IMG/VR virus record: IMGVR_UViG_2859725622_000004
Coordinates: 23,370-87,369 of that record
Length of the DNA: 64,000 bases
Direction: 5' to 3' (one strand)
From: a virus
Lineage: Duplodnaviria > Caudoviricetes
Shown here: positions 1-64,000 of the stretch, piece after piece
Layout of the letters: the number at the start of each line of letters is the position of its first letter
Position numbering within the stretch: position 1 is the stretch's first letter
Program-made: the position numbers and the translations under genes
Notes under the pieces: model-generated
What the model saw: only the letters and a program-made list of their open reading frames with translations
Databases searched by the model: none
What the model was told of the DNA's origin: nothing

Positions 1-246
1 CTCAGCATCTACTACCCCTTGTTGATATGCCTTTAATCCGGCTGACTGGGCAGCCTGAAGTTGAGCCTCTTTTTCGGTAGCACTTTTTTTGGCGGCTATT
101 TCTGCCGTTAGGTCTGATTTATCGCGCTTAGTCCACTTGAGAGACCATTCCGAGTTTTTACTATCGCTACCCCACCAGTACCCGCCGCCGACTAAAACTG
201 AAATCGTCAGTGCGACGGCTATCAATCTCAATAGGGTTTCTTTCAT
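1..246 (-). CDS. Rz-like inner-membrane spanin (partial, runs off window)
   Basis: Translated by hand: MKETLLRLIAVALTISVLVGGGYWWG... N-terminal TM then helical region; ATGA overlap with endolysin stop. Confidence 0.75.
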   Translation of the reverse strand, partial: MKETLLRLIAVALTISVLVGGGYWWGSDSKNSEWSLKWTKRDKSDLTAEIAAKKSATEKEAQLQAAQSAGLKAYQQGVVDAE

Positions 247-638
247 GCGGGTATCTCAATGTGAGGCGCATCTAAGAACTTAGCGGGCTTGTCATTTGGG
301 TTATCAGTCCAACTGATACCAAAACGCAGCTTAATGCCCAGCTCTTTACCCGCACGGTGCATGGCATCCAATACCGGCAGCCAGCACTTATAGTTATTCC
401 AGTCACCGCCAACGGGGAACAGATCAACCGCATTCCCAGAGATATGACGGCTGTTCATTGTTTGACTCTTGCCAGTGGCCACCAGCTCTTTTTGCCGTTC
501 TACCGTGCGGACACCTTCGATCACGCCAAAATCTACGATTGATAGCTCAAGGGCGCGGCGGACTACTTTCACCAATACAGGGTTAACACCTTTGAGGTTA
601 TTATCACTCCGCTGGCTGAATCTGAAATTACTTGTCAT
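243..638 (-). CDS. Endolysin, peptidase M15 family (L-Ala-D-Glu peptidase type)
   Basis: SRH...GNAVD...DAPHIE zinc-peptidase motifs; between holin and spanin. Confidence 0.9.
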   Translation of the reverse strand: MTSNFRFSQRSDNNLKGVNPVLVKVVRRALELSIVDFGVIEGVRTVERQKELVATGKSQTMNSRHISGNAVDLFPVGGDWNNYKCWLPVLDAMHRAGKELGIKLRFGISWTDNPNDKPAKFLDAPHIEIPA

Positions 639-966
639 TCTCTTTTCCTTCTTCCATTGGCCTGCCCGTTACCTTCCACTTGAACAAGCTGGATAAATAA
701 TCCGTGCCGAGATAACCAATAATTACACTAGAGAGGTATGCGAGGTCGGTCGATAACCCGAAGAAATTAAGTAGGTCACGCACCGCAAAAGCTATCGCAG
801 CACACATCAGTGCATCCAAAAAACATCTACGCCATGGCTTCTCGTTATACCGGCCACGTAACCAGGCGATAATCCCAGCGATCCCGCCATAGCCCAACTC
901 GGGACGATGTGCGGCTATCCATCGGGTAATGATGTCCATAAGGTCAGGGTTGTTATGCATTTTCAT
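628..966 (-). CDS. Holin, lambda S family, with Met-Lys-Met dual start
   Basis: Three hydrophobic segments, IGYLGTD motif, charged C-terminus; starts at 966 and 960 behind a GGAGG-type SD. Confidence 0.85.
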   Translation of the reverse strand: MKMHNNPDLMDIITRWIAAHRPELGYGGIAGIIAWLRGRYNEKPWRRCFLDALMCAAIAFAVRDLLNFFGLSTDLAYLSSVIIGYLGTDYLSSLFKWKVTGRPMEEGKENDK

Positions 967-1215
967 ATCTCCCCCTCCCATACGGGCTGGGCGTGTAGTT
1001 AAGGACTTTAGCCCACCAGTGCAGCCACTCATCTGTTAATAGTGTGTGTGGAGTTGATTGGGTGACTGATGGGCTAAAACTGAAAAAGGCCACGAATTAA
1101 CACTGTCTAATAGTTGCCTGCTTTTAACCACGTCAGGCGAGGTGCATCCTGTCATTCCCCAACAACATGGATTCGGTTAATCTGAATACCCCCAACAATA
1201 TGAAGAGTATTTATT

Positions 1216-1737
1216 GTGATCGCAGAATTGACGGCTGTAATGACAGCAATCCGTGAAACGGCAAATCTAGCTAAAGTAATAAATGATGCAAAAACAGACG
1301 CTGAAATTAAGAAGGCAATTTCAGAACTACAGTCGCGATTATTAATGCTCCAGCATGAGAGCTTCACACTTGGAGATCTGATCCGCTCTCGTGATGAAGA
1401 GCTGTCCCATGTCAAAGCAAAACTGGCAGAGGCTGAAAATTTCACAAAGGAGTCTGAAGGTTACGTTCTTAACAAAGCGGAGTCGGGAACGTTGATGTAC
1501 TCCAAGAAGCAAGCGATGAACGGTGAAGAGTTGATAGTGAATGTATGCCCACAGTGCTTTCATCATCATAAAATATCTATACTTCAACCTGGCATAACTA
1601 CCGGTGTAAAAGGCGGCTTTTTTGTTCATTATTGCCCTACATGCAAGAGTGAATTTAAAATGAATAAGCTACCTCCAGCAAAGCCACTTCGCATTGCTGG
1701 GTCAGGCCCTCGGTTTGGTGGTAATGGCGGCTGGTAA
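1216..1737 (+). CDS. Hypothetical moron protein: N-terminal coiled coil, C-terminal CxxC...CxxC zinc finger
   Basis: 173-aa ORF, CPQC and CPTC pairs, opposite to the late operon. Confidence 0.7.
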   Translation: MIAELTAVMTAIRETANLAKVINDAKTDAEIKKAISELQSRLLMLQHESFTLGDLIRSRDEELSHVKAKLAEAENFTKESEGYVLNKAESGTLMYSKKQAMNGEELIVNVCPQCFHHHKISILQPGITTGVKGGFFVHYCPTCKSEFKMNKLPPAKPLRIAGSGPRFGGNGGW

Positions 1738-1883
1738 AAACAATTTAAGTATTAGAAAAAAGGCCTACCGAGATGAGCCCTGAATGGGCACCAGAGAGAA
1801 TCTGGCATTATCCCTTTGCTTTCCACAGTCAAGGGAAGCTGATAAATTGACTATTCCATAGTAAACCTAAGGGATTGAGAATC

Positions 1884-2075
1884 ATGGTAAAACAGACGAA
1901 ATGCCCTAAATGCGAATCCACTTCATTTGAGTTAAACAGTGGTACTAAAGTTGACGGTTGCAGGCACAACATTCATTTTATTCAGTGTGCGTCGTGTGGT
2001 GCGGCTATTTCTGTAGTTAGTGATAGACACAATTTTCTTTTCGAAGAAATAGCTAAAAAGCTTGGAATCAGCTAA
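1884..2075 (+). CDS. 63-aa zinc-ribbon protein (paralogue of 54197-54388)
   Basis: CPKC...CASC; 36/63 identical to the 54197-54388 product by manual alignment. Confidence 0.75.
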   Translation: MVKQTKCPKCESTSFELNSGTKVDGCRHNIHFIQCASCGAAISVVSDRHNFLFEEIAKKLGIS

Positions 2076-2133
2076 GTGTGGGCACATTCCACAAATAATT
2101 ATGCCCTGACAGATGTCGGGGCTTTTATTTTTT

Positions 2134-2340
2134 GAAGCCGGTTACGGTTCCGGCGTCAACATCTACCAATGTGCTGACCGCATACCTTTCAGTGTACTTC
2201 TGTGGTGGTGGGGAATTCGCCGACGTCGTTTCACTGGTGTTCCACTTGTATCCCCACACATCGGTGCCTGCTTTCACCACATTCGGCTGGATACTGTTTC
2301 ACAACGATTGGATTAACCAATCCAGTACCCATGCGAATGT
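2134..2340 (-). ncRNA. Candidate structured ncRNA cluster in the late leader
   Basis: Three consecutive multi-stem domains directly after a terminator; no convincing ORF. Confidence 0.5.
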
Positions 2341-2346
2341 AGAAAG

Positions 2347-2376
2347 CAAAAAGCCCCGGCGATTAACCGAGGCTTA
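2347..2376 (-). terminator. Intrinsic terminator (tR'-like)
   Basis: AGCCTCGG/CCGGGGCT stem followed by T5 on minus. Confidence 0.7.
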
Positions 2377-2492
2377 AAATTTAGTGCAGCAGTATTACTG
2401 ACTTGCTAATTCTACATAGGGGATAATCCCGCATGTAAAAAAGCCCCGCGATATGCGAGGCTTATAATGCGAAAAGAATGTGGGCTTATTTA

Positions 2493-2909
2493 TTAATTAA
2501 CATATTTTTCTGCCCAAGATCTATGTACTGGGGTCATACCTGAAAAATTTTGAACCTGCTTGGCTCTTGAAGACGTAACATGAAAAAAACGCCAACACGC
2601 AGAGATCATTTCTCCCCACGATAAACCTGTATAAGGATAGTGCGAATCGCCAACATCGGACTCCAAGTACCATGCATGGAAACCCTCAGAAGGGGCGCAA
2701 TCTGTAATATTTATTATTAGGGCATTAAGGAGGGGATAATTATTGTCTATACAGAACTTCCCAACAGCTCCTGCATATTCTCCGACCATGTTATGGCTTA
2801 GTCCAAAAGCATTTTCCAACTCATGGTATGGAACGACTCTTTTATCTTGTGCAACTTGCGATAGGTGGCGCAAAAAATAGTCAAAAGTAGTAGGGTTTAT
2901 AGCAAACAT
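2493..2909 (-). CDS. Hypothetical cargo protein (138 aa)
   Basis: ORF with SD-like GGAG upstream of ATG 2909 and a terminator-like hairpin downstream. Confidence 0.65.
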   Translation of the reverse strand: MFAINPTTFDYFLRHLSQVAQDKRVVPYHELENAFGLSHNMVGEYAGAVGKFCIDNNYPLLNALIINITDCAPSEGFHAWYLESDVGDSHYPYTGLSWGEMISACWRFFHVTSSRAKQVQNFSGMTPVHRSWAEKYVN

Positions 2910-3139
2910 AATCAATCTCCGAAAGAAGGTATGTACTTGAATGAAGGCATAAAGCAGCTTCGGTAGACAGCATAACACTTCATTAAGTGAACCTAATGAT
3001 TAGGGTCAAGTAAATGATATAAACAGTGGACGTCTAATCTAAGACTTTAACCAACCTACCAGTATAAACTTGCCAACCTCAGGATTTAATACCGTTTTTT
3101 CGATCTGATACATAATGTTAAAACTAGTGTTTTTGATTG

Positions 3140-3205
3140 TGTAAGCTACGTGACAAAGTAACCACTCTTAGCAGAGTAATAGGTAAAATTCGTAACGAAT
3201 AGTTT
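3140..3205 (-). promoter_or_regulatory. Possible late promoter/qut region of the left element
   Basis: CGTTACGAATTTT...AAGAGTGGTTACTT resembles, from recollection, sequences that directly follow Q genes of this family; -35/-10 not resolved. Confidence 0.35.
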
Positions 3206-3511
3206 TTTATACGTTTTTTTATTAGTTCATACTTACTGTTACACCCATTGAACTCTGGGCCAATCAGATCTGACAGCCAGCTCGGTGCCAATACCGGACA
3301 TTCAACGCACTAAAACATACTAATACAGCGAGGCAACACTTACTTGTCAGAAGATAACGCCCCAGATAAATCGTGTGATTAACTACAGGAAGTAGCACTG
3401 ATTTAATATTTGGTATTATGAATATTGGTTTCCTGACTTTTCATATTCTTCCTGGCAAATTACACTCCTGAATTAGCTTTTCAAAATATTCTCAATCTGG
3501 GAGACAACCTC

Positions 3512-4434
3512 ATGACTCTGGAGCCGGCAATCGCTAGGCTTGTTGACGACTTTATCGCAGCAGGTCGCCCGTCATCTCGTAATCAGACATTTGAAGAACG
3601 TCGTGCCACGTATGTTGCAAGCACAGCTCTGTCCGGTGATATTGAGCAGCGCGTAAATGTTGAAGATATGGTTATTCAAGGGATTTCGTTGCGTATCGTA
3701 TCGCCCTTAAATGAGGGGGGGGGGTTTTGCCTGCGATTGTCTATTATCATGGTGGTTGTTTTGTGAGTGGCGGTTTTTTAACACATGATAATCAGCTGCG
3801 ACAACTTGCCTTCCTGAGTGGTTGTAGAGTCGTTGCGGTACAATATCGTTTAGCTCCAGAACATACTTATCCAGCTGCACATGATGATGCGGAACATGCT
3901 GCGAACATTGTTTGGCAACACGCACAAGCGTTGGGCATTGATCGAAACCATATAACATTAATGGGGGATAGCGCGGGAGGCCATCTTGCCCTGATAACAG
4001 CACTTCGATTGAGAAACACCAAACAATGGCTGCCCCAGCAGTTGGTACTTATTTACCCCATGCTGGATGCAACTGCATCATTTGAAAGCCACAAGCTAAA
4101 TGGTAACGATTATGTGCTAACAAGCGACACGCTACTTAGCGGTTTCGAAGCCTATTTTCCTCATACTGAATTTACTCATCCTGAAGTCAGCCCGTTACTG
4201 CATGGTGATTTATCTGCGTTGCCACCAGTGCATATCGTTACAGCGGAATACGACCCGTTGCGCGATGAAGGTGAAGCGCTATTTGTTCGCCTTACTCAGC
4301 AAGGGGTAAATTGCACAGCACAACGCTATTTCGGCGTCATTCACGGTTTCTTTCAGCTTGGGGGGATAAGCCCGACAGCACGGAATCTAATGCGGGACAT
4401 TTGCGCGCTTATTCGTTCATTGGTTAAGCCGTAA
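3512..4434 (+). pseudogene. Alpha/beta hydrolase (HSL/Aes-like esterase) split at a G10 tract
   Basis: HGG oxyanion motif, GDSAGG nucleophile, DPLRDEG and HGF motifs; frames 3512-3766 and 3727-4434 join if the tract is G11 or G8. Confidence 0.85.
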
Positions 4435-4751
4435 TATCCCGCATTTTCCAGACCATCATCCATCTGTTCATATCGCTTGATAAGAAATGGAGTTGTTGAA
4501 TGATAGTTTGCTGACATAAAGTCTGCATTTCGTTCATAGCGGTACCTTTGGTGCTGAAGTGGGCAGTTTCGTGCTAGAAAGAAGACGTTACAAACAGTTA
4601 ATTGTGTTAATCAAGCGGGAGCAGATCAACTCCAAGTAAAGGGGGATTTTATTTGACTAGGACGACGCTAAGTTGATCTGCTTCCCAATGAATAGCTCAG
4701 TTAGCGTCTACTTCTCGCCCTTAACCGACGCTAATATTTATCCAATCCTTG

Positions 4752-5177
4752 CTACAGAGCATTGTCAGAACAGGTCTGATACAGTTTTGTACTATCAGAT
4801 TTATGCGTCCACTCATCCATTTCTAACTTAGCCCCTGCCATAATCAAACAGGCATCTACAAAAGTTTCAGCCAGCATGAGTTTTAACCGAATCTTACCCT
4901 CTGAGCATTTATGCTTCCTGGCAATCGCTGACTTTGATATACCCTTTTTATAATGCTGCTCTATCAGATTATACTCTTCGCTGCGTCCTGCCTTTTTTAG
5001 CCTGCCTATAGCAGCATCGACTAACAACCCATCATTATCACAGCACGACAACCGTGATTTTGTGGTACTGGGTAACAGACCTTTAAATCCTGCTGCAATG
5101 GGGGAGTAACCTACGCCACTATCTTCATTTGCTGCCCAACCGCCCCAGCGTTCTAATACCAATTGAATATCACGCAT
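4752..5177 (-). CDS. Q: Late antiterminator Q family protein
   Basis: MRDIQLVLERWGGWA...GFKGLLP...CCDNDGL signature; upstream of lysis genes. Confidence 0.85.
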   Translation of the reverse strand: MRDIQLVLERWGGWAANEDSGVGYSPIAAGFKGLLPSTTKSRLSCCDNDGLLVDAAIGRLKKAGRSEEYNLIEQHYKKGISKSAIARKHKCSEGKIRLKLMLAETFVDACLIMAGAKLEMDEWTHKSDSTKLYQTCSDNAL

Positions 5178-5216
5178 ATTATGGATACCCCTCTGAATCC
5201 CTGGACGTTACCCAAT

Positions 5217-5250
5217 AAAAAAGCGAGCCGTATTTAATATACGACTCACT
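5217..5250 (-). terminator. Intrinsic terminator upstream of Q
   Basis: AGTGAGTCGTAT/ATACGGCTCGCT stem plus T6 on minus. Confidence 0.7.
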
Positions 5251-5438
5251 ATTTATATTGATTAGCTATGTAGACATATTACCATAAATCGTAACGATAA
5301 ATGAGTAAATAACGGTAATATCTTCCATGATGGCAGCACGTTAGGCGACGTTAATTGAATTATTTAACAAAGTTAATTCTTAGCGGTGCATTCATCACCA
5401 GATCCCCGTCTATTCCAATGCTTCTGCTTTTGCATCCC

Positions 5439-6440
5439 CTATACGCACTCATGCACGCCTATCAAATTCAGATATACCGCATCATTATCTGATCCTGAAA
5501 AACTCTGATGTCGCTCACTTTGCAAATACCATTTCAATACATCCAGTGCCTCTCGTTGATGGCGAGGGCGGATGATTTCAAGCTTCTTATCAAGGTAGGT
5601 TTCACGATCAGATATAGGCCCTTCACAATCATAACCATATCCACCAGGGTCCATTTCTTTGCAAGCAGCATTACGCACCGTATATAACCATTGCCAATAC
5701 TGAAATTCTCTTACAACATCAGACAGTGTATGAGGCTCTGGTAAAACCCCAGCGAAACCCTTTGACGCTTGCGCTCGCAGGTCCCATACATCAGTAACTC
5801 GCTTACCCTCAATACATCCCTTCTTTTTTTCCTCAGGTGTCCAGCCAAAATCATTATCATAAATATCACCACAGACCATCTCCATGAGTTGTTCGGCTCT
5901 AGTAGGCTCCAGTGCTGCCTCATAGCTGCCAAATGTTCCCCTGACCTCTGCTGCGCGGGAATATTGTGTTCTAGCTCGGTCTATATAATGCTGTGGGTCG
6001 CCCATCATTAGTGTGGAAAAGCCAGCAGTCCACCCAGCGCCATTCGCTTCTAAATAACGAGTGTAATTATCTCGAGCATCTTTAGGGGATATAGTCAGCT
6101 TGTGCAAGGCTTCCTCAGCCGCTGCAATATGTCCCGGTTCGCCGGTATTGATAACTTCCAACACCCACAAATAGGCGTCGGTCTGCTTATCTCCCGTAAT
6201 ACGCCGCTGTACGGGTAACGGCTTTGGCACTATAAGTGCAGTGCTGTATTGCTTCTCTGGTATCTCAAACATCGCTGTATGCTCGGGATTATCAGCAAAT
6301 AACCCCGACCGCTTACAGGCGCTTTTGACCGTGCTCAAATTCAAATTAGTCATATCGGCTATCCGTTTATAACCGATGCCTGATTGTTTAAGCCGAAATA
6401 CCTCAGCACGTAATTCTTTTGTCATTCTCATGATATGCAT
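5439..6440 (-). CDS. Hypothetical protein with N-terminal HTH
   Basis: ~330-aa ORF; GYKRIADMTNLNLSTVKS helix-turn-helix-like segment; start uncertain (6431 or 6440). Confidence 0.7.
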   Translation of the reverse strand: MHIMRMTKELRAEVFRLKQSGIGYKRIADMTNLNLSTVKSACKRSGLFADNPEHTAMFEIPEKQYSTALIVPKPLPVQRRITGDKQTDAYLWVLEVINTGEPGHIAAAEEALHKLTISPKDARDNYTRYLEANGAGWTAGFSTLMMGDPQHYIDRARTQYSRAAEVRGTFGSYEAALEPTRAEQLMEMVCGDIYDNDFGWTPEEKKKGCIEGKRVTDVWDLRAQASKGFAGVLPEPHTLSDVVREFQYWQWLYTVRNAACKEMDPGGYGYDCEGPISDRETYLDKKLEIIRPRHQREALDVLKWYLQSERHQSFSGSDNDAVYLNLIGVHECV

Positions 6441-6539
6441 ACCCTGTATTCTTTTACTCTCTGTCAGGGCATTGGTGTAATACCCCACCAGAGAGAATGA
6501 TTTATCCGATTCAGGTCAGTTCAAATGGAGGCGATCCGC

Positions 6540-9215
6540 TTATTCCTCCAAATCATCAGGCATCATGAGCACCACAAAACGGGGTTGCTTACCGTCAATT
6601 CTGAGCGTTTTCTTGGTGATCCCCTTGCTCGGTTTATCCAACATACCGGCATCTGCCAGAACCTGAGCAAAAGCCACTGCATTAGCACCTACGGCTATCT
6701 CGTCGCGAAACACCGACGGGAAGGTATGGAATACCAATGTGTCGAGTCCCTGCTTTTTCTCCCGATACCCCGCTAAATCCTTTATTGGTAAATCTCGTGG
6801 ATCCGTTTCAGGGTGTGGTAAATAACGGCTATAACCGAAGCGTTGCAAGAAAGACTCAGCCTGTTCCGCCCATGCTTTTGACTCTCGGTTCCCCATACCA
6901 AAATCATTAACCCATGCATTAAAGCCATGCTGTAAAGCATCACGACACTCTTGTTCATTCCAACTGGTAAGGTGTTTGGAAAGTAGCAAAGCGGCTTCCA
7001 GTATGGCGAACCTCGATGCAACACGGCGTACCTGCTCACTGGCTTCATCGGGTAATAATGCTATCCACCGACGTTCCGCATCCCTGACAGCTTGCGCTGC
7101 CGCCTCTTTCTGACTGGCTAGACATTTTATCCATGCCCGCCCTACCGCACCGTAGTGGTCTTTACAGGCATCTCGCATAGCATCTGCATGCGCTTTACCG
7201 TCCTTATAGCCATGGTATTCAGTTGCTTTGGTAATAGGGACATTTAATAACCGCACCAGTTGGCCAGCGTTTACTTTGCCACCATCAGCTCTGATATAAC
7301 TTTCGAGATCGATCTCACCGGTACTGAATGCCATTGCGCGCCAGCGTTTCACATCCCGATTACCGCCCTCCTTGGCCCCCTGAATTTTGCCGACGCCGTT
7401 AAACAAAGCATAAGCAGCATCAGCAACTGCGCGTTTATTGCTGCCTTGCCCTATCTCATCCAGTGGCATAAAACCGTCATTGTGCGCCGCAGCTTCATTT
7501 ACCAATCCCAACGCTGTTGAGTACCACGTCAGCTTCAGCGCTTCGGGTTCGCCATAAACAGTGGTAGCTGCATTACCCGTCGTGGTTTTACCCGCGGAGG
7601 AGCCACCGAATAAATGAACACCAAAACCATCTGCACCAGCCAGACCAATCAGCGGAGCAGCAAAGGCGCAGGCAATACCCAACATCATGGAGGGATTACC
7701 TCGAGCAAGTTTGGCCACATTGTTGCGCCAGCTTTCTGGAGTCCCCTTGGTGGTGTAGCCTTTTGCCGCCGATGAGCGACCATTAAAGAGTACCGGGGTT
7801 GCAGGTGCGCCAATCACCGAACCATCCGGCATGATGTATGCCCCACACTGCCAGCCAGTAGCATTGGCAACTGTCCAAAGCTGCCGCTCTCCACTGCGTT
7901 GCAGGTAGTCAGCCAGTATTGCCCGTAATCCACTTTTGGCTGTGATAGATAAACCACCAGCCCGCAGCCGCGACCAACCTTCCCGTTCGCCAATGTCACG
8001 CATAGGTAAAGCTTCTGAACGTTTGGTATTGTTACCCTCCGGCGTCCAGGAGAGGATCAGATACCGCTCGTTATCGTCTTCACCTATCCCCGCAACTGAT
8101 ATCGGGTCACTCAGCCAGCTTTCTCTTTCCGTAATATTGCCGTTACTTTTATCCAGTTTGGGTTCAACCCAATACATGCCCCCTTTACGCTCATCAACAT
8201 ATGGACGCCTGACATCCTGAGGCTCCGCTACCGGAGGCTCCTCTTCTGCCAAAATATGTGGTTGATATAGAGAATCAGCAAACGCGGTAATACTCGCATC
8301 CAGTCCATACTGCTGACGATAATCATCCCAGTCGGCTTTATGGTCTGTCGGTGGTAAGGCAACCCAGCCATTCACCGCGGTAGCCGCTTTCTCAGCAGAT
8401 TCTTTCCCGACATTCTTTTCACCGGGTTTAAGATCGTTATCAGCAGCAATGATAATTTTCGCATCAGGCCAACGTTCCCGGCTGGCTTTCGCTATATGGA
8501 TCAGGTTCCCTTCATCAATAGCGGCCAGCACAACCCCATCACTCAGTAACGAAACTGTAACGCCGGTTGCGTTACCCTCCGCAATTAACACCGTTACAAC
8601 CAGCTCATCATTCAGTGCAGTTGGAAGTCTCACTGGAATGAATGAACCTTTCTTGATGGTGCCGGATATCAGTCGTTTGGTGCCATCAGGCTTAATCACC
8701 TGCGCACCCTTTACTACGCCCTCCATTGTTTGCAGTACCAGCAGCAAAGAACCGTCACTCAATAAGGCTTGAGGGGGGCTTGGAAGCCCCTTATTAAGTA
8801 GGTACTGAGATTCGCCAGGTACCGTTTTCGCCACCAGCTCCGCAACCTTATCCGCTATCGGGATACTGGGTTGTACCGGCTGTTTTACAGATTTAGCAGG
8901 TACCGTCGCAGACACTCGCGAGTCGGGATCCATTCCCAGTGCATCTGCTACCATGACCGCCGCCTCAGTGGAGGTGCATTGCTTAACTTTCTGTACCAGC
9001 TCAAGCCCATCACCGGCACCACACTGATTACAGAAATGGGTCCCACGTCCATCCTGATCATCAAATCGGAATCTGTCTTTGCCACCACATGCCGGACAAG
9101 CAGAATGGTCGCGAGGTCGTTCCGGTACATCAATACCGAGGTAACCAAGAATATCGCGCCAACGGTTGGTAGCCTGAGCCGTAACTTCACGGATCATGTC
9201 GATGGATGGCTTCAT
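6540..9215 (-). CDS. Primase-helicase (zinc ribbon + TOPRIM + DUF927/SF3-type helicase)
   Basis: CPACGGKDRFRFDD..CNQC, IAEGNATG, IIIAADND, Walker A GGSSAGKTT. Confidence 0.9.
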   Translation of the reverse strand: MKPSIDMIREVTAQATNRWRDILGYLGIDVPERPRDHSACPACGGKDRFRFDDQDGRGTHFCNQCGAGDGLELVQKVKQCTSTEAAVMVADALGMDPDSRVSATVPAKSVKQPVQPSIPIADKVAELVAKTVPGESQYLLNKGLPSPPQALLSDGSLLLVLQTMEGVVKGAQVIKPDGTKRLISGTIKKGSFIPVRLPTALNDELVVTVLIAEGNATGVTVSLLSDGVVLAAIDEGNLIHIAKASRERWPDAKIIIAADNDLKPGEKNVGKESAEKAATAVNGWVALPPTDHKADWDDYRQQYGLDASITAFADSLYQPHILAEEEPPVAEPQDVRRPYVDERKGGMYWVEPKLDKSNGNITERESWLSDPISVAGIGEDDNERYLILSWTPEGNNTKRSEALPMRDIGEREGWSRLRAGGLSITAKSGLRAILADYLQRSGERQLWTVANATGWQCGAYIMPDGSVIGAPATPVLFNGRSSAAKGYTTKGTPESWRNNVAKLARGNPSMMLGIACAFAAPLIGLAGADGFGVHLFGGSSAGKTTTGNAATTVYGEPEALKLTWYSTALGLVNEAAAHNDGFMPLDEIGQGSNKRAVADAAYALFNGVGKIQGAKEGGNRDVKRWRAMAFSTGEIDLESYIRADGGKVNAGQLVRLLNVPITKATEYHGYKDGKAHADAMRDACKDHYGAVGRAWIKCLASQKEAAAQAVRDAERRWIALLPDEASEQVRRVASRFAILEAALLLSKHLTSWNEQECRDALQHGFNAWVNDFGMGNRESKAWAEQAESFLQRFGYSRYLPHPETDPRDLPIKDLAGYREKKQGLDTLVFHTFPSVFRDEIAVGANAVAFAQVLADAGMLDKPSKGITKKTLRIDGKQPRFVVLMMPDDLEE

Positions 9216-9607
9216 GCTGCACCGTCCTGACTGAATACCAGCCCATGCCGGTTATCGTGAGGATTAGCCAAAGTCTCTACGACTGTAGCCTTCATGACTT
9301 CCGTCATTGTCTCGACGCCGTGCGGTGTCAATTTACTGTTATCCTTACTCAGCATCTGAGTGTAGGTTTCCACAAGGATCCGCGAGCCGTCATCACGCCC
9401 GAATTCCTGAAAACAAAGCACTTCCAAAGAATGAATAAGGCAATTACAAATTGCTGCCTCAGTTAAATTTTCCAGAACAACAACCTTTCTAGAATTAATA
9501 ATGACATTGGCAATGGATTCGCCTCTATTTCGTTTCTGACAATAAGCGATAAATGCCACTGCAATATGTTTACGATTTAATTCGATTGAATGATTCAGGT
9601 TCGTCAT
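9212..9607 (-). CDS. Hypothetical protein
   Basis: ORF coupled to primase by ATGA overlap. Confidence 0.65.
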   Translation of the reverse strand: MTNLNHSIELNRKHIAVAFIAYCQKRNRGESIANVIINSRKVVVLENLTEAAICNCLIHSLEVLCFQEFGRDDGSRILVETYTQMLSKDNSKLTPHGVETMTEVMKATVVETLANPHDNRHGLVFSQDGAA

Positions 9608-9720
9608 AAATATATCCTTTCCTTTCATCAGGCCGAGCGAGTCCCCAGCCTGATGGCTGTTATTTTTGAGATGTTGGAATGCTAACTAATTAAATACAGA
9701 GCATTTAGCTATTGGCTTTA

Positions 9721-9924
9721 TCAAGGCGCTCCATTTTGTCCAGCCTCCCGCTCAAGCAAATGAACCGCAACTGGCCCGGCGAGATCCAGTGCTAGACCTA
9801 GTAATTCCTTTTCGTCAGTAGTATCTAATTCAACATTGGATTCAAACATCAACAGCAAGAGAGCATTTAATTGACCAGCCTTATGCGTGGCAATATCCAG
9901 AGGTACTGATTCATTGGCTTTCAT
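9721..9924 (-). CDS. Hypothetical satellite-type small protein
   Basis: 67-aa ORF in tightly packed operon. Confidence 0.6.
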   Translation of the reverse strand: MKANESVPLDIATHKAGQLNALLLLMFESNVELDTTDEKELLGLALDLAGPVAVHLLEREAGQNGAP

Positions 9925-9926
9925 GG

Positions 9927-10097
9927 TTATGCTCTCCCGATAAAGGTAAATTCAGCGACGAACCGTGCCAGTGGCATAATGCAGGGCGATGAATATCCGT
10001 CACGGCTAAAAGTAACGCGATTAAAGGCAACATTATCGACAGTGACCAATGAGCCATGACTGTCTTTGTAACGATCATTTGGCAGCGGTTCGCGCAT
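9927..10097 (-). CDS. DUF4222-like small protein
   Basis: Hand-translated MREPLPNDRYKDSHGSLVTVDNVAFNRVTFSRDGYSSPCIMPLARFVAEFTFIGRA. Confidence 0.7.
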   Translation of the reverse strand: MREPLPNDRYKDSHGSLVTVDNVAFNRVTFSRDGYSSPCIMPLARFVAEFTFIGRA

Positions 10098-10272
10098 AAT
10101 TCACCCCCTCGATATTTTTCGCCGCTTTTTCAGCGCGATCCATAGCAATCCAAAGAAGTTCGTAACCCGTGTCGTTACCATCCTCACTAGCAATCAGCAT
10201 TGAACTGACTTTTAAAATTGAAGCAATTTGACTGAGAAGATCGGAAACTTCGCAGGGCGCTAATTTATCCAT
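10075..10272 (-). CDS. Hypothetical small protein
   Basis: 65-aa ORF overlapping both neighbours. Confidence 0.55.
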   Translation of the reverse strand: MDKLAPCEVSDLLSQIASILKVSSMLIASEDGNDTGYELLWIAMDRAEKAAKNIEGVNYARTAAK

Positions 10273-11059
10273 GAGTCACCCCCATAACATCGGACAGATT
10301 GATGCTATGTACTGCCAGCCATGCTTCGCGAGGCCATGATTTTACAGAGCCATACTGTGGATCCGGCACAATCTCAGGTTTAAAGTCATTCTCAAGACAC
10401 CATTTCCGCAACGGATGCCACGCAAACTTCTGATGAGTCACATTTTCTACAGCTTTCACCGTGGCATGCTTTGTACTTTCCCCCAACCGTTCTTCCAGTA
10501 CACGACATTTGCGAGTAGCTGCACTTAGTTTGCCGAGGGCGCTGGCTTCACGTTTACGGCTAATCTGACCTTTGGTACGAATAGCTTTATCAGCACGCTG
10601 CTTTTCAGCTAAGCGGCCTTGCTCGGAGTCGATAGCCAGTTGAAGGATTTCCAAGCGACTGAGGTCGGGAATAGTTGCAGGTGCTGGCAATGCATCCCGT
10701 CGGGAAAAGTAAAACTCAGTGAGGTCATTGAAGTAGTCCCACGCCTGATCCGTTTCTAACATCTTCGCGTGATTGGCCGCACCGCGCTCAGTCCAGAGCA
10801 TAAGTGAGCGAGTTTTTGGCGAGATTTGCAGTTCGCTTAAAACTAGTCGCAAATTGTTGAGTTCAGTACCAACCACTTTGAAGAAGTGCTTACCCTCAAC
10901 AAAGCGGGATTTATTTTCATGGTGGTTTTGCTGAATACGGATCACCGTTGTGCCATACCCAGCCGCCAGCTGCTCAGTAGTTGCCACACGCTGACGGCGA
11001 TACTCAATAACCTGCAAATCTTTGGCCGCTACCAGAGCCAACTCAGTTTTTTTAGACAT
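10265..11059 (-). CDS. ORF6N-domain phage antirepressor-like protein
   Basis: VIEYRRQRVATTEQLAAGYG...RFVEGKHFFKV...LWTERGAANHAKMLETDQAW. Confidence 0.8.
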   Translation of the reverse strand: MSKKTELALVAAKDLQVIEYRRQRVATTEQLAAGYGTTVIRIQQNHHENKSRFVEGKHFFKVVGTELNNLRLVLSELQISPKTRSLMLWTERGAANHAKMLETDQAWDYFNDLTEFYFSRRDALPAPATIPDLSRLEILQLAIDSEQGRLAEKQRADKAIRTKGQISRKREASALGKLSAATRKCRVLEERLGESTKHATVKAVENVTHQKFAWHPLRKWCLENDFKPEIVPDPQYGSVKSWPREAWLAVHSINLSDVMGVTHG

Positions 11060-11510
11060 TGCACACCCCCTGCTCATTTTTCGCGTCATGCTCTTCAAAC
11101 CGTACGATGTTATGTACCGCCTCAGCCCACCAATACACCTGCAATCGTTGCTGCTCGTTCTCAATCAGAGGAATAACAACCGTCAACAAATGAAGCAGAC
11201 CTTCTTTAACGCGAAGTAACCGAGTGCGAGATATATTCTCGCTGGTATCAGGGATTGGCTTACCACGGCTGCCCATCAGTTCAGCAATCAGGGCTTGAGT
11301 TTCTTTGTATGAAGGTGGGTAGATATCATCCTCATCAAGGAGCTGCATGATGCTGGTGATCTGAACGTTGCTTAACCGGCGCTCTGTAGCCCCCAAGAGA
11401 ACAGTGACAGATGCTTTATCAAGGCTTTCAGCTTCACCACACCATGACAGTTTGAGAGCACCACCAGCAGCGTCTAATGCGCTAAATTCAACACGGTATT
11501 TTTTAAGCAT
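11052..11510 (-). CDS. Hypothetical protein
   Basis: 152-aa ORF, overlaps neighbours by 8 nt each side. Confidence 0.6.
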   Translation of the reverse strand: MLKKYRVEFSALDAAGGALKLSWCGEAESLDKASVTVLLGATERRLSNVQITSIMQLLDEDDIYPPSYKETQALIAELMGSRGKPIPDTSENISRTRLLRVKEGLLHLLTVVIPLIENEQQRLQVYWWAEAVHNIVRFEEHDAKNEQGVCNV

Positions 11511-11697
11511 TGCATACCCCCTGTGCAGGAATACGACCAGCAAAGGAAAGTACGAACTGACCAGCCAGAAAGCGGCGGGCATCTTGTTCAGAATGGGCAG
11601 TGACTGATTCACGGTGTGGCTTAGCGTTCAAGTCAGAACGGCACACGGCGAGAAAGAGATACTGAAATTTAGGGCGAGTTTGGGTATGATTTAACAT
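11503..11697 (-). CDS. Host cell-division inhibitor Icd-like protein (C-terminus of a longer open frame to 12579)
   Basis: HTQTRPKFQYLFLAV...SEQDARRFLAGQFVLSFAGRIP; SD GAGGT before ATG. Confidence 0.75.
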   Translation of the reverse strand: MLNHTQTRPKFQYLFLAVCRSDLNAKPHRESVTAHSEQDARRFLAGQFVLSFAGRIPAQGVCNA

Positions 11698-11905
11698 AGC
11701 TACCTCGATACTCAATCTATCGTTGGTGGTAAGAGGCCCGGTTAGTGTTAGCGCACTGCTGGGCTTCGTTATTTTGTGTACTGCCTGTGCCTTATCTGTG
11801 GATAAGGTGTGATTTAAATTACAATCAAATGAATCACACATCAAGTGTTTTGTGTGATTTGATTTCATGTATACTGAATCACACGTTTTATTCAAGGTGC
11901 TGAAC

Positions 11906-12238
11906 ATGGCAACAAATACGGTTAACGACAAATCAAAACAAATATCCATTCGCATTCCACACGATGTAATGGACGGAATGGAAGCGGTAAAAATGGATGG
12001 TGAAAGTAATGCCGGTTTTATCGTTTCCGCTATGCAGGGTGAGATAGCCCGCCGCCAACTCAAAGAGAGCGACGAAAATAAGTTGCTGTCCAACCTCAAT
12101 GGCGCACTAGAAGCACTAGCTCGTATCGAAGAGATCGGTACGAAGGCAGGGGAAAATATCAAGGCCATCGTTGACGTAGCGCAGAGTGAGATCAAACGCC
12201 GCCAGCGCAAAAAGGCCAAGGCCGAACCATCTGAGTAA
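11906..12238 (+). CDS. YlcI/YnfO-family ribbon-helix-helix regulator
   Basis: KSKQISIRIPHDV...ESNAGFIVSAMQGEIARRQ; followed by hairpin terminator 12243-12272. Confidence 0.75.
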   Translation: MATNTVNDKSKQISIRIPHDVMDGMEAVKMDGESNAGFIVSAMQGEIARRQLKESDENKLLSNLNGALEALARIEEIGTKAGENIKAIVDVAQSEIKRRQRKKAKAEPSE

Positions 12239-12575
12239 CCCAGAAGGGTAGCATTCACAGTGCTACCCTTTTCTTTGCCTGAACCCGAATACTGTTCGTG
12301 TTTGGTTAAACTCGGTGAGTTGCCGTTTTTGAGCAGTGTTTGCTGAGCCAAATATTTGGCTGAGCGGTAATCTCCATTATATTCTGGAGATTGGTATAGA
12401 TTGCTTGCTCCAGGTACTACGGAAGTTTCGTAGTTTAAATTTTGAGCGTCAGTATTACTGACTTTCAACTGCTCCGAAATTAACGGGTTAGTCTCCGACT
12501 CGCTCAAAGATAGTCGGTTCAGGGTGCCAGCCAAGGGAAATGCCTTTTTCTGGCTGGCTACTGGAGTTGTAAGCA

Positions 12576-13088
12576 TCATGCCACCACCTCCACACGCAGA
12601 CCTTTAGCCGTGTAGCCCTGAACCTGCTTACCATTCACACGAACCCTCTTTTTAGTCAGTAAGCGGATGTGGTCACCGTATACATGAAGTAATTTTCCAT
12701 CTAAAGCGACCTCGTTATAACCATATCGAGGCTTATGTGACACCTGCACAAATAGGCCACAAGCCTTGCTATTAGCGGGAACTGGTGCGACAACCCCCTT
12801 ATCTTTGCCGGTTACTCGATACAACCAGAATCGTCCGTCTTTCCCTGTCAGCTTCCGAGTACGAACCGGCACATAGCCAGCTTTGTGCATGGCTACACTG
12901 AACGCTGAATCATCGGGATAATACTGGCGACGAATATTGGCAGGGACAGAAATAGCGAAACTTTGCTTAGTCCAATACTCTGTCCATTGATCTACAAACT
13001 CGATAGGCAAACCATTAACGTTAATACCGCTGAGTACGATTTTAGGCTGAGTTTGGGTACTGCCAATTAAGGCATTTAATTTTTTCAT
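12576..13088 (-). CDS. Hypothetical protein
   Basis: 170-aa ORF downstream of alpA. Confidence 0.65.
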   Translation of the reverse strand: MKKLNALIGSTQTQPKIVLSGINVNGLPIEFVDQWTEYWTKQSFAISVPANIRRQYYPDDSAFSVAMHKAGYVPVRTRKLTGKDGRFWLYRVTGKDKGVVAPVPANSKACGLFVQVSHKPRYGYNEVALDGKLLHVYGDHIRLLTKKRVRVNGKQVQGYTAKGLRVEVVA

Positions 13089-13196
13089 GTTTAATTACTC
13101 TTCGTTAAATCGTTTGGTGTCTGTAGCGACGGAAATCAAATATTGGATTAAACCAAATGCAAGTACACGCAAGTAATGCACACCCTATATGCTTAA

Positions 13197-13403
13197 TTAG
13201 GCGACCTCCTTGCGGGATTCAGCAATGCGTTGGTTGATCCATTCGTCAATTTCGCTTTCAACGAAGGCAATAGCACGTATGCCGATTTTTACGGAAGTGG
13301 GGAATTTCCCATGGGAAATAAGGCGGTATATCCAAGCTTTGCTGTAACCGGTACGGCGCTGGACCTCTCCAAGGCGGATCAGTGAGTGTGTACTTTGTGG
13401 CAT
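13197..13403 (-). CDS. alpA: AlpA-family transcriptional regulator/excisionase
   Basis: LIRLGEVQRRTGYSKAWIYRLISHGKFP...IAFVESEIDEWI. Confidence 0.93.
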   Translation of the reverse strand: MPQSTHSLIRLGEVQRRTGYSKAWIYRLISHGKFPTSVKIGIRAIAFVESEIDEWINQRIAESRKEVA

Positions 13404-13512
13404 ATAGCCCCCTGTATTAGTCTATTGAGGATGACAGGGGGATTCTCCGTTCAATTCTTGTTACTCGATAGATATGTACACAAAAAACATTCCTCTATGT
13501 TTTATGTCGCTA

Positions 13513-14481
13513 TCAGTTTTCAGCGAGTTTCAGTATATCTGAAAATCTCATATTTTTGAGATACTCATTTTTCTTAACGAAAAAAATCATCTCCCGAAGG
13601 AGATCATTGCTAACTATCTTTTCAATAAAAGGTTTTACAGTATCTTTAATTTGAGAACTACTTATTACATCATAATCATATTCAGACAAGGGGAATAATA
13701 TCCTTGCATACATCTCGTTACTGATCTTCTTTTTACAGGCCTTTTCCCAAATCATTAAATCAATAAATGGAATTACTTTGTAAGTTATTATTTTCTTTAA
13801 GGTAGAAAGTCCAACTCTATTTACGGCCCTATCTGGTTCATCAATACCAGACTCAACCCTCCAATTTTTTATCATTTCCTTGAATTCAGTAATCAATTCT
13901 TCATCAGAGAATTCTTCAAGGTTAAGTTTAATAACCACCTCTCCACTAAAACTCTCCCCTAAATAATCAACATTGGTAATTTCCCTACCAACATGTGTAC
14001 CCTGAACCTCCACAAAACCGTTTTGGTTATCAACTATATAACCGTGTCGTCTTAGAGCGTTATAGTATGAAATTAAGTCACCAACCATAAATGGAGCGCA
14101 TGCCAATCCAGAAGTAAATGGTTCATCCTTGGACACATTATGATAATCGCGAGAGACAATGGGCCATCCATTAAACTGCAATGTGATATCTTTGATATTT
14201 TCTTCAGTATCATTCTCACTCTCTGAACAACCTTCTCCAAGGTTATGTAAGTAGGCTGATAGTGAATTAATATGGCCTTTTTTCAAACCATCGATAAAAC
14301 TTAATCTTGATTCATTCATTTCTTTAGCACGCATTAACGTGTCACTGTCATCACCTTCAAAGAGCAAGAAAATCCTGAACTCAATATCTTTCAAAATTTC
14401 ATCTATTGTGAATTCCAATAACTCTTCATATCTTGATACATTAAACCAAGAAAGGATTTCCTGTGCCTTCACTCTAACCAT
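13513..14481 (-). CDS. AT-rich hypothetical protein (DUF6387-like) between int and alpA
   Basis: 322-aa ORF, low GC; family name from recollection only. Confidence 0.65.
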   Translation of the reverse strand: MVRVKAQEILSWFNVSRYEELLEFTIDEILKDIEFRIFLLFEGDDSDTLMRAKEMNESRLSFIDGLKKGHINSLSAYLHNLGEGCSESENDTEENIKDITLQFNGWPIVSRDYHNVSKDEPFTSGLACAPFMVGDLISYYNALRRHGYIVDNQNGFVEVQGTHVGREITNVDYLGESFSGEVVIKLNLEEFSDEELITEFKEMIKNWRVESGIDEPDRAVNRVGLSTLKKIITYKVIPFIDLMIWEKACKKKISNEMYARILFPLSEYDYDVISSSQIKDTVKPFIEKIVSNDLLREMIFFVKKNEYLKNMRFSDILKLAEN

Positions 14482-14745
14482 AATGCTACCTCCCGCCCTC
14501 TTTAAATTAGGGACCATACCCGCCAGTAAAAATACTGGTTTTCGGAAACCGCCTAGACATAGCCTTATTCTCTTGAGGTCTACTATAAATCACCACTGTA
14601 TACTCGTCCAGCATCCACCCTCCCCATGCGCAGCATCACTTCACATTTTCACATCAAACTGTAGTGAAAAATTTCGGCTTATCGATTACAGATTTAGGGT
14701 GATTTAGCTGAGAAAAAGCCAGGTTTTCGGGAGATAACGCGATTA

Positions 14746-14858
14746 GGGTCGGTTCAAATGGCCTAAAGTCGGTTCAGGGTCGGTTCAAAAAATGAATTAA
14801 TTAACCTATAAATCAACAAACTAAAATATTGAACCGACTGAACCTACTGAACCGACCC
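14746..14858. repeat. 3+3 inverted 9-mer iteron array around an AT-rich core
   Basis: GTCGGTTCA at 14748, 14768, 14779; TGAACCGAC-type at 14830, 14839 (1 mismatch), 14848. Confidence 0.85.
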
Positions 14859-14892
14859 TTTTTTATTCCTCACGGAAGAATTTTATCCAAAA

Positions 14893-16080
14893 CTAATCTT
14901 TTGACTGACGTTCCAGGCTATCCATATAGTCGGCATACCACTGAAGCATTTCCCTGCGACCATCAAGATACTGAGCGTGATTATAGGTGCCACGAATGCT
15001 GTTCTTATCGACGTGGGCCAACTGTGTTTCTATCCACGCAGTATTAAACCCCTGTTCATGCAAAATGGTACTCATAGTGTGACGGAAACCATGACCAGTG
15101 GCTTTACCATGATAACCAATACGTTTTATGACCTGATTAATACTGGCTTCGCTCATTGGCTTTAAGCTGTCATTACGACCGGGGAATACCAGTTTAAATC
15201 GCCCAGTAATCTCATGTAATTGACGCAGTAATGCCAAAACTTGCTCTGATAAGGGAACCAAGTGAGGACGACGCATTTTCATTCTGGCGGTGGGAACTTC
15301 CCAGACGGCTTTGTCCAAGTCAAATTCTAGCCACTCAGCGGCCCGTAGTTCAGTTGTACGAACACCAGTAAGCATCAGTAGCCGTGTTGCTATTCGAGTG
15401 ACTGTACTGCCACTATAGGCATTGAGAGCGTTAAGGTATGCGGGAAGCTCGTTAGCTAAGAGGTGGGGGTAATGCGTGTGCTTCTGAACCGCCAGAGCGC
15501 CAGCTAGTTCACTTGCTGGATTGTTCTCTGCCCTGCCGGTTACGATTGCATAACGGAAAGTTTGGCTGCATGCCTGACGGATCTTACGCATTTTATCGAG
15601 GACGCCGCGCTTTTCTAACTTGCGTAGGGTTTCGAGAATTTCTAGAGGTTTGATTTCGGCAATTGGACGTTTTCCAACGTAAGGGAATATGTCTTTTTCG
15701 AACGACTCCATTAAATCATCAGCATAACCTTTGGACCAATTGGGCCTTTTGTAGGCATGCCATTCTCTGGCTAGAGCTTCGAACGTGTTATCAATGCTGA
15801 CTTTTCTGGTTTGTTTTTCTACTTTTTTTTCTTCACCAGGGTCGCCGCCCACAGCAAGTATACGCTTAGCCTCATCTCTTTTTGCTCTGGCTTCAGCGAG
15901 AGTGATATCAGGATAGACCCCAAATGCTAGCAATTTTTCTTTACCGGCGATCCGATACTTCAGCCGCCAACAACGTGAACCAGTAGTTTTTACTAACAAA
16001 AATAATCCACCTCCATCAGATAGCTTATAGGGCTTCTCTTTTGGCTTTGCAGTATCGACCTGTCGGGCGTTCAGTTTCAT
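14893..16080 (-). CDS. int: P4-family tyrosine integrase
   Basis: MKLNARQVDTAKPKEKPYKLSDGGGL arm domain; R, HGFR, H, Y catalytic residues. Confidence 0.95.
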   Translation of the reverse strand: MKLNARQVDTAKPKEKPYKLSDGGGLFLLVKTTGSRCWRLKYRIAGKEKLLAFGVYPDITLAEARAKRDEAKRILAVGGDPGEEKKVEKQTRKVSIDNTFEALAREWHAYKRPNWSKGYADDLMESFEKDIFPYVGKRPIAEIKPLEILETLRKLEKRGVLDKMRKIRQACSQTFRYAIVTGRAENNPASELAGALAVQKHTHYPHLLANELPAYLNALNAYSGSTVTRIATRLLMLTGVRTTELRAAEWLEFDLDKAVWEVPTARMKMRRPHLVPLSEQVLALLRQLHEITGRFKLVFPGRNDSLKPMSEASINQVIKRIGYHGKATGHGFRHTMSTILHEQGFNTAWIETQLAHVDKNSIRGTYNHAQYLDGRREMLQWYADYMDSLERQSKD

Positions 16081-16245
16081 GTGGGGGTATCTCACTTCAT
16101 TGAACCTAGACATACCCCCAATAGTACCCCCACTTTGTTGTTGATTGCAGTGGATGCAGGTAGACGTTGGGATGCTAGGAATTGTCAGAGAGGCTGATTA
16201 TATAAGGGATTAGTAGACTTAGATAGACGTTAGAAGAGGTATAGA

Positions 16246-16290
16246 TGGTACGCCCTACAGGATTCGAACCTGTGACCTACGGCTTAGAAG
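16246..16290 (-). tRNA. 3' 45 nt of tRNA-Arg(UCU), argU-like; attachment-site copy, not an intact gene
   Basis: Minus strand CTTCTAAGCCGTAGGTCACAGGTTCGAATCCTGTAGGGCGTACCA; D arm and 5' acceptor strand absent. Confidence 0.9.
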
Positions 16291-16344
16291 AACGTCGTAG
16301 TGCATATAACCCATTGTAAATACTGGCCTAATTTGCATTCACAA

Positions 16345-16416
16345 GCGACATTATGGCTAATAGTGACATACCAGTGACACTTCTTCGGCACTATAGATGC
16401 GTCACTAATATGTCAC
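16345..16416. promoter_or_regulatory. Probable integrase arm-type sites of the right prophage
   Basis: Several GTGACA/TGTCAC-like repeats; GTCACTAATATGTCAC (16401-16416) matches GTCACTAATCTGGCAC (63959-63974) at 14/16. Confidence 0.55.
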
Positions 16417-16577
16417 CCCACCTCGATAGGCATCCCTAGAAAACCACACAAACAATCAATCATGCTAAAAATAATCTCATAGTATTCCTAGCTTAATGGC
16501 TAGAAAATCATAACTATTCAAGTAATTTTAAAGTAAAATGCCGGAAATATTTACACTCAAATCTTGCGTTAGGATGA

Positions 16578-18413
16578 ATGTTTGCCATGTCTTATAAAGT
16601 ATTCAGGTATGATATCAATGCGCTAAGGGCAATAGCAGTAATTAGCGTTGTATTGTTCCATTTTTCATTTACTTACGTGAGGGGCGGATTTACAGGGGTA
16701 GATGTTTTTTTTGTCATATCTGGCTTTTTGATGACAGGAATAGTTCTAGATAAAATAGATAAAAAAGAAATAATTTCATTCTACATATCAAGGTTTCAAA
16801 GAATAGTTCCTGCTTTGCTTGTTGTAATTGCTTCTCTAATGATTTTTGGATATCTAACTCTTGGTTCTGATGGGTACAGAACGCTGTCTAAGAATGCATT
16901 ATCATCAATTTTTTTCTTTTCAAATTACTACTACTCATATAATTCAGGGTATTTTGATCAATCATCTGATTCGAATTATTTGCTTCATACGTGGTCACTT
17001 TCAGTAGAATGGCAATTTTATTTATTGTACCCATTAATTATTTTTTTATCTAAAAAAGTTCGATTATCTCTTATTGGATTCATTTCTTTAATAACAATAA
17101 TTTCTTTGTTATTTTGTTTATTTAAGTTATCAGCAACACAAGAGCAATCATTTTATAGCCTAGTAACCAGAGCTTGGGAGATGCTATCAGGTGGTATTGC
17201 ATATGTCTTACAAAAACGAATACAAAAAATACATTATAATAAATTACTTAGTTATATCGGATTTGCTGTAGTTGTCATTTCAACTATGAAGATAACAAGC
17301 GCAGAATACTGGCCGAGTGCATATACATTAATCCCAGTATGTGGCGCAATCTTGATTTTGCTTTCAAATAACAATAGCTCAATTTTAATAACTAACCCGC
17401 TGCTTCAGTGGTTAGGAAGAATATCTTATTCTTTATATCTATGGCATTGGCCGGTTATAGTTGTAATGCATGGCTATGGCATTGAGTTTAATTTATTAAA
17501 TTCTACGCTTGGTATTTTCGCATCTATAATTTTAGCTCAAATATCATATTCAATTATAGAGTCTAAATTCAACAAAAAACAAAACTTACAATTCAATGTA
17601 ATTTGCTTTTCCATTGTGTCATTTATGGTTGTAGCTGTTTACCTCACAGATGGTGCTAAGTTTAGATTTTCAAAAACGCTTAGTGAGATTGCAGAATACA
17701 AAAATGATATGTCATCATGGAGGGGTGGGGAATGTTTCTTATCTCCAGAGCAAGATTACAATACATTTAAAAAGTGCAAAGACGAGATGAAATCAAGTTC
17801 TATTGTTATATGGGGTGATTCTCATGCAGCACAGATGATGCCTGGATTAAACAAGTATTTTGTGGGTGAAAATATAACTCAGCGCACCGCTAGTCTTTGT
17901 CCTCCATTAATAGGTCAGCCAACATTAGACAGACCGTTTTGTCAGGGTATTAACAAATATATAATATCTGAAATTGAGAAAAATAAACCTGAGATTGTAA
18001 TACTATCAGCCTTGTGGTCTCAGTATGATGTAAGTACGTATCTTCCAGAAACCTTGAATTTTTTGAAAAGTGCTGGAGTGAAAAAGGTTATAATTATTGG
18101 GTCGGTGCCATTCTGGTCAGAACCTATACCAAGCTTAATCGAAAAAAATAAAATGAATAGTAGTGGTTATATTTCAAAGGAATTATTAGACAATATTCAC
18201 ACCACTAAAGGCAGTGATGAAGTAATAATTCAAAGTTTAAAAGGATTTAATGATGTTAAGTTTGTATCCGCTGTGGATGTTATTTGTGGGTTTTCAACCT
18301 GCAAAGCAATTGTTAATGCTGGGAAAGATGCTCCATTCCAGTTTGATAATGCACACATGACAACAGAAGGATCTATTTGGTTAATTGATAAGATTAAAAA
18401 TAACATCAGGTAA
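16578..18413 (+). CDS. Acyltransferase-3 + SGNH fusion (OafA-like surface polysaccharide O-acetyltransferase)
   Basis: RYDINALRAIA, GGFTGVDVFFVISGFLM, HTWSLSVEWQFY, C-terminal GDSHA and DNAH; AT-rich. Confidence 0.92.
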   Translation: MFAMSYKVFRYDINALRAIAVISVVLFHFSFTYVRGGFTGVDVFFVISGFLMTGIVLDKIDKKEIISFYISRFQRIVPALLVVIASLMIFGYLTLGSDGYRTLSKNALSSIFFFSNYYYSYNSGYFDQSSDSNYLLHTWSLSVEWQFYLLYPLIIFLSKKVRLSLIGFISLITIISLLFCLFKLSATQEQSFYSLVTRAWEMLSGGIAYVLQKRIQKIHYNKLLSYIGFAVVVISTMKITSAEYWPSAYTLIPVCGAILILLSNNNSSILITNPLLQWLGRISYSLYLWHWPVIVVMHGYGIEFNLLNSTLGIFASIILAQISYSIIESKFNKKQNLQFNVICFSIVSFMVVAVYLTDGAKFRFSKTLSEIAEYKNDMSSWRGGECFLSPEQDYNTFKKCKDEMKSSSIVIWGDSHAAQMMPGLNKYFVGENITQRTASLCPPLIGQPTLDRPFCQGINKYIISEIEKNKPEIVILSALWSQYDVSTYLPETLNFLKSAGVKKVIIIGSVPFWSEPIPSLIEKNKMNSSGYISKELLDNIHTTKGSDEVIIQSLKGFNDVKFVSAVDVICGFSTCKAIVNAGKDAPFQFDNAHMTTEGSIWLIDKIKNNIR

Positions 18414-18469
18414 AGTGACTATTTATATTTCTGGAGGGGTATATAACCCCTCCAATGTGTTTATTCTAT

Positions 18470-20512
18470 TTAAACCGCCGTCCATATCCCATGCCATACT
18501 ATTTGAGCACCTATAGTGGTATCAAAGTAACTATCCCCATAAAGTGCGTTTATTGGTCGCTGAGCAGTTGTTCCACTTTGTGGTGCTGGTCGCTCAAAAC
18601 CAACTGATGATGTTCCAGATTTTGAGTATCGTTCATCATATAAAAGGTATGGTACTGAAGTATTTGATTGGAAAAATAACGCCCCAACATCGCCATTTGT
18701 CAATCCGATTGGTTTCGCAATAGTCGTAGATGTTTTGTTAATTTCAAGTTTAGATATTTTTGAATTAACCACCTGGACGTAACTATTTAATGAATCACTA
18801 ACAACAGATCCAATTCTTATTTTATCAACTAATATAACTCCGGAACCTTCTACTCTTATAAGGTTCCCATATGCTCCAGATTCAGGACGTGAATTAATCC
18901 TTTTGAACTTATCAACGTTTAGCTCAACGCCTCCCTTTGGGTTTGGCATGTATACTGTTGTGCTATTTGAACAGTTATTTTCAGATATCAATCCAATATT
19001 TAGTAATGTTCTTGATCCTACAAATGTTATTGTTGGCCTGTTTTGACCATCAACATCTTCTTGTTTTCTAAAAACCTTACCAATTGTAATATCACTAAAA
19101 AGTGAAGAATTATTATTAGTGGTACTAATATGAACCATGCCAAATGTTGCACCAGAATAAGGTCGTGTTTTAAAGTTACAATTTATAGATCCTATGTTTA
19201 TGTTTTCATAATGAGATCCAGAACCAAGCCCATAGTCATCAGCAACTAATGCGTATGCTGACACGTCACCAGAAATGCTATTTATGTTAACGTTGCGGAT
19301 TGAAACATTAGCAGAAAGTAACCTGACCCCGTTTCTTGTTGAACCTTTTAGAATTATCTGGTCAACACATACGTCTTGGATTGGGCCAGTTACGTGCGCA
19401 GGAGTAAATACCCCTCCAAAATTTCCATCATCTGCATTTAACGCTAACGCATCATCATCTGAGTTATTGGCAATAATTGAACCAGCCTTAAACCCTAATG
19501 TGTACCCGTTAACATGCCAACCATCTTTGTTTGTAGATGGAATATCCACATCATTTTCTATAATTGATTTCTCAATATCGACATTTATACAATTGCAAAC
19601 TAATGCATTAAATCTACGGGAATTTCTAAACGTTGTAACACCTTGGAAATTTAATCCATTGACACCAACAAAAGTCATTCCGATTTGCCATTCTCCGGTT
19701 GATGTGGTGTCAGCCTGGTTAATGCCATTAAAATCAAAAGTCCCACCAAATATTGTGATATTTTTATCAATCGGTGTTGAGCCAGCAAAAACTATATTCT
19801 TATTAGAAAATAATGGGACATTTGAGTTATCTTTAAGTTTAAGAGTGACATTAGGCATTATGATGGTTGTATTACTCCCAATCTTAAGGCCGCCAACAGT
19901 TATATTTGGAGTTTTTATTACAACTGGTACTTGTGCTGAACTAGCGTCATCTAATGCCGACTGTAACAGCTCAGTTGCATTGATAGATGTAAGGTCTCCA
20001 TAGTCTTCAGCTTGAATAAATCCTCTTCCCCACAATAATTGCAATTCACTATGTACGGTTCCAACTCTTCCGTTGATTGACGATCCTACTAAAGCATCTC
20101 CCTCTCCATCCGCATTGCTGGATAAATTACCTCTTAATGCAGCATCACCGACACTCAACCACGCACCAATCCCAATACCACCAGATGTTTCAGGAGTAGA
20201 CGCTGCCGGGACAACTTTAGGGAATGACCCGTCCCAGCGGTAATACTCACCATTACTTTCCCAGCGCAGTACTTGGCTGGAGTTATCTAGCGTAGCCCCG
20301 TCCTCAAACGAATCCATAGTAACAAAGCCAAATGCTTTAATGGCCTTTTCAATAATATCCCTCATCCCCTCAATAGTTAAATGTTCTCTTCCAAGTCGAT
20401 CTGTGTATTTAAGTAAAAATGAGGTAACGAATTCGTCTATCTTTCCTGCGTTAAACTTTAAATCAACAGCAGCTTCGCTCGGTACAGGATTTTGCGTAGG
20501 TGTAGTAGTCAT
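18470..20512 (-). CDS. Tailspike/depolymerase with beta-helix-like body
   Basis: N-terminal PTQNPVPSE..DLKFNAGKIDEFVTS anchor; LQSALD, SDDDALALN pectate-lyase-like motifs; last gene of tail operon. Confidence 0.88.
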   Translation of the reverse strand: MTTTPTQNPVPSEAAVDLKFNAGKIDEFVTSFLLKYTDRLGREHLTIEGMRDIIEKAIKAFGFVTMDSFEDGATLDNSSQVLRWESNGEYYRWDGSFPKVVPAASTPETSGGIGIGAWLSVGDAALRGNLSSNADGEGDALVGSSINGRVGTVHSELQLLWGRGFIQAEDYGDLTSINATELLQSALDDASSAQVPVVIKTPNITVGGLKIGSNTTIIMPNVTLKLKDNSNVPLFSNKNIVFAGSTPIDKNITIFGGTFDFNGINQADTTSTGEWQIGMTFVGVNGLNFQGVTTFRNSRRFNALVCNCINVDIEKSIIENDVDIPSTNKDGWHVNGYTLGFKAGSIIANNSDDDALALNADDGNFGGVFTPAHVTGPIQDVCVDQIILKGSTRNGVRLLSANVSIRNVNINSISGDVSAYALVADDYGLGSGSHYENINIGSINCNFKTRPYSGATFGMVHISTTNNNSSLFSDITIGKVFRKQEDVDGQNRPTITFVGSRTLLNIGLISENNCSNSTTVYMPNPKGGVELNVDKFKRINSRPESGAYGNLIRVEGSGVILVDKIRIGSVVSDSLNSYVQVVNSKISKLEINKTSTTIAKPIGLTNGDVGALFFQSNTSVPYLLYDERYSKSGTSSVGFERPAPQSGTTAQRPINALYGDSYFDTTIGAQIVWHGIWTAV

Positions 20513-20569
20513 ATTTTTTCCATAAAAAACCCAGCACATTGGCTGGGTATTATTGGTTAATGATGCTAA

Positions 20570-23065
20570 TTATGAGATTACATAATCATGTATCTTGTCG
20601 CTATACTCGGCTAGCGTTAAGGATGTTGTCCCGTCGGTGTTTGGTGTCTTATCTGTTATTGTCCACTTCGTTAATTCTATTTCAGACTCAGCAGCAATAA
20701 AAAATCGCGAAGATGATTGAGTTTCATATCCATCCCATATATTTAAACTTACTTCTGGAATTTCAGCAGTAAACCCAAAGTCGGTATCCTCTCTTTTATG
20801 TGCAAGATACTTTCCTGTTGGGTATCCCATGCTATCTGTTATTACGACGAATAATGGACTTGAAGAAAATTCTATTCTTTCATTGGTGTCAAAATCATTA
20901 CCTTCGCGCTGTACGATATAACCTTGCTGGTGAAGCTCATCGTACATATCAGGAACCTGAACCATATCCCCAAGATTTACCCACTCGCCGTCAGACATCA
21001 CAGTTGCTGTCATCGACATCCTTGAGTAGATTAACCGCCTCGCCTCCTTATTGGCCCTGTCTAAAGCCTGAAACCGATTCCTGACATACAATATATCAAT
21101 CTGCTTCCCTTTAACTGGAGTTCCTTCCGTGACAACGCCATCCACTATCTTCATACGGACAAAATCTTGTTTATTCGTTGTCGGGTTCCGATACTTAACA
21201 ACAACACCGTCATAAGTCCCTGGTAGTGATATATCGTAACTAAGCGAATAGTTATCTGGCTTCATGTTCGATGTGGTGAACACTGTCGCCGGGTAAATCT
21301 TTTTCTCATCACGTGTAAATGATAGAACGCCACTATTTCCATAGGCCGTCACCGTAGCCGCATCGCAGATTATTTTTATGCGCTCACCAAGCGATGCATC
21401 CTCATCATCAAATGTGAAGTCAAAATAGCCCAGCCTTGGATCCGATAGAGAATCAGATATCTCATACAGTCCATCTATATCAATTGATGATGGATCCTGA
21501 CTGCCTACGACTATCCAGTTATGAAGAACTATGTCAGCAAAGCTGCGACTCGCAGACTCTACATAATTAATAGTTTTTGTTGTTCGGTTATAAGAGATAA
21601 CGTGGCGATAGATCATCGCATTGAATTTTAGCTGCCTGGATTGGGTTGCGTTTTTCGTCCCCCGTATTTTGATTGTTATGATTGTATCTTCTGGATAGAT
21701 AACGTTATTTCTGATGTTTATCCCTTGGATTGATTCAACTATTAATCTATTTGAATCTGAGCTGTTATCTGGTCGCTGAAACTTAATTGCGTACCGACCA
21801 ATCCCGGCAGCAGGGGTGATTTTAACCGTCTTGTATATACTATCGCTCTTGCCTGTTGAATTTGATAGTGTTGATTGCATGGCACCTTCAGTGCCGGGGA
21901 TTTGCACATTATCATCATCGACCTTAACCCAATTTATATTTACGTTGGCAGAGGAATCATTACCAAGGTCAGCTTTTAAGTTAACCCAAAGCTGTGATGA
22001 GGCTATTGGCGAATACATCGGCCCTACAATCAGCGCTTCATTATCATTTATTGTGAAAAGTGTTGTATTAACTACTGTTGTTGCAGGTAACTGATCATAA
22101 TCAGAACCACCTAATCCTGAAAATGTGAAAACATAGTAATAAATTGGAGAGATGACAGCCCCATTATCGGTTGTCTGCGCCCCGGTAAGGTTAGCGCTTA
22201 ATGTCACGTTTCTGGTTGTACTTCCTGATGCTGTGGGATAGGTTACGTTCAAAATCACAGTTACAGCATGCGGCTTTTCTAAATCATAAAAGTAATCAAA
22301 ATCGCTATTCTTGACGATCTTAACTACAGCTTCATTTCCTGCAATACTGCCTGAAACAATTGTATTGGTGGTTGCTGTTTCTGCTGGGAAATCTGATGAT
22401 TCGTTAGCACCGGGTATTTCCTGCCCATCAACATCATCAAAAAGTATCGGTTCAATGATTTGTGGGATTGTTTCACCTGGTTGGTAAATTTGGTAAGACG
22501 AACCAGGCATTGAACCAATATTTGATTCTGAATACCTGATAGATGAAATTGTGTATTTCCCTAATCCGAAGTTCATCCATTGAGTAACGTACTGGTCATT
22601 ACTGATATATTCAGTAAGCCCGGACTGAATAAGGTCAGGGAACGATCTGATTAGTCCAAAACTATCCGGCCTTGCCTCTCCGTTTCTTGCGGTATTCGTT
22701 TGAGCCTTAATGCTGTTGTTTGTTGACGTTTTTGAATTTACATCAGCAGCAAATGAAGCTGACGGGGTTTTAATTAAGAATCCGAGGATTTTCTTGGTAA
22801 ATTTTATCGGGTTGAAGTGCTCCAAGGGGTTTAACAGCGTCTTGAAAAGCCCCCCTTTCGGTTGGTCAATGATGGTTAATACGTCATGCTCACCAAGCGG
22901 ATATGAAACATCAAAGTCATCATCGAGGATCACGCCGTTCAGCAAAAAATAGGCATCATGGAATAGGTTTACTTTATCAATCACTGACTGGATGCTATCA
23001 CCAGCATTAGCAGATATGGTTTTGTTAGGCACGCCGGGTATTGCCGTAATTTTAACTTTCGGCAT
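20570..23065 (-). CDS. Host-specificity/central tail tip protein (TipJ-like)
   Basis: 832 aa, after NlpC/P60 gene; ARNGEARPDSFG..SFPDLI motif. Confidence 0.8.
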   Translation of the reverse strand: MPKVKITAIPGVPNKTISANAGDSIQSVIDKVNLFHDAYFLLNGVILDDDFDVSYPLGEHDVLTIIDQPKGGLFKTLLNPLEHFNPIKFTKKILGFLIKTPSASFAADVNSKTSTNNSIKAQTNTARNGEARPDSFGLIRSFPDLIQSGLTEYISNDQYVTQWMNFGLGKYTISSIRYSESNIGSMPGSSYQIYQPGETIPQIIEPILFDDVDGQEIPGANESSDFPAETATTNTIVSGSIAGNEAVVKIVKNSDFDYFYDLEKPHAVTVILNVTYPTASGSTTRNVTLSANLTGAQTTDNGAVISPIYYYVFTFSGLGGSDYDQLPATTVVNTTLFTINDNEALIVGPMYSPIASSQLWVNLKADLGNDSSANVNINWVKVDDDNVQIPGTEGAMQSTLSNSTGKSDSIYKTVKITPAAGIGRYAIKFQRPDNSSDSNRLIVESIQGINIRNNVIYPEDTIITIKIRGTKNATQSRQLKFNAMIYRHVISYNRTTKTINYVESASRSFADIVLHNWIVVGSQDPSSIDIDGLYEISDSLSDPRLGYFDFTFDDEDASLGERIKIICDAATVTAYGNSGVLSFTRDEKKIYPATVFTTSNMKPDNYSLSYDISLPGTYDGVVVKYRNPTTNKQDFVRMKIVDGVVTEGTPVKGKQIDILYVRNRFQALDRANKEARRLIYSRMSMTATVMSDGEWVNLGDMVQVPDMYDELHQQGYIVQREGNDFDTNERIEFSSSPLFVVITDSMGYPTGKYLAHKREDTDFGFTAEIPEVSLNIWDGYETQSSSRFFIAAESEIELTKWTITDKTPNTDGTTSLTLAEYSDKIHDYVIS

Positions 23066-23444
23066 ATTGATAAAACTCCAATTTAGTATAAACCCGCTCA
23101 AAGACAGTCAGCCTGTCAAGTCGCGTAGCACTTGACTCACCACGACTATGAAGCACCCTATTACCGATAAGAATACCAACGTGAACCGGCTGGTTACCGT
23201 AATAGGCAACAACCATCCCATTATCTACCGCAGAATTTGCAAGCCCCCATTGCTTAATGACAATTGAGAAGCACTGGCCAAATTCAGAATTATTTAGATA
23301 GTCATCAATAATAGGGATATCTATATTCATAACGTGCTTGTAATAAAGGACGACCAAGCCCCAGCAATCACATTCCTCAAACGTGTAGGCACGGTTAACC
23401 CACGGAACGCCAATCATCCGTTTAATAAAGTCTGATTTATTCAC
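23052..23444 (-). CDS. NlpC/P60-family tail assembly protein
   Basis: IGVPW...DCWGLV...HVGI...VLH. Confidence 0.8.
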   Translation of the reverse strand: MNKSDFIKRMIGVPWVNRAYTFEECDCWGLVVLYYKHVMNIDIPIIDDYLNNSEFGQCFSIVIKQWGLANSAVDNGMVVAYYGNQPVHVGILIGNRVLHSRGESSATRLDRLTVFERVYTKLEFYQYAES

Positions 23445-23479
23445 GTTATTCTCATTAGCCGATAAGAAAGGTCGAGTGA

Positions 23480-23950
23480 TTAGATGTTAATTAGCCCTGG
23501 GAAATCAGTTGTGTTGTAAAGCTTTCCGACATTGTTAACCATCGGATTTTTAAGCGCGATGGTCGCCGTTACGTCATTTTCATCCATGGATATATCTTTA
23601 ACAAACAGTGACCAGGTACTAATTGCCACTGTCATGTCGATAGAATCCCATTTTTGATATACAGCCGTAATGGGGATCATCCGTTGTGCTCCTGTCCATC
23701 CCTTAAGTCCTTGCTTTATGTCTTGAGCCACACGACTCAGCTTCACTGCACACTGGATGATAGGGATGTCGCTTTGTTCGCTTTCAGATACTTCCATCCG
23801 GCAGGGTGAATAGACTTCCCCTCCGAGCGTTTTTTGAAATACCTGATCAGCGACGAGGCGAACCTGTTCGAATACCGGATGTGTAAACTTAAGCGTTATA
23901 TACATCACCCGGTTAGGTCGATGAGAAAGGTACTCTCTTAGTCCTGGCAT
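23480..23950 (-). CDS. Minor tail protein (DUF1833-like)
   Basis: Position and ends in YNTTDFPGL. Confidence 0.7.
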   Translation of the reverse strand: MPGLREYLSHRPNRVMYITLKFTHPVFEQVRLVADQVFQKTLGGEVYSPCRMEVSESEQSDIPIIQCAVKLSRVAQDIKQGLKGWTGAQRMIPITAVYQKWDSIDMTVAISTWSLFVKDISMDENDVTATIALKNPMVNNVGKLYNTTDFPGLINI

Positions 23951-24423
23951 TATTCGCTCCGGGGTAATGTTTCTGTAACGATGACATCCAGCCAGCTCCC
24001 CCATGGGGCTGGAAGCTCGATAATTACGTCATCAAGGTCATCATCAGCACTGATTATCTGCTTGGCCACTACATTTCCAGTCCACGTAAAAATACTGCCG
24101 CTCTGGTTAAACTGTGGGTAGCTAGTGAAGTGCAATACTTGCTCTTCAACTCCTGAATCACCAGTACCGGTAGAAACTTTTAGCCGAAACCAGCGATTAC
24201 AGTTATCAAGGTAATTAGGGCTTCTTAGCCACTGGTAAAAAGCCCTGTGCTGAGCAGTAGTGCAGATAAACGTAACCGAAAACGACGCTTTTAAATCATC
24301 GGTCAATTTCTGGAAGATTGGCGCGCCAACCGTGGGCTGGTCTGTCCTGAACCCTGTATCTTTGGTTATGTTCTTACCAGATTTTTGCGCAAGTGGAAGC
24401 CAGTCAGGATATTCGATAATCAT
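23950..24423 (-). CDS. Distal-tail-like minor tail protein
   Basis: Immediately after tape measure; YPDWLPLAQK start. Confidence 0.7.
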   Translation of the reverse strand: MIIEYPDWLPLAQKSGKNITKDTGFRTDQPTVGAPIFQKLTDDLKASFSVTFICTTAQHRAFYQWLRSPNYLDNCNRWFRLKVSTGTGDSGVEEQVLHFTSYPQFNQSGSIFTWTGNVVAKQIISADDDLDDVIIELPAPWGSWLDVIVTETLPRSE

Positions 24424-27400
24424 CCGTTAGCTCTCCTTGACGCCGTGGTGTTTCTGGTGATTGATTGGGACATTGGGCCACCTTCTTCAAGGTCAGAAAT
24501 GAACGCGGTAACGGTGAGATTGTTTCCGCTCATTGATGACTGGGCATCGAATGATTTTCTACCTGTGGATTGGTCGATAAACTGAATGGAAACGTTAGGA
24601 GCAGAACCGCTACCTTGCATATCCTTGTTGCTTATTACCTTGCCATTGTCGCCTGGGATCATGTACTGCTTGCCGGTACCCGCTTGGTAAATCTCAGGCA
24701 TACCTCCCTCACCGACTTGGTACATGCTGCCAGCGCTAACCGGTCCACCATTCTTCCGTTTACCGGATAAACTTCCACTTAACGCCATTGCTGCTACAAC
24801 AGCACCGATACCGATAGCGGCGGCCCCACCAAATGACCCTATGGAAGCAACGATAGCTGCTGGAGTCCATGCTGTGGTTGTTGCTGCTGCTGAAGATACA
24901 CTCGCTGCCGTGGTTGTCGCGGTTCCTGCTACGGCCGCTGCAGTTGTCGTGGCTGTGGCTGCAACTTGAGCTGTAGATCCAGTAATTGCAGACTTAACCC
25001 ACTCAATGCCCATCTGAACAAAACCATTAATCAGGCTATTAAGGGCATTGCTAGCAAGAGAACTCATTGCCTCCTCTGCCGTCATGCTTTGGGTAATGAT
25101 TCCAGTAAACGCATTTGACGCATTACCAGCCAGCGAATCAAATGCTGCTGCCAGAGACTCATTTCCTACGCTTTGATTACGGAATATTTCCCATTGGGCC
25201 GCTATCCTTGCCTGCTCGTACTGGGTATTCGCAGCATTCATTAACGCCAACCCATTAGCTGTTATCACGCCCTTCTGCGTTTCAAACTGTTGGATTAGTG
25301 CCAGCTTCTTGGCGTGCTCATTTGCCAACGCTTGAATAGGATCAATTTTGGCTAAATTCTCCTGCTGAGGCGTTACTACTGATTTAGCATTAGCTTCTGC
25401 TATCTTGCTAGCGTATTCGCCAGCAATCTGTAGCCTCCTCTGCTTGTAGGTATCCTCATCTATCAGTTTGAGGTCTAACTGGCGTTTGGCCTGCGCTAAG
25501 TCCTCATCGCGAATTCTAGTAAGGTTAGTGTTGGTTTCTTGTGCAAGAGCGGCACTCCTGTCCTTCTTCTGCCGCTCTATTTCAAAGATTTGTCCTGCTT
25601 GTTTTCTTGCTGCCTCAACTTGTTTCGGTGATGCGCTAGCACCCAACTCTTGCACTGCTGCTAACTGAGCCGCTTCCTTTCTTAACCCCTTAGCCTGCAA
25701 TTCAGCAACTGCCATTTCATTGCTTAAATCCTGCAATGATTTAACACGGCGCTTCTCTGCTGCTTCGGCGGCGGTTTCTTCCTTAGCTGCTGCGGCAGTT
25801 TCTTTCTTGGTATTCTTTTTTGCTTCGCCTAAATTGTATTCTTCAACCGCTAAATCTTGTGTTCTTTTAATGGCCCTGTCGTCAGTGACTCCAGCGTCTT
25901 CAGCAGCGTATTGAGCCTGAAGCTTTGCCCTTTCAGTGCCCTCTGCTTTCGCTAATGCAACGCGACGCTCCGCCGCCTTAATTAGCTTTTGCGAGTCATC
26001 ACTAAGAGGCTTCGTTAGTGATACGGCTTTGTTATATCCAGTTACTGCATCTGTTGAGACGCCAAAAGCGCTGGCAACTTTATTTTGTATTCCAGCAAGA
26101 ACGCCACCTTTTTCTATTGCCACGTCAGTCGCAGTAGCATTGTTCCGCATCGTTGTGACGTACTGCTCGGTAATGATCGATAGGTTTGATTGAGTTGAGG
26201 TCAATTTATTTTGTGCGCTCTCATACTCTGCCGACTTTTTGGCGACCTCATCCGTAAGTTCTCTGGCCTTGGCCTGTGCATTGCTATATGCCCAAGATCC
26301 TGCTGTGGAGTTCTCCATGGCTGAATTAGCGTTATATAGCTGGTTTTTTAACTCGGCCAGTTCCAATGAAAGCTTGGAGGCATTCTCTGTTTGGGCGGTT
26401 AATGATTGGTTAGTTTCAGCAATAGTGGCGCGTAATTGTACGGCGCTCATTTCTTTCATTTTGCCAATAACACCATCCAGGGAATCAGCGAACTTAATTG
26501 ATTCTTCTCTGGCTTGAACTGACGACTGATAGAAATAAAATATTGCAGCGGCTGCCAAGGTAGCTAATCCTACCGGCCCACCTACCAGAGCCAGCGCTCC
26601 ACTGGCAACCTTTGCGGCAACTGCTAGAGCGCCTTGCGCGGATGCTGCTGCATAGGCGGTAGCCGCCAACCTGACTTGTGATGATGTCGCCAGAACTAGT
26701 GCAGATACATATCTGGAACCCACTACAGCAGCAACAACACCGATAATATTGGCAATTGTCCCAAGGTTCTCGCTGAGAGCGATCACACCCTGGTTGAAAA
26801 TATTTAGAGCAGTATTAACCGATGATGACTCACCGATAAACTTGGTGATGTTATTAGAGGCAACTGTAAATGCCTGACCCATAGTGAGAACGGTATTTCC
26901 GAACTCTTTGGCAATCGCATCGCTTTGTTTCAGCAACCCATTAACAACAACATCGGTTGTTAACTTACCTTCAGCCGCCATCGCTCGGAGCTGGCCAACT
27001 GTAACACCGAGAGAATCAGCCAGAGCCACAGCCAACCGGCTGCCGTTCTCTGAAATGGAATTGAACTCTTCCCCACGTAGTACGCCAGAGGCTAATGCTT
27101 GCGAGAGCTGGATCATGGTCGAGCTAGCTTCTTCTGCTGTTGCGCCAGAAACTACCAGCCCTTTGTTAATCGTGGTTGTTAATTTGGCTAGGTCTGCCGT
27201 ACTGGTTCCCGCACTTCTCGTGGCCCTTTCCAGTCGCCCGTATAGTGTGGCGGTTGCCTCAAGACCGGCGCGTGTATCCTGAGAAATATCAAATACACGA
27301 TTGGTTACGGTGAATAAATCTTCATTAGCCCTTACTGCGTTTACCAGCTTGTTGCTGACAGTAACCCACGCATTACCATATGCAGCTATTTGCTGAACAG

Positions 27401-27602
27401 AAATAGCCGCTGATAGTGCGGTAGCAACACGGCTTAATGAAAGAAATGATTTCTCCGCCCGGTCTACAGATTTTGCTGTTGAATTGAACTTCCCCTCCAT
27501 CTGATCAAGGCGGTTATTCACTTGCTGCTGGGAAGTGATCAGCTTGCCGACTTCCATCTCAACCTGATAAACGATATTGCCGACCTGATTGTCGCTAGCC
27601 AT
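24420..27602 (-). CDS. Tape measure protein
   Basis: 1060 aa, Ala-rich; QLSQALASGVLRGEEFNSI tape-measure motif; C-terminal GGPVSAGSMYQVGEGG. Confidence 0.93.
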   Translation of the reverse strand: MASDNQVGNIVYQVEMEVGKLITSQQQVNNRLDQMEGKFNSTAKSVDRAEKSFLSLSRVATALSAAISVQQIAAYGNAWVTVSNKLVNAVRANEDLFTVTNRVFDISQDTRAGLEATATLYGRLERATRSAGTSTADLAKLTTTINKGLVVSGATAEEASSTMIQLSQALASGVLRGEEFNSISENGSRLAVALADSLGVTVGQLRAMAAEGKLTTDVVVNGLLKQSDAIAKEFGNTVLTMGQAFTVASNNITKFIGESSSVNTALNIFNQGVIALSENLGTIANIIGVVAAVVGSRYVSALVLATSSQVRLAATAYAAASAQGALAVAAKVASGALALVGGPVGLATLAAAAIFYFYQSSVQAREESIKFADSLDGVIGKMKEMSAVQLRATIAETNQSLTAQTENASKLSLELAELKNQLYNANSAMENSTAGSWAYSNAQAKARELTDEVAKKSAEYESAQNKLTSTQSNLSIITEQYVTTMRNNATATDVAIEKGGVLAGIQNKVASAFGVSTDAVTGYNKAVSLTKPLSDDSQKLIKAAERRVALAKAEGTERAKLQAQYAAEDAGVTDDRAIKRTQDLAVEEYNLGEAKKNTKKETAAAAKEETAAEAAEKRRVKSLQDLSNEMAVAELQAKGLRKEAAQLAAVQELGASASPKQVEAARKQAGQIFEIERQKKDRSAALAQETNTNLTRIRDEDLAQAKRQLDLKLIDEDTYKQRRLQIAGEYASKIAEANAKSVVTPQQENLAKIDPIQALANEHAKKLALIQQFETQKGVITANGLALMNAANTQYEQARIAAQWEIFRNQSVGNESLAAAFDSLAGNASNAFTGIITQSMTAEEAMSSLASNALNSLINGFVQMGIEWVKSAITGSTAQVAATATTTAAAVAGTATTTAASVSSAAATTTAWTPAAIVASIGSFGGAAAIGIGAVVAAMALSGSLSGKRKNGGPVSAGSMYQVGEGGMPEIYQAGTGKQYMIPGDNGKVISNKDMQGSGSAPNVSIQFIDQSTGRKSFDAQSSMSGNNLTVTAFISDLEEGGPMSQSITRNTTASRRANG

Positions 27603-27713
27603 TCTATTCTCCGGGCAATAAAAAACCCGCACTAGGCGGGGTCTGGTTATAGGGTGAGATTTAGGTAATAAAAAACCCCGCATTAGCGAGGATTATTGGA
27701 TGGTTAATTAGAA

Positions 27714-28073
27714 CTATAACTTTAGGCTTCTAGATTGAAATGAAATAAATGTTTTTGAATCTGTGGTTGCCATGAATTTTCTTTCACCAGACAACTCAGC
27801 AATAAATGTAACATCTTTTTTATTACCACCAAGCAAAACTCCTGCAATTAATCCTACAGGTCCCATTAACACCCCACCAATAACACCCCATCCCATAGCA
27901 CCACCGACTTTCTTGACGCTATCCTCTGAGGCGACTTCAACAGTAATTACGTCTGTAGGAAGTACAATGTCTCCAGACACCTGGTACCATTTCGTTTTTA
28001 TAAAAAGACTTCCTGACGTAATGCTCATTTCCTCATAGGGAAAGTTGGCAGCATGAACCTTAATTTTTGCCAT
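27714..28073 (-). CDS. Moron hypothetical protein with glycine-zipper segment
   Basis: GGAMGWGVIGGVLMGPVGLIAGVLLGG; own sigma70-like promoter upstream and terminators downstream. Confidence 0.7.
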   Translation of the reverse strand: MAKIKVHAANFPYEEMSITSGSLFIKTKWYQVSGDIVLPTDVITVEVASEDSVKKVGGAMGWGVIGGVLMGPVGLIAGVLLGGNKKDVTFIAELSGERKFMATTDSKTFISFQSRSLKL

Positions 28074-28151
28074 TTTTTGCGCTCTATCCATAACGGTTCG
28101 TTACATGATAGCAGGGAGATGGTGCAAGGCAACGCAAAACGGTGGGATATA

Positions 28152-28832
28152 TTATGCTGCTTTCTTGGCTTTTTCTGCGGCTATTCTTTCTTCTCGCCGC
28201 TTAAAGTAATCATCGCGAACAGTGTCGTATTCTTCCCGTGTAAATCCTTTCTGATCTGGGTATTTGGCGTTAAGCATTAACTGAAACTCAGTCATTGTTA
28301 ACAGCTCTGCCTCTGCTCGACTTATTCCAAAATGAATCCTTGCTGAGTTGATGTATTCAATAGCCCGGAACTCGTTAACGTAACTATTAGTTTCAGCTCG
28401 TTGAGGCTTTCTTATTTTTGCCTTACCCATCACGCCATGCTCAATTAGCGTGTGGGCTATCAGAATTATTTCACCGGTAGACATGCTTCCGCGATGATAT
28501 ATCACACCTTTTTTACCCACTCTCCACTCACCGATTAACGGGGTGACATCTTCATCACAACATGACTGCATCACGTGCATAGCAGTGGATAAAATCTTTC
28601 TTCCATAGGCTGGCTTGCGCAGTGTTTTAATGAGCCATTCGGGTGTTTTCCCATAGCTATCCTGCGCCATGGCTATCACTTGAGAGACCTCATAGCCGTT
28701 TAGATTGGCATAGGCCTCAACAATATCTACAGGGCTTCCAATGCGAGACATGGACGTGAAAGATGGACGAAAAAAGTAATCGGTATATCTGTCGGAGATT
28801 AATATCTCTCCTATCTCTACCATTGGGTTCAT
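28152..28832 (-). CDS. Probable tail assembly chaperone
   Basis: Between major tail and tape measure; AELLTMTEFQLML. Confidence 0.65.
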   Translation of the reverse strand: MNPMVEIGEILISDRYTDYFFRPSFTSMSRIGSPVDIVEAYANLNGYEVSQVIAMAQDSYGKTPEWLIKTLRKPAYGRKILSTAMHVMQSCCDEDVTPLIGEWRVGKKGVIYHRGSMSTGEIILIAHTLIEHGVMGKAKIRKPQRAETNSYVNEFRAIEYINSARIHFGISRAEAELLTMTEFQLMLNAKYPDQKGFTREEYDTVRDDYFKRREERIAAEKAKKAA

Positions 28833-28884
28833 AGGATTCTCCATAGTCATTATCAAGGGCGACACTCGCCGCCCTTTGGAATAA

Positions 28885-29628
28885 CTACGCGGTAACAGTA
28901 GCCGTATGGGTTGCGACGAAGTTGCCATCTTCGGTAGAAATGACGATTTGGGCGGATCCGGTAGCAACGCGGGTAACTGTCACAACATTACCGACTGCCG
29001 CCGCCGTTGCCTTGGTTGCATCAGTTGTTGCCACATCGAATGCTTTATTAGTCGCGCCAGAAGGCAGCACTGTGACAGTAAAGGTGCTAGAACCACCTGC
29101 CGCACCAGTGCTTGTAGTTGGGGTTAACGTCACGCCAGTAACCGGTACAGTGTCAATAAGCGTAACTTCTACAGTATCACCATCGGAAACCTTGAACTCA
29201 GTTGAGAAAGTTACAATATCGTTAGTGCCGCCATCAGTGCTCAGGGCGGTAGTAACCATATAACCAACAAATTCAATCGGCCCAATAACAACACGCACCC
29301 ATAAAGTAGGCTGGCGCTTTGCATTCACTTCATCGACAAAATATTTAAAGAATTTGCCAAAGCCGAATTGGTCGAGAGAGTCTTTCTTTCTGACCTCCCC
29401 CTCAAAAGAGATAGTGATATCAGCGTTGGTCACCGCACTTTCAACCCAAGCGCCCTTATCATCTGCGTCAGAGGTTACCGTGTTCGGCGATAAGTCAGCA
29501 GTCTTAGACGTGCCGGCCGCAAGCGCTTTCCAGTCCTGTTCGGTCGGTACGGTGTCAGCACACCCTAGCGCAACTTCGAGAACGACGTTTTTACCGACCA
29601 GTAAGCCGGAATCGTTACATCCTTCCAT
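28885..29628 (-). CDS. Major tail tube protein with C-terminal Ig-like domain
   Basis: Position; C-terminal VPVTGVTLTP...ATNKA Ig-like motif. Confidence 0.85.
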   Translation of the reverse strand: MEGCNDSGLLVGKNVVLEVALGCADTVPTEQDWKALAAGTSKTADLSPNTVTSDADDKGAWVESAVTNADITISFEGEVRKKDSLDQFGFGKFFKYFVDEVNAKRQPTLWVRVVIGPIEFVGYMVTTALSTDGGTNDIVTFSTEFKVSDGDTVEVTLIDTVPVTGVTLTPTTSTGAAGGSSTFTVTVLPSGATNKAFDVATTDATKATAAAVGNVVTVTRVATGSAQIVISTEDGNFVATHTATVTA

Positions 29629-29684
29629 TGTATAGCCTCTTATGGAATTGAAATAAAAAACGGCCCAGAGGCCGCCAGGGAAAA

Positions 29685-30059
29685 TCAGGATATGATTTCG
29701 AAGCGAAGCCGGATAATAGTTCGGCCCTCTTCGGTGGGGATTGGAGTTGGGAATCCGCCAGTGTTGGCAATAAAGTTGAGCGCATCGTCATCGGAGTTAT
29801 TAGTGACGAACTCCATAATTGTCTGCGCCTGGGTGATCGCCGGTGCCGGGTCATTCTTAGCGCTGATAATGTTAACCAGCACATAATCGTAAGCACCTAA
29901 GCATCGATACCGCGCTGTGCCTCCATCTGGTTGCACAACTATGTATTTCATTGCGCCAGTGTCAGTTTTCTGCTCTTCCCAGTATGCAAGCTGCACCTTA
30001 TAACCATCAGTCAACCCGGCTGACTCCAGCCAATCAGATACCTTTTCAAATATCGTCAT
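29685..30059 (-). CDS. Tail terminator-like protein
   Basis: Position directly before major tail gene. Confidence 0.6.
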   Translation of the reverse strand: MTIFEKVSDWLESAGLTDGYKVQLAYWEEQKTDTGAMKYIVVQPDGGTARYRCLGAYDYVLVNIISAKNDPAPAITQAQTIMEFVTNNSDDDALNFIANTGGFPTPIPTEEGRTIIRLRFEIIS

Positions 30060-30427
30060 AGGGACATTTCCTTTTTGACTGCGGCGTCAATTTGTTCTTT
30101 GGACTCACGAAATCCATCTTTCAAGAATTCCTTTTTTGCAGTAGAGCGACGGAAAACTTGCTTTACAGTAGGGTCATGCACATACATGGCATAATTTGCC
30201 GAGTAACCCACCCGTCCAGTTAATCGAGTGCCTTTCACAATTAATTCTCGAAATTGGCTATTGATGAGCGTTGAGGTATCAATCGGGGTATAAAGCGCAG
30301 CCAGGGAACTGCCAATTATCATTGCTGACTGGATAGCCCTAGTTGCTTTTCGCCCCTTAATCTCGCCAACCAATACAGCAAGCTGTCTTTGTGACTCACG
30401 AATGCCAGTTACCTTGACCTTTGCCAT
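30056..30427 (-). CDS. Tail completion (HK97 gp10-like) protein
   Basis: TPIDTSTLINS...GRVGYSANYAMYVH. Confidence 0.7.
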   Translation of the reverse strand: MAKVKVTGIRESQRQLAVLVGEIKGRKATRAIQSAMIIGSSLAALYTPIDTSTLINSQFRELIVKGTRLTGRVGYSANYAMYVHDPTVKQVFRRSTAKKEFLKDGFRESKEQIDAAVKKEMSL

Positions 30428-30428
30428 A

Positions 30429-30770
30429 TCAAACCCCGGTAGCCAATTCGTAATCGTCAATCAGGCGTTCGAAAGTGTCAGCATCTCTGCCAACGGCAAT
30501 AATTGAGTCAGCATCTGCGATAGGGGCTAAATCTGCATAAGCACCGATGGCTATCATGTCGCCCTCTTTCGCATCTGCATACTCAGTCCAGAAGTACAAC
30601 TTGACGGAGATTTCGTTGCCTATCACGTTAGATTTACGTTTACTTCGGCTGCCATAGTCACAATCAATAACAACCGGTGCGCCATAGGTAGGCTTGTTCC
30701 ACTTATCCGTCCCAGTAATGGGCCAAACAGTGGCTTCAGCTGTGTATGACCATGAGGCTAGTGATGACAT
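30429..30770 (-). CDS. Head-closure-like protein
   Basis: Position; DKWNKPTYGAPV. Confidence 0.6.
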   Translation of the reverse strand: MSSLASWSYTAEATVWPITGTDKWNKPTYGAPVVIDCDYGSRSKRKSNVIGNEISVKLYFWTEYADAKEGDMIAIGAYADLAPIADADSIIAVGRDADTFERLIDDYELATGV

Positions 30771-30779
30771 AGCTACCTC

Positions 30780-30998
30780 CTACGGCGCGGCTACTCGCTC
30801 AATCTCAAACCATTCAATATTGAGCGCGTTTACTTGCTGTCCATTGCCGACAGGAACAAACAGCCCAACGGTATCGCCTGATTCAAGTTTCAGGTAACGT
30901 TCAATGACAAGCGCGGCAACAACCTTTTTATTAAACACGCGAACTTCGCCATCGACTCTGTACACAACATTCACATTTAGCGCGGTTATTCTTTCCAT
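30780..30998 (-). CDS. Hypothetical protein
   Basis: 72-aa ORF with GGAGAGG-type SD. Confidence 0.5.
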   Translation of the reverse strand: MERITALNVNVVYRVDGEVRVFNKKVVAALVIERYLKLESGDTVGLFVPVGNGQQVNALNIEWFEIERVAAP

Positions 30999-31003
30999 CA
31001 CAC

Positions 31004-31174
31004 TTACCCTCTCCACTTCACGATTGTGGGCTTCTCCGCCGCAATCTTCCGGCAAAATAGAAACCACTCGCCGCCTTTCCTGATGTAAGCCGTAGTCTGT
31101 TTGCCGCTATCGGTTAGCACCCAAACGCGAATAAGTGGCTTCGGCAATCGGTCAGTGACAGATATCCAACCCAT
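31004..31174 (-). CDS. Small DUF551-like protein
   Basis: Hand-translated MGWISVTDRLPKPLIRVWVLTDSGKQTTAYI... Confidence 0.55.
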   Translation of the reverse strand: MGWISVTDRLPKPLIRVWVLTDSGKQTTAYIRKGGEWFLFCRKIAAEKPTIVKWRG

Positions 31175-31572
31175 TACTTACTCCCGCACATGCAGCCGCC
31201 CTTGCCAATCCAAACCCCAGCAAACGCTGTATTGTTTGGGTTAGGTGGCGTTATGGCAGCGGCGCAACCATGCTTATCAAGGCCTCTTAGTAATGAGAGA
31301 GAGCCATTCCACCGGTCAGCGAATGATTGATATCGAAACGAGCGCGACGCACCAGACGGGGCTGTTTGAGAGCTGATGTATTTATCGCCCTGCCCCAGCC
31401 CCATCAATCCGAGCAGGTAGAGCTGAATAAGTAGCGCTGTTGATGCTGGGTAATGTTCATCCAGGCATTCCTGAATGCTATTAACCTGCTCAATAAGCGC
31501 CTGTAAAATGAAGTCTGGAAGAGTGATACCAACCGTCTCCAGATACTGTTTGGCCTGCTCGAGGGTCACCAT
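31174..31572 (-). CDS. Head-tail adaptor-like protein
   Basis: Position after capsid; YISSQTAPSGASRSF. Confidence 0.7.
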   Translation of the reverse strand: MVTLEQAKQYLETVGITLPDFILQALIEQVNSIQECLDEHYPASTALLIQLYLLGLMGLGQGDKYISSQTAPSGASRSFRYQSFADRWNGSLSLLRGLDKHGCAAAITPPNPNNTAFAGVWIGKGGCMCGSK

Positions 31573-31635
31573 GACTCACTCCAGAATAAAAACCCTCCGA
31601 AGAGGGCATTAAAAAAGCCGCTCAAATATGGCGGC

Positions 31636-31821
31636 TTATTCGTCTTCTTTTTTCTGCTTGCCTGGTTTGGGTGATTTGGCCCCTGGCGTTGCTGGTGATA
31701 ACTCACCTTCACCGCCGACCTTTCTAACGTGACTCTGCAATGCAGGGTGCAAGCTATCCAAATCAATTACATCACCAACAACGACCCCATTCCACGCTCT
31801 AACTACTTCGTACTTTGGCAT
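31636..31821 (-). CDS. Small capsid-associated hypothetical protein
   Basis: MPKYEVVRAWNGV... follows capsid stop. Confidence 0.55.
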   Translation of the reverse strand: MPKYEVVRAWNGVVVGDVIDLDSLHPALQSHVRKVGGEGELSPATPGAKSPKPGKQKKEDE

Positions 31822-31831
31822 GAGCCACCTC

Positions 31832-32929
31832 TTAAGCCAGATTAGCGCCGTAAAGCACGCCTGACTTGCCCTCACTATCTCGCTTAATCTGCAAGCCCAT
31901 CGCTGCCATGATCTGGAAGTTCCAGTTTGACTGCGGCATAGGACGCGGCAGAGGAACAACGCCAGTAGCCATACCAACCAGCGGCGAAATGACATCCTGA
32001 CGGCGCTGGTAAGCAATAAACTCATTGCCTGACAATGCGAAGGTTTGACGAACTGCACGCGCCGGAATGAAACCAGTGATAACGCTTAGAACAGTACCAC
32101 CTGACAGCAGAGTGTTGCCGCCGATGGTTACCGTTGCAGGCTTCATCAAGTTGGCCCAAATCTGCGGAGATACCCACAGGACGTCGTAGGCTTCAACGAA
32201 GTTATTGCGCGCGGTTTGACCGAATGCTCCAGACGTGAAGAACGCAGCAATATCAGCTTGTGCAGCAGTGGTCAGGTCAATGTTTGCACCGCCAGCTCCT
32301 GCGCCAAGGTTCAGCTTAATGGTGTTGCGGTGGTTGCGCATACCCTGCGCCGGATAGTTCTGCACCTGAATAGTGCTATCACCGTCCAGAACATAGGAGA
32401 CGATACGTTTATTAAACTTGCGCAGTTTTGCCGCTTGAGAATCGAGGACCAAATCGATACCAACGGTATTTAGCCCAGCAGCCAAACGCCAGTTAACACC
32501 GTAACCAGCAGTGAACACCGGGATCGGGTCACCATCACTGGAATATTCAGTGTGATCGAATGAATATGGCGGCTGCCCATCCAGGCTGATAGATACATCA
32601 TCAGCGATATCACCAACCATGTTGTACAGTTTCGCGGTTTTCCCAATAGGGAGAACGGTCTGGATCCCCATCAGATCAGTGACAATTTCCATACCGGTTT
32701 CTTGGTCGCGCAACTGAATAATTTGACGGTCAATTTCAGCCCAGAAATCACGGCCCAAACCATCACCAAGCAGTGCGTTTGCAGCCAGCATTTCTGGCGT
32801 CATTAAGCTCTGGTTAGCGGCAACCATGCCACGGTGTTGCGCATCGAACATATTGCGGTTAGCCCACAATTCATTCCAGTGACCGCGCAGTCGGCTATTC
32901 GTAGCCAGCGTATTAGCATCAAAATACAT
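31832..32929 (-). CDS. Major capsid protein
   Basis: 365 aa at canonical position after protease/decoration genes. Confidence 0.85.
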   Translation of the reverse strand: MYFDANTLATNSRLRGHWNELWANRNMFDAQHRGMVAANQSLMTPEMLAANALLGDGLGRDFWAEIDRQIIQLRDQETGMEIVTDLMGIQTVLPIGKTAKLYNMVGDIADDVSISLDGQPPYSFDHTEYSSDGDPIPVFTAGYGVNWRLAAGLNTVGIDLVLDSQAAKLRKFNKRIVSYVLDGDSTIQVQNYPAQGMRNHRNTIKLNLGAGAGGANIDLTTAAQADIAAFFTSGAFGQTARNNFVEAYDVLWVSPQIWANLMKPATVTIGGNTLLSGGTVLSVITGFIPARAVRQTFALSGNEFIAYQRRQDVISPLVGMATGVVPLPRPMPQSNWNFQIMAAMGLQIKRDSEGKSGVLYGANLA

Positions 32930-32939
32930 CTGATTCTCC

Positions 32940-33380
32940 TTAGGATACAGTTACGCTGTCAGCGCGAACGCGGATGCGGATAAAATCAACTGCCGCAGTA
33001 ACTACGGCATCTTGGCAATAGCCAATAATTTTGTATGTGCCAGCAGCGGCGGGGACAGCAGCAGCCAATCCTGCAACAACGGTGATCGGCTGGTCTTTGG
33101 TGTAAGTTCCTGCCGCAACACGCACAGCAAACTCGCGCCCCTCTTCCAGGTAGTTACCAATTGCGGAGTGGCCGGAAGGGATCTGATCAGTGATGCCCAG
33201 ACCTTCATGGTATGCATTATCCAGCACGTACATGCGGCCAACAGGAGTAGTAGCCTGTGCAAACAGTTTGCTACCGTTGATCACAACAAAAGTGCCGGGA
33301 TAAAATGCGGCGGCGGTTTTACGGGTTTCCGTTTTGAACAGGGAATCACCGTCAATATTAACGCGACGATAACGAGTCAT
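32940..33380 (-). CDS. Capsid decoration-like protein
   Basis: 146 aa between scaffold and capsid. Confidence 0.6.
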   Translation of the reverse strand: MTRYRRVNIDGDSLFKTETRKTAAAFYPGTFVVINGSKLFAQATTPVGRMYVLDNAYHEGLGITDQIPSGHSAIGNYLEEGREFAVRVAAGTYTKDQPITVVAGLAAAVPAAAGTYKIIGYCQDAVVTAAVDFIRIRVRADSVTVS

Positions 33381-34657
33381 TATTTAGCACCTCCGAAATG
33401 GGTTGCTGGATCTGGCGCTCCGGTTTCCACCTGAGTTTGTGCTGAGTTGGTACCCAGCGGGGCCGCTTTGCCGAGCGACTTAAACATTGCATCCAGAGCT
33501 TCGCCAGACAGCGCGTTAGCCACAATTTCACCGTGAACTTTTGCTACTTCAGCACGCTTTGTTACTTCTTCTGCGCGTGAGTTAGCGGTCAGTGTGTCTG
33601 ATAGCGCTTTGTGGTTAGCTTGTAGCGCATCAACCTTGTCAGAAAGTGGCTTCAATGCCTTTTCTGTATTGGTAGCCACAGCCTCACCAATCATGCTGCC
33701 GATTTGTTCCATTTCTTCTTTGGTTAAAGGCATGTCGCCCTCCGTATTATTGCTATTGTTTGCAGGTGAATCCTGCGGAGTAAAAAGGGATTTAACTTTG
33801 TTTGCGATTATGGAAACCCATGACTCTTGACGGGTTACCGCTGTTCCTGTGTCGGAAAAAGTAATTTTCCCACCTTCAGATTTGTAGCCGTAGACTTGTG
33901 CGTCGCCGCCGTTCTTGATGATGACTGCCTGAGAATCTGTGAAGTCAGCAATCCATGCGTAGTCGTTATCTCCAGGTGCAAACCGGTCCTTTGCGGCTTT
34001 CTCTAACCGGCGCTCACGTTCACGAAACGACTCGCCAATCAGCGCACCAGAATTAGCCTGTAATGGCGTTGCCAGGTCAGCGTTAACCATGAGGCCAACA
34101 CCTTGCTCTGGAGTTGCGGCCCCGATCTCATGAAGCAGGATTGCGTCGTGATCCATGCGAACAATATCCGCCACCCAGTTAGCCCCCAGCGCACGCTGCT
34201 GCTCATTCGGCTCAAGTTCATTAAGGAACGCGGCAACGCTGCTGTGAATTGGCGGGACATCCTCACCTCGTTCGATAGCTTCTACCCGCGCCAGTAATTC
34301 GCGACCACCTTCAGATCGGCTGGCGACCTCAACATCAACCCATTTCTCTACATAGATGCGGTTGCCTGATTTCTTAACGTTGCGGTTCCATGCACCAATG
34401 TGACCCTGGTTAATACCTTCAGCACTGAATGCTGAGACGAAAGCACCATTAACCTCTGGATGCCCGAGCGGCGCTAATGTCCCCTCAAGCCCAGAATAAT
34501 GAGCGTCAATCTGTTCTGATGTGTACAGACCGCCATTCATGACCACATTTGCTGGAAGTGTGTAACTCGGCAAAACCCAGTGCTCTTTGCCGTTGTATTT
34601 CTCACGACGAATTGATTTGTTATTCACCCTTGTGGTGATGTTTACCTGAATTGACAT
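33380..34657 (-). CDS. Capsid maturation protease/scaffold
   Basis: PLGHP, DHDAILLHEIGAATPEQGVG; coiled C-terminus. Confidence 0.75.
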   Translation of the reverse strand: MSIQVNITTRVNNKSIRREKYNGKEHWVLPSYTLPANVVMNGGLYTSEQIDAHYSGLEGTLAPLGHPEVNGAFVSAFSAEGINQGHIGAWNRNVKKSGNRIYVEKWVDVEVASRSEGGRELLARVEAIERGEDVPPIHSSVAAFLNELEPNEQQRALGANWVADIVRMDHDAILLHEIGAATPEQGVGLMVNADLATPLQANSGALIGESFRERERRLEKAAKDRFAPGDNDYAWIADFTDSQAVIIKNGGDAQVYGYKSEGGKITFSDTGTAVTRQESWVSIIANKVKSLFTPQDSPANNSNNTEGDMPLTKEEMEQIGSMIGEAVATNTEKALKPLSDKVDALQANHKALSDTLTANSRAEEVTKRAEVAKVHGEIVANALSGEALDAMFKSLGKAAPLGTNSAQTQVETGAPDPATHFGGAK

Positions 34658-34660
34658 GAT

Positions 34661-35584
34661 TTATTCCTCAGCCCACGGATAGCCTCGTTCAGCCATTTTT
34701 TTTCGTTCCTCTTTGAGCTTTTCGATAATTGAAGGGGCTAACGGCTTACCTTTGTCGTCAACCAGCGTTTCAACCTGGCTGCAATGGCAGTTGATTGAGT
34801 TACCGTTAATGGAGTACCAGTCGCGAACCTCTTCGACGGTGTACAGATGTGAATGCCGTGCTGCGTGTGTCCTGCGTGTGGTAGGCAATAATGCAGAGAT
34901 ATGAACGAGCATTGTTTTCAGTCCAAGGCTCTGCGCATCTTCTGCCTCTTCCCATCTCGCCCGCCTCAATGCGCCTGGTATTTCTGTTTGCGCTATGCGA
35001 TTAGCTCGCCGCGTTTCAATACCGACTTGGTCACGCAGGTTACGTCTAACCTCTCTCGGATTAAGTCCTCGCCCTATTCCATCGGTGAGAACTCTAGCCA
35101 TTTGCTGCTTGGTTTTAGCTGTAAACCCCTTCATCTCTTCAAATACTCGCGCATAAGTCAGAGCCATGCGGCGCTGGTACGGAGTACTTAATAGAATGGC
35201 TTGCAGAGATTCGCGACTGGCGGCGTATGTTGCTGATTGCTGGCTAAGGTTGACGTATGCCTGATTTGTACCTCGTATCGCAGCAGGCTCGACATAATCC
35301 TCAGAAAACCACAGATAGTTTTGTCCGCCTTCCAATAGAACAGCATCGACGAGAACACTCGCATCGTTCAGCACGATGTTGAGTAGTAGCGGGTCGAGTT
35401 GGTATTCATATCTGCGATTGACTGCGGGTGAGGCGGGGAATCTATCAAGTGCGTCGGTGTATGCTTTCTGAACCTTCTTTAGCCGCCTGGCAAAATCAGC
35501 CATCGCCTTTCGCTCTAAAGAACTTAACCCGGTCGGGTCACTCTTATTCTTCGGTATTATCGCCGGTTTCGGTTTCGCGGCCAT
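34661..35584 (-). CDS. Head morphogenesis protein (SPP1 gp7/Mu gpF-like)
   Basis: RANRIAQTEI...TTRRTH...NCHCS. Confidence 0.85.
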   Translation of the reverse strand: MAAKPKPAIIPKNKSDPTGLSSLERKAMADFARRLKKVQKAYTDALDRFPASPAVNRRYEYQLDPLLLNIVLNDASVLVDAVLLEGGQNYLWFSEDYVEPAAIRGTNQAYVNLSQQSATYAASRESLQAILLSTPYQRRMALTYARVFEEMKGFTAKTKQQMARVLTDGIGRGLNPREVRRNLRDQVGIETRRANRIAQTEIPGALRRARWEEAEDAQSLGLKTMLVHISALLPTTRRTHAARHSHLYTVEEVRDWYSINGNSINCHCSQVETLVDDKGKPLAPSIIEKLKEERKKMAERGYPWAEE

Positions 35585-36914
35585 CGTCAGTCTCTCCTAA
35601 TGGTTCTATACCATCCGGCTCGTAACCTGCCGCAACGCGAATCTCTTCACCACTAAATACCGCCTCGCCGGTTGACATTGATGTGCTATTGATTTGAGAC
35701 ATCTTCACAGCGCTGTCCAATTTCTCAGATGCTGTTTGCTCGTTCAGTTCATCCCAGATAACCGTTTTCATTGAAACTGAATCAATGATGCCAAGGTCGA
35801 TTAACTTGTTGCAGAAATCCTCGATATCAAATGACAGAGCGCGATTACGGCGGGATTGGCATCGCGTGTTGAAGTAACGATTATCTTCTGTGCTGGCCCG
35901 CTCACCTGTTTGTGACATAGCCAAGATTCGCGCAGGGATATCAACAGCAGATGAAGCAGTTTGTAGATTGACGTTATAGGTCGGTTCAGGGTCAGCAACT
36001 GCGGTAACAAGCGGCGTTACACTCGCACCCTGCGTCGTCAAAAGAACATCATTCCCGCGATTAATCTCAGTGGCCGCTTCGTTAAACTTATCCTGAAGCT
36101 CATCAACACTTACCCCATACAGGGAAGCGAGATTGCTAAAGTTAATTTCTTTTTCGAAGTTGAGATTAAGCTGCCTTGCTGCGTTCTTGAGGAATGACTC
36201 ACCAGACCCACCCTCAACCTTTTCTAAGCTAACAAAGGCGTTATATGCAGGCTCAAGGAATCCGATAGCGTCACGACTGTAATCACCCAAGATGAAAACG
36301 CGGTCAGGGTGAATCCTCACACGCCGACTTGCCCCGTTAGGGAGCATTTCGGTGTATTGCCACATCTTCGGATTGCCGTATGAGGTGGAATTAAGGTCAG
36401 TATCCCACTCAGCCGGAACTAATGAACCTGCCCATACAGGCGTTAGCTTCTCTAACCCGCGTCCTTTGACTACTGGCGTATTCCAGGCACCACTATCGCG
36501 GACATGAAGCAAAATCCCCGAATAGCGCCCAACCAAGCGACGTATGTCAGCATCAGCGAATTGTTGCCACAGGCGATTATTGAATACGGCTTTAAGGCTT
36601 TTTTCCCACGGAGTTACAGCGCCTGATTCGTCCTTTTTCTCACCCTCTATAATTTCTGGATTACTCAGCCAGCATGTACCAACAAGCTTGTTTACCGCGC
36701 CATGGGCGATACCACCACGGCGGTAGAGCTTGTACAGATCATCAAAGGTTAATTCCTCTTTGAATCCGTACTCACACCATGCGTTAGCACGTTTGGCGTC
36801 AAGGCCCATACCAGTATTGAGTAGTCCCATACGAGCGCGAGCCATGGCTGAATCACTGATTGCGCTGTTAATCTGCAATGCATGGTTAACAGCAAGCTGT
36901 AATTTGTCTGTCAT
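35544..36914 (-). CDS. Portal protein (DUF1073-like)
   Basis: 456 aa after terL; IHPDRV, DIPARIL motifs. Confidence 0.85.
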   Translation of the reverse strand: MTDKLQLAVNHALQINSAISDSAMARARMGLLNTGMGLDAKRANAWCEYGFKEELTFDDLYKLYRRGGIAHGAVNKLVGTCWLSNPEIIEGEKKDESGAVTPWEKSLKAVFNNRLWQQFADADIRRLVGRYSGILLHVRDSGAWNTPVVKGRGLEKLTPVWAGSLVPAEWDTDLNSTSYGNPKMWQYTEMLPNGASRRVRIHPDRVFILGDYSRDAIGFLEPAYNAFVSLEKVEGGSGESFLKNAARQLNLNFEKEINFSNLASLYGVSVDELQDKFNEAATEINRGNDVLLTTQGASVTPLVTAVADPEPTYNVNLQTASSAVDIPARILAMSQTGERASTEDNRYFNTRCQSRRNRALSFDIEDFCNKLIDLGIIDSVSMKTVIWDELNEQTASEKLDSAVKMSQINSTSMSTGEAVFSGEEIRVAAGYEPDGIEPLGETDDGRETETGDNTEE

Positions 36915-36944
36915 GCTGTTTCCATTCGTTGGTTGTTAAGCAAT

Positions 36945-36967
36945 AAAAAGGCCGCCTGAGCGACCTT
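36945..36967 (-). terminator. Intrinsic terminator after the tRNA-like RNA
   Basis: AAGGTCGC/GCGGCCTT stem plus T run on minus. Confidence 0.65.
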
Positions 36968-36974
36968 ATTGGAT

Positions 36975-37103
36975 TGGTGAGGTGACTGGACTCGAACCAG
37001 CACTCAGGATCGGCAAAAGCATCATGCCTAACCTGCTGGCGTTAACCAGTTGATGCATTACTCTACCCATCTAACCCGCAAGCGGGAATTGAGTTACACC
37101 TCA
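36975..37103 (-). ncRNA. 129-nt tRNA-like RNA with expanded D and anticodon arms
   Basis: TGAGGTG/CACCTCA acceptor stem + CCA, T8A9, ACTC/GAGT D stem, GCTGG-TTCGAGT-CCAGT T arm. Confidence 0.75.
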
Positions 37104-37111
37104 TTTTCAGT

Positions 37112-38431
37112 TTATCTACCCATTAGTCGCTTCGGAATCATCATGCCCATAGACTGCGGCTTATGTTTTATATATCCATCTAAACCGTAACGAACACCAT
37201 CCCAGCAGTGGTTGTTCTTGTCCTCGATCACTGGCAACACTTCGCCAGTAGTCCGGTCTGTTTTGTACGAATACAGCCTGGCCTCTTTTGCTGTCTCTTT
37301 GCAGCGAGGATGGATGATGATCTGCTTAAACCCACGAAGGCAGGTTATTCCGTCCTCAACGCTACCGGCCCACTTCTGAGCAGCGGCAATGTTGAAGCCT
37401 TGCGTCTTGATGTGGCTGATAGTCTCAGGCCGTGAGTTATCAGCCTTGATGGGCCACTTGCGAGCCTGTGGTATACCAGGGAACTTCGCCTCGTCAGTGA
37501 CCTTCCACTCTTCAAGCTGCTTAGGTTTGGCACCATCAACGCCAGCGTAGAATTTCCACATATCATCCAGCTCGACGCCGTGACCGTAAGCCTCGTATTC
37601 GATGTACAGATTGCTGTTGAGGATAAACATGCGGATAAGCGTGCTAGGGTCTTTCGCAAAGCCAAAGTCAGCACCGAACAGTAGTCGTTCTGATTGCTCC
37701 CACAGGTCATCAGCAAAGCTTTGGACGACGTACTTGTTCGCCAGCACTTGCTTGTCAGAGTTTTCAAGGTAAGCGCCTTCCCATATCCACGCGTAATCGG
37801 CATAGTCCAGGGTAGCTAAATCTTCGAGACGCTCCTCTTCAAGAACGTCAGGGAACCACGGATTGTCGCTGTAGTTCATTTCGACAATCATTGAATTTTT
37901 TGGCGGAGTTTTCCGGTAGCGTTTATCGGTCGCGCTGCCGTCTTTCTCTGGGTTCCACGTTACCCAGATTTCAGAATTATTCTCACGTACGGTGGGGCGG
38001 AGCTTTTTCCAGGCGATGTCCGATACAGACTCAGCTTCATCTACCCAGGCTACCAATATACGGGCCTTGGATTTAATGCTGTCTAGGTTATGGCGCAGGC
38101 CGCAGAACACGTAACTCACGCACCTGTTTTTGGTACGAATGTATTTCTCGCCAATGTCGAAGTAATCATCCAGCCATGGAACGGAGCGGATTGCCTGCTT
38201 CACCTCTTCCATAGAGGACTCTTCGAGCGAGTTCATATACTCGCGAGCGCAGAGAATAACGCCGCTTATGCCTGACTCGGCTGCCTGGTAAGCCTTAATC
38301 GCAGTCATCAACGCAAATGTGCGTGTCTTCGCGGAACCACGCCCGCCGTATGCGCCACGGTAACGAACGCCTTCAGTGGCGAATACAGGTACTAACTTAG
38401 CGGGGATTTGGAGATCAACTTGGCTTTCCAT
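37112..38431 (-). CDS. terL: Terminase large subunit, PBSX family
   Basis: GGRGSAKT Walker A, WVDEAE Walker B, GADFGF and NHCWDGVRY nuclease motifs. Confidence 0.95.
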   Translation of the reverse strand: MESQVDLQIPAKLVPVFATEGVRYRGAYGGRGSAKTRTFALMTAIKAYQAAESGISGVILCAREYMNSLEESSMEEVKQAIRSVPWLDDYFDIGEKYIRTKNRCVSYVFCGLRHNLDSIKSKARILVAWVDEAESVSDIAWKKLRPTVRENNSEIWVTWNPEKDGSATDKRYRKTPPKNSMIVEMNYSDNPWFPDVLEEERLEDLATLDYADYAWIWEGAYLENSDKQVLANKYVVQSFADDLWEQSERLLFGADFGFAKDPSTLIRMFILNSNLYIEYEAYGHGVELDDMWKFYAGVDGAKPKQLEEWKVTDEAKFPGIPQARKWPIKADNSRPETISHIKTQGFNIAAAQKWAGSVEDGITCLRGFKQIIIHPRCKETAKEARLYSYKTDRTTGEVLPVIEDKNNHCWDGVRYGLDGYIKHKPQSMGMMIPKRLMGR

Positions 38432-38882
38432 TTAATGGCTCGACCCCTACCAATCTGATTGTTGTTGGCTTTGGTGCCATACTGCCGTCAGATGACGTGT
38501 GATCTACCTTCTGGCGGTTGGTATAGGCATCGCCAACTTCTTTGGCCGCCTGCTCCATTAGCTGGGCTGTCATTCCGAAGTTCTTCATTTTTTCAGTGCT
38601 CGCCGCCATACGATTCAAGGCGCGGAGCCGGTACGCTTTATTAGCGATTGGAATATCAGATATTTCGGTTTGAAATCGAGTGCGAGTTGAGTTGAAAAGG
38701 TCTATCCATTTCTGCCCCAGATTCTTCGCGATGGCCTTTGTCGGGTCGTATGAAGAAACCTGCTGAAGAGTCAAGGTGAGGTTGAATTCTTGTTTCACCT
38801 GCGCGACCACTTGCGATGGTGTGTCATAGCAGGCCAAGGCTTGAACTATGAAGGCTTTGACCTCTGGTTTTAGTGCAGCCAT
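38415..38882 (-). CDS. terS: Terminase small subunit (DUF2280-like)
   Basis: Overlaps terL start; FIVQALACYDTPSQV, IPIANKAYRLR. Confidence 0.8.
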   Translation of the reverse strand: MAALKPEVKAFIVQALACYDTPSQVVAQVKQEFNLTLTLQQVSSYDPTKAIAKNLGQKWIDLFNSTRTRFQTEISDIPIANKAYRLRALNRMAASTEKMKNFGMTAQLMEQAAKEVGDAYTNRQKVDHTSSDGSMAPKPTTIRLVGVEPLNGKPS

Positions 38883-38915
38883 TGGCATCCTCCATGACTA
38901 ACGTAATGTAACTAA

Positions 38916-39551
38916 TCAGGCCAGTTTCAGCAGGCATGTTCCACACGCCCTGGCAACGTTAAGATGGGCTACCTCAGCAGGTTTGTTTGCCGCATCAATC
39001 ATTTCCTGTACTTCAATGCTCGCACCATATCTGCGAACTACACCGACAAACTCTTCAACGTCATGTCCGCGCAGTTTCAATGTCGGTTGCCCTTCTTTGT
39101 TGAACTTGGGTGCTCCGAATTCGTCCTTTGCGTGACTGATGTGATAAAGCTCATGTTCTATCAGCGCACAGAACTGGAGGTCAGAACATTGAGCGCAATA
39201 ATCAGCAGCCAGGGTAATGATGAATGTCGGTACATCGCCGAACCATTCGTACATCTGCTGTTCCATTCGGGCTTTTTGCCAGCCGCCAGCTCTCATTGCT
39301 ACCTGCTCAGCTTGACCAAGAACAGTGCGACCCTGCTTTTCAAACGCAGATGATGCCCACATGATTTTTATGTCAGCGTCAATTAAGTGTCCGTGGTCGG
39401 GATTGTGTAGCTCGCCTTCGTCACTGAGTATTTGGCTGTTAACCCACTCAAGAACTTCAGTGGCGGGGACTAATTCAATGTGCGGTCTGAACTCATTGAC
39501 GAATGACAATGGCGGATATGGCCGCTTCATTTGTGTGTCTGAATTAGCCAT
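38916..39551 (-). CDS. Putative phage metallopeptidase
   Basis: LIEHELYH HExxH and HDVEEF. Confidence 0.8.
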   Translation of the reverse strand: MANSDTQMKRPYPPLSFVNEFRPHIELVPATEVLEWVNSQILSDEGELHNPDHGHLIDADIKIMWASSAFEKQGRTVLGQAEQVAMRAGGWQKARMEQQMYEWFGDVPTFIITLAADYCAQCSDLQFCALIEHELYHISHAKDEFGAPKFNKEGQPTLKLRGHDVEEFVGVVRRYGASIEVQEMIDAANKPAEVAHLNVARACGTCLLKLA

Positions 39552-39734
39552 AACAGAATATTCCACTGGTTGGTAAAGTCTCCCGCTCAGTAATGGTGAG
39601 ACCGACATGATTGCAAACATCTATAAGATTCTGTCAAAGGCACTTAATCAGCACATTTTGCAGAGTTTTATAAATTGAGAGCCGTTGTGAAAGTGGCTCT
39701 CAATTTTAGGTTTCTAATTTCACGCGGATTTTGC

Positions 39735-39905
39735 TTATTTCTTTGCCTGATTCTGATCTTCCGTCGCTAGTAGAACATCGAGAAGGACCTCAGCCTTCTC
39801 AACATTCGATAGGCCAATAGATATCCGGCCACAATTCAAATACTGGAAACCATCCTTCAAATAACGGCAGATAGTTTCCAGTTGCTGTTTCTCGCCGTTG
39901 GTCAT
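39735..39905 (-). CDS. Small hypothetical protein
   Basis: Hand-translated 56 aa MTNGEKQQLETICRYLKDG...; ATGA overlap with upstream gene. Confidence 0.5.
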   Translation of the reverse strand: MTNGEKQQLETICRYLKDGFQYLNCGRISIGLSNVEKAEVLLDVLLATEDQNQAKK

Positions 39906-40477
39906 GTTCGGGTTACCTTCCCTTTCCCTGTTTCAGCCAGCACGTAACAAATCAGCTCATTGGCTTCCTGAACCAGTGATTTGATCTTTGATACATGCCC
40001 CGCTTTCACACTCTTCCACTCATTAAGTCCGGTGCCGAACATGCTAGCAATGCGCTTATCATGCTTCATATCCGCACAAGCCTGGTTAAGTTCTTCCATG
40101 ATGCTTTGTTTGCGGGGATTGATTGCTACGCCTTTAGTCCAGTAGTCATGCAGAACAGCAAAACATTCCTCTTGATACTGGATCAGCTTGTCGCGAATGT
40201 CGGCACGTACTTTTGCGGGGTTAATGCTGAATAACCAGCCGTTAAGTTTGCGAATGGGGATACAGAGCATTTCCTGAACTCCGCCACGCGAAGGCATGGT
40301 CATATGACCACACCCATACTTTCCCTTTTGAGCTATTAATTTTCTATGCTGTGATTTCCAGTCCAGCCCGATAGCCTCAATAACAGGCTTCATTGCCACA
40401 TACTCAACACCGCCTTCACGGACAGTCGTCAGTTTGTCTCCATTAAATTCAATTTCTGTAATGACTGGATATTCCAT
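39902..40477 (-). CDS. P22 Ant N-terminal-domain (antirepressor-like) protein
   Basis: YVAMKPVIEAIGLDWKSQHRKL...CIPIRKLNGWLFSINPAKV..YQEECFAVLHDYW. Confidence 0.85.
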   Translation of the reverse strand: MEYPVITEIEFNGDKLTTVREGGVEYVAMKPVIEAIGLDWKSQHRKLIAQKGKYGCGHMTMPSRGGVQEMLCIPIRKLNGWLFSINPAKVRADIRDKLIQYQEECFAVLHDYWTKGVAINPRKQSIMEELNQACADMKHDKRIASMFGTGLNEWKSVKAGHVSKIKSLVQEANELICYVLAETGKGKVTRT

Positions 40478-40821
40478 TGTGTATTCCTTTTGGAAATGAC
40501 CCTCAGTGCCCAGAAATGACAGCCCATAGAAGCTCACCAGCTATACCGGCATTCCTCTGAGGCTCATTTCCAAACAGGATCTATGGTTGGTTACGCCGGG
40601 CGTGGCGTTAGATTTACTGCATAAAAAAAGCCCGACCTAAGTCGAGCCTTCTTATTCGACCTGCCGCTATAAAACGTCAGGTGATATGTGTGTTGTACTC
40701 AAATTGCGACAAGCGCGGCTTTGCGACTCCTCTCGGCGTTGCTACACCACTTATGGCTTACCCGTCAGCAAGATAAGCCCAGTGAAACAGGCAATCACCT
40801 CCATCGAGAGAAGATATCTAT

Positions 40822-41007
40822 TTAACCTTTCAAATACTCATCGGTATGGACATACAGTTCGCCGGTGAATAGTGTTGCGCTGCCTGCATCTACAACCACA
40901 GACGCATGAGGGTTGGCATTATCGTTTAGCCACTTAATTAATGGCTTAGCTGCATTTTCAAATGCGGATGAATCATAGGCAAAGGTAGGGCTGTTATCTT
41001 TTTCCAT
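40822..41007 (-). CDS. Small hypothetical phage protein
   Basis: FENAAKPLIKWLNDNANPH. Confidence 0.6.
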   Translation of the reverse strand: MEKDNSPTFAYDSSAFENAAKPLIKWLNDNANPHASVVVDAGSATLFTGELYVHTDEYLKG

Positions 41008-41022
41008 TTTGATTTCTCTTAT

Positions 41023-41481
41023 TTATTTCAGGCACACGTTATTGATATACGCCTGCAATCCGGTTATTTGGCTTGTGGCAATTCCGATACGCTCTCTGAG
41101 ACTGATATAATCCCGTTGAGCGGACTCAGTAAGTCTGGCGCTGGCATCATCAGGGATGCTGGCGGGGCCGGTGATTTCGGACACTGGCTTTGTGCATGTT
41201 GCGTTGAGTTGCAACCGCTTAGTGCCATTAGCGATATCAGCACGAAGGCGCTCGTTTTCAGATTTGGCATCTGCTAGTTCCTTGGTGTGTTTGATATCGA
41301 TGGCGGCTACTGCTTGACGCTGGGTTTCTATCTGGTCGAGAGTGGCTTGTTGCTGCTTGGCTACCGTGGTTAACTCGGATACATCACGATTGAGCGATTG
41401 CACTCGGTAGTGGTAGTAAGTTAGTCCAAACAGTGAAGCGATAAGCACGGCGACGAGAGCGGCGGTTAATTTCCCAGACAT
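41023..41481 (-). CDS. Rz: i-spanin Rz
   Basis: N-terminal TM, coiled coil, DASARLT..AQRDY..LRE..GLQAYI..C. Confidence 0.9.
   Translation of the reverse strand: MSGKLTAALVAVLIASLFGLTYYHYRVQSLNRDVSELTTVAKQQQATLDQIETQRQAVAAIDIKHTKELADAKSENERLRADIANGTKRLQLNATCTKPVSEITGPASIPDDASARLTESAQRDYISLRERIGIATSQITGLQAYINNVCLK
41064..41270 (-). CDS. Rz1: o-spanin Rz1, embedded in Rz
   Basis: Lipobox LSGC, Pro-rich body, alternate frame. Confidence 0.8.
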   Translation of the reverse strand: MPNLKTSAFVLISLMALSGCNSTQHAQSQCPKSPAPPASLMMPAPDLLSPLNGIISVSESVSELPQAK

Positions 41482-41978
41482 AGCGCCTTCTCCTTCTCGC
41501 GCCTAACAACCAGTCCGGGGAGCTGTTTCCCGCCACCATATGTCCAGCGAGGGAATTGATAACAGGCTTCAGTAAACTTCCCTTCTCGCAGCATTCGATA
41601 CATCGTTGATTTCTGCATCTGGGGGCAACCGGCATTAAAGGTGATCGACGTGACTGCATCAAACTGGCCTTGGTTCAACTTGTTGCCATTTCCGTATTTG
41701 TTCACGCAGGATTCAGCCTGAAGAATGTTCTTCTCCCAGTCTGCGGCGATCTGCTCATCAGACTTTCGGGCGCCCTGCTTAACACCATGTGTATTACCAA
41801 TGCCATCGGTCAGCACTCCGGCCGGACATACGTATGGGTCACGGCGGCATGATTCAGCATTACCAATAAGCTCTAAACCTTTCTCGCTAGTCCTAACCGT
41901 TCCGTTAGATACGACGATTGCAATAATGGCTGATATGGCACAGGCGGTACCGGTAGTGACGCGCTTTAGTGCTGACAT
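41466..41978 (-). CDS. SAR-type lysozyme endolysin (GH24)
   Basis: N-terminal weak TM, ESCRRDPYVCPAGVLTDGIGNT, LVVRREKEKALC. Confidence 0.92.
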   Translation of the reverse strand: MSALKRVTTGTACAISAIIAIVVSNGTVRTSEKGLELIGNAESCRRDPYVCPAGVLTDGIGNTHGVKQGARKSDEQIAADWEKNILQAESCVNKYGNGNKLNQGQFDAVTSITFNAGCPQMQKSTMYRMLREGKFTEACYQFPRWTYGGGKQLPGLVVRREKEKALCLGN

Positions 41979-42265
41979 TAATCAGCCTCCATTCTCTGCA
42001 AAGCCTCATTCACCACAGAGATTGCTTCAGGGTTAGTCTCGGCTGTCTTATCTTCCAAGAATTCACGAAGCAATTGAGTGCGCTTCTGCTCTTCCTTGAG
42101 TTGCGCATCCTTTTCACGCCGGTTCGCGTAATACGTTTTTATTGTGAACCAGGCACTAATCAAAGCGCCGACAATAAAAATGTAATCCTGAGTGCTCAAA
42201 ACAGAGAACGCGGCAAGTGACCCCGTCCACCAATACTGTAATTGGCTTGTGTCGTTCATTTTCAT
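41978..42265 (-). CDS. Holin (class II type) with Met-Lys-Met dual start
   Basis: Two hydrophobic segments, charged tail; starts 42265 and 42259. Confidence 0.8.
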   Translation of the reverse strand: MKMNDTSQLQYWWTGSLAAFSVLSTQDYIFIVGALISAWFTIKTYYANRREKDAQLKEEQKRTQLLREFLEDKTAETNPEAISVVNEALQRMEAD

Positions 42266-42457
42266 GACCCACCTCCCCATCCGGGGAATTATCTTCCCGG
42301 CGATTGGTCGGGTTCGTATGCTGTTATGTAGGGAATAGCTCCCGTCGTTTCCACTTTTCGCTAGAGGGTGTTTGCGTTTGATTGGTGTAGGCGGGAGCTA
42401 AATAAAAAAGGCCCACCGAAGTGAGCCTTAAAAGTTGGTATGCGCGAATGTAGAATG

Positions 42458-42486
42458 CAAAAAGCCCAAGGCGTTAACCTCGGGCT
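42458..42486 (-). terminator. tR'-like terminator
   Basis: AGCCCGAGG/CCTTGGGCT stem + T5. Confidence 0.75.
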
Positions 42487-42632
42487 CATAATTTTACCGA
42501 CCTCTCAGCCAGTGTGGTTGGAGTTCCAGACCTAAGTCGAAGTGACCAACTCGGCGGTATCTATGGTTAACAAGTGCCGCCGCAAAATCTTGTTTACCAA
42601 CTCAACGGATGCAATTACCACCGTTAGAGATG

Positions 42633-42661
42633 AATATAGTCCATTTTTCCGGTAAATGCAA
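42633..42661 (-). promoter_or_regulatory. Late promoter pR'
   Basis: TTGCAT-17 bp-TATATT directly downstream of Q. Confidence 0.75.
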
Positions 42662-42713
42662 GACTTTGTTTTTATAATGTCGCCATCCGTGGCAATCATG
42701 CTCCCATCGTGTT

Positions 42714-43538
42714 CTATCGGGTTACTTTTGCAAGCATTGAATCAGCCACGCCCTCTTCCATTAGGCATTTCGTTACCAGCAGCTCATAGAGCGGCTTAAA
42801 ACTCTCGTAGCATGTGCTGGATGCCAGTTCAGGAAGATGCTCTCTAATAGCCTCGTAGACGTCAGAAAACTTAAGCCGCGAATATCCACGACCTGAACAT
42901 TTCCCACAGGTTTTATAAACCGGAATCCCCTGTTGTTCTGATTTCTCTTTGTCCACCACAGTGCCTTTCCCATTACACCGGCATGAGTTTGAAACCACAC
43001 CTTTCCCGCCGCACGGTTTACATAGCAATTTTACTTTTTCACGCAGATCCCTATGAACTTCATACTCAGAAGGCCGGAATCCCTCAATTCCAAAGCTAAT
43101 TGAGCCTTTAACGATCTCCCTGTTGAATAGTGGCATTGAAGTTTTAGTCGTGAATACCTCTGACTCAGTAAACCCCTCCCCATTGCAACATTCACACTCG
43201 CGAACGCTGGCAGCACTACGCGCATAATCAGCAAACGCATATCTTGCGAGAGTTTGCACGACGCTTTGTTTAATATTCTTATCGAGCTTTGAGATTGCTT
43301 TGTATTGACTGGTTTCTTTCAATGCATACTGAGTTAGGCTTTCCACGGCGCTATCTGGACTACTGATACCTTGTTTCGCTAAAAACAGTTCAATCCCCAT
43401 CTTCGCTTTAAGGCCTGCCAGCCCAAGCGATGCCATAACATCGGTGATTGATAAAGAATCAGAAGCCGTGGCCCGTGGAGCGTCACTTATATGAAGGCTT
43501 TTAGGTGAGAAAAACTTTGGTAATGCTTCTAGTCTCAT
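42714..43538 (-). CDS. Q: Late antiterminator Q (zinc-finger type)
   Basis: MRLEALPKFFSPKS..., repeated CxxCxGxG motifs, end of nin region. Confidence 0.88.
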   Translation of the reverse strand: MRLEALPKFFSPKSLHISDAPRATASDSLSITDVMASLGLAGLKAKMGIELFLAKQGISSPDSAVESLTQYALKETSQYKAISKLDKNIKQSVVQTLARYAFADYARSAASVRECECCNGEGFTESEVFTTKTSMPLFNREIVKGSISFGIEGFRPSEYEVHRDLREKVKLLCKPCGGKGVVSNSCRCNGKGTVVDKEKSEQQGIPVYKTCGKCSGRGYSRLKFSDVYEAIREHLPELASSTCYESFKPLYELLVTKCLMEEGVADSMLAKVTR

Positions 43539-43894
43539 GCTGCCATCTCCTGAATGATTATCTTCCCAATTTCGCCCCACAACTTTGTTACCCGACCATC
43601 CCAAATACGACAGTCGTCTTCAAAAATGGCGTCAAGCAGCGCCTTTTCGAGGTTGTCTTTATCGGGTTTGGTTTGGTGTGGCTTGCCGTTCATTTCGGAG
43701 CGCTTCTTTTTGCTCCAGCTTGGTGGCATCGGGATTATGAAAGTTACGTGATAATGTGATTCAGGGAGGGATATTCGATTTAGCCTTACTTCATCGCAGA
43801 ATGCTCGGTATCGTAGAACTGGTGGTCTTTTCTTCCATTTATCACTCTGTGTCATCCTTGGTTTGGGTATGGGTGTTATGTGATATTCGGTCAT
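43535..43894 (-). CDS. rusA: RusA-family Holliday junction resolvase
   Basis: TKPDKDNLEKALLDAIFEDD. Confidence 0.92.
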   Translation of the reverse strand: MTEYHITPIPKPRMTQSDKWKKRPPVLRYRAFCDEVRLNRISLPESHYHVTFIIPMPPSWSKKKRSEMNGKPHQTKPDKDNLEKALLDAIFEDDCRIWDGRVTKLWGEIGKIIIQEMAA

Positions 43895-44181
43895 ATCTTC
43901 ACCTTATTCTCCGACAGTAGAATTGCCTGCGTTCTCACCATTCCCTCTAGGTGAGCCAAGTGCGCACTCTCGATGTCCATGATGTGCGTACGCCGGTCTA
44001 TTTCGTCATGGCACGCAGAGCAGCACCATGCGCCGAAAAGGTCAGGTGGCTTGATTCCGGTACCGCATATTCCCGATAGCCGGTAGTGGGCCAGCACTAC
44101 GGTTTCGTTATTACCGTTACAGATACCTGGTAACCTAACTTGGCACTCGCGGCCTCTAGCCTCTTTGCGTAAGTTCGCCAT
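43891..44181 (-). CDS. DUF1364-family protein
   Basis: LRKEARGRECQVRLPGICNG..TVVLAHYR..CSACHD. Confidence 0.85.
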   Translation of the reverse strand: MANLRKEARGRECQVRLPGICNGNNETVVLAHYRLSGICGTGIKPPDLFGAWCCSACHDEIDRRTHIMDIESAHLAHLEGMVRTQAILLSENKVKI

Positions 44182-44290
44182 CTCTTTTCTCCTTCGCTGC
44201 TTTATCAATGCATTTCTGATGAGCGTAGGTTTCACCCTTGTTAAGCATCAGGAAGCAGAAGATACATATTGATTGGGGGAGTTCAGGCAT
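44156..44290 (-). CDS. Small Cys-containing nin-region protein
   Basis: Hand-translated MPELPQSICIFCFLMLNKGETYAHQKC...; fills gap between neighbours. Confidence 0.45.
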   Translation of the reverse strand: MPELPQSICIFCFLMLNKGETYAHQKCIDKAAKEKRDGELTQRG

Positions 44291-44292
44291 GG

Positions 44293-44961
44293 CTATTCCC
44301 CTTGAATTTGAATCATCGTCAATTCACGCCCTGCCCCAAAAACTGCACCAGTGTCGATGTAGAGTTGGTTTTTAAACTGGCTGGGCTTGCTCATCGGCGT
44401 GTGACCGAATATGAATTGCTTGGCCCCGGCGATTTCCTCCTCTTTGCCACCCAGCGCATACCTCACGCGCTCACGATTCCATATGACGTGCTGCTCGCTC
44501 ACCGGCTTACCGAAGTGATAACTGTCTGATGGGTAATCAGCGTGGGCTATTACGTATTTGCCGGAGTCAGTATCAACCTCGATAACTAACGGCAACTTTT
44601 CAGCCATTGCTATCAACGCCCTAGCCAATACTTCTTGGCCATAATCGAGGCAGAAAAACCACATCCCACCATTAGCTAGCCAGTTATTTACATCACCTGA
44701 GCCATTAAGTGCATCAATCGCCATCTGCTCATGGTTGCCACGAACGGCACGAAACCAAGGCTGCGTTATCAGGTCAAGGCATTCGACGTTCTGCTCACCG
44801 CGGTCAATCAGGTCACCTACCGATATCAGCAAATCTTTGCTCTCATCGAAATCTACTGAGAGTAATTTCTCATTGAGCATGTCTAGGCAGCCGTGGATAT
44901 CGCCAACAACGAATATTCGTCGATAGTCGGCCCCATTAATTTTTTGGTAAATATCACCCAT
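44293..44961 (-). CDS. ninI: NinI-like Ser/Thr protein phosphatase
   Basis: GDIHG, GDLIDRG, RGNHE metallophosphoesterase motifs. Confidence 0.9.
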
Positions 44962-45295
44962 GGCTGCTCTCCCTGTCTTTCATCATCAGGAATACAATCA
45001 TTGCGGCTCGGAGGGCGCTGTCATCGTAGTAACCAATCATGGTTTCATTGGATAATGCATATGGCTTAAACGTGTCGTCTTTCATTTCATGCCATTCCAC
45101 ATTGATTCTGTTTTCTGAAATTATTTTCCACGCATCATCGATATTTTTGCATGGGTCGAATACCGATAGGCCTACAGCCATATGCCAATGACAAAGCTTG
45201 TTATAATTTTCATCAAGATTTGCCCACTCTAGTCCAAGGTAATTTCCCACCTCTTTAGAAATTTCATCATCACTCATTGCTAAGTAGTCTTTCAT
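44954..45295 (-). CDS. NinX/DUF2591-like protein
   Basis: MSDDEI...[13 protein letters not shown]...[11 protein letters not shown]. Confidence 0.7.
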
Positions 45296-45459
45296 CGCGC
45301 TCTCCTTACTCTGTCGAATTTGGCGCGCAGCAAAACGCATATGTGATCATATGTGGGTATTTCGCTGACGGGGATTTGTTTGGTTGGCTTGGTTCGGTGG
45401 GATACTTTGAATATTGAGTTTTCCATTACTGCAACTATGCTGCTTTGCCTTTGTCGCAT
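45292..45459 (-). CDS. NinE-like small basic protein
   Basis: Position and basic composition. Confidence 0.45.
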   Translation of the reverse strand: MRQRQSSIVAVMENSIFKVSHRTKPTKQIPVSEIPTYDHICVLLRAKFDRVRRAR

Positions 45460-45818
45460 GGCCTTTCCTCTCGCCATTTTTCAAACCAGAAAATAACCGG
45501 GTCAGGTTTCATATCAACAAGCCCCATTCTGACGAGTGCCTTACCCTTCCCTGAGCGTAAAAACTCTCTGCGGCCGTCATCAATAATTCTTCGGTAATCT
45601 TCCAAGCTATTGCAATGCTTATGTAAATTGCATGGGTGACATGACGGAACCAGATTTTCAATATTGTCCCTGTCCTGATAAATCATCACTCCGCCAGTTC
45701 GTATAACAGGCTGCGCATGGTCGGCATGCCATTTATCGGTGAGTTCACACCCACAGTAAGCGCACTTGCCGCCGAACATTTCCCGCAGTTCTGCTCGCTG
45801 TTTTTTCGATAGTTTCAT
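45435..45818 (-). CDS. HNH endonuclease
   Basis: CAYCG...DH...NLVPSCHPCN. Confidence 0.88.
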   Translation of the reverse strand: MKLSKKQRAELREMFGGKCAYCGCELTDKWHADHAQPVIRTGGVMIYQDRDNIENLVPSCHPCNLHKHCNSLEDYRRIIDDGRREFLRSGKGKALVRMGLVDMKPDPVIFWFEKWREERPCDKGKAA

Positions 45819-46252
45819 GCTGCCCTCCCGAAATAATCATTGGTATAGCGAACCTCGCGCAGCTTCACGCCACTTCCGACCGCCCACGCCGTGCTGTATT
45901 CAATCAGGCTGGTCATGCGCTTAATGCCCATCTTGGCGGTCGATTCCCTAATGTTGCAGAACTCACCTTCAAGACCAGGTACTACTTCCGCGCCCATGCC
46001 GGTTGCCATTGCGTGGCCCGACACAAACAGCATCTTCCACTGAACTAGATTGCGCTCTTTATCCATCCACAACGCCTGCTTAGCCACGTCACCACACAAT
46101 GCGTGGAACATGCTGTTTTGCAGTAGAGAGCGGTCAAAGTCGGTGATTCGGATTGTTATGGGGCGGTGGTCATCGAGGGGGAGTTGGTTTATTGCTGCTA
46201 TCAGGTTTCGTCTTACTTGTTCGTTTCGTAGAAAGAATATTTGTTTATCCAT
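45815..46252 (-). CDS. ninB: NinB-family recombination protein
   Basis: RSLLQNSMFHALCGDVAKQ...WKMLFVSGH...RESTAKM. Confidence 0.88.
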   Translation of the reverse strand: MDKQIFFLRNEQVRRNLIAAINQLPLDDHRPITIRITDFDRSLLQNSMFHALCGDVAKQALWMDKERNLVQWKMLFVSGHAMATGMGAEVVPGLEGEFCNIRESTAKMGIKRMTSLIEYSTAWAVGSGVKLREVRYTNDYFGRAA

Positions 46253-46556
46253 GGTCTTCACCATTGAAAACTGTCCACTGACCTACGCCGTGCCATACGA
46301 AGTGTCGATTGCGGATTGAGTCATATGTCTGTCCAACGATTAGATGCCCTGTGTATTCAATCCACCATTGCCTAAGCGTCCGAGAAAACTTGCGCTCATG
46401 TCCATATTTAATCTGAACGGCAGTGAAGCAACGAACCAGGCTGGTAGCAATGAAAGCAGGCCAGATAAACCAGCGCCAAAAAGTAATGACAAACGTGAGT
46501 GCTACCAGAGCATTTAAAACGATTCCTGAATATAAAAAATAGGCTTCACTGGTCAT
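46245..46556 (-). CDS. Hypothetical membrane protein
   Basis: N-terminal hydrophobic stretch; overlaps neighbours. Confidence 0.55.
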   Translation of the reverse strand: MTSEAYFLYSGIVLNALVALTFVITFWRWFIWPAFIATSLVRCFTAVQIKYGHERKFSRTLRQWWIEYTGHLIVGQTYDSIRNRHFVWHGVGQWTVFNGEDHG

Positions 46557-47263
46557 AGTGGCTTCTCCGGCGCGGCTAGAAGTGGCATCCAGTGGGTTAC
46601 AGTAATGGGATAAAACTCAATGCCGTAATTGTACTCGTACACCTGAGCAAACCAACCTGGGCCATTCGCATGGTATTTAATGTACTGCCCGACATGAAGC
46701 TCAACCCCAAAATCAGGAAGCGGCCAGATAAGTACAAAGTCATCATCTTCCGGCATCCGGTCACTACACTTAATCCAGCCTTGCGGAATAATTTCAGGAA
46801 TATTTTGTTGTTGGTTTTGTGGTTCCGGCGCGGCGGCTAGCATAGCTCGATAGATTGAATAAGGTAGGTAACTCTCCCCCTCGTGCGCTTCTCTAGCTGC
46901 CTGAGCCATTTCAGCAGTAAGCTCAATCGGAACCAGTTTCCAACCTTCCGGTATCTCCGGAGAGTTCAACTGTGGGGTGGTGTAAACGATGCGGCGGCGG
47001 GTGTGGTCGTATTGGTTATAAAATCCTTTATCGCAGTCATACCAAACCCATTCAATGCCGCCGTTAAAGTCGGTACCTATCCCTGACTGATACTGATAAA
47101 CCGGCTCAGCCATCTTTGCAGCTAACGCGATGCGGGCTAGTGAAAGCAGTAATCTAGGGCTTACAGGAAACTCATCACTAGTTGGCGTGTTGTGAATCTC
47201 CTGCTGGCAGGTACTTATAATTTCTTCAATCTCTTCTACAGTAAAACTATCTAATTCTTTCAT
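46553..47263 (-). CDS. Eaa-like protein with C-terminal DUF551 domain
   Basis: LARIALAA, GWKLVP..YRAMLAAAP, WIKCSDRMP..VTHWMPL. Confidence 0.8.
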   Translation of the reverse strand: MKELDSFTVEEIEEIISTCQQEIHNTPTSDEFPVSPRLLLSLARIALAAKMAEPVYQYQSGIGTDFNGGIEWVWYDCDKGFYNQYDHTRRRIVYTTPQLNSPEIPEGWKLVPIELTAEMAQAAREAHEGESYLPYSIYRAMLAAAPEPQNQQQNIPEIIPQGWIKCSDRMPEDDDFVLIWPLPDFGVELHVGQYIKYHANGPGWFAQVYEYNYGIEFYPITVTHWMPLLAAPEKPL

Positions 47264-47610
47264 GGCCTTTCTCCCAATAACTTTTTCATCAACGCATACG
47301 TTTCTGGCGCTCGGTTGTCGGCCCTGTTTGCTTCACGATTAATCAGCGTGGTTAGCTCATCCCAATTCTCGATAATTGGTGCGAACTTTGGCACCTTTTT
47401 GGCAATAACTGGGAAGTATTCGCGTATCTCTGGTATTTCATCGAGAAGAAACATGCAGCGGCGTAAGTCGGAAGGGTCACTCGGTGGCTTGAAGTGATCG
47501 CTGTAGAAATTCTTATCGAGGCCGAGAGCTATAGCCGCCATTGTTGCAGAACTTATTCCTACGCGATCCTTAGTCTGCCATTTGATAACTTTCATCGCTA
47601 ATTCACTCAT
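47260..47610 (-). CDS. Hypothetical phage protein
   Basis: GISSATMA...PSDPSDLRRC. Confidence 0.7.
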   Translation of the reverse strand: MSELAMKVIKWQTKDRVGISSATMAAIALGLDKNFYSDHFKPPSDPSDLRRCMFLLDEIPEIREYFPVIAKKVPKFAPIIENWDELTTLINREANRADNRAPETYALMKKLLGERP

Positions 47611-47887
47611 TCACTCTCTCCCTTGATTCGAATACCGGCAGTGCGGATGGCTATTTTTAAGGCTTCCTGCAACTCTTTAGCCACGTGGTCCTTGTATCCG
47701 TCGAAAGGCGGAATAACTGCCTCAATGCTTTCACGGCTGGCTGCCACCCTTTCCACAAATCAATGTATGAGTTGGCCTCCCATGCACCATAGCTAATCAC
47801 TGCATAACCGGTCCTATATCTGATTACGTGCCTTGGGATCGGAAACGTTGCTTCAAAGTCAGACTGCGATTTAGTTATGTCCATCAT
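47607..47887 (-). pseudogene. Hypothetical phage protein with apparent 1-nt deletion near 47741
   Basis: Adding one base gives WQASRESIEAV...GIRIKGESE ending in an ATGA overlap at 47607. Confidence 0.6.
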
Positions 47888-48065
47888 GTTCCGTCCTCGA
47901 TTCGTATCTGGCGCAGGTGATAGCAGTCCAGGCAATCAGTTGTGCGCGTTTCATGTGAAGTTCTTTCAACCGGTCAAGCCAGATAAATACCGGGCCGGTG
48001 TAGCCGTTGTGAGCAAGGCGAATATATTGCTCAATGGTTAATTCATCCTCGTGAGTGAGTTCCAT
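47871..48065 (-). CDS. Hypothetical protein
   Basis: 64-aa ORF coupled to dnaB stop. Confidence 0.55.
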   Translation of the reverse strand: MELTHEDELTIEQYIRLAHNGYTGPVFIWLDRLKELHMKRAQLIAWTAITCARYESRTEHDGHN

Positions 48066-49468
48066 CAGAAACCACCTTGTTTTTTAGTTGACCGCCGCTC
48101 AGATTCAGCCGCCTTAGCTTTTGCCTGCTCCTGGTTGCAGTCATAGATTGCGCCGTGGCGCTGCTCAACGAATACCACGCCACTACTGCCGTGCCGGTTA
48201 AGCCGGAGTAGTAACTCTGTATCCTGCTGATTGGCGTTCTCGTCATAAGCGCCTTCACGATATATTCCCAGCCAGTAATCACAGTCTTGTTCAATCTGTC
48301 CTGTGTCGCGGGAGTCACTTGGTTGAGGCCGCTTATTGACGCGTTTTTCTAAATCACGGTTTAGCTGAGTCAACAACACAACAACACAATCCAGCTCTTT
48401 GGCGAGGTTCTTTAACCCCTTGGTGATCATCCCGTAAGCCAGATCATTGCGGTCTGCTTTTTCGGCGGTCATCAGTGTCAGGTAGTCAACCAATACCATG
48501 CCAACAACGCCACGTTCGCGCTTAATGCGGCGGCACTCAGAAACAATGTGAGACAGTGGAATCCCCGGCGTATCATCAATGTACAAATTGCCACTTCTTG
48601 CCAGCTCTAACCCTTTCGCGGATGCCAACGCAAAACGGTTATCGTCGTACCCATCAAGATAAAAGTTACTGCTGGATACTCCAGAGGCTTGGGAAATCAT
48701 GCCCTCACCAAGTTGCACACCAGGCATTTCAAGGCTAAACGCCAGCGCCGGAAGGTTCTCATTCAGTGCGCAGTTGATTGCCATGCTTGAATAGAGCGTT
48801 GTCTTACCCATTTTGGGGCGGGCACCGACCACGAACAGTGAACCTTTCACAATTCGCTTAGGTTCCAGCATGGCGTCCAGTGATGCTATCCCGCTGGTTA
48901 GTCCAATGGCTCGCGGGTCACCGGAAAGTCGCTGATCAACAACATCAACCCAATCTGAGAACACACTTTCGAATGTTCGCAGCCCTCTGCGGTTACCTGT
49001 CTTGGCGTGATCTGTGATCTCGGTAGATAGCGCCTGTATTGCCTCAAGCTTTTGCGTTGCTGTCATGCCGTTGTTGGCATAAAGCAACTCGGTCATCGCA
49101 TTGGTTTTGGCAATGCTGTAACGGGTGATCGCCTTATCGCGTACTTCCATCGCGTAATGCACGATATTCGCGGCGCTGGGGGTGTTCTTCGACAACTCAG
49201 CCATGTAAGCAAAACCGCCTACAGTGCTGCTGATCCCCTTGTTCTCCATCTGGTTGTACAGCGTTATCAGGTCTATGGGGATCTGCCTGCTAACTAAGTC
49301 TTTAATTTCTGCAAAAATTACTTGGTGTGGGCGTGTGTAAAACGATTCGGGTTTCAGCATGGATAGGACTTTAGCGACGTTATCACTGCCGTCATCCAGC
49401 ATCAGGCCGCCAAGAACGCTTTGTTCAGCATCGAGGTTGTGTGGTGGTGTTTTGTAATCAACGGTCAT
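48065..49468 (-). CDS. dnaB: Phage-encoded DnaB-family replicative helicase
   Basis: PPHNLDAEQSVLGGL, ARPKMGKT, VDYLTLM, DSRDTGQIEQD. Confidence 0.95.
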   Translation of the reverse strand: MTVDYKTPPHNLDAEQSVLGGLMLDDGSDNVAKVLSMLKPESFYTRPHQVIFAEIKDLVSRQIPIDLITLYNQMENKGISSTVGGFAYMAELSKNTPSAANIVHYAMEVRDKAITRYSIAKTNAMTELLYANNGMTATQKLEAIQALSTEITDHAKTGNRRGLRTFESVFSDWVDVVDQRLSGDPRAIGLTSGIASLDAMLEPKRIVKGSLFVVGARPKMGKTTLYSSMAINCALNENLPALAFSLEMPGVQLGEGMISQASGVSSSNFYLDGYDDNRFALASAKGLELARSGNLYIDDTPGIPLSHIVSECRRIKRERGVVGMVLVDYLTLMTAEKADRNDLAYGMITKGLKNLAKELDCVVVLLTQLNRDLEKRVNKRPQPSDSRDTGQIEQDCDYWLGIYREGAYDENANQQDTELLLRLNRHGSSGVVFVEQRHGAIYDCNQEQAKAKAAESERRSTKKQGGF

Positions 49469-50360
49469 CCTTGTCTCCTTCGCGTACATCCCGATAAAGC
49501 TTTTCTGACAGGAAGCTATCAAACTTCATCCTGCGCCATGTCTTGCCACTGCGGTTATCAGGGCGGTCTTCCAGCATCCAGCGGCAGTTCTCGCTGATGT
49601 ACTTGAGATACTCCCTGAACCCCTGCATCGTCAGCGGTTGACCGTTATCCATCTGACGGGCAATTTTATTTGCCTTAGCCCAAAATCGTCTAATCAGGTT
49701 GCGCCGGTCATCATCCATTACTCGCCAACCTCTGGCTTCTGGAAGTTCGTCTTTCAGGCATTGCCAGACTTCTTCACAAGATATTTTCTGCTTGGCGTCT
49801 GTTGGCTTTTCAGCCTCTAAATCCTCACCGCCAGTTGCACACTTAATATCTTTAGATATTAAGAGATCTTTAAATTCATTGTTTGTGGCACTCTGTTGGT
49901 AATCTGTTGGCACAACCTCCGCGCCAGCGCTTGGTGCAAGCGGCTTTGCGTTGGCACTCTGTTGGTAATCTGTTGGCACAATATTTGGCTGATATTCGTC
50001 GTATTTTGTGACGTAAATTAGTGAGAATTTTTTGGTGGTTGACTTGGTGATCATCCCAAGTTTTTCAAACTTACCGATTAGATATTTAATGCGGTTACCG
50101 GTAATACCGGTTGCCAGTTCCAGCTTATTGCGACCGGTCATAAATTCACCACGGCGAACCATGACATCACCCAGCTCGGTATTAATTATTGCCGGTGCGT
50201 GATTGGCGATAAGTATGAAATGGAACCACAGGTGAACCGCTTCAGAATCCGTCCTGTAGAAAGGCAGATCCATTATTTTCCTATGCATCAAGGCAAACCC
50301 CTTACCGGTTGCCTCCGGCCTTACTGTGTCTGGTTGACGAAACGCTAAGACGTTACTCAT
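49458..50360 (-). CDS. Replication initiator (O-like)
   Basis: KGFALMHRKI..., winged-helix-like N-terminus, internal iterons, upstream of dnaB. Confidence 0.85.
   Translation of the reverse strand: MSNVLAFRQPDTVRPEATGKGFALMHRKIMDLPFYRTDSEAVHLWFHFILIANHAPAIINTELGDVMVRRGEFMTGRNKLELATGITGNRIKYLIGKFEKLGMITKSTTKKFSLIYVTKYDEYQPNIVPTDYQQSANAKPLAPSAGAEVVPTDYQQSATNNEFKDLLISKDIKCATGGEDLEAEKPTDAKQKISCEEVWQCLKDELPEARGWRVMDDDRRNLIRRFWAKANKIARQMDNGQPLTMQGFREYLKYISENCRWMLEDRPDNRSGKTWRRMKFDSFLSEKLYRDVREGDKDDR
49887..49981. repeat. Probable replication-origin iterons inside the initiator gene
   Basis: 29-nt GGCACTCTGTTGGTAATCTGTTGGCACAA at 49887 and 49953, each with two TCTGTTGG units. Confidence 0.8.
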
Positions 50361-50514
50361 TGGCTTTCCCCTGCATAGCCTTAAGCTCCTTGAATTTCTC
50401 AACGAGCTTGTTTCCGAATATTGGGTTGTCCACGCATACCATGACTAATTCGTCTGGCTTTGCAGAACGCTGCTGAGTAACTTCTCGCTGTTTTGCGTTA
50501 GTTTTCTTTCGCAT
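50353..50514 (-). CDS. Small protein between cII and initiator
   Basis: Hand-translated 53 aa MRKKTNAKQREV... Confidence 0.5.
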   Translation of the reverse strand: MRKKTNAKQREVTQQRSAKPDELVMVCVDNPIFGNKLVEKFKELKAMQGKANE

Positions 50515-50526
50515 GTATAGTTACCT

Positions 50527-50817
50527 CTAGAAAGACATAGTTATTTGCTGTTCTTGAGCCTCTGTTCGTGCAGGGGCTTTTTGCTTTCCGGTCACCGCAA
50601 TCACTGCCTGCCTTGCGATTTCCCTTATCACGCTCGTCTCCCATATCTTCTCCAGAAGAACAAACGTCACTGCCATGTCATGTACGTTTAACCGGCTTAC
50701 CTTTGATTCGGCCCAGCCAGCCTCCCGCGCAAACTTGCTCTGGCCCTTGATAGCCATTCGGCTTCGTAGCTCAGATTCAACTTCCATAATTCTCTTGCTG
50801 TTACTTGCACGTTCCAT
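50527..50817 (-). CDS. cII: CII transcriptional activator
   Basis: GQSKFAREAGWAESKVSR HTH; C-terminal QITMSF; position after cro/nutR. Confidence 0.85.
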   Translation of the reverse strand: MERASNSKRIMEVESELRSRMAIKGQSKFAREAGWAESKVSRLNVHDMAVTFVLLEKIWETSVIREIARQAVIAVTGKQKAPARTEAQEQQITMSF

Positions 50818-50895
50818 TGCGTACTCTTCCCTTGTTAGATGTTGTTACGTGACAAAGCCGTAGCTAATGCCACTTGTGATTAGTTTTTTGTTTGG

Positions 50896-50920
50896 ATTCG
50901 CGCTTTGCCAGCGCCGTAGG
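50896..50920 (-). promoter_or_regulatory. nutR (boxB hairpin GCGC-TGGCAAA-GCGC)
   Basis: 25-nt identity with 53181-53205; P22-like boxB. Confidence 0.85.
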
Positions 50921-50952
50921 ACGAGTGTCCGTTGTGAAAATATCGGTAGTGA

Positions 50953-51183
50953 TTATGCTGCGTTATTGAATTGCTCAAATAGGTTTGCTTTATCAGGACG
51001 GAACTCAGCGGCTTTAATCTTCCCGTTAGTAGCCCTAACTAGAAGCAGCGCACCTTCTACTGAAATTTGCTTATTGCCGTTAAGCCAATCCGATACCGTT
51101 GATTGCGCCTTGCCAACAGCTTTGGCTAATGCAGCCTGACTGCCAACAATTGCAATCGCTTTTTCGACTGCTTCATGCTTCAT
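50953..51183 (-). CDS. cro: Cro-like repressor (YdaS-type)
   Basis: GSQAALAKAVGKAQSTVSDWLNG; divergent from cI. Confidence 0.9.
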   Translation of the reverse strand: MKHEAVEKAIAIVGSQAALAKAVGKAQSTVSDWLNGNKQISVEGALLLVRATNGKIKAAEFRPDKANLFEQFNNAA

Positions 51184-51222
51184 AAAATCTCCTTTTCTAT
51201 TGCTTACTGGATGATTTTAGCT

Positions 51223-51280
51223 ATCGCTTTAGTGAAAAGCAATCGCTTTACCGATTTTGATTAAATATCGTTATGGCGAT
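51223..51280. promoter_or_regulatory. OR operators (3 x 14-bp ATCG-N6-CGAT type)
   Basis: 51223, 51242, 51267; same pattern at OL. Confidence 0.75.
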
Positions 51281-51311
51281 AAGATGAAGTGAACTGTTTT
51301 ATGAGGTTTTT

Positions 51312-52040
51312 ATGGATTTTTCTGAGCGCCTTAATTTGGCGATGGCGGAAGGTAGATTTACGCAAGGGTCTTTAGCTAAGGCTGTAGGTATGGCTCAATC
51401 CAGCATATGGAAGCTTACCTCTGGCGGAGCTAAGGGGTCTAGGCGAACTGTTGATCTAGCTAGAGTGCTAGGGGTTAGACCTGAATGGCTTTCTAGTGGC
51501 TCCGGGCCAATGCGCGATGACGGTGTAAAACCACATCACCCAGACTCAACCATCCCTAGAGAATCAGAGTGGGGAACTGTTGATGCATGGGACAGCAAAA
51601 CACCGCTCCATGATGATGAAGTAGAAGTCCCATTTCTTAGGGATATCGAGTTTGCTTGTGGGGATGGGCGAGTGCCGAACGAAGATTATAACGGATTTAA
51701 AATTCGCTTCTCTAAAGCTACCCTGAGACGAGTGGGAGCTAACACGGATGGTTCTGGGGTTATCTGCTTTCCGGCGGCAGGAAACAGCATGGAGCCAGTA
51801 ATACCCGATGGCGCTACCGTTGCGGTTGATACTCAGAATAAAAAGATTGTGGATGGTGAGCTATACGCAATTAATCAGGATGGACTCAAGCGCATTAAGC
51901 AACTCTATCGCCGCCCTGGCGGAAAGGTGACAATCCGCAGCTTCAATCGTGAAGAAAATGATGACGAGGAAGCGCTAGAGAGCGAACTGGAGATAGTCGG
52001 GTTTGTTTTCTGGTACTCGGTCATTAGATATCGCAAGTGA
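51312..52040 (+). CDS. cI: CI repressor (XRE HTH + S24 peptidase)
   Basis: TQGSLAKAVGMAQSSIWKL; ACG cleavage site; GNSMEP and RIKQL. Confidence 0.95.
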   Translation: MDFSERLNLAMAEGRFTQGSLAKAVGMAQSSIWKLTSGGAKGSRRTVDLARVLGVRPEWLSSGSGPMRDDGVKPHHPDSTIPRESEWGTVDAWDSKTPLHDDEVEVPFLRDIEFACGDGRVPNEDYNGFKIRFSKATLRRVGANTDGSGVICFPAAGNSMEPVIPDGATVAVDTQNKKIVDGELYAINQDGLKRIKQLYRRPGGKVTIRSFNREENDDEEALESELEIVGFVFWYSVIRYRK

Positions 52041-52371
52041 TCCACGGCTAACCCACTGCTAGCCCATAGAGGGGTGGGAGGGATAGTAAAAATTATACTT
52101 TTCGATTACTAACCACTCCCAAAATATGGAAATATCACTGATAGCACCTATACAACGTGTTAATGTGTACTAAGATTAATCAACGAAATAAACTTTAAGT
52201 AAAGGTTATAGGACTCTTGCCGATATGGTGTTTATTGGATATACATATAGACCTAATTAAGCAAGGGACGCTTTATGAATCATTTTGGTTGCTAAACGTA
52301 CCTTCCTGTATAAATAAAGCTCAGATATATTGAAATCTGGGTTGAATGACACAATAAAAGGAGTATGATTA

Positions 52372-52719
52372 GTGACCCATGATTTTAGTGATTGTGCGAA
52401 GGTTTCAGGTGCTGAAGCATCTTTGCAGGAAAGACAAATCTATACGGTGCAATTAGGCGTTAAATCGCTAATTGACTTTGTTGTTACAAGCTTTGAATTG
52501 CTTGGAATCGATAAGTTTCATGAGTTAGTAGACCCATCTTTGGGTGACATCGAAGCTATAATCATTAAGTTAGATGCAAAGGCTAAGCAGATTGGTGATA
52601 TTGATCTGCAGCAGATACTGATCAGTGCACAAATCATGATAAAAAATATTAAAGAAAAGAATCCTGAACTTTGTGAGCAAGGGTCTAAATTCCTTAAAAA
52701 TGCCATGGTGTTCAAGTAG
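52372..52719 (+). CDS. Hypothetical protein at the rex-equivalent locus
   Basis: 115 aa, GTG start with GGAG SD, AT-rich. Confidence 0.65.
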   Translation: MTHDFSDCAKVSGAEASLQERQIYTVQLGVKSLIDFVVTSFELLGIDKFHELVDPSLGDIEAIIIKLDAKAKQIGDIDLQQILISAQIMIKNIKEKNPELCEQGSKFLKNAMVFK

Positions 52720-52745
52720 TTATTGCCGCCCACGAGGAGATTACT

Positions 52746-52871
52746 ATGACTAACAAACAGAAATGCATTAGTGAAATGCTGCAGCTCACCAAGCAACTTA
52801 ATGCTATCGTTGCATCGCTGCATGCAAAAAGAGAACAGATGCTGGAAGAAATGACGCAAAAAGCTGCGTAA
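52746..52871 (+). CDS. 41-aa helical protein
   Basis: GAGGAG SD, MTNKQKCISEMLQLTKQL...; terminator 52889-52917 follows. Confidence 0.55.
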   Translation: MTNKQKCISEMLQLTKQLNAIVASLHAKREQMLEEMTQKAA

Positions 52872-53053
52872 ATTCTGGTAAAGCTCTCAAAACCCGGCCC
52901 CGCTGCCGGGTTTTTTGTGCCTGTAATCTGACAATCTCACCACCCTACCCGCTTTAAACACTACTCACCTCACACTTTTCACGCCTGCTAGCCGGTGCGA
53001 ATGGTCACGTCTGAATTATTTTAAAAATAAATTCCTTTATCAATTATGCAATT

Positions 53054-53113
53054 ATCACCTTATCGATAAATATTATCGCTTTTACGATTGACCTAAATAA
53101 TCGCTAAGGCTAT
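53054..53113. promoter_or_regulatory. OL operators / pL
   Basis: 14-bp sites at 53054, 53075, 53100 matching OR pattern. Confidence 0.75.
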
Positions 53114-53180
53114 TATCATTCCATCAACACGGCATGACGCAAAATCAGTACGAAACGGATACAACGGGTTGCAGTCTGAT

Positions 53181-53205
53181 CCTACGGCGCTGGCAAAGCG
53201 CGAAT
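53181..53205 (+). promoter_or_regulatory. nutL (boxB)
   Basis: Identical to nutR; followed by long stem 53216-53234/53313-53332 like the RNase III site of N leaders. Confidence 0.85.
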
Positions 53206-53346
53206 AACCAAAGCGAATGAGTTTTGGGATGGTGAATAGCTGGAGCTAACGACAGGTAATGCTGCGGGACTGAGAAGGCTATCGAGAGCGCTGTGATTGA
53301 AATAGGCACAGACACCATCACCAAAGCTCATTAACTGGAGGTAACC

Positions 53347-53709
53347 ATGACACGCAGAACAGCATTCAATGGATCATCATCTGCTCGTCGCCGCTCTCGC
53401 CTGAAAGCGCAAGCTGTTGAGCGCGATTTAATTGAGTCACAAGTTTATCGCGCACTTGGCATGAAGCCAGAACAGAAAGAACAGTCAGTTCGTAAAGCAG
53501 AAATTATCTGCAAGCGTCAGGTAAGCGGGGAAATCCAATACCCGGCACCACCAACTGATTACCAAGTACAGATTTATAACGCTGCCGAGCATCACATGGC
53601 GATTGAGATAAAACGCTGCCGTAAGTTCCACAGCGAACCCAAATCAGAACGTGGAGTTAACGCTATAGCTCGCCAGAAGATGCGCGGTAAAAGCATACAG
53701 CTTATTTAG
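53347..53709 (+). CDS. N: N-type antitermination protein
   Basis: Arginine-rich MTRRTAFNGSSSARRRSRLKA; first gene after nutL. Confidence 0.85.
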   Translation: MTRRTAFNGSSSARRRSRLKAQAVERDLIESQVYRALGMKPEQKEQSVRKAEIICKRQVSGEIQYPAPPTDYQVQIYNAAEHHMAIEIKRCRKFHSEPKSERGVNAIARQKMRGKSIQLI

Positions 53710-53758
53710 TTGCAGCAGGCTTCCGTAAGTCAGAATCATTAACAGCGAGGTAAATACC

Positions 53759-54001
53759 ATGCCAATGTCATTCCCTAATTTAGAAAGTCTGAAGCGTCGC
53801 GCCAAAATGCGAAATTTCCGCCAGCCGTTAGAAAACGAACCAGAAGAAGTGTACCGCGAGAAGTTTGCTGATTTTATGGTGAACATTGACCGTGTTGAAT
53901 CTAGTGAGATTCGTTCAAAGTTGGGGTGGGATATTCTTCAGCTAGACCCAGCCACTGCTTTGAAAATGATGGGAATCGATATTTCTGGACTCGCAGATTA
54001 A
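53759..54001 (+). CDS. Hypothetical protein
   Basis: 80-aa ORF with GAGGT SD. Confidence 0.6.
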   Translation: MPMSFPNLESLKRRAKMRNFRQPLENEPEEVYREKFADFMVNIDRVESSEIRSKLGWDILQLDPATALKMMGIDISGLAD

Positions 54002-54196
54002 CGTTCGCAAAGAAGCCCACCACATAGTTAAGGGGTAAGAGAATGGAAACAACACAAAGTGTTCTTTTAGCAGCATGCGAAGCAGCAGAAAAAATAGATG
54101 AGATTATCAAATCACGCGGATTGGCTGGGCATGAGTCTGCTGTGCTTGAGGCATTAAAGGCGGCCTATGATAACAGCCGCCCAAACGGGCTTGTTA

Positions 54197-54388
54197 TTAA
54201 CTAGCACTAACCTTCTTGGCAATTTGCTCAATCAAATGAATTTCTCTCGCACTCATAGCAGTTATCGCACACCCGCAGGACGCACACTGTACGAAATAAA
54301 TTGCGTGACCGCTCCCTTGCACTCTTGTGCCAGTTGCCAATTCAAAGCTTGAGCTTTCACATTTTGGGCATCGTGTTGTTCTAGCCAT
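54197..54388 (-). CDS. 63-aa zinc-ribbon protein (paralogue of 1884-2075)
   Basis: CPKC...CASC; counter-oriented in pL operon. Confidence 0.75.
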   Translation of the reverse strand: MARTTRCPKCESSSFELATGTRVQGSGHAIYFVQCASCGCAITAMSAREIHLIEQIAKKVSAS

Positions 54389-54545
54389 TTTTAAATCCCT
54401 ATATTGACTGTGGAATAACCAACATATCAATTTCCTTTGACTGTGGAAAGCAGGGAAACCACGGCTGGGCGTGGCTAAATATCCCAGCACAAATTATAGA
54501 GGTCACTTAGGTGGCCTTTTTTATTGGCGGGTAAATGAGGAGTGA

Positions 54546-54860
54546 ATGATGGTGGAAAAGTTAAAGCGGGATGGGAATGTGGCAGTTTTATACTCGCCTG
54601 GATTTGGGGCTGGATGGTCAACATGGAATGGAAATGATGAAGCGTTAATATTTTCTGCTGAATTGGTGAAAGCGGTACTTGGCGAGATTGATAAAACACC
54701 TATTCAGGTGGCTAACGAGCTTTTCCCTGAGATTTATGACGGCGGAGTTAAACAGTTAAAAGTTGAATGGATACCTGAAGGATCAATGTTTGAAATTGAA
54801 GAGTACGACGGTTCAGAAAGCATTAACTATAAAGACCGTGGGGGCTGGGTAATAGCTTAG
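54546..54860 (+). CDS. Conserved hypothetical phage protein
   Basis: VAVLYSPGFGAGWSTWN...FEIEEYDGSES. Confidence 0.75.
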   Translation: MMVEKLKRDGNVAVLYSPGFGAGWSTWNGNDEALIFSAELVKAVLGEIDKTPIQVANELFPEIYDGGVKQLKVEWIPEGSMFEIEEYDGSESINYKDRGGWVIA

Positions 54861-54983
54861 TAAACCATTAAAACCCCAGTGATCTTACCCCTGCCACTTA
54901 ACCGGTGGCAGCAATAAGACCACTGAAACAAACAACGAGCTGCTTATGCGGCTTTTTTTGTACCTAAAATTCAAGGAAGCAGC

Positions 54984-56053
54984 ATGAGCAAAGAAACAGT
55001 GATTACTTTTAAAGGATTCGACCAAACCCTTCAGTGCCGTGGCTACCAGTTCGAAATTGGCAAAACGTATACGCATGAGGGCAAGGTCGAAGCATGCGGT
55101 TCTGGCTTCCATGCTTGTGAAGCCCCGTTTGATGTTTTCGGATATTACTCACCAGCATCAAGCCGGTACGCGGTCACGGAGTCGTTTGGCACTATTGACC
55201 GCGAAGAGGACGGCGACACAAAAATCGCAAGCGCCAGTATAACCATCACAGCGGAACTCACTCTCCCTCAGTTCATCCAGCGCGGTATTGATTGGATCTG
55301 GAGCAAAGTTGATAAGTCGCTTGAGCAGCAGATCATGACTGGCGACCGGTCAGCGGCAACCAACACTGGCTACCAGTCAGCGGCAACCAGCACTGGCGAC
55401 CGGTCAGCGGCAACCAACACTGGCGACCGGTCAGCGGCAACCAACACTGGCTACCAGTCAGCGGCAACCAGCACTGGCTACCAGTCAGCGGCAACCAACA
55501 CTGGCGACCGGTCAGCGGCAACCAACACTGGCGACCGGTCAGCGGCAACCAACACTGGCTACCGGTCAGCGGCAACCAACACTGGCTACCGGTCAGCGGC
55601 AACCAACACTGGCTACCGGTCAGCGGCAACCAACACTGGCTACCAGTCAGCGGCAACCAACACTGGCGACCTGTCAGCGGCAACCAACACTGGCTACCAG
55701 TCAGCGGCAACCACACTGGCTACCAGTCAGCGGCAACCAACACTGGCGACCGGTCAGCGGCAACCAACACTGGCTACCAGTCAGCGGCAACCAACACTGG
55801 CGACCGGTCAGCGGCAACCAACACTGGCTACCGGTCAGCGGCTGAAGTCTCTGGATCACAATCTGTAGCTGCCTCATTCGGCGAGGGTGGCAAAGCTAAA
55901 TCATCCGAAAGTGGAGCTATTGTTCTGTGCTACCGAAATGACGATGGCGAACTGATTCATATCCGTGCCAGTAAAGTTGGCGAAAACGGAATTAAGCCTG
56001 ATGTTTGGTATTCACTAAGTGAAGATGGTGAATTTGAAGAAGTAGCCGAGTAA
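54984..56053 (+). pseudogene. Repeat-containing phage protein, frame broken by a 26-nt repeat unit at ~55713
   Basis: KGFDQTLQCRGYQFEIGKTY N-domain, G(D/Y)(R/Q)SAATNT repeats; restored C-terminus ...GENGIKPDVWYSLSEDGEFEEVAE stops at 56053. Confidence 0.8.
55341..55843 (+). repeat. 27-nt coding tandem repeat, 18 units plus a partial 19th
   Basis: GGC(GAC/TAC)C(G/A)GTCAGCGGCAACCAACACT; one unit 26 nt. Confidence 0.95.
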
Positions 56054-56127
56054 CTCCCCACCCCCACCAATCCCCAGAGTAAATAACTGACAACTGTCGG
56101 TGTTTTGCTGTGGGCTAAACATAGGAA

Positions 56128-56517
56128 ATGAGCATGAGTGATGAAAGATACAAAATCATTCCAGAAAGCCTTTTTGATTTATCCGGCGTGTATTGTGGTG
56201 TTGTCATGCCTGAGCGAGTTATGCGGAAAATAGTAAAACTTCAAGCTGCATGTATTCAAGAAATAAAAAGAACTCTTACCGAGCATAAAGACGAATTATA
56301 TGCATCGAATTGGACGCTGCATTATCCAAATGGTGAGCAAAAAGAAGTTCGCTACATCGACCCTAGCGATAGCATAAATATAGAGAGTCGAATTAAGCAC
56401 GCCGCGTTTATCAATCAGCCAAGACATTTACCACTCGTATTTATTGCAAGTAGCCAAGATGAAGCGAAATCCATGGCTGACGCACACCACGAAGAAACAT
56501 TTATTACCACTAATTAA
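56128..56517 (+). CDS. Hypothetical protein
   Basis: 129-aa ORF. Confidence 0.6.
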   Translation: MSMSDERYKIIPESLFDLSGVYCGVVMPERVMRKIVKLQAACIQEIKRTLTEHKDELYASNWTLHYPNGEQKEVRYIDPSDSINIESRIKHAAFINQPRHLPLVFIASSQDEAKSMADAHHEETFITTN

Positions 56518-56530
56518 ACTGGAGTATCCC

Positions 56531-56701
56531 ATGCAACTTGCATTTGCTGGGCAGACCGCATCGGGCTGCTCTACTAACTATTTAACCAAAATTCAGCATT
56601 CACCGGCCTACCGCCTCACATCAGCAAGCTTCACTCCCCCACCACGGAAAGGTATCTGGGAGAAAATTATTGAGGCGCTAACTCGGAGGGTTGAGCCATG
56701 A
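56531..56701 (+). CDS. CIII-like protein
   Basis: MQLAFAGQTASGC start and W..II..L end resemble CIII; position in pL operon. Confidence 0.5.
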   Translation: MQLAFAGQTASGCSTNYLTKIQHSPAYRLTSASFTPPPRKGIWEKIIEALTRRVEP

Positions 56702-56871
56702 CCAAGAAGGAACTCAGGTGGTGGCATAACCACTGGCTGAATTGCGCGAAGTCTTGCCGCAAGGCAGGAAGTAGGCGCTCAGCAGCTAATTACCTCACCT
56801 GCGCAGTCGCCAAGCGTCGTATTTACCAAATGGATGCGTCGGTATCAATCGAGCTTCAGGAGGCTGCATGA
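56698..56871 (+). CDS. Small basic hypothetical protein
   Basis: Hand-translated 57 aa, ATGA overlaps both sides. Confidence 0.5.
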   Translation: MTKKELRWWHNHWLNCAKSCRKAGSRRSAANYLTCAVAKRRIYQMDASVSIELQEAA

Positions 56872-57116
56872 CAGAAGAGCAATTCAAAGAACTGATTATC
56901 ACAAGGCGTGAATCGTTAAAGAGTATGGATACTCTGTCCTTTGTTAAAAATGAATTGGAGTGCGGTCGCGTGTCGGCTGAACAACTGGCGATCATTGCAC
57001 TGGACGCGATGGGGATTAAAGGCGAATTGGTTGAGCAGGTAAGGGAATCGGCAGCCAAAAAGCGTAAATCATTTATGGAGGTGATTTGTGGGTACCGCAA
57101 CATTAATCCTTGGTGA
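56868..57116 (+). CDS. Hypothetical protein
   Basis: 82-aa ORF. Confidence 0.55.
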   Translation: MTEEQFKELIITRRESLKSMDTLSFVKNELECGRVSAEQLAIIALDAMGIKGELVEQVRESAAKKRKSFMEVICGYRNINPW

Positions 57117-57768
57117 ATCTGGTACAGGGAAGTCTACCAGCTTGCGCAATCTCAACCCTGATGATTGCCTGCTTATTCAGGTCGTAAGGAAGCGGCTACC
57201 GTTCAAATCAACTAACTGGCAGTCATGGGATGGCGAGAAGAAAACAGGGAGTGTTATCCCAACACATGACTGGTCACTGATTAAGGCCGTCATTAATGGT
57301 GCGACAAAGTACGGGAAGAAAATAGTCATCATTGATGACTTTCAGTATGTGATGTGCACCGAGTTCATGGAGACGGTGAACGATAAGGGATTTGATAAGT
57401 TCGCGAAAATGGGACTTCACATGTGGGAAATAATCAAAGCGGCACAGGATGCGCCGGATGATCTGAGAATTTACTTCATGGCCCACACCGAGGAAACAAA
57501 CCTTGGTCGAGTCAAAATGAAAACCATCGGCAAAATGTTGGATGAGAAAGTAACAGTCGAAGGAATGTTCACCATCGTTCTGAGAACCACCGTTCACGAT
57601 GGACAATACTTTTTCACCACTCAAAACAACGGTTACGACACCGTTAAATCACCGATGGGCCTCTTCGAAACCAACGAAATTGAAAATGACCTTCTGACTG
57701 TAGATCGGGATATTTGCGATTACTACGGCATCAATAATGTTCACCAAATTAAAGGAAACGCGGCATGA
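57088..57768 (+). CDS. AAA_24/Sak4-like ATP-binding recombination protein
   Basis: GESGTGKST, IIDDFQY, FMAHTEE, KTIGKMLDEK. Confidence 0.85.
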   Translation: MGTATLILGESGTGKSTSLRNLNPDDCLLIQVVRKRLPFKSTNWQSWDGEKKTGSVIPTHDWSLIKAVINGATKYGKKIVIIDDFQYVMCTEFMETVNDKGFDKFAKMGLHMWEIIKAAQDAPDDLRIYFMAHTEETNLGRVKMKTIGKMLDEKVTVEGMFTIVLRTTVHDGQYFFTTQNNGYDTVKSPMGLFETNEIENDLLTVDRDICDYYGINNVHQIKGNAA

Positions 57769-58361
57769 GCAATGTAACTTTCGTCTATGACCAAGATTCA
57801 GGTTTATCAGCAGGATTAAGCGGTTTCATCAATGAGTCTGGGGCTTATATCTTCACCATCTCAGAAGCTAAATATGTGATCAGTTCTGGCGGCGCTAAAT
57901 CAATTGAGTTCTCCGTGGAAACTGATGATGGGCGCAAGGCCAATTATCTGAATGTTTACACCGTCAAGAAAGACGGAAGCCCCAATACGCATGGCGTAAA
58001 CATGATAAATGCCATGATGGGTTGCTCTGGCGTTAAGCAACTCACCATCATTAAAAATGAAGCTGGTGTTGATGTAGCCCCTGAGTTTGTAGGCCGCAAG
58101 TTGGGTTTGGTACTGCAAAAAACTCTGAAAACAAAAGATGATGGACGTGAGACTTATAACTTTGATATTCGCATTCCATTTCTGGCGCAAAGCCAGAGAA
58201 CGCTGCAAGAGCATGTAACTAACGCCCCAGCCGAAACAATAGCGAAGATGCTCACCACCCTGAAAGATAAAGACGAGCGCAAGCAAGTAAACAGCGCTCC
58301 AACTCATTCAGGTAACTATCAGGGGGATGATCAGTTCTTTGCTGAAGACCCACGTTTCTAA
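57765..58361 (+). CDS. DUF669-like single-stranded DNA-binding protein
   Basis: Follows Sak4-like gene; acidic/aromatic C-terminus DDQFFAEDPRF. Confidence 0.7.
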   Translation: MSNVTFVYDQDSGLSAGLSGFINESGAYIFTISEAKYVISSGGAKSIEFSVETDDGRKANYLNVYTVKKDGSPNTHGVNMINAMMGCSGVKQLTIIKNEAGVDVAPEFVGRKLGLVLQKTLKTKDDGRETYNFDIRIPFLAQSQRTLQEHVTNAPAETIAKMLTTLKDKDERKQVNSAPTHSGNYQGDDQFFAEDPRF

Positions 58362-58387
58362 GTTCACACTTCCCCGCAGGTAATCCC

Positions 58388-58654
58388 ATGACAATCAGAA
58401 AAGAAAACTATGCAGAGATAATTGCAGGATGCCTCTCGGCTTTTGATTGTGCAAAGCGGGGAGAAGAACACGAACGGCTGAACAAGATGATTATCAGGAC
58501 GATAGGCAGGATAACAGCGAATTACCCTCGCTGCCCTGCTCACTTGTTACCGCTGGAGCGGCGGCCATTCAGCTTAAGCAATCCTGCTCCGATTCTTGCA
58601 AGTCAGGCTGCTCGTGAATATGCCGGTATTGGCTGGTCGGTCAAGCAGGACTAA
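58388..58654 (+). CDS. Hypothetical protein
   Basis: 88-aa ORF. Confidence 0.5.
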   Translation: MTIRKENYAEIIAGCLSAFDCAKRGEEHERLNKMIIRTIGRITANYPRCPAHLLPLERRPFSLSNPAPILASQAAREYAGIGWSVKQD

Positions 58655-58693
58655 TCCCCCACCCCATTACAGCAATCTGCTGAGGAAACAGTT

Positions 58694-58897
58694 ATGTCTG
58701 AAAATACTGATGAAAAACTTAAGCCATGCCCATTCTGCGGATCCACGAATGTAGAAGCCTTCGCTCAGTACGAAGAAGATTGCCCTGACCGTTCTGCGAT
58801 AGTTCGTTGTCATAATTGCGATGCTCAGAGCGCTCAAATGATTGGCAGAGGTAAAATCGCCATGGCAATACGCGCTTGGAATAAACGCACAGCCTGA
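58694..58897 (+). CDS. lar: Lar-family restriction-alleviation protein
   Basis: LKPCPFCG...CHNC...AIRAWNKR. Confidence 0.8.
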   Translation: MSENTDEKLKPCPFCGSTNVEAFAQYEEDCPDRSAIVRCHNCDAQSAQMIGRGKIAMAIRAWNKRTA

Positions 58898-58906
58898 GGG
58901 TTTCCC

Positions 58907-59101
58907 ATGAAATCAAATCGTGAAGCAAAGCGGCTGCTTGGCATGTTCACTAACGGAAGGCTTCGAGTAAGCAATCTTGGCTGGTTAGTTTTTAGCGCTA
59001 ATTACCCTCATGTATGGATGGAAAGGAATCTATCAGCTAGACAAAATCGCGCTAGAAAATGGCATAAGAAATTTCGTGAAAGCCTGAGGGGTAACAACTG
59101 A
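58907..59101 (+). CDS. Small basic hypothetical protein
   Basis: 64-aa ORF. Confidence 0.5.
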   Translation: MKSNREAKRLLGMFTNGRLRVSNLGWLVFSANYPHVWMERNLSARQNRARKWHKKFRESLRGNN

Positions 59102-59607
59102 TGAATAACATCGAAGAGTTTGAGTCCGCATACAACACATACATGGAGCGTGATGTTGGAACTCCGGTAGAAAAGTTTAAACATCCGGTACCGGGCGTTA
59201 CTTACAAATATCAGCATGCAAATGACATGCTGGCGTTTTGGAATGCAGCACGTGCTGGATTGATAGCCCAACTGGAAGCGGCACAGAAAGAGCGTGATGA
59301 AATGAACGGGATTCTGAATATCGAGCGAGGTGGCTCTGCATTTGCGAGTAAGCGCACAACACATATCGATGCGATGCGCGACAAGTGGCAGGCACGCGCC
59401 AAGAAAGCAGAAGCAGCGTTATCAGCGGCAAGCGATAAGCTGAGTAAGCCTGTTGTACTGCCTGTCGGTTACGCAGTTCGTGCTGGGCATCCGATTAACG
59501 AAGGTGAGCGAAATGTCATGATACCTAAAGAGGGCGGTAACTGGCTTTCCCGTTTCGATGTTGAACATGCAATTAGAGTAGCCGGTTTCACGGTAGAGGG
59601 GGAGTGA
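59101..59607 (+). CDS. Ead/Ea22-like protein
   Basis: LIAQLEAAQKE, KPVVLP...GYAVRAGHPI..AIRVAGFTVEGE. Confidence 0.65.
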   Translation: MNNIEEFESAYNTYMERDVGTPVEKFKHPVPGVTYKYQHANDMLAFWNAARAGLIAQLEAAQKERDEMNGILNIERGGSAFASKRTTHIDAMRDKWQARAKKAEAALSAASDKLSKPVVLPVGYAVRAGHPINEGERNVMIPKEGGNWLSRFDVEHAIRVAGFTVEGE

Positions 59608-60500
59608 TGGGTAAACAAAAATTACTCGTTCTAAATAGCGGTGGCGCAACCTCCGCTTTTATGACTCGCCAGCTATTAACTAAATGTGCTGATGAATATG
59701 AAATGATTGTTTGCTTCGCGAATACCAGCCAAGAAAACAATGAAACGTTAGATTTTGTCCGTGATTGTGATGTTAATTTTGGTTTCAACACTGTGTGGCT
59801 TGAAGCCAATATTAATCCCATCAAGGGCAAGCCTACTGGTCATAAAGTCGTTAGTTATGAAACAGCAAAGCGCTCAGGTGAGGTGTTTGAGGAAGCTGTG
59901 AAAAAATATGGCATACCAAATCACTCATATAAGCATTGCACTCGCGAACTAAAAGAAGCACCAATTCATAGCTATATCCGCTCTATTGGCTGGAAGAAGG
60001 GTGAATATTTAACAGCTATCGGGATTCGTACTGATGAGCCACGCCGTATTAATCGTAAAGTTTCAGTGCAACATCAGCAAATAAAAATATACCCACTCGT
60101 TGATATATTCCCTTCAGACAAATTAGATGTGCTCGATTTTTGGGAGGAACAAGATTTCAGGTTGAAACTGGAAGATTACAAGGGTAATTGCAAATGCTGC
60201 TTCAAGAAGTCAGATAAAAAGCTTCAACAAATCTATCGTGATAACTGGCACCACTTTGACATTTTTGCATATCTGGAAAATCAATATGGCTTTGTTGGCG
60301 GAAACTCCATTAAAGGTCAACCAAGCGACGAACCACGCAAGTTTTATCGTGGATATCGTAGCGTTAGAGATTTGATAGCCACTTTTGATTTATCTGAGCC
60401 ATTACCACCGCTTGATGATGAAGAAAATAACGAGGGTTGCGCTAGTTCGTGCGAGCCTTTCATGTCGGATGAAGATTCACAACCGGCTTGTGGCTGGTAG
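59604..60500 (+). CDS. PAPS-reductase-family (PP-loop) protein
   Basis: SGGATS, FANT..E...LDFV, CTRELK, GIRTDE, YPL, GNCKCC. Confidence 0.85.
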   Translation: MMGKQKLLVLNSGGATSAFMTRQLLTKCADEYEMIVCFANTSQENNETLDFVRDCDVNFGFNTVWLEANINPIKGKPTGHKVVSYETAKRSGEVFEEAVKKYGIPNHSYKHCTRELKEAPIHSYIRSIGWKKGEYLTAIGIRTDEPRRINRKVSVQHQQIKIYPLVDIFPSDKLDVLDFWEEQDFRLKLEDYKGNCKCCFKKSDKKLQQIYRDNWHHFDIFAYLENQYGFVGGNSIKGQPSDEPRKFYRGYRSVRDLIATFDLSEPLPPLDDEENNEGCASSCEPFMSDEDSQPACGW

Positions 60501-60506
60501 AGGGGA

Positions 60507-60746
60507 ATGCAGATGCTGAGTAAACCAGTGATAAGAACTACAACCAATGCGACAGTTACCCTGACTATTGAGCTTAGCAACCTAGGTTCATGGGGACCTG
60601 ATTGCCAAACGGCCCAAGTTTACAAGCAGGCAATCGAAGCGGCTAATGGCCGGCTAAATAAGATATTTGCTGGCGATAAAGACGTCCGCATTCTTGCTGG
60701 GGCAAAAGTAACGGCAATCACAACAGACGTGGAGCGCACCCGATGA
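60507..60746 (+). CDS. Hypothetical protein
   Basis: 79-aa ORF; GSWGPDC. Confidence 0.6.
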   Translation: MQMLSKPVIRTTTNATVTLTIELSNLGSWGPDCQTAQVYKQAIEAANGRLNKIFAGDKDVRILAGAKVTAITTDVERTR

Positions 60747-61042
60747 ACAAGCTAACTGAGCAGGAATTTACCCGCAAGCCAGACGGTGGGCTTGCAGACC
60801 AGATTGAAGTGCTCGAAGCGATGGCAGAGGGTGACGCCTACAACACCGAGTTACTTATGCTTCTCATTGAACTACGTTCACTGCGTGAGCAACTTGCTGA
60901 GTTGAAAGCGTTGCAGCCGGTTGCAATCATTGATATTCAGCATGACAGGCCAGACGGCAACCTTTTTGCGATTACGTTCACGCGAGCTGGTCATGCGCTA
61001 AAAGATGATGTTTACGAGCTATTCACAGCAGCCAAGCAATAA
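60743..61042 (+). CDS. Hypothetical protein
   Basis: 99-aa ORF, ATGA overlap. Confidence 0.6.
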   Translation: MNKLTEQEFTRKPDGGLADQIEVLEAMAEGDAYNTELLMLLIELRSLREQLAELKALQPVAIIDIQHDRPDGNLFAITFTRAGHALKDDVYELFTAAKQ

Positions 61043-61106
61043 CCATCTCGTTTTAACCCCACCACGGAACTCTCAGTAAACGGATTTCACTATCTGGAGT
61101 GTCCCT

Positions 61107-61313
61107 ATGTCATCAATCATCGTCAAATTACCCCGCGCTTACTTCACTGCGGGTCGCGTTAGCACGGATGAATTAGCGCAAGTTCTGCATCAGGGATTGT
61201 GGAAACGGTACGGCGTCATGCCTGCCGATGTTGTTGTGTCGCTACATGAAGGCACTCATATCATGTCGTCTGGCTGCGAGCCGGATGATGTAAAAACCAT
61301 TCTAAATCTGTGA
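61107..61313 (+). CDS. Hypothetical protein
   Basis: 68-aa ORF, GGAG SD. Confidence 0.6.
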   Translation: MSSIIVKLPRAYFTAGRVSTDELAQVLHQGLWKRYGVMPADVVVSLHEGTHIMSSGCEPDDVKTILNL

Positions 61314-61320
61314 GGTTGAT

Positions 61321-61539
61321 ATGGACGATATCAGCGAACTAATTCTGACTGTTGGCCGCGCGCCGGATGACGGGCGTGACCACAAAGAAGCCTATTTGTG
61401 GGACATGAAAATAAAGCAGCGGCTACGAACCGGCGATAAATCAAAGAGACCCTCGCCGCAGCAAGTTGTCCCGCCAACACCAGTTAAAACGGTGAAGTCA
61501 GTGAAAGCGAAAGTGAGAAAGATAATGGAGGCGGCATGA
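61321..61539 (+). CDS. Hypothetical protein
   Basis: 72-aa ORF, GAGG SD. Confidence 0.6.
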   Translation: MDDISELILTVGRAPDDGRDHKEAYLWDMKIKQRLRTGDKSKRPSPQQVVPPTPVKTVKSVKAKVRKIMEAA

Positions 61540-62171
61540 GTGGATATCAGCTTATTTATTGTGATCCACCCTGGCAGTACGGGAACAAGGCCAGCAATGG
61601 AGCGGCAGTTAATCACTACAGCACGATGTCACTCACCGATTTAAAGCGCCTCCCTGTTTGGTCCCTCGCAGCACCCGATGCAGTTCTCGCTATGTGGTAC
61701 ACCGGCAACTTCAATGACGAAGCCAAGCAGCTCGCTGAAGCGTGGGGCTTTCAGGTGCGCACAATGAAGGGTTTCACCTGGGTGAAGCTGAATCAGTTAG
61801 CAGAGGATCACATAAATAAGGCGCTGGCGGCCGGTGAGGTTAACGACTTTTACGACTTTCTCGCCCTGCTCAATACCCAATCACGGATGAATGGCGGTAA
61901 CTACACGCGGGCCAACACGGAAGATGTTCTGATTGCAGTGCGCGGCAATGGCCTTGAGCGACTCAATGCCAGCATCAAGCAAGTTGTTTACTCACCGCTT
62001 GGCGAGCATAGCGAAAAGCCGTGGGAGGTCCGCCATCGGCTGGAATTACTGTATGGAGATGTGAAGCGCATTGAGTTGTTTTCAAGGAGGGATTTAGAGG
62101 GCTGGGATACGTGGGGCAATGAGTGCGATCAATCAATCAAATTAATACCTGGCAGTTCGGAGGCAGCATGA
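61536..62171 (+). CDS. MT-A70-family adenine methyltransferase
   Basis: YCDPPW, AWGF..KGFTWVK, TRANTE, HSEKP, IELFSR. Confidence 0.9.
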   Translation: MSGYQLIYCDPPWQYGNKASNGAAVNHYSTMSLTDLKRLPVWSLAAPDAVLAMWYTGNFNDEAKQLAEAWGFQVRTMKGFTWVKLNQLAEDHINKALAAGEVNDFYDFLALLNTQSRMNGGNYTRANTEDVLIAVRGNGLERLNASIKQVVYSPLGEHSEKPWEVRHRLELLYGDVKRIELFSRRDLEGWDTWGNECDQSIKLIPGSSEAA

Positions 62172-62275
62172 ACCAACCAAAAGTAACGGAAATACTGTTA
62201 GGGATATGCTTTGCACTATTCATTATCTGCCTGGTTGTCTATGTGGTGGGTGATGCTGTGAAGGGAGTTAACTGA
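62168..62275 (+). CDS. 35-aa single-pass membrane protein
   Basis: MNQPKVTEILLGICFALFIICLVVYVVGDAVKGVN; coupled by overlaps. Confidence 0.5.
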   Translation: MNQPKVTEILLGICFALFIICLVVYVVGDAVKGVN

Positions 62276-62373
62276 TGGATGATCTTAGTTTTGTAATGGC
62301 ATATCTGGATTGGATACTGCTTATCGTCGGCGGCGGTGTGGCGATCTGGCTGCTGTGGTTAAAGGAGTGGTGA
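62275..62373 (+). CDS. 32-aa single-pass membrane protein
   Basis: MDDLSFVMAYLDWILLIVGGGVAIWLLWLKEW. Confidence 0.5.
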   Translation: MDDLSFVMAYLDWILLIVGGGVAIWLLWLKEW

Positions 62374-62377
62374 GAGT

Positions 62378-62607
62378 ATGGAGACAACCATTGAAAATGC
62401 TATCAGGTCAGTAGCGCGATGTTGTAGAACAGAAATAATTGAAGCCACGGACGGCAAGCCACTTTCAGAACACGACAAGCTCATCACCGAAATCCTCGAC
62501 CGCCACGCAAAAAAATCATCGCCATACCCCCTAACACTTTCCCGGCTAAACGCTGGTTGAGTTATTACGTCCGTCAGATTGATAAAGAGATAAGAGGCCA
62601 GCTATGA
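62378..62607 (+). pseudogene. Hypothetical phage protein with apparent 1-nt deletion in A7 run (62509-62515)
   Basis: A8 gives ...[34 protein letters not shown] ending in ATGA overlap with xis. Confidence 0.65.
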
Positions 62608-62969
62608 ATGATATTCGGCTTGATGATGAGTTATTCGACTTGCCACAGGCCGCCGCCTACCTGCGAAAATCCCCGCGAACCGTCCGCTTACTAATAAAAA
62701 ATAAGCGACTAAAAGCGGGCAAGAGCGGAGCTAATGGCGGCGGAAGTTTTGAAATTCTGAAATCAGCATGTCTTGAATATATCCACAGCAACCAACACAA
62801 TCAGGCCGTGAATGCAGAAAACGGCCAAGCAGAGAAGGAGTCTGTATGGCGCTCAAACAAAGGTACGGAAAGTGGTACTGTGATTTCGTTCGCCCGAACG
62901 GGGAAAGAGTTAGACGCTGCCTTGGTACGGCAGACAAGAAACAAGCGCAGGAACTCTTCGATCAGTTAA
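62604..62969 (+). CDS. xis: Excisionase-like HTH protein
   Basis: [28 protein letters not shown]; directly before int. Confidence 0.75.
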
Positions 62970-64000
62970 GGGCAGATGCATGGAGGGTAGATAAGCTAGG
63001 TGAAATAGCTGAACACACTTTTGATGAAACATGCTTGCGTTGGCTGATAGAAAAAGAGCATAAGCGATCTTTGGATGATGACCGAACGAAGATTGAGTTT
63101 TTCCTCGGTCATTTTTCTGGAATGCCAATATCCAGCATTACCGAAGATAAGATAATGAAAGCGGTGTCCAGAATGCCAAACAGGAAGCATAGGCAGATCT
63201 GGGAGTCGAAAAGGGATGCAGCATTAAGGAAGAAAAAACCGATACCTGGCTATGTGGAAAAACAGGTTTCACCGGCAACAAGAAGCCAGCACCTTTCATT
63301 TATACGCAGCCTGTTACGGGCAGCAGCAGACGAATGGAAGTGGTTAGCCAAAGCGCCAGTGATCAAGACCAGAAAACCACAGAGTAAGCGGATACGCTGG
63401 CTGACAAAAGATGAGGCTCTAACCTTAATCAATTGTATGCCTGAGAACTTCCGCCCTGTAGTGGTCTTTGCTCTGGCTACCGGGCTTCGAAGGTCGAACA
63501 TTCTGGATCTGGAATGGTCGCAAATCGATATGCAAAGAAAGGTTGCATGGATTCACCCAGAGAACGCTAAAGCGGGCAAGGCAATTGGCGTAGCTCTAAA
63601 CGATATGTCATGCAAGGTATTACGTGAACAGATAGGCCGGCACTCAAGATATGTGTTTGTCCACACCTCGGCATGGCACCGGGCAGATGGAACAAAAACC
63701 GATGAGGTCAGGAAAATGCGCGTTGATGATAATACAGCATGGAGAACTGGATTAAAGCGCTCCGGAATCACTGATTTCCGTTTCCACGATTTGCGGCACA
63801 CCTGGGCGAGCTGGTTAGTTCAAGCCGGGGTACCACTATCAGCACTTCAGGAAATGGGAGGATGGGAGAGCATCGAAATGGTTCGTCGATATGCTCACTT
63901 GTCGCCAAACCATCTAACTGAGCATGCGCGTAAAATTGACGAGGTAATGGGGATTAATGTCACTAATCTGGCACTTTTAAAAAAGGTTGTTGATAATTAG
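62846..64000 (+). CDS. int: Tyrosine integrase, DLP12 IntD type
   Basis: [62 protein letters not shown]; stop at 63998-64000. Confidence 0.95.

What the first reader, a model, noticed from the sequence alone, without database searches (positions are those of the whole stretch)
36975..37103. tRNA-shaped RNA with grafted hairpins between terminase and portal
Seen (minus): TGAGGTG TA ACTC AA[TTCCCGCTTGCGGGTTAGATG]GGTA GAGT AAT GCATCA [ACTGGTTAACGCCAGCAGGTTAGGCA] TGATGC TTTTGCCGATCCTGAGT GCTGG TTCGAGT CCAGT CACCTCA CCA. It keeps a perfect 7-bp acceptor stem, encoded CCA, U8/A9/A14, D stem, GG and a canonical T arm, but the D loop holds an extra CCCG-CUUG-CGGG tetraloop hairpin, the anticodon loop is replaced by 26 nt with an inner CTGG/CCAG hairpin, and there is no separate discriminator base. 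It starts 8 nt after the terL stop and is followed by a terminator. Inference: not a decoding tRNA; the preserved elbow and acceptor suggest RNase P/CCA-type processing and a role as tRNA mimic (decoy for anticodon nucleases or tRNA-sensing defences, synthetase/ribosome ligand), a processing signal that sets terL:portal ratios, or a packaging-motor RNA.
Basis: partly seen in the sequence, partly recalled or inferred. Interest (0 to 1): 0.82.

Follow-up and report, generated by a model that had tools for sequence, protein, structure and literature searches.

The report
Anticodon-less tRNA-shaped phage RNA gene
Between the terminase and portal genes of this prophage lies a conserved 127-base RNA gene that has a complete tRNA body but a knotted extra domain where the codon-reading loop should be; it belongs to an undescribed family carried by over a hundred enterobacterial phages, and its function is unknown.

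Summary
Window 37103-36977 (minus strand) encodes a tRNA-derived RNA with acceptor stem, D arm, T arm and the elbow nucleotides intact. ARAGORN and Rfam find nothing there.

It is not a decaying tRNA. I found more than 70 distinct homologues in three subfamilies, from over 100 viral contigs, Cronobacter phage ES2, four E. coli prophages and Silvania. Compensatory changes occur in the acceptor, T stem, inner hairpin and two further helices (98.6% of pair cells paired; 17 pairs changed on both sides).

New points:
- The D-loop hairpin is an insertion. Subfamilies 2 and 3 have an ordinary D loop, and one subfamily 2 copy passes Rfam's tRNA threshold.
- The anticodon stem survives, but its loop pairs with an enlarged variable region, forming a pseudoknot. 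No 7-nt anticodon loop remains.
- The "encoded CCA" is chance. The base after the stem is a C/A discriminator.
- The gene sits in three different late-operon slots, always co-oriented with the late genes and followed by a terminator, often beside true tRNA genes.

Best reading: a non-decoding RNA released by tRNA-processing enzymes late in infection, acting in trans. Its target is unknown.

This scan has met the family before on other DNA (Q-to-lysis copies).

The parts
36977..37103 (-). The whole tRNA-shaped RNA. RNA position 1 = window 37103; the discriminator C, position 127 = window 36977.
   Evidence: Sequence read. Covariance model R1 matches 36976-37103(-) at 148 bits. Homologues were collected.
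37097..37103 (-). Acceptor stem, 5' strand (RNA 1-7, UGAGGUG).
   Evidence: Pairs with 36978-36984. Five of the 7 pairs show changes on both sides.
36978..36984 (-). Acceptor stem, 3' strand (RNA 120-126, CACCUCA). It is followed by the discriminator C at 36977.
   Evidence: The discriminator is C in 47 and A in 19 of 68 sequences. The sequence after it is not conserved.
37060..37094 (-). D arm. Stem ACUC/GAGU (RNA 10-13 with 41-44); loop with A14, A15, G37 G38 (= G18 G19) and A40 (= A21).
   Evidence: The stem and these loop bases are invariant or nearly so in 68 sequences. Subfamilies 2 and 3 have the ordinary 8-nt loop AAUCGGUA.
37075..37086 (-). Hairpin inserted in the D loop: CCCG-CUUG-CGGG (RNA 18-29).
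   Evidence: Present in 56 of 68 aligned sequences and absent from subfamilies 2 and 3. The only variation is C-G to U-G, so there are no changes on both sides of a pair.
37051..37056 (-). S1, 5' strand (RNA 48-53, GCAUCA). This is the former anticodon stem.
   Evidence: Pairs with 37019-37024. 98.8% of cells are paired. Pair 48-85 occurs as G-C 28, G-U 10, A-U 3 and U-A 1.
37036..37049 (-). Hairpin H (RNA 55-68, CUGG-UUAACG-CCAG), sitting in the former anticodon loop.
   Evidence: All 4 pairs show changes on both sides. Loops vary freely: UUCG, GAAA, 3 nt, up to 11 nt.
37032..37035 (-). S2, 5' strand (RNA 69-72, CAGG).
   Evidence: Pairs with 37005-37008 in the 'variable region'. 100% of cells are paired, and 3 of 4 pairs show changes on both sides. 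Versions seen: CAGG/CCUG, CGUG/CACG, CUGG/CCAG, CGGG/CCCG, CUCG/CGAG and GGNG/CNCU.
37025..37028 (-). S3, 5' strand (RNA 76-79, GGCA).
   Evidence: Pairs with 37012-37015. Only 3 pairs hold across subfamilies. Pair 76-92 occurs as G-U, G-C and A-U. The fourth pair fails in subfamily 2. RNAalifold predicts S2 plus a 3-bp S3 on its own.
37019..37024 (-). S1, 3' strand (RNA 80-85, UGAUGC).
   Evidence: S1 crosses S2 and S3, which makes the fold a pseudoknot.
37005..37015 (-). 3' strands of S3 (UGCC, RNA 89-92) and S2 (CCUG, RNA 96-99), with GAU between them.
36985..37004 (-). AGU linker (U102 = U48, partner of A15) and the T arm GCUGG-UUCGAGU-CCAGU (RNA 100-119).
   Evidence: The T loop is invariant apart from one base. 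Three of the 5 stem pairs show changes on both sides.
36940..36967 (-). Intrinsic terminator: AAGGUCGC-UCAG-GCGGCCUU followed by a U run.
   Evidence: A terminator follows the RNA in nearly every locus, 10-90 nt downstream.
37112..38431 (-). Large terminase gene, upstream neighbour (context only).
   Evidence: Pfam Terminase_3 (1.5e-24) and Terminase_3C.
35544..36914 (-). Portal gene, downstream neighbour (context only).
   Evidence: Pfam Phage_portal_3 (6.4e-15).

Best explanation
This is a gene for a tRNA-derived small RNA that cannot decode.

Shown:
- The RNA keeps the whole upper body of a tRNA: 7-bp acceptor stem, discriminator, D arm, T arm, and the bases that lock the elbow.
- The former anticodon stem (S1) survives.
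- The anticodon loop has been expanded by a hairpin (H) plus a strand that pairs with an enlarged variable region (S2, S3). The anticodon end is therefore closed into a pseudoknotted two-helix bundle with no anticodon.
- The window's subfamily has in addition a CUUG-capped hairpin inserted in the D loop.
- The gene travels as a cassette (RNA plus terminator) between late-operon slots of temperate enterobacterial phages, often among true tRNA genes.

Inferred:
- It is transcribed only with the late genes, by terminator-resistant late transcription.
- Host tRNA enzymes cut it out (RNase P at the 5' end, 3' trimming), and the host enzyme adds CCA, as for phage tRNAs that lack an encoded CCA.
- It accumulates as a stable RNA and acts in trans through the conserved pseudoknot domain and elbow.
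- It most probably binds or titrates a protein that recognises tRNA bodies or acceptor ends.
- Its target is unknown.
For: Structure under selection:
- On 42 diverse sequences from three subfamilies, 98.6% of pair cells form standard pairs against 86.9% in shuffles. Seventeen pairs changed on both sides, and 0 of 500 shuffles reached any measure.
- Results were the same on 68 sequences and on a MAFFT-only alignment.
- RNAalifold predicts the acceptor, D, H, S2/S3 and T helices without being given them.
- S2 is 100% paired with 3 of 4 pairs covarying. S1 pair 48-85 occurs as G-C, G-U, A-U and U-A.

tRNA descent:
- Rfam tRNA model RF00005 scores the subfamily 2 copy L091 at 35.8 bits (threshold 29), end to end, with a 61-nt insert.
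- U8, A14, A15/U48, G18, G19, A21 and the T loop are invariant or nearly so.

Not decoding:
- ARAGORN finds 0 tRNAs at every copy tested.
- No 7-nt loop exists in any subfamily.

An independent unit:
- The E. coli prophage copies share only the RNA with the window, at 86% identity, inside unrelated flanks.
- The gene sits in three slots (Q to lysis genes, terL to portal, MuF to next head gene), always co-oriented with the late genes.
- True tRNAs lie beside it: Met-CAU, Arg-UCU and an Ile-UAU-like gene.

Late-only transcription:
- No sigma-70-like promoter was found within 400 nt.
- Terminators lie directly before and after the RNA in several loci.

Precedent: T4 RNAC and RNAD are stable small RNAs in the T4 tRNA cluster, of unknown function (PMC3014915, PMC9697503). 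The 3' part of RNAC also has an acceptor stem and a T arm.
Against: - Release, CCA addition and stability are therefore inferred from tRNA likeness alone.
- No partner protein travels with the RNA. The ORFs next to it differ from locus to locus.
- The family is rare: 2 of 151 Enterobacteriaceae species genomes, 4 of 5426 E. coli genomes, and 1 of 50,697 phage isolates. It is therefore dispensable for most related phages.
- The D-loop hairpin and the D stem show no changes on both sides of a pair.
- S1 rests on one truly covarying pair plus wobble-compatible changes.
- S1 could form between two molecules rather than within one.
Confidence: 0.55

Rival explanations
1. A cis-acting processing and stability signal ('tRNA punctuation'). 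RNase P and 3' processing at the tRNA-shaped module, together with the terminator hairpin, cut the late polycistronic mRNA. Upstream genes (terminase, portal, MuF, or the Q leader) and downstream genes (portal, head or lysis genes) then get different mRNA half-lives. The excised RNA is a by-product. Plant mitochondrial t-elements work this way.
For: - The module always lies between cistrons of the late operon, on the same strand, with a terminator hairpin just after it.
- In head modules that are only 29-43% identical in protein, the RNA holds the same relative slot, after the MuF-like gene. This suggests long co-inheritance with that junction.
Against: - RNase P needs only an acceptor/T minihelix (established knowledge).
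- Here the D arm, the elbow bases and above all the pseudoknot domain are conserved and covary, which a mere cleavage signal does not require.
- The same RNA serves three unrelated junctions.
Confidence: 0.25
2. An aminoacylated tRNA-like RNA. A synthetase that ignores the anticodon charges it, and it delivers or sequesters an amino acid, or enters the ribosome as tmRNA does.
For: - The acceptor stem and discriminator are intact, and U1-A72, G2-C71, G4-C69 and G5-C68 are nearly invariant.
- The elbow is intact.
Against: - The discriminator varies between C and A.
- There is no G3-U70 (alanine), no G-1 (histidine), no tag reading frame, and no tmRNA call by ARAGORN.
- The bulky closed anticodon end would not fit a decoding site. 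This last point is inference.
Confidence: 0.07
3. A structural or motor RNA of head assembly or DNA packaging, comparable to phi29 pRNA.
For: Two of the three slots lie inside the terminase-portal-MuF-scaffold block.
Against: - Most copies lie between Q and the lysis genes, far from the head genes.
- Closely related head modules, including this window's MuF to next-gene junction, lack the RNA there.
- The family is rare among related phages.
Confidence: 0.05
4. A decaying tRNA pseudogene, an integrase attachment-site remnant, or simply a patch of homology for recombination.
For: Half copies and a chimera exist (L080, L087, L106), so recombination does occur inside the element.
Against: - 98.6% of pairs are kept, with 17 pairs changed on both sides across three subfamilies.
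- The inserted domains are themselves conserved and covary.
- Full-length copies predominate.
Confidence: 0.03
5. A precursor of an ordinary tRNA whose inserts are removed after transcription.
For: The tRNA body is complete, and the former anticodon stem is kept.
Against: - The 26-nt insert is far too small for a group I intron, and Rfam finds no intron or ribozyme.
- Bacteria have no known bulge-helix-bulge splicing (established knowledge).
- Removing H and S2 would still leave no U33-NNN-R37 loop, and the variable-region partner strand would be left unpaired.
Confidence: 0.02

Closest known systems
Canonical phage-encoded tRNA genes in lambdoid late regions (for example the Met-CAU, Arg-UCU and Ile arrays downstream of Q).
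   Same: - The same genomic slots and orientation. True tRNAs are immediate neighbours in L045, L021 and L050.
- The same acceptor, D and T architecture. A subfamily 2 copy passes Rfam's tRNA threshold.
   Different: - No anticodon loop; the anticodon end is a pseudoknot.
- ARAGORN calls none of the copies.
- The window's subfamily has an extra D-loop hairpin and gets no Rfam tRNA hit.
T4 RNAC and RNAD (species 1 and 2 RNAs).
   Same: - Small stable RNAs of 139 and 119 nt encoded inside a phage tRNA cluster.
- They are made late, and their function has been unknown for decades (PMC3014915, PMC9697503).
- The 3' 93 nt of RNAC have an acceptor stem and a canonical T arm.
   Different: - No specific homology. 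Model R1 scores RNAC at 18.6 bits, the same range as ordinary T4 tRNAs (8-23 bits), and does not match RNAD.
- The domains differ.
- T4 is a virulent phage.
t-elements of plant mitochondria, and mascRNA of MALAT1 (tRNA-like modules cut out by RNase P and RNase Z). Cited from my own knowledge and as leads from earlier scan notes.
   Same: A tRNA-shaped, non-decoding module embedded in a longer transcript. It would be recognised by tRNA end-processing enzymes.
   Different: - They come from eukaryotic or organellar systems.
- They have no conserved pseudoknot domain.
- Processing of the phage RNA has not been shown.
YrlA / bacterial Y RNAs (tRNA-mimicking RNAs that bind Ro60; PMC4201824).
   Same: A non-coding RNA with T-arm and D-arm mimicry. 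Y RNAs are found in enterobacteria and in some phages.
   Different: - In YrlA the 5' and 3' ends form the Ro-binding stem and the acceptor-like stem is closed (from the paper's description and my own knowledge). Here the ends form a normal open acceptor stem.
- No Rfam Y-RNA-type hit appears even at E<=10.
tmRNA
   Same: A tRNA-like acceptor and T domain combined with pseudoknots.
   Different: - This RNA has a full D stem.
- It has no G3-U70, no tag reading frame, and is 127 nt rather than about 360 nt.
- ARAGORN's tmRNA search is negative.

Membership tests
tRNA (Rfam RF00005 / ARAGORN definition) | 7-bp acceptor stem, D arm, T arm with a UUCRANU loop, and the elbow bases (U8, A14, G18, G19, U54-A58). 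| tested here: met
tRNA (Rfam RF00005 / ARAGORN definition) | Anticodon arm: a 5-bp stem closing a 7-nt loop with U33 and a triplet. | tested here: not met
   The 6-bp stem encloses 26 nt in the window and up to 61 nt elsewhere. No 7-nt loop exists in any of more than 70 sequences.
tRNA (Rfam RF00005 / ARAGORN definition) | Reaches the curated score of the family model. | tested here: not met
   The window copy gets no RF00005 hit even at E<=10, and ARAGORN finds 0. The subfamily 2 relative L091 does reach it: 35.8 bits against 29.
tmRNA | tRNA-like domain without a D stem, G3-U70, a tag ORF with resume codon, several pseudoknots, about 300-400 nt. | tested here: not met
   ARAGORN tmRNA search is negative. 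The D stem is present, and pair 3-70 is A-U, U-A or C-G. Length is 127 nt.
YrlA / Y RNA | The termini form the Ro60-binding helix, and the tRNA-like module is internal. | tested here: not met
   The termini form an acceptor stem. No Rfam match.
tRNA gene interrupted by a group I intron | An intron of at least ~200 nt with the P1-P9 core, located in the anticodon loop. | tested here: not met
   The insert is 26 nt, and there is no Rfam intron hit.
T4 RNAC/RNAD | Sequence or structure homology to T4 rnaC or rnaD. | tested here: not met
   R1 gives rnaC only a generic tRNA-level score (18.6 bits) and gives rnaD none. blastn of the family against 50,697 phage records finds only Cronobacter phage ES2.
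tRNA-like processing modules (t-elements, mascRNA) | Cleaved in vivo by RNase P at the 5' end and by a 3' tRNA-processing nuclease. | not testable with these tools
   No read data were available.
This family itself (model R1) | Acceptor, D arm, S1, H, S2 (with S3) and T arm in this order, with S1 crossing S2. | tested here: met
   The window copy scores 148 bits and holds all helices.

The most novel reading that the evidence does not exclude
The RNA is a late-expressed counter-defence decoy. It offers a nuclease-proof tRNA body: a closed anticodon end, with an intact elbow and a CCA end. As such it would bind and block a host or prophage abortive-infection effector that attacks tRNA acceptor ends or recognises the tRNA elbow. 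Examples are toxins that modify the CCA end and are triggered by late structural proteins. This would make it a non-decoding tRNA mimic used as an immune-evasion RNA. The known tRNA-based evasion instead supplies replacement, resistant decoding tRNAs.
Probability: 0.12. Interest if true: 0.88.

Novelty: new variant of a known kind. Interest (0 to 1): 0.64.

Why it matters
Phage tRNA genes are usually explained by codon supply or, more recently, by replacing tRNAs that defence nucleases have cut. This RNA has been kept under clear selection for its tRNA body while its decoding end was deliberately closed, so neither explanation applies.

It gives a well-defined test case in E. coli-type hosts, which are easy to manipulate. 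The case comes with a covariance model, three subfamilies and natural variants with and without the D-loop insert. It can be used to ask what non-decoding tRNA look-alikes do in phages, a question open since the T4 species 1 and 2 RNAs were found.

It also matters for annotation. Standard pipelines either miss the gene (subfamily 1) or would call it a tRNA with an odd insert (subfamily 2).

Tried and rejected
- **MFE fold of the single sequence.** It pairs ACUCA with UGAGU and builds an inner helix (GAU/AUC, GGUAGAG/CUUUUGCC). Homologues do not keep this, so I rejected it in favour of the D stem plus S1/S2/S3.
- **Classical coaxial H-type geometry for S1 with S3.** The 3-4 nt link (86-89) looks too short to cross six pairs. 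I therefore describe S1 and S2/S3 as lying side by side. This is geometric reasoning only. S3's fourth pair fails in subfamily 2.
- **Mimicry of a host RNA.** The 61-nt central domain finds nothing in 5,426 E. coli genomes except the four prophage copies, even at E<=10.
- **A travelling protein partner.** Clustering of flanking ORFs in 116 loci shows no protein family that accompanies the RNA across the three contexts.
- **An own promoter.** None was found in the window by the consensus scan.
- **The one genome-contig scan.** My pattern was too loose. Only L127 (Silvania confinis) was a member. The rest were chance matches, Bacteroidales tRNA-Thr genes and an unrelated repeat.
- **One viral-contig scan.** It returned nothing because I mis-spaced the pattern. 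I corrected this.
- **Origin from a particular tRNA.**
  - D arms of this sequence occur mostly in phage tRNA-Lys (34 of 71 called), Gly, Thr and Asn.
  - From memory, the CAUCA/UGAUG stem resembles E. coli elongator tRNA-Met.
  - Neither point is decisive, so I make no claim.
- **Literature.** Three searches found no description of this RNA. PMC10690425 lists thousands of unnamed candidate phage RNAs and may include it, but I could not check that.

Full report
**What is there**

It starts 8 nt after the stop codon of the ORF at 37112-38431(-). That ORF is a large terminase (Pfam Terminase_3 and Terminase_3C). An intrinsic terminator follows at 36967-36948, and then the portal gene at 35544-36914(-) (Phage_portal_3). 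ARAGORN finds no tRNA or tmRNA anywhere in the window. Rfam 15 gives no match at gathering scores, and none to tRNA even at E<=10 on the 400 nt around the element. The single-sequence fold is only moderately better than shuffles (z = -2.6), so the case rests on homologues.

**Homologues**

- A blastn search found the element in Cronobacter phage ES2, again between terL and portal and unannotated.
- It also found four E. coli prophages that share only the RNA with the window, at about 86% identity. There the RNA lies downstream of antiterminator Q and upstream of the lysis genes.
- Pattern scans of IMG/VR gave more than 100 contigs.
- One Enterobacteriaceae genome, Silvania confinis, also carries it.
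- I obtained more than 70 distinct RNA sequences.

The family is sporadic. It occurs in 2 of 151 Enterobacteriaceae species genomes searched with the covariance model, 4 of 5,426 complete E. coli genomes, and 1 of 50,697 phage isolate records.

**Three subfamilies**

| Subfamily | Length | Distinguishing features | Evidence |
|---|---|---|---|
| 1 (window type) | 125-128 nt | CCCG-CUUG-CGGG hairpin in the D loop | |
| 2 | 114-121 nt (e.g. L091, L049, L056, L060) | Ordinary D arm, ACUC-AAUCGGUA-GAGU | |
| 3 | about 122 nt (L311, L363, L373) | Also lacks the D-loop hairpin; different sequences in the central helices | |

The D-loop hairpin is therefore an insertion into a canonical D loop.

Rfam's tRNA model matches the subfamily 2 copy in L091 end to end at 35.8 bits (threshold 29), with a 61-nt insert in the anticodon arm. 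The family is thus tRNA-derived by Rfam's own standard, even though the window copy escapes detection.

**Structure** (numbering: position 1 = window 37103)

| Element | RNA positions |
|---|---|
| Acceptor stem | 1-7 with 120-126 |
| Discriminator | 127 |
| D stem | 10-13 with 41-44 |
| D-loop hairpin | 18-29 |
| S1 (GCAUCA/UGAUGC) | 48-53 with 80-85 |
| Hairpin H | 55-68 |
| S2 (CAGG/CCUG) | 69-72 with 96-99 |
| S3 (GGC(A)/(U)GCC) | 76-79 with 89-92 |
| T arm | 103-119 |

Covariation counts:

- On a model-guided alignment of 42 diverse sequences from all three subfamilies, 98.6% of pair cells are standard pairs against 86.9% in shuffles. Seventeen pairs changed on both sides, and no shuffle out of 500 reached any of the five measures. 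Sliding the 3' partners by 1-3 columns drops pairing to 31-43%.
- By helix, the number of pairs with changes on both sides is: acceptor 5 of 7, H 4 of 4, S2 3 of 4 (100% paired), T 3 of 5, and S1 1 of 6.
- S1 pair 48-85 occurs as G-C 28, G-U 10, A-U 3 and U-A 1. Two further S1 pairs vary only through wobble-compatible changes.
- S3 holds as three pairs. Pair 76-92 occurs as G-U, G-C and A-U. Its fourth pair fails in subfamily 2.
- A MAFFT-only alignment of subfamily 1 gives the same picture, so the result does not come from fitting the alignment to the model.
- RNAalifold recovers the acceptor, D, H, S2 plus S3, and T helices unaided.
- The D stem and the D-loop hairpin show only C-G to U-G changes, so they are conserved but not proven by covariation.

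S1 and S2 cross, so the fold is a pseudoknot. Subfamily 3 keeps this topology with rewritten sequences. There S2 is GGNG/CNCU and continues after a G-G mismatch into UGGA/UCCA. The apical loop of that arm carries GAUGU, which pairs with ACAUC just after the D stem.

My reading of the geometry is inference. S1 is the old anticodon stem. S2/S3 lies beside it. A79-U80 and the short 86-89 link tie the two together at the far end, and H projects outward. No 7-nt loop is left anywhere.

**Conserved unpaired bases**

These are the ones that build the tRNA core and elbow: U8, A9, A14, A15 with U102 (the 15-48 pair), G37 G38 (= G18 G19), A40 (= A21), G101 (= G46), and the T loop UUCGAGU. The L-shaped body is therefore almost certainly kept.

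**The 3' end**

Across 68 sequences the base after the acceptor stem is C in 47 and A in 19. The next bases differ by lineage: CAAUCC, ACAGAACC, AUAUUC, CCCAUU. CCA would have to be added by the host enzyme, as is known for T4 tRNAs that lack an encoded CCA (established knowledge). A discriminator that varies between C and A argues against charging by a discriminator-dependent synthetase. There is also no G3-U70 and no G-1.

**Context**

The RNA is always on the same strand as the late genes, in one of three slots.

| Slot | Position | Who has it |
|---|---|---|
| A | Antiterminator Q, then a leader (sometimes a cargo ORF or true tRNAs), then the RNA, then holin, lysozyme and Rz | Most subfamily 1 copies |
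| B | terL, then the RNA, then portal | The window, ES2 and about eight others |
| C | Portal and the MuF-like gene, then the RNA, then the next head gene | All of subfamilies 2 and 3 and a few of subfamily 1 |

- Slot C occurs in two head-gene lineages whose proteins are only 29-43% identical.
- True tRNA genes sit next to the RNA in several loci: Met-CAU plus Arg-UCU in L045, Met-CAU in L021, and an Ile-UAU-like gene in L050.
- A terminator follows within 10-90 nt nearly everywhere. In some loci another terminator ends 2-3 nt before the RNA.
- No sigma-70-type promoter is seen near the window copy.
- Together this points to expression only when late, terminator-resistant transcription runs through. 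That is an inference.
- Half copies (L080, L087) and a subfamily 1/2 chimera (L106) show that phage recombination uses the element as a crossover point.

**What it most likely does**

What is shown is a selected, tRNA-derived, non-decoding structure that moves as a cassette among late operons and tRNA islands. From that I infer that host tRNA-processing enzymes release it, that CCA is added, and that it accumulates late and acts in trans through its conserved pseudoknot domain and elbow (confidence 0.55).

The chief rival (0.25) is a cis-acting punctuation and stability element. It fits the intercistronic position and the long co-inheritance with the MuF junction. It does not explain why the D arm, elbow and pseudoknot are conserved, since RNase P needs only a minihelix. 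Nor does it explain why one RNA serves three unrelated junctions.

The other rivals are less likely:

- **Charging (0.07).** The arguments against are given above.
- **A packaging or assembly RNA (0.05).** Most copies lie far from the head genes.
- **A pseudogene or att remnant (0.03).** Covariation contradicts this.
- **A spliced tRNA precursor (0.02).** The insert is too small for an intron, and no anticodon would result.

A decoy for factors that read the acceptor end or elbow remains possible and is my 'novel case'.

**Comparison with known RNAs**

The nearest functional analogues are T4 RNAC and RNAD. They are stable 139-nt and 119-nt RNAs directly downstream of tRNA-Arg in the T4 tRNA cluster, made late, and of unknown function (PMC3014915, PMC9697503). 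Model R1 aligns the 3' 93 nt of RNAC as an acceptor stem plus T arm at 18.6 bits. Ordinary T4 tRNAs score 8-23 bits, so the likeness is generic rather than specific. YrlA/Y RNAs, tmRNA, viral 3' tRNA-like structures and intron-bearing tRNAs each fail a defining feature (see the membership table). I found no paper describing this RNA.

**Earlier notes of this scan**

Earlier notes record the same family in Q-to-lysis leaders of other genomes (e1-131667, e1-5868346, e1-492501). They also record many other non-decoding tRNA look-alikes in phages. I re-derived the claims I use. One earlier idea, that an arm loop pairs with a second copy of the RNA, I did not test. Covariation cannot tell an intramolecular S1 from a dimer.

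**Verdict**

This is a real, conserved and apparently undescribed phage RNA family: a new variant of the tRNA-like RNA kind. Its anatomy is now well defined, and its function is still open.

Noticed in passing
L045:1355-1440 (+); also L042, L005, L012, L031, L109 just upstream of the RNA: In Q-to-lysis loci the RNA is preceded by a second conserved element. A stem GAGCAUUG...CAGUGCUC encloses interchangeable 45-60 nt modules, and some of these carry a T-arm-like GGUUCGAnUCC. The late leader thus holds more than one structured RNA.
   Followed up: no
L042:2253-2329 (-): An Rfam isrJ (Hfq-binding Salmonella island sRNA) match at 59 bits, about 400 nt upstream of the tRNA-shaped RNA in the same late leader.
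   Followed up: no
L050:4692-4766 (-); L045:1103-1258 (+); L021:8461-8538 (-): True tRNA genes lie immediately beside the RNA: an Ile-UAU-like tRNA with loop CUUAUAA; Met-CAU plus Arg-UCU; and Met-CAU. The RNA therefore sits in phage tRNA islands.
   Followed up: partly
L106:1745-1884 (+); L080:8690-8802 (+); L087:4915-5031 (-): One chimera (subfamily 1 5' half joined to a subfamily 2 3' half, with mismatched acceptor strands) and two half copies. These show recombination breakpoints inside the RNA gene.
   Followed up: partly
L126, L130, L139, L141, L143, L147, L149, L157, L158, L169, L173, L178, L189 (genome contigs): A roughly 50-nt repeat, ACGACUGCAUGGAUGCAGGAGGUAGAGUAACGCAUGGAGCAGUUACCGAG, recurs in Ectothiorhodospiraceae, Shewanella, Methylobacter and Cellvibrionaceae contigs. 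It is unrelated to the finding and turned up through a loose search pattern.
   Followed up: no
L251 (-) near 1037; L262 (-) near 17: Phage tRNA-Lys-like genes whose sequence departs from a tRNA right after the anticodon loop. They may be intron-bearing or disrupted tRNAs.
   Followed up: no
L403:4909-5001 (-) (T4 rnaC): The 3' 93 nt of T4 species 1 RNA align to an acceptor stem (CGGAACG/CGUUUCG) plus a canonical T arm (CCGGG-UUCGAAU-CCCGG) with no normal D or anticodon arm. T4 RNAC therefore also contains a tRNA-like module.
   Followed up: partly
window 38916-39620 (-): The ORF two genes upstream of terL matches Pfam PhageMetallopep (4e-44), whereas PHROGs labels its family 'transposase'. 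The two annotations conflict.
   Followed up: no
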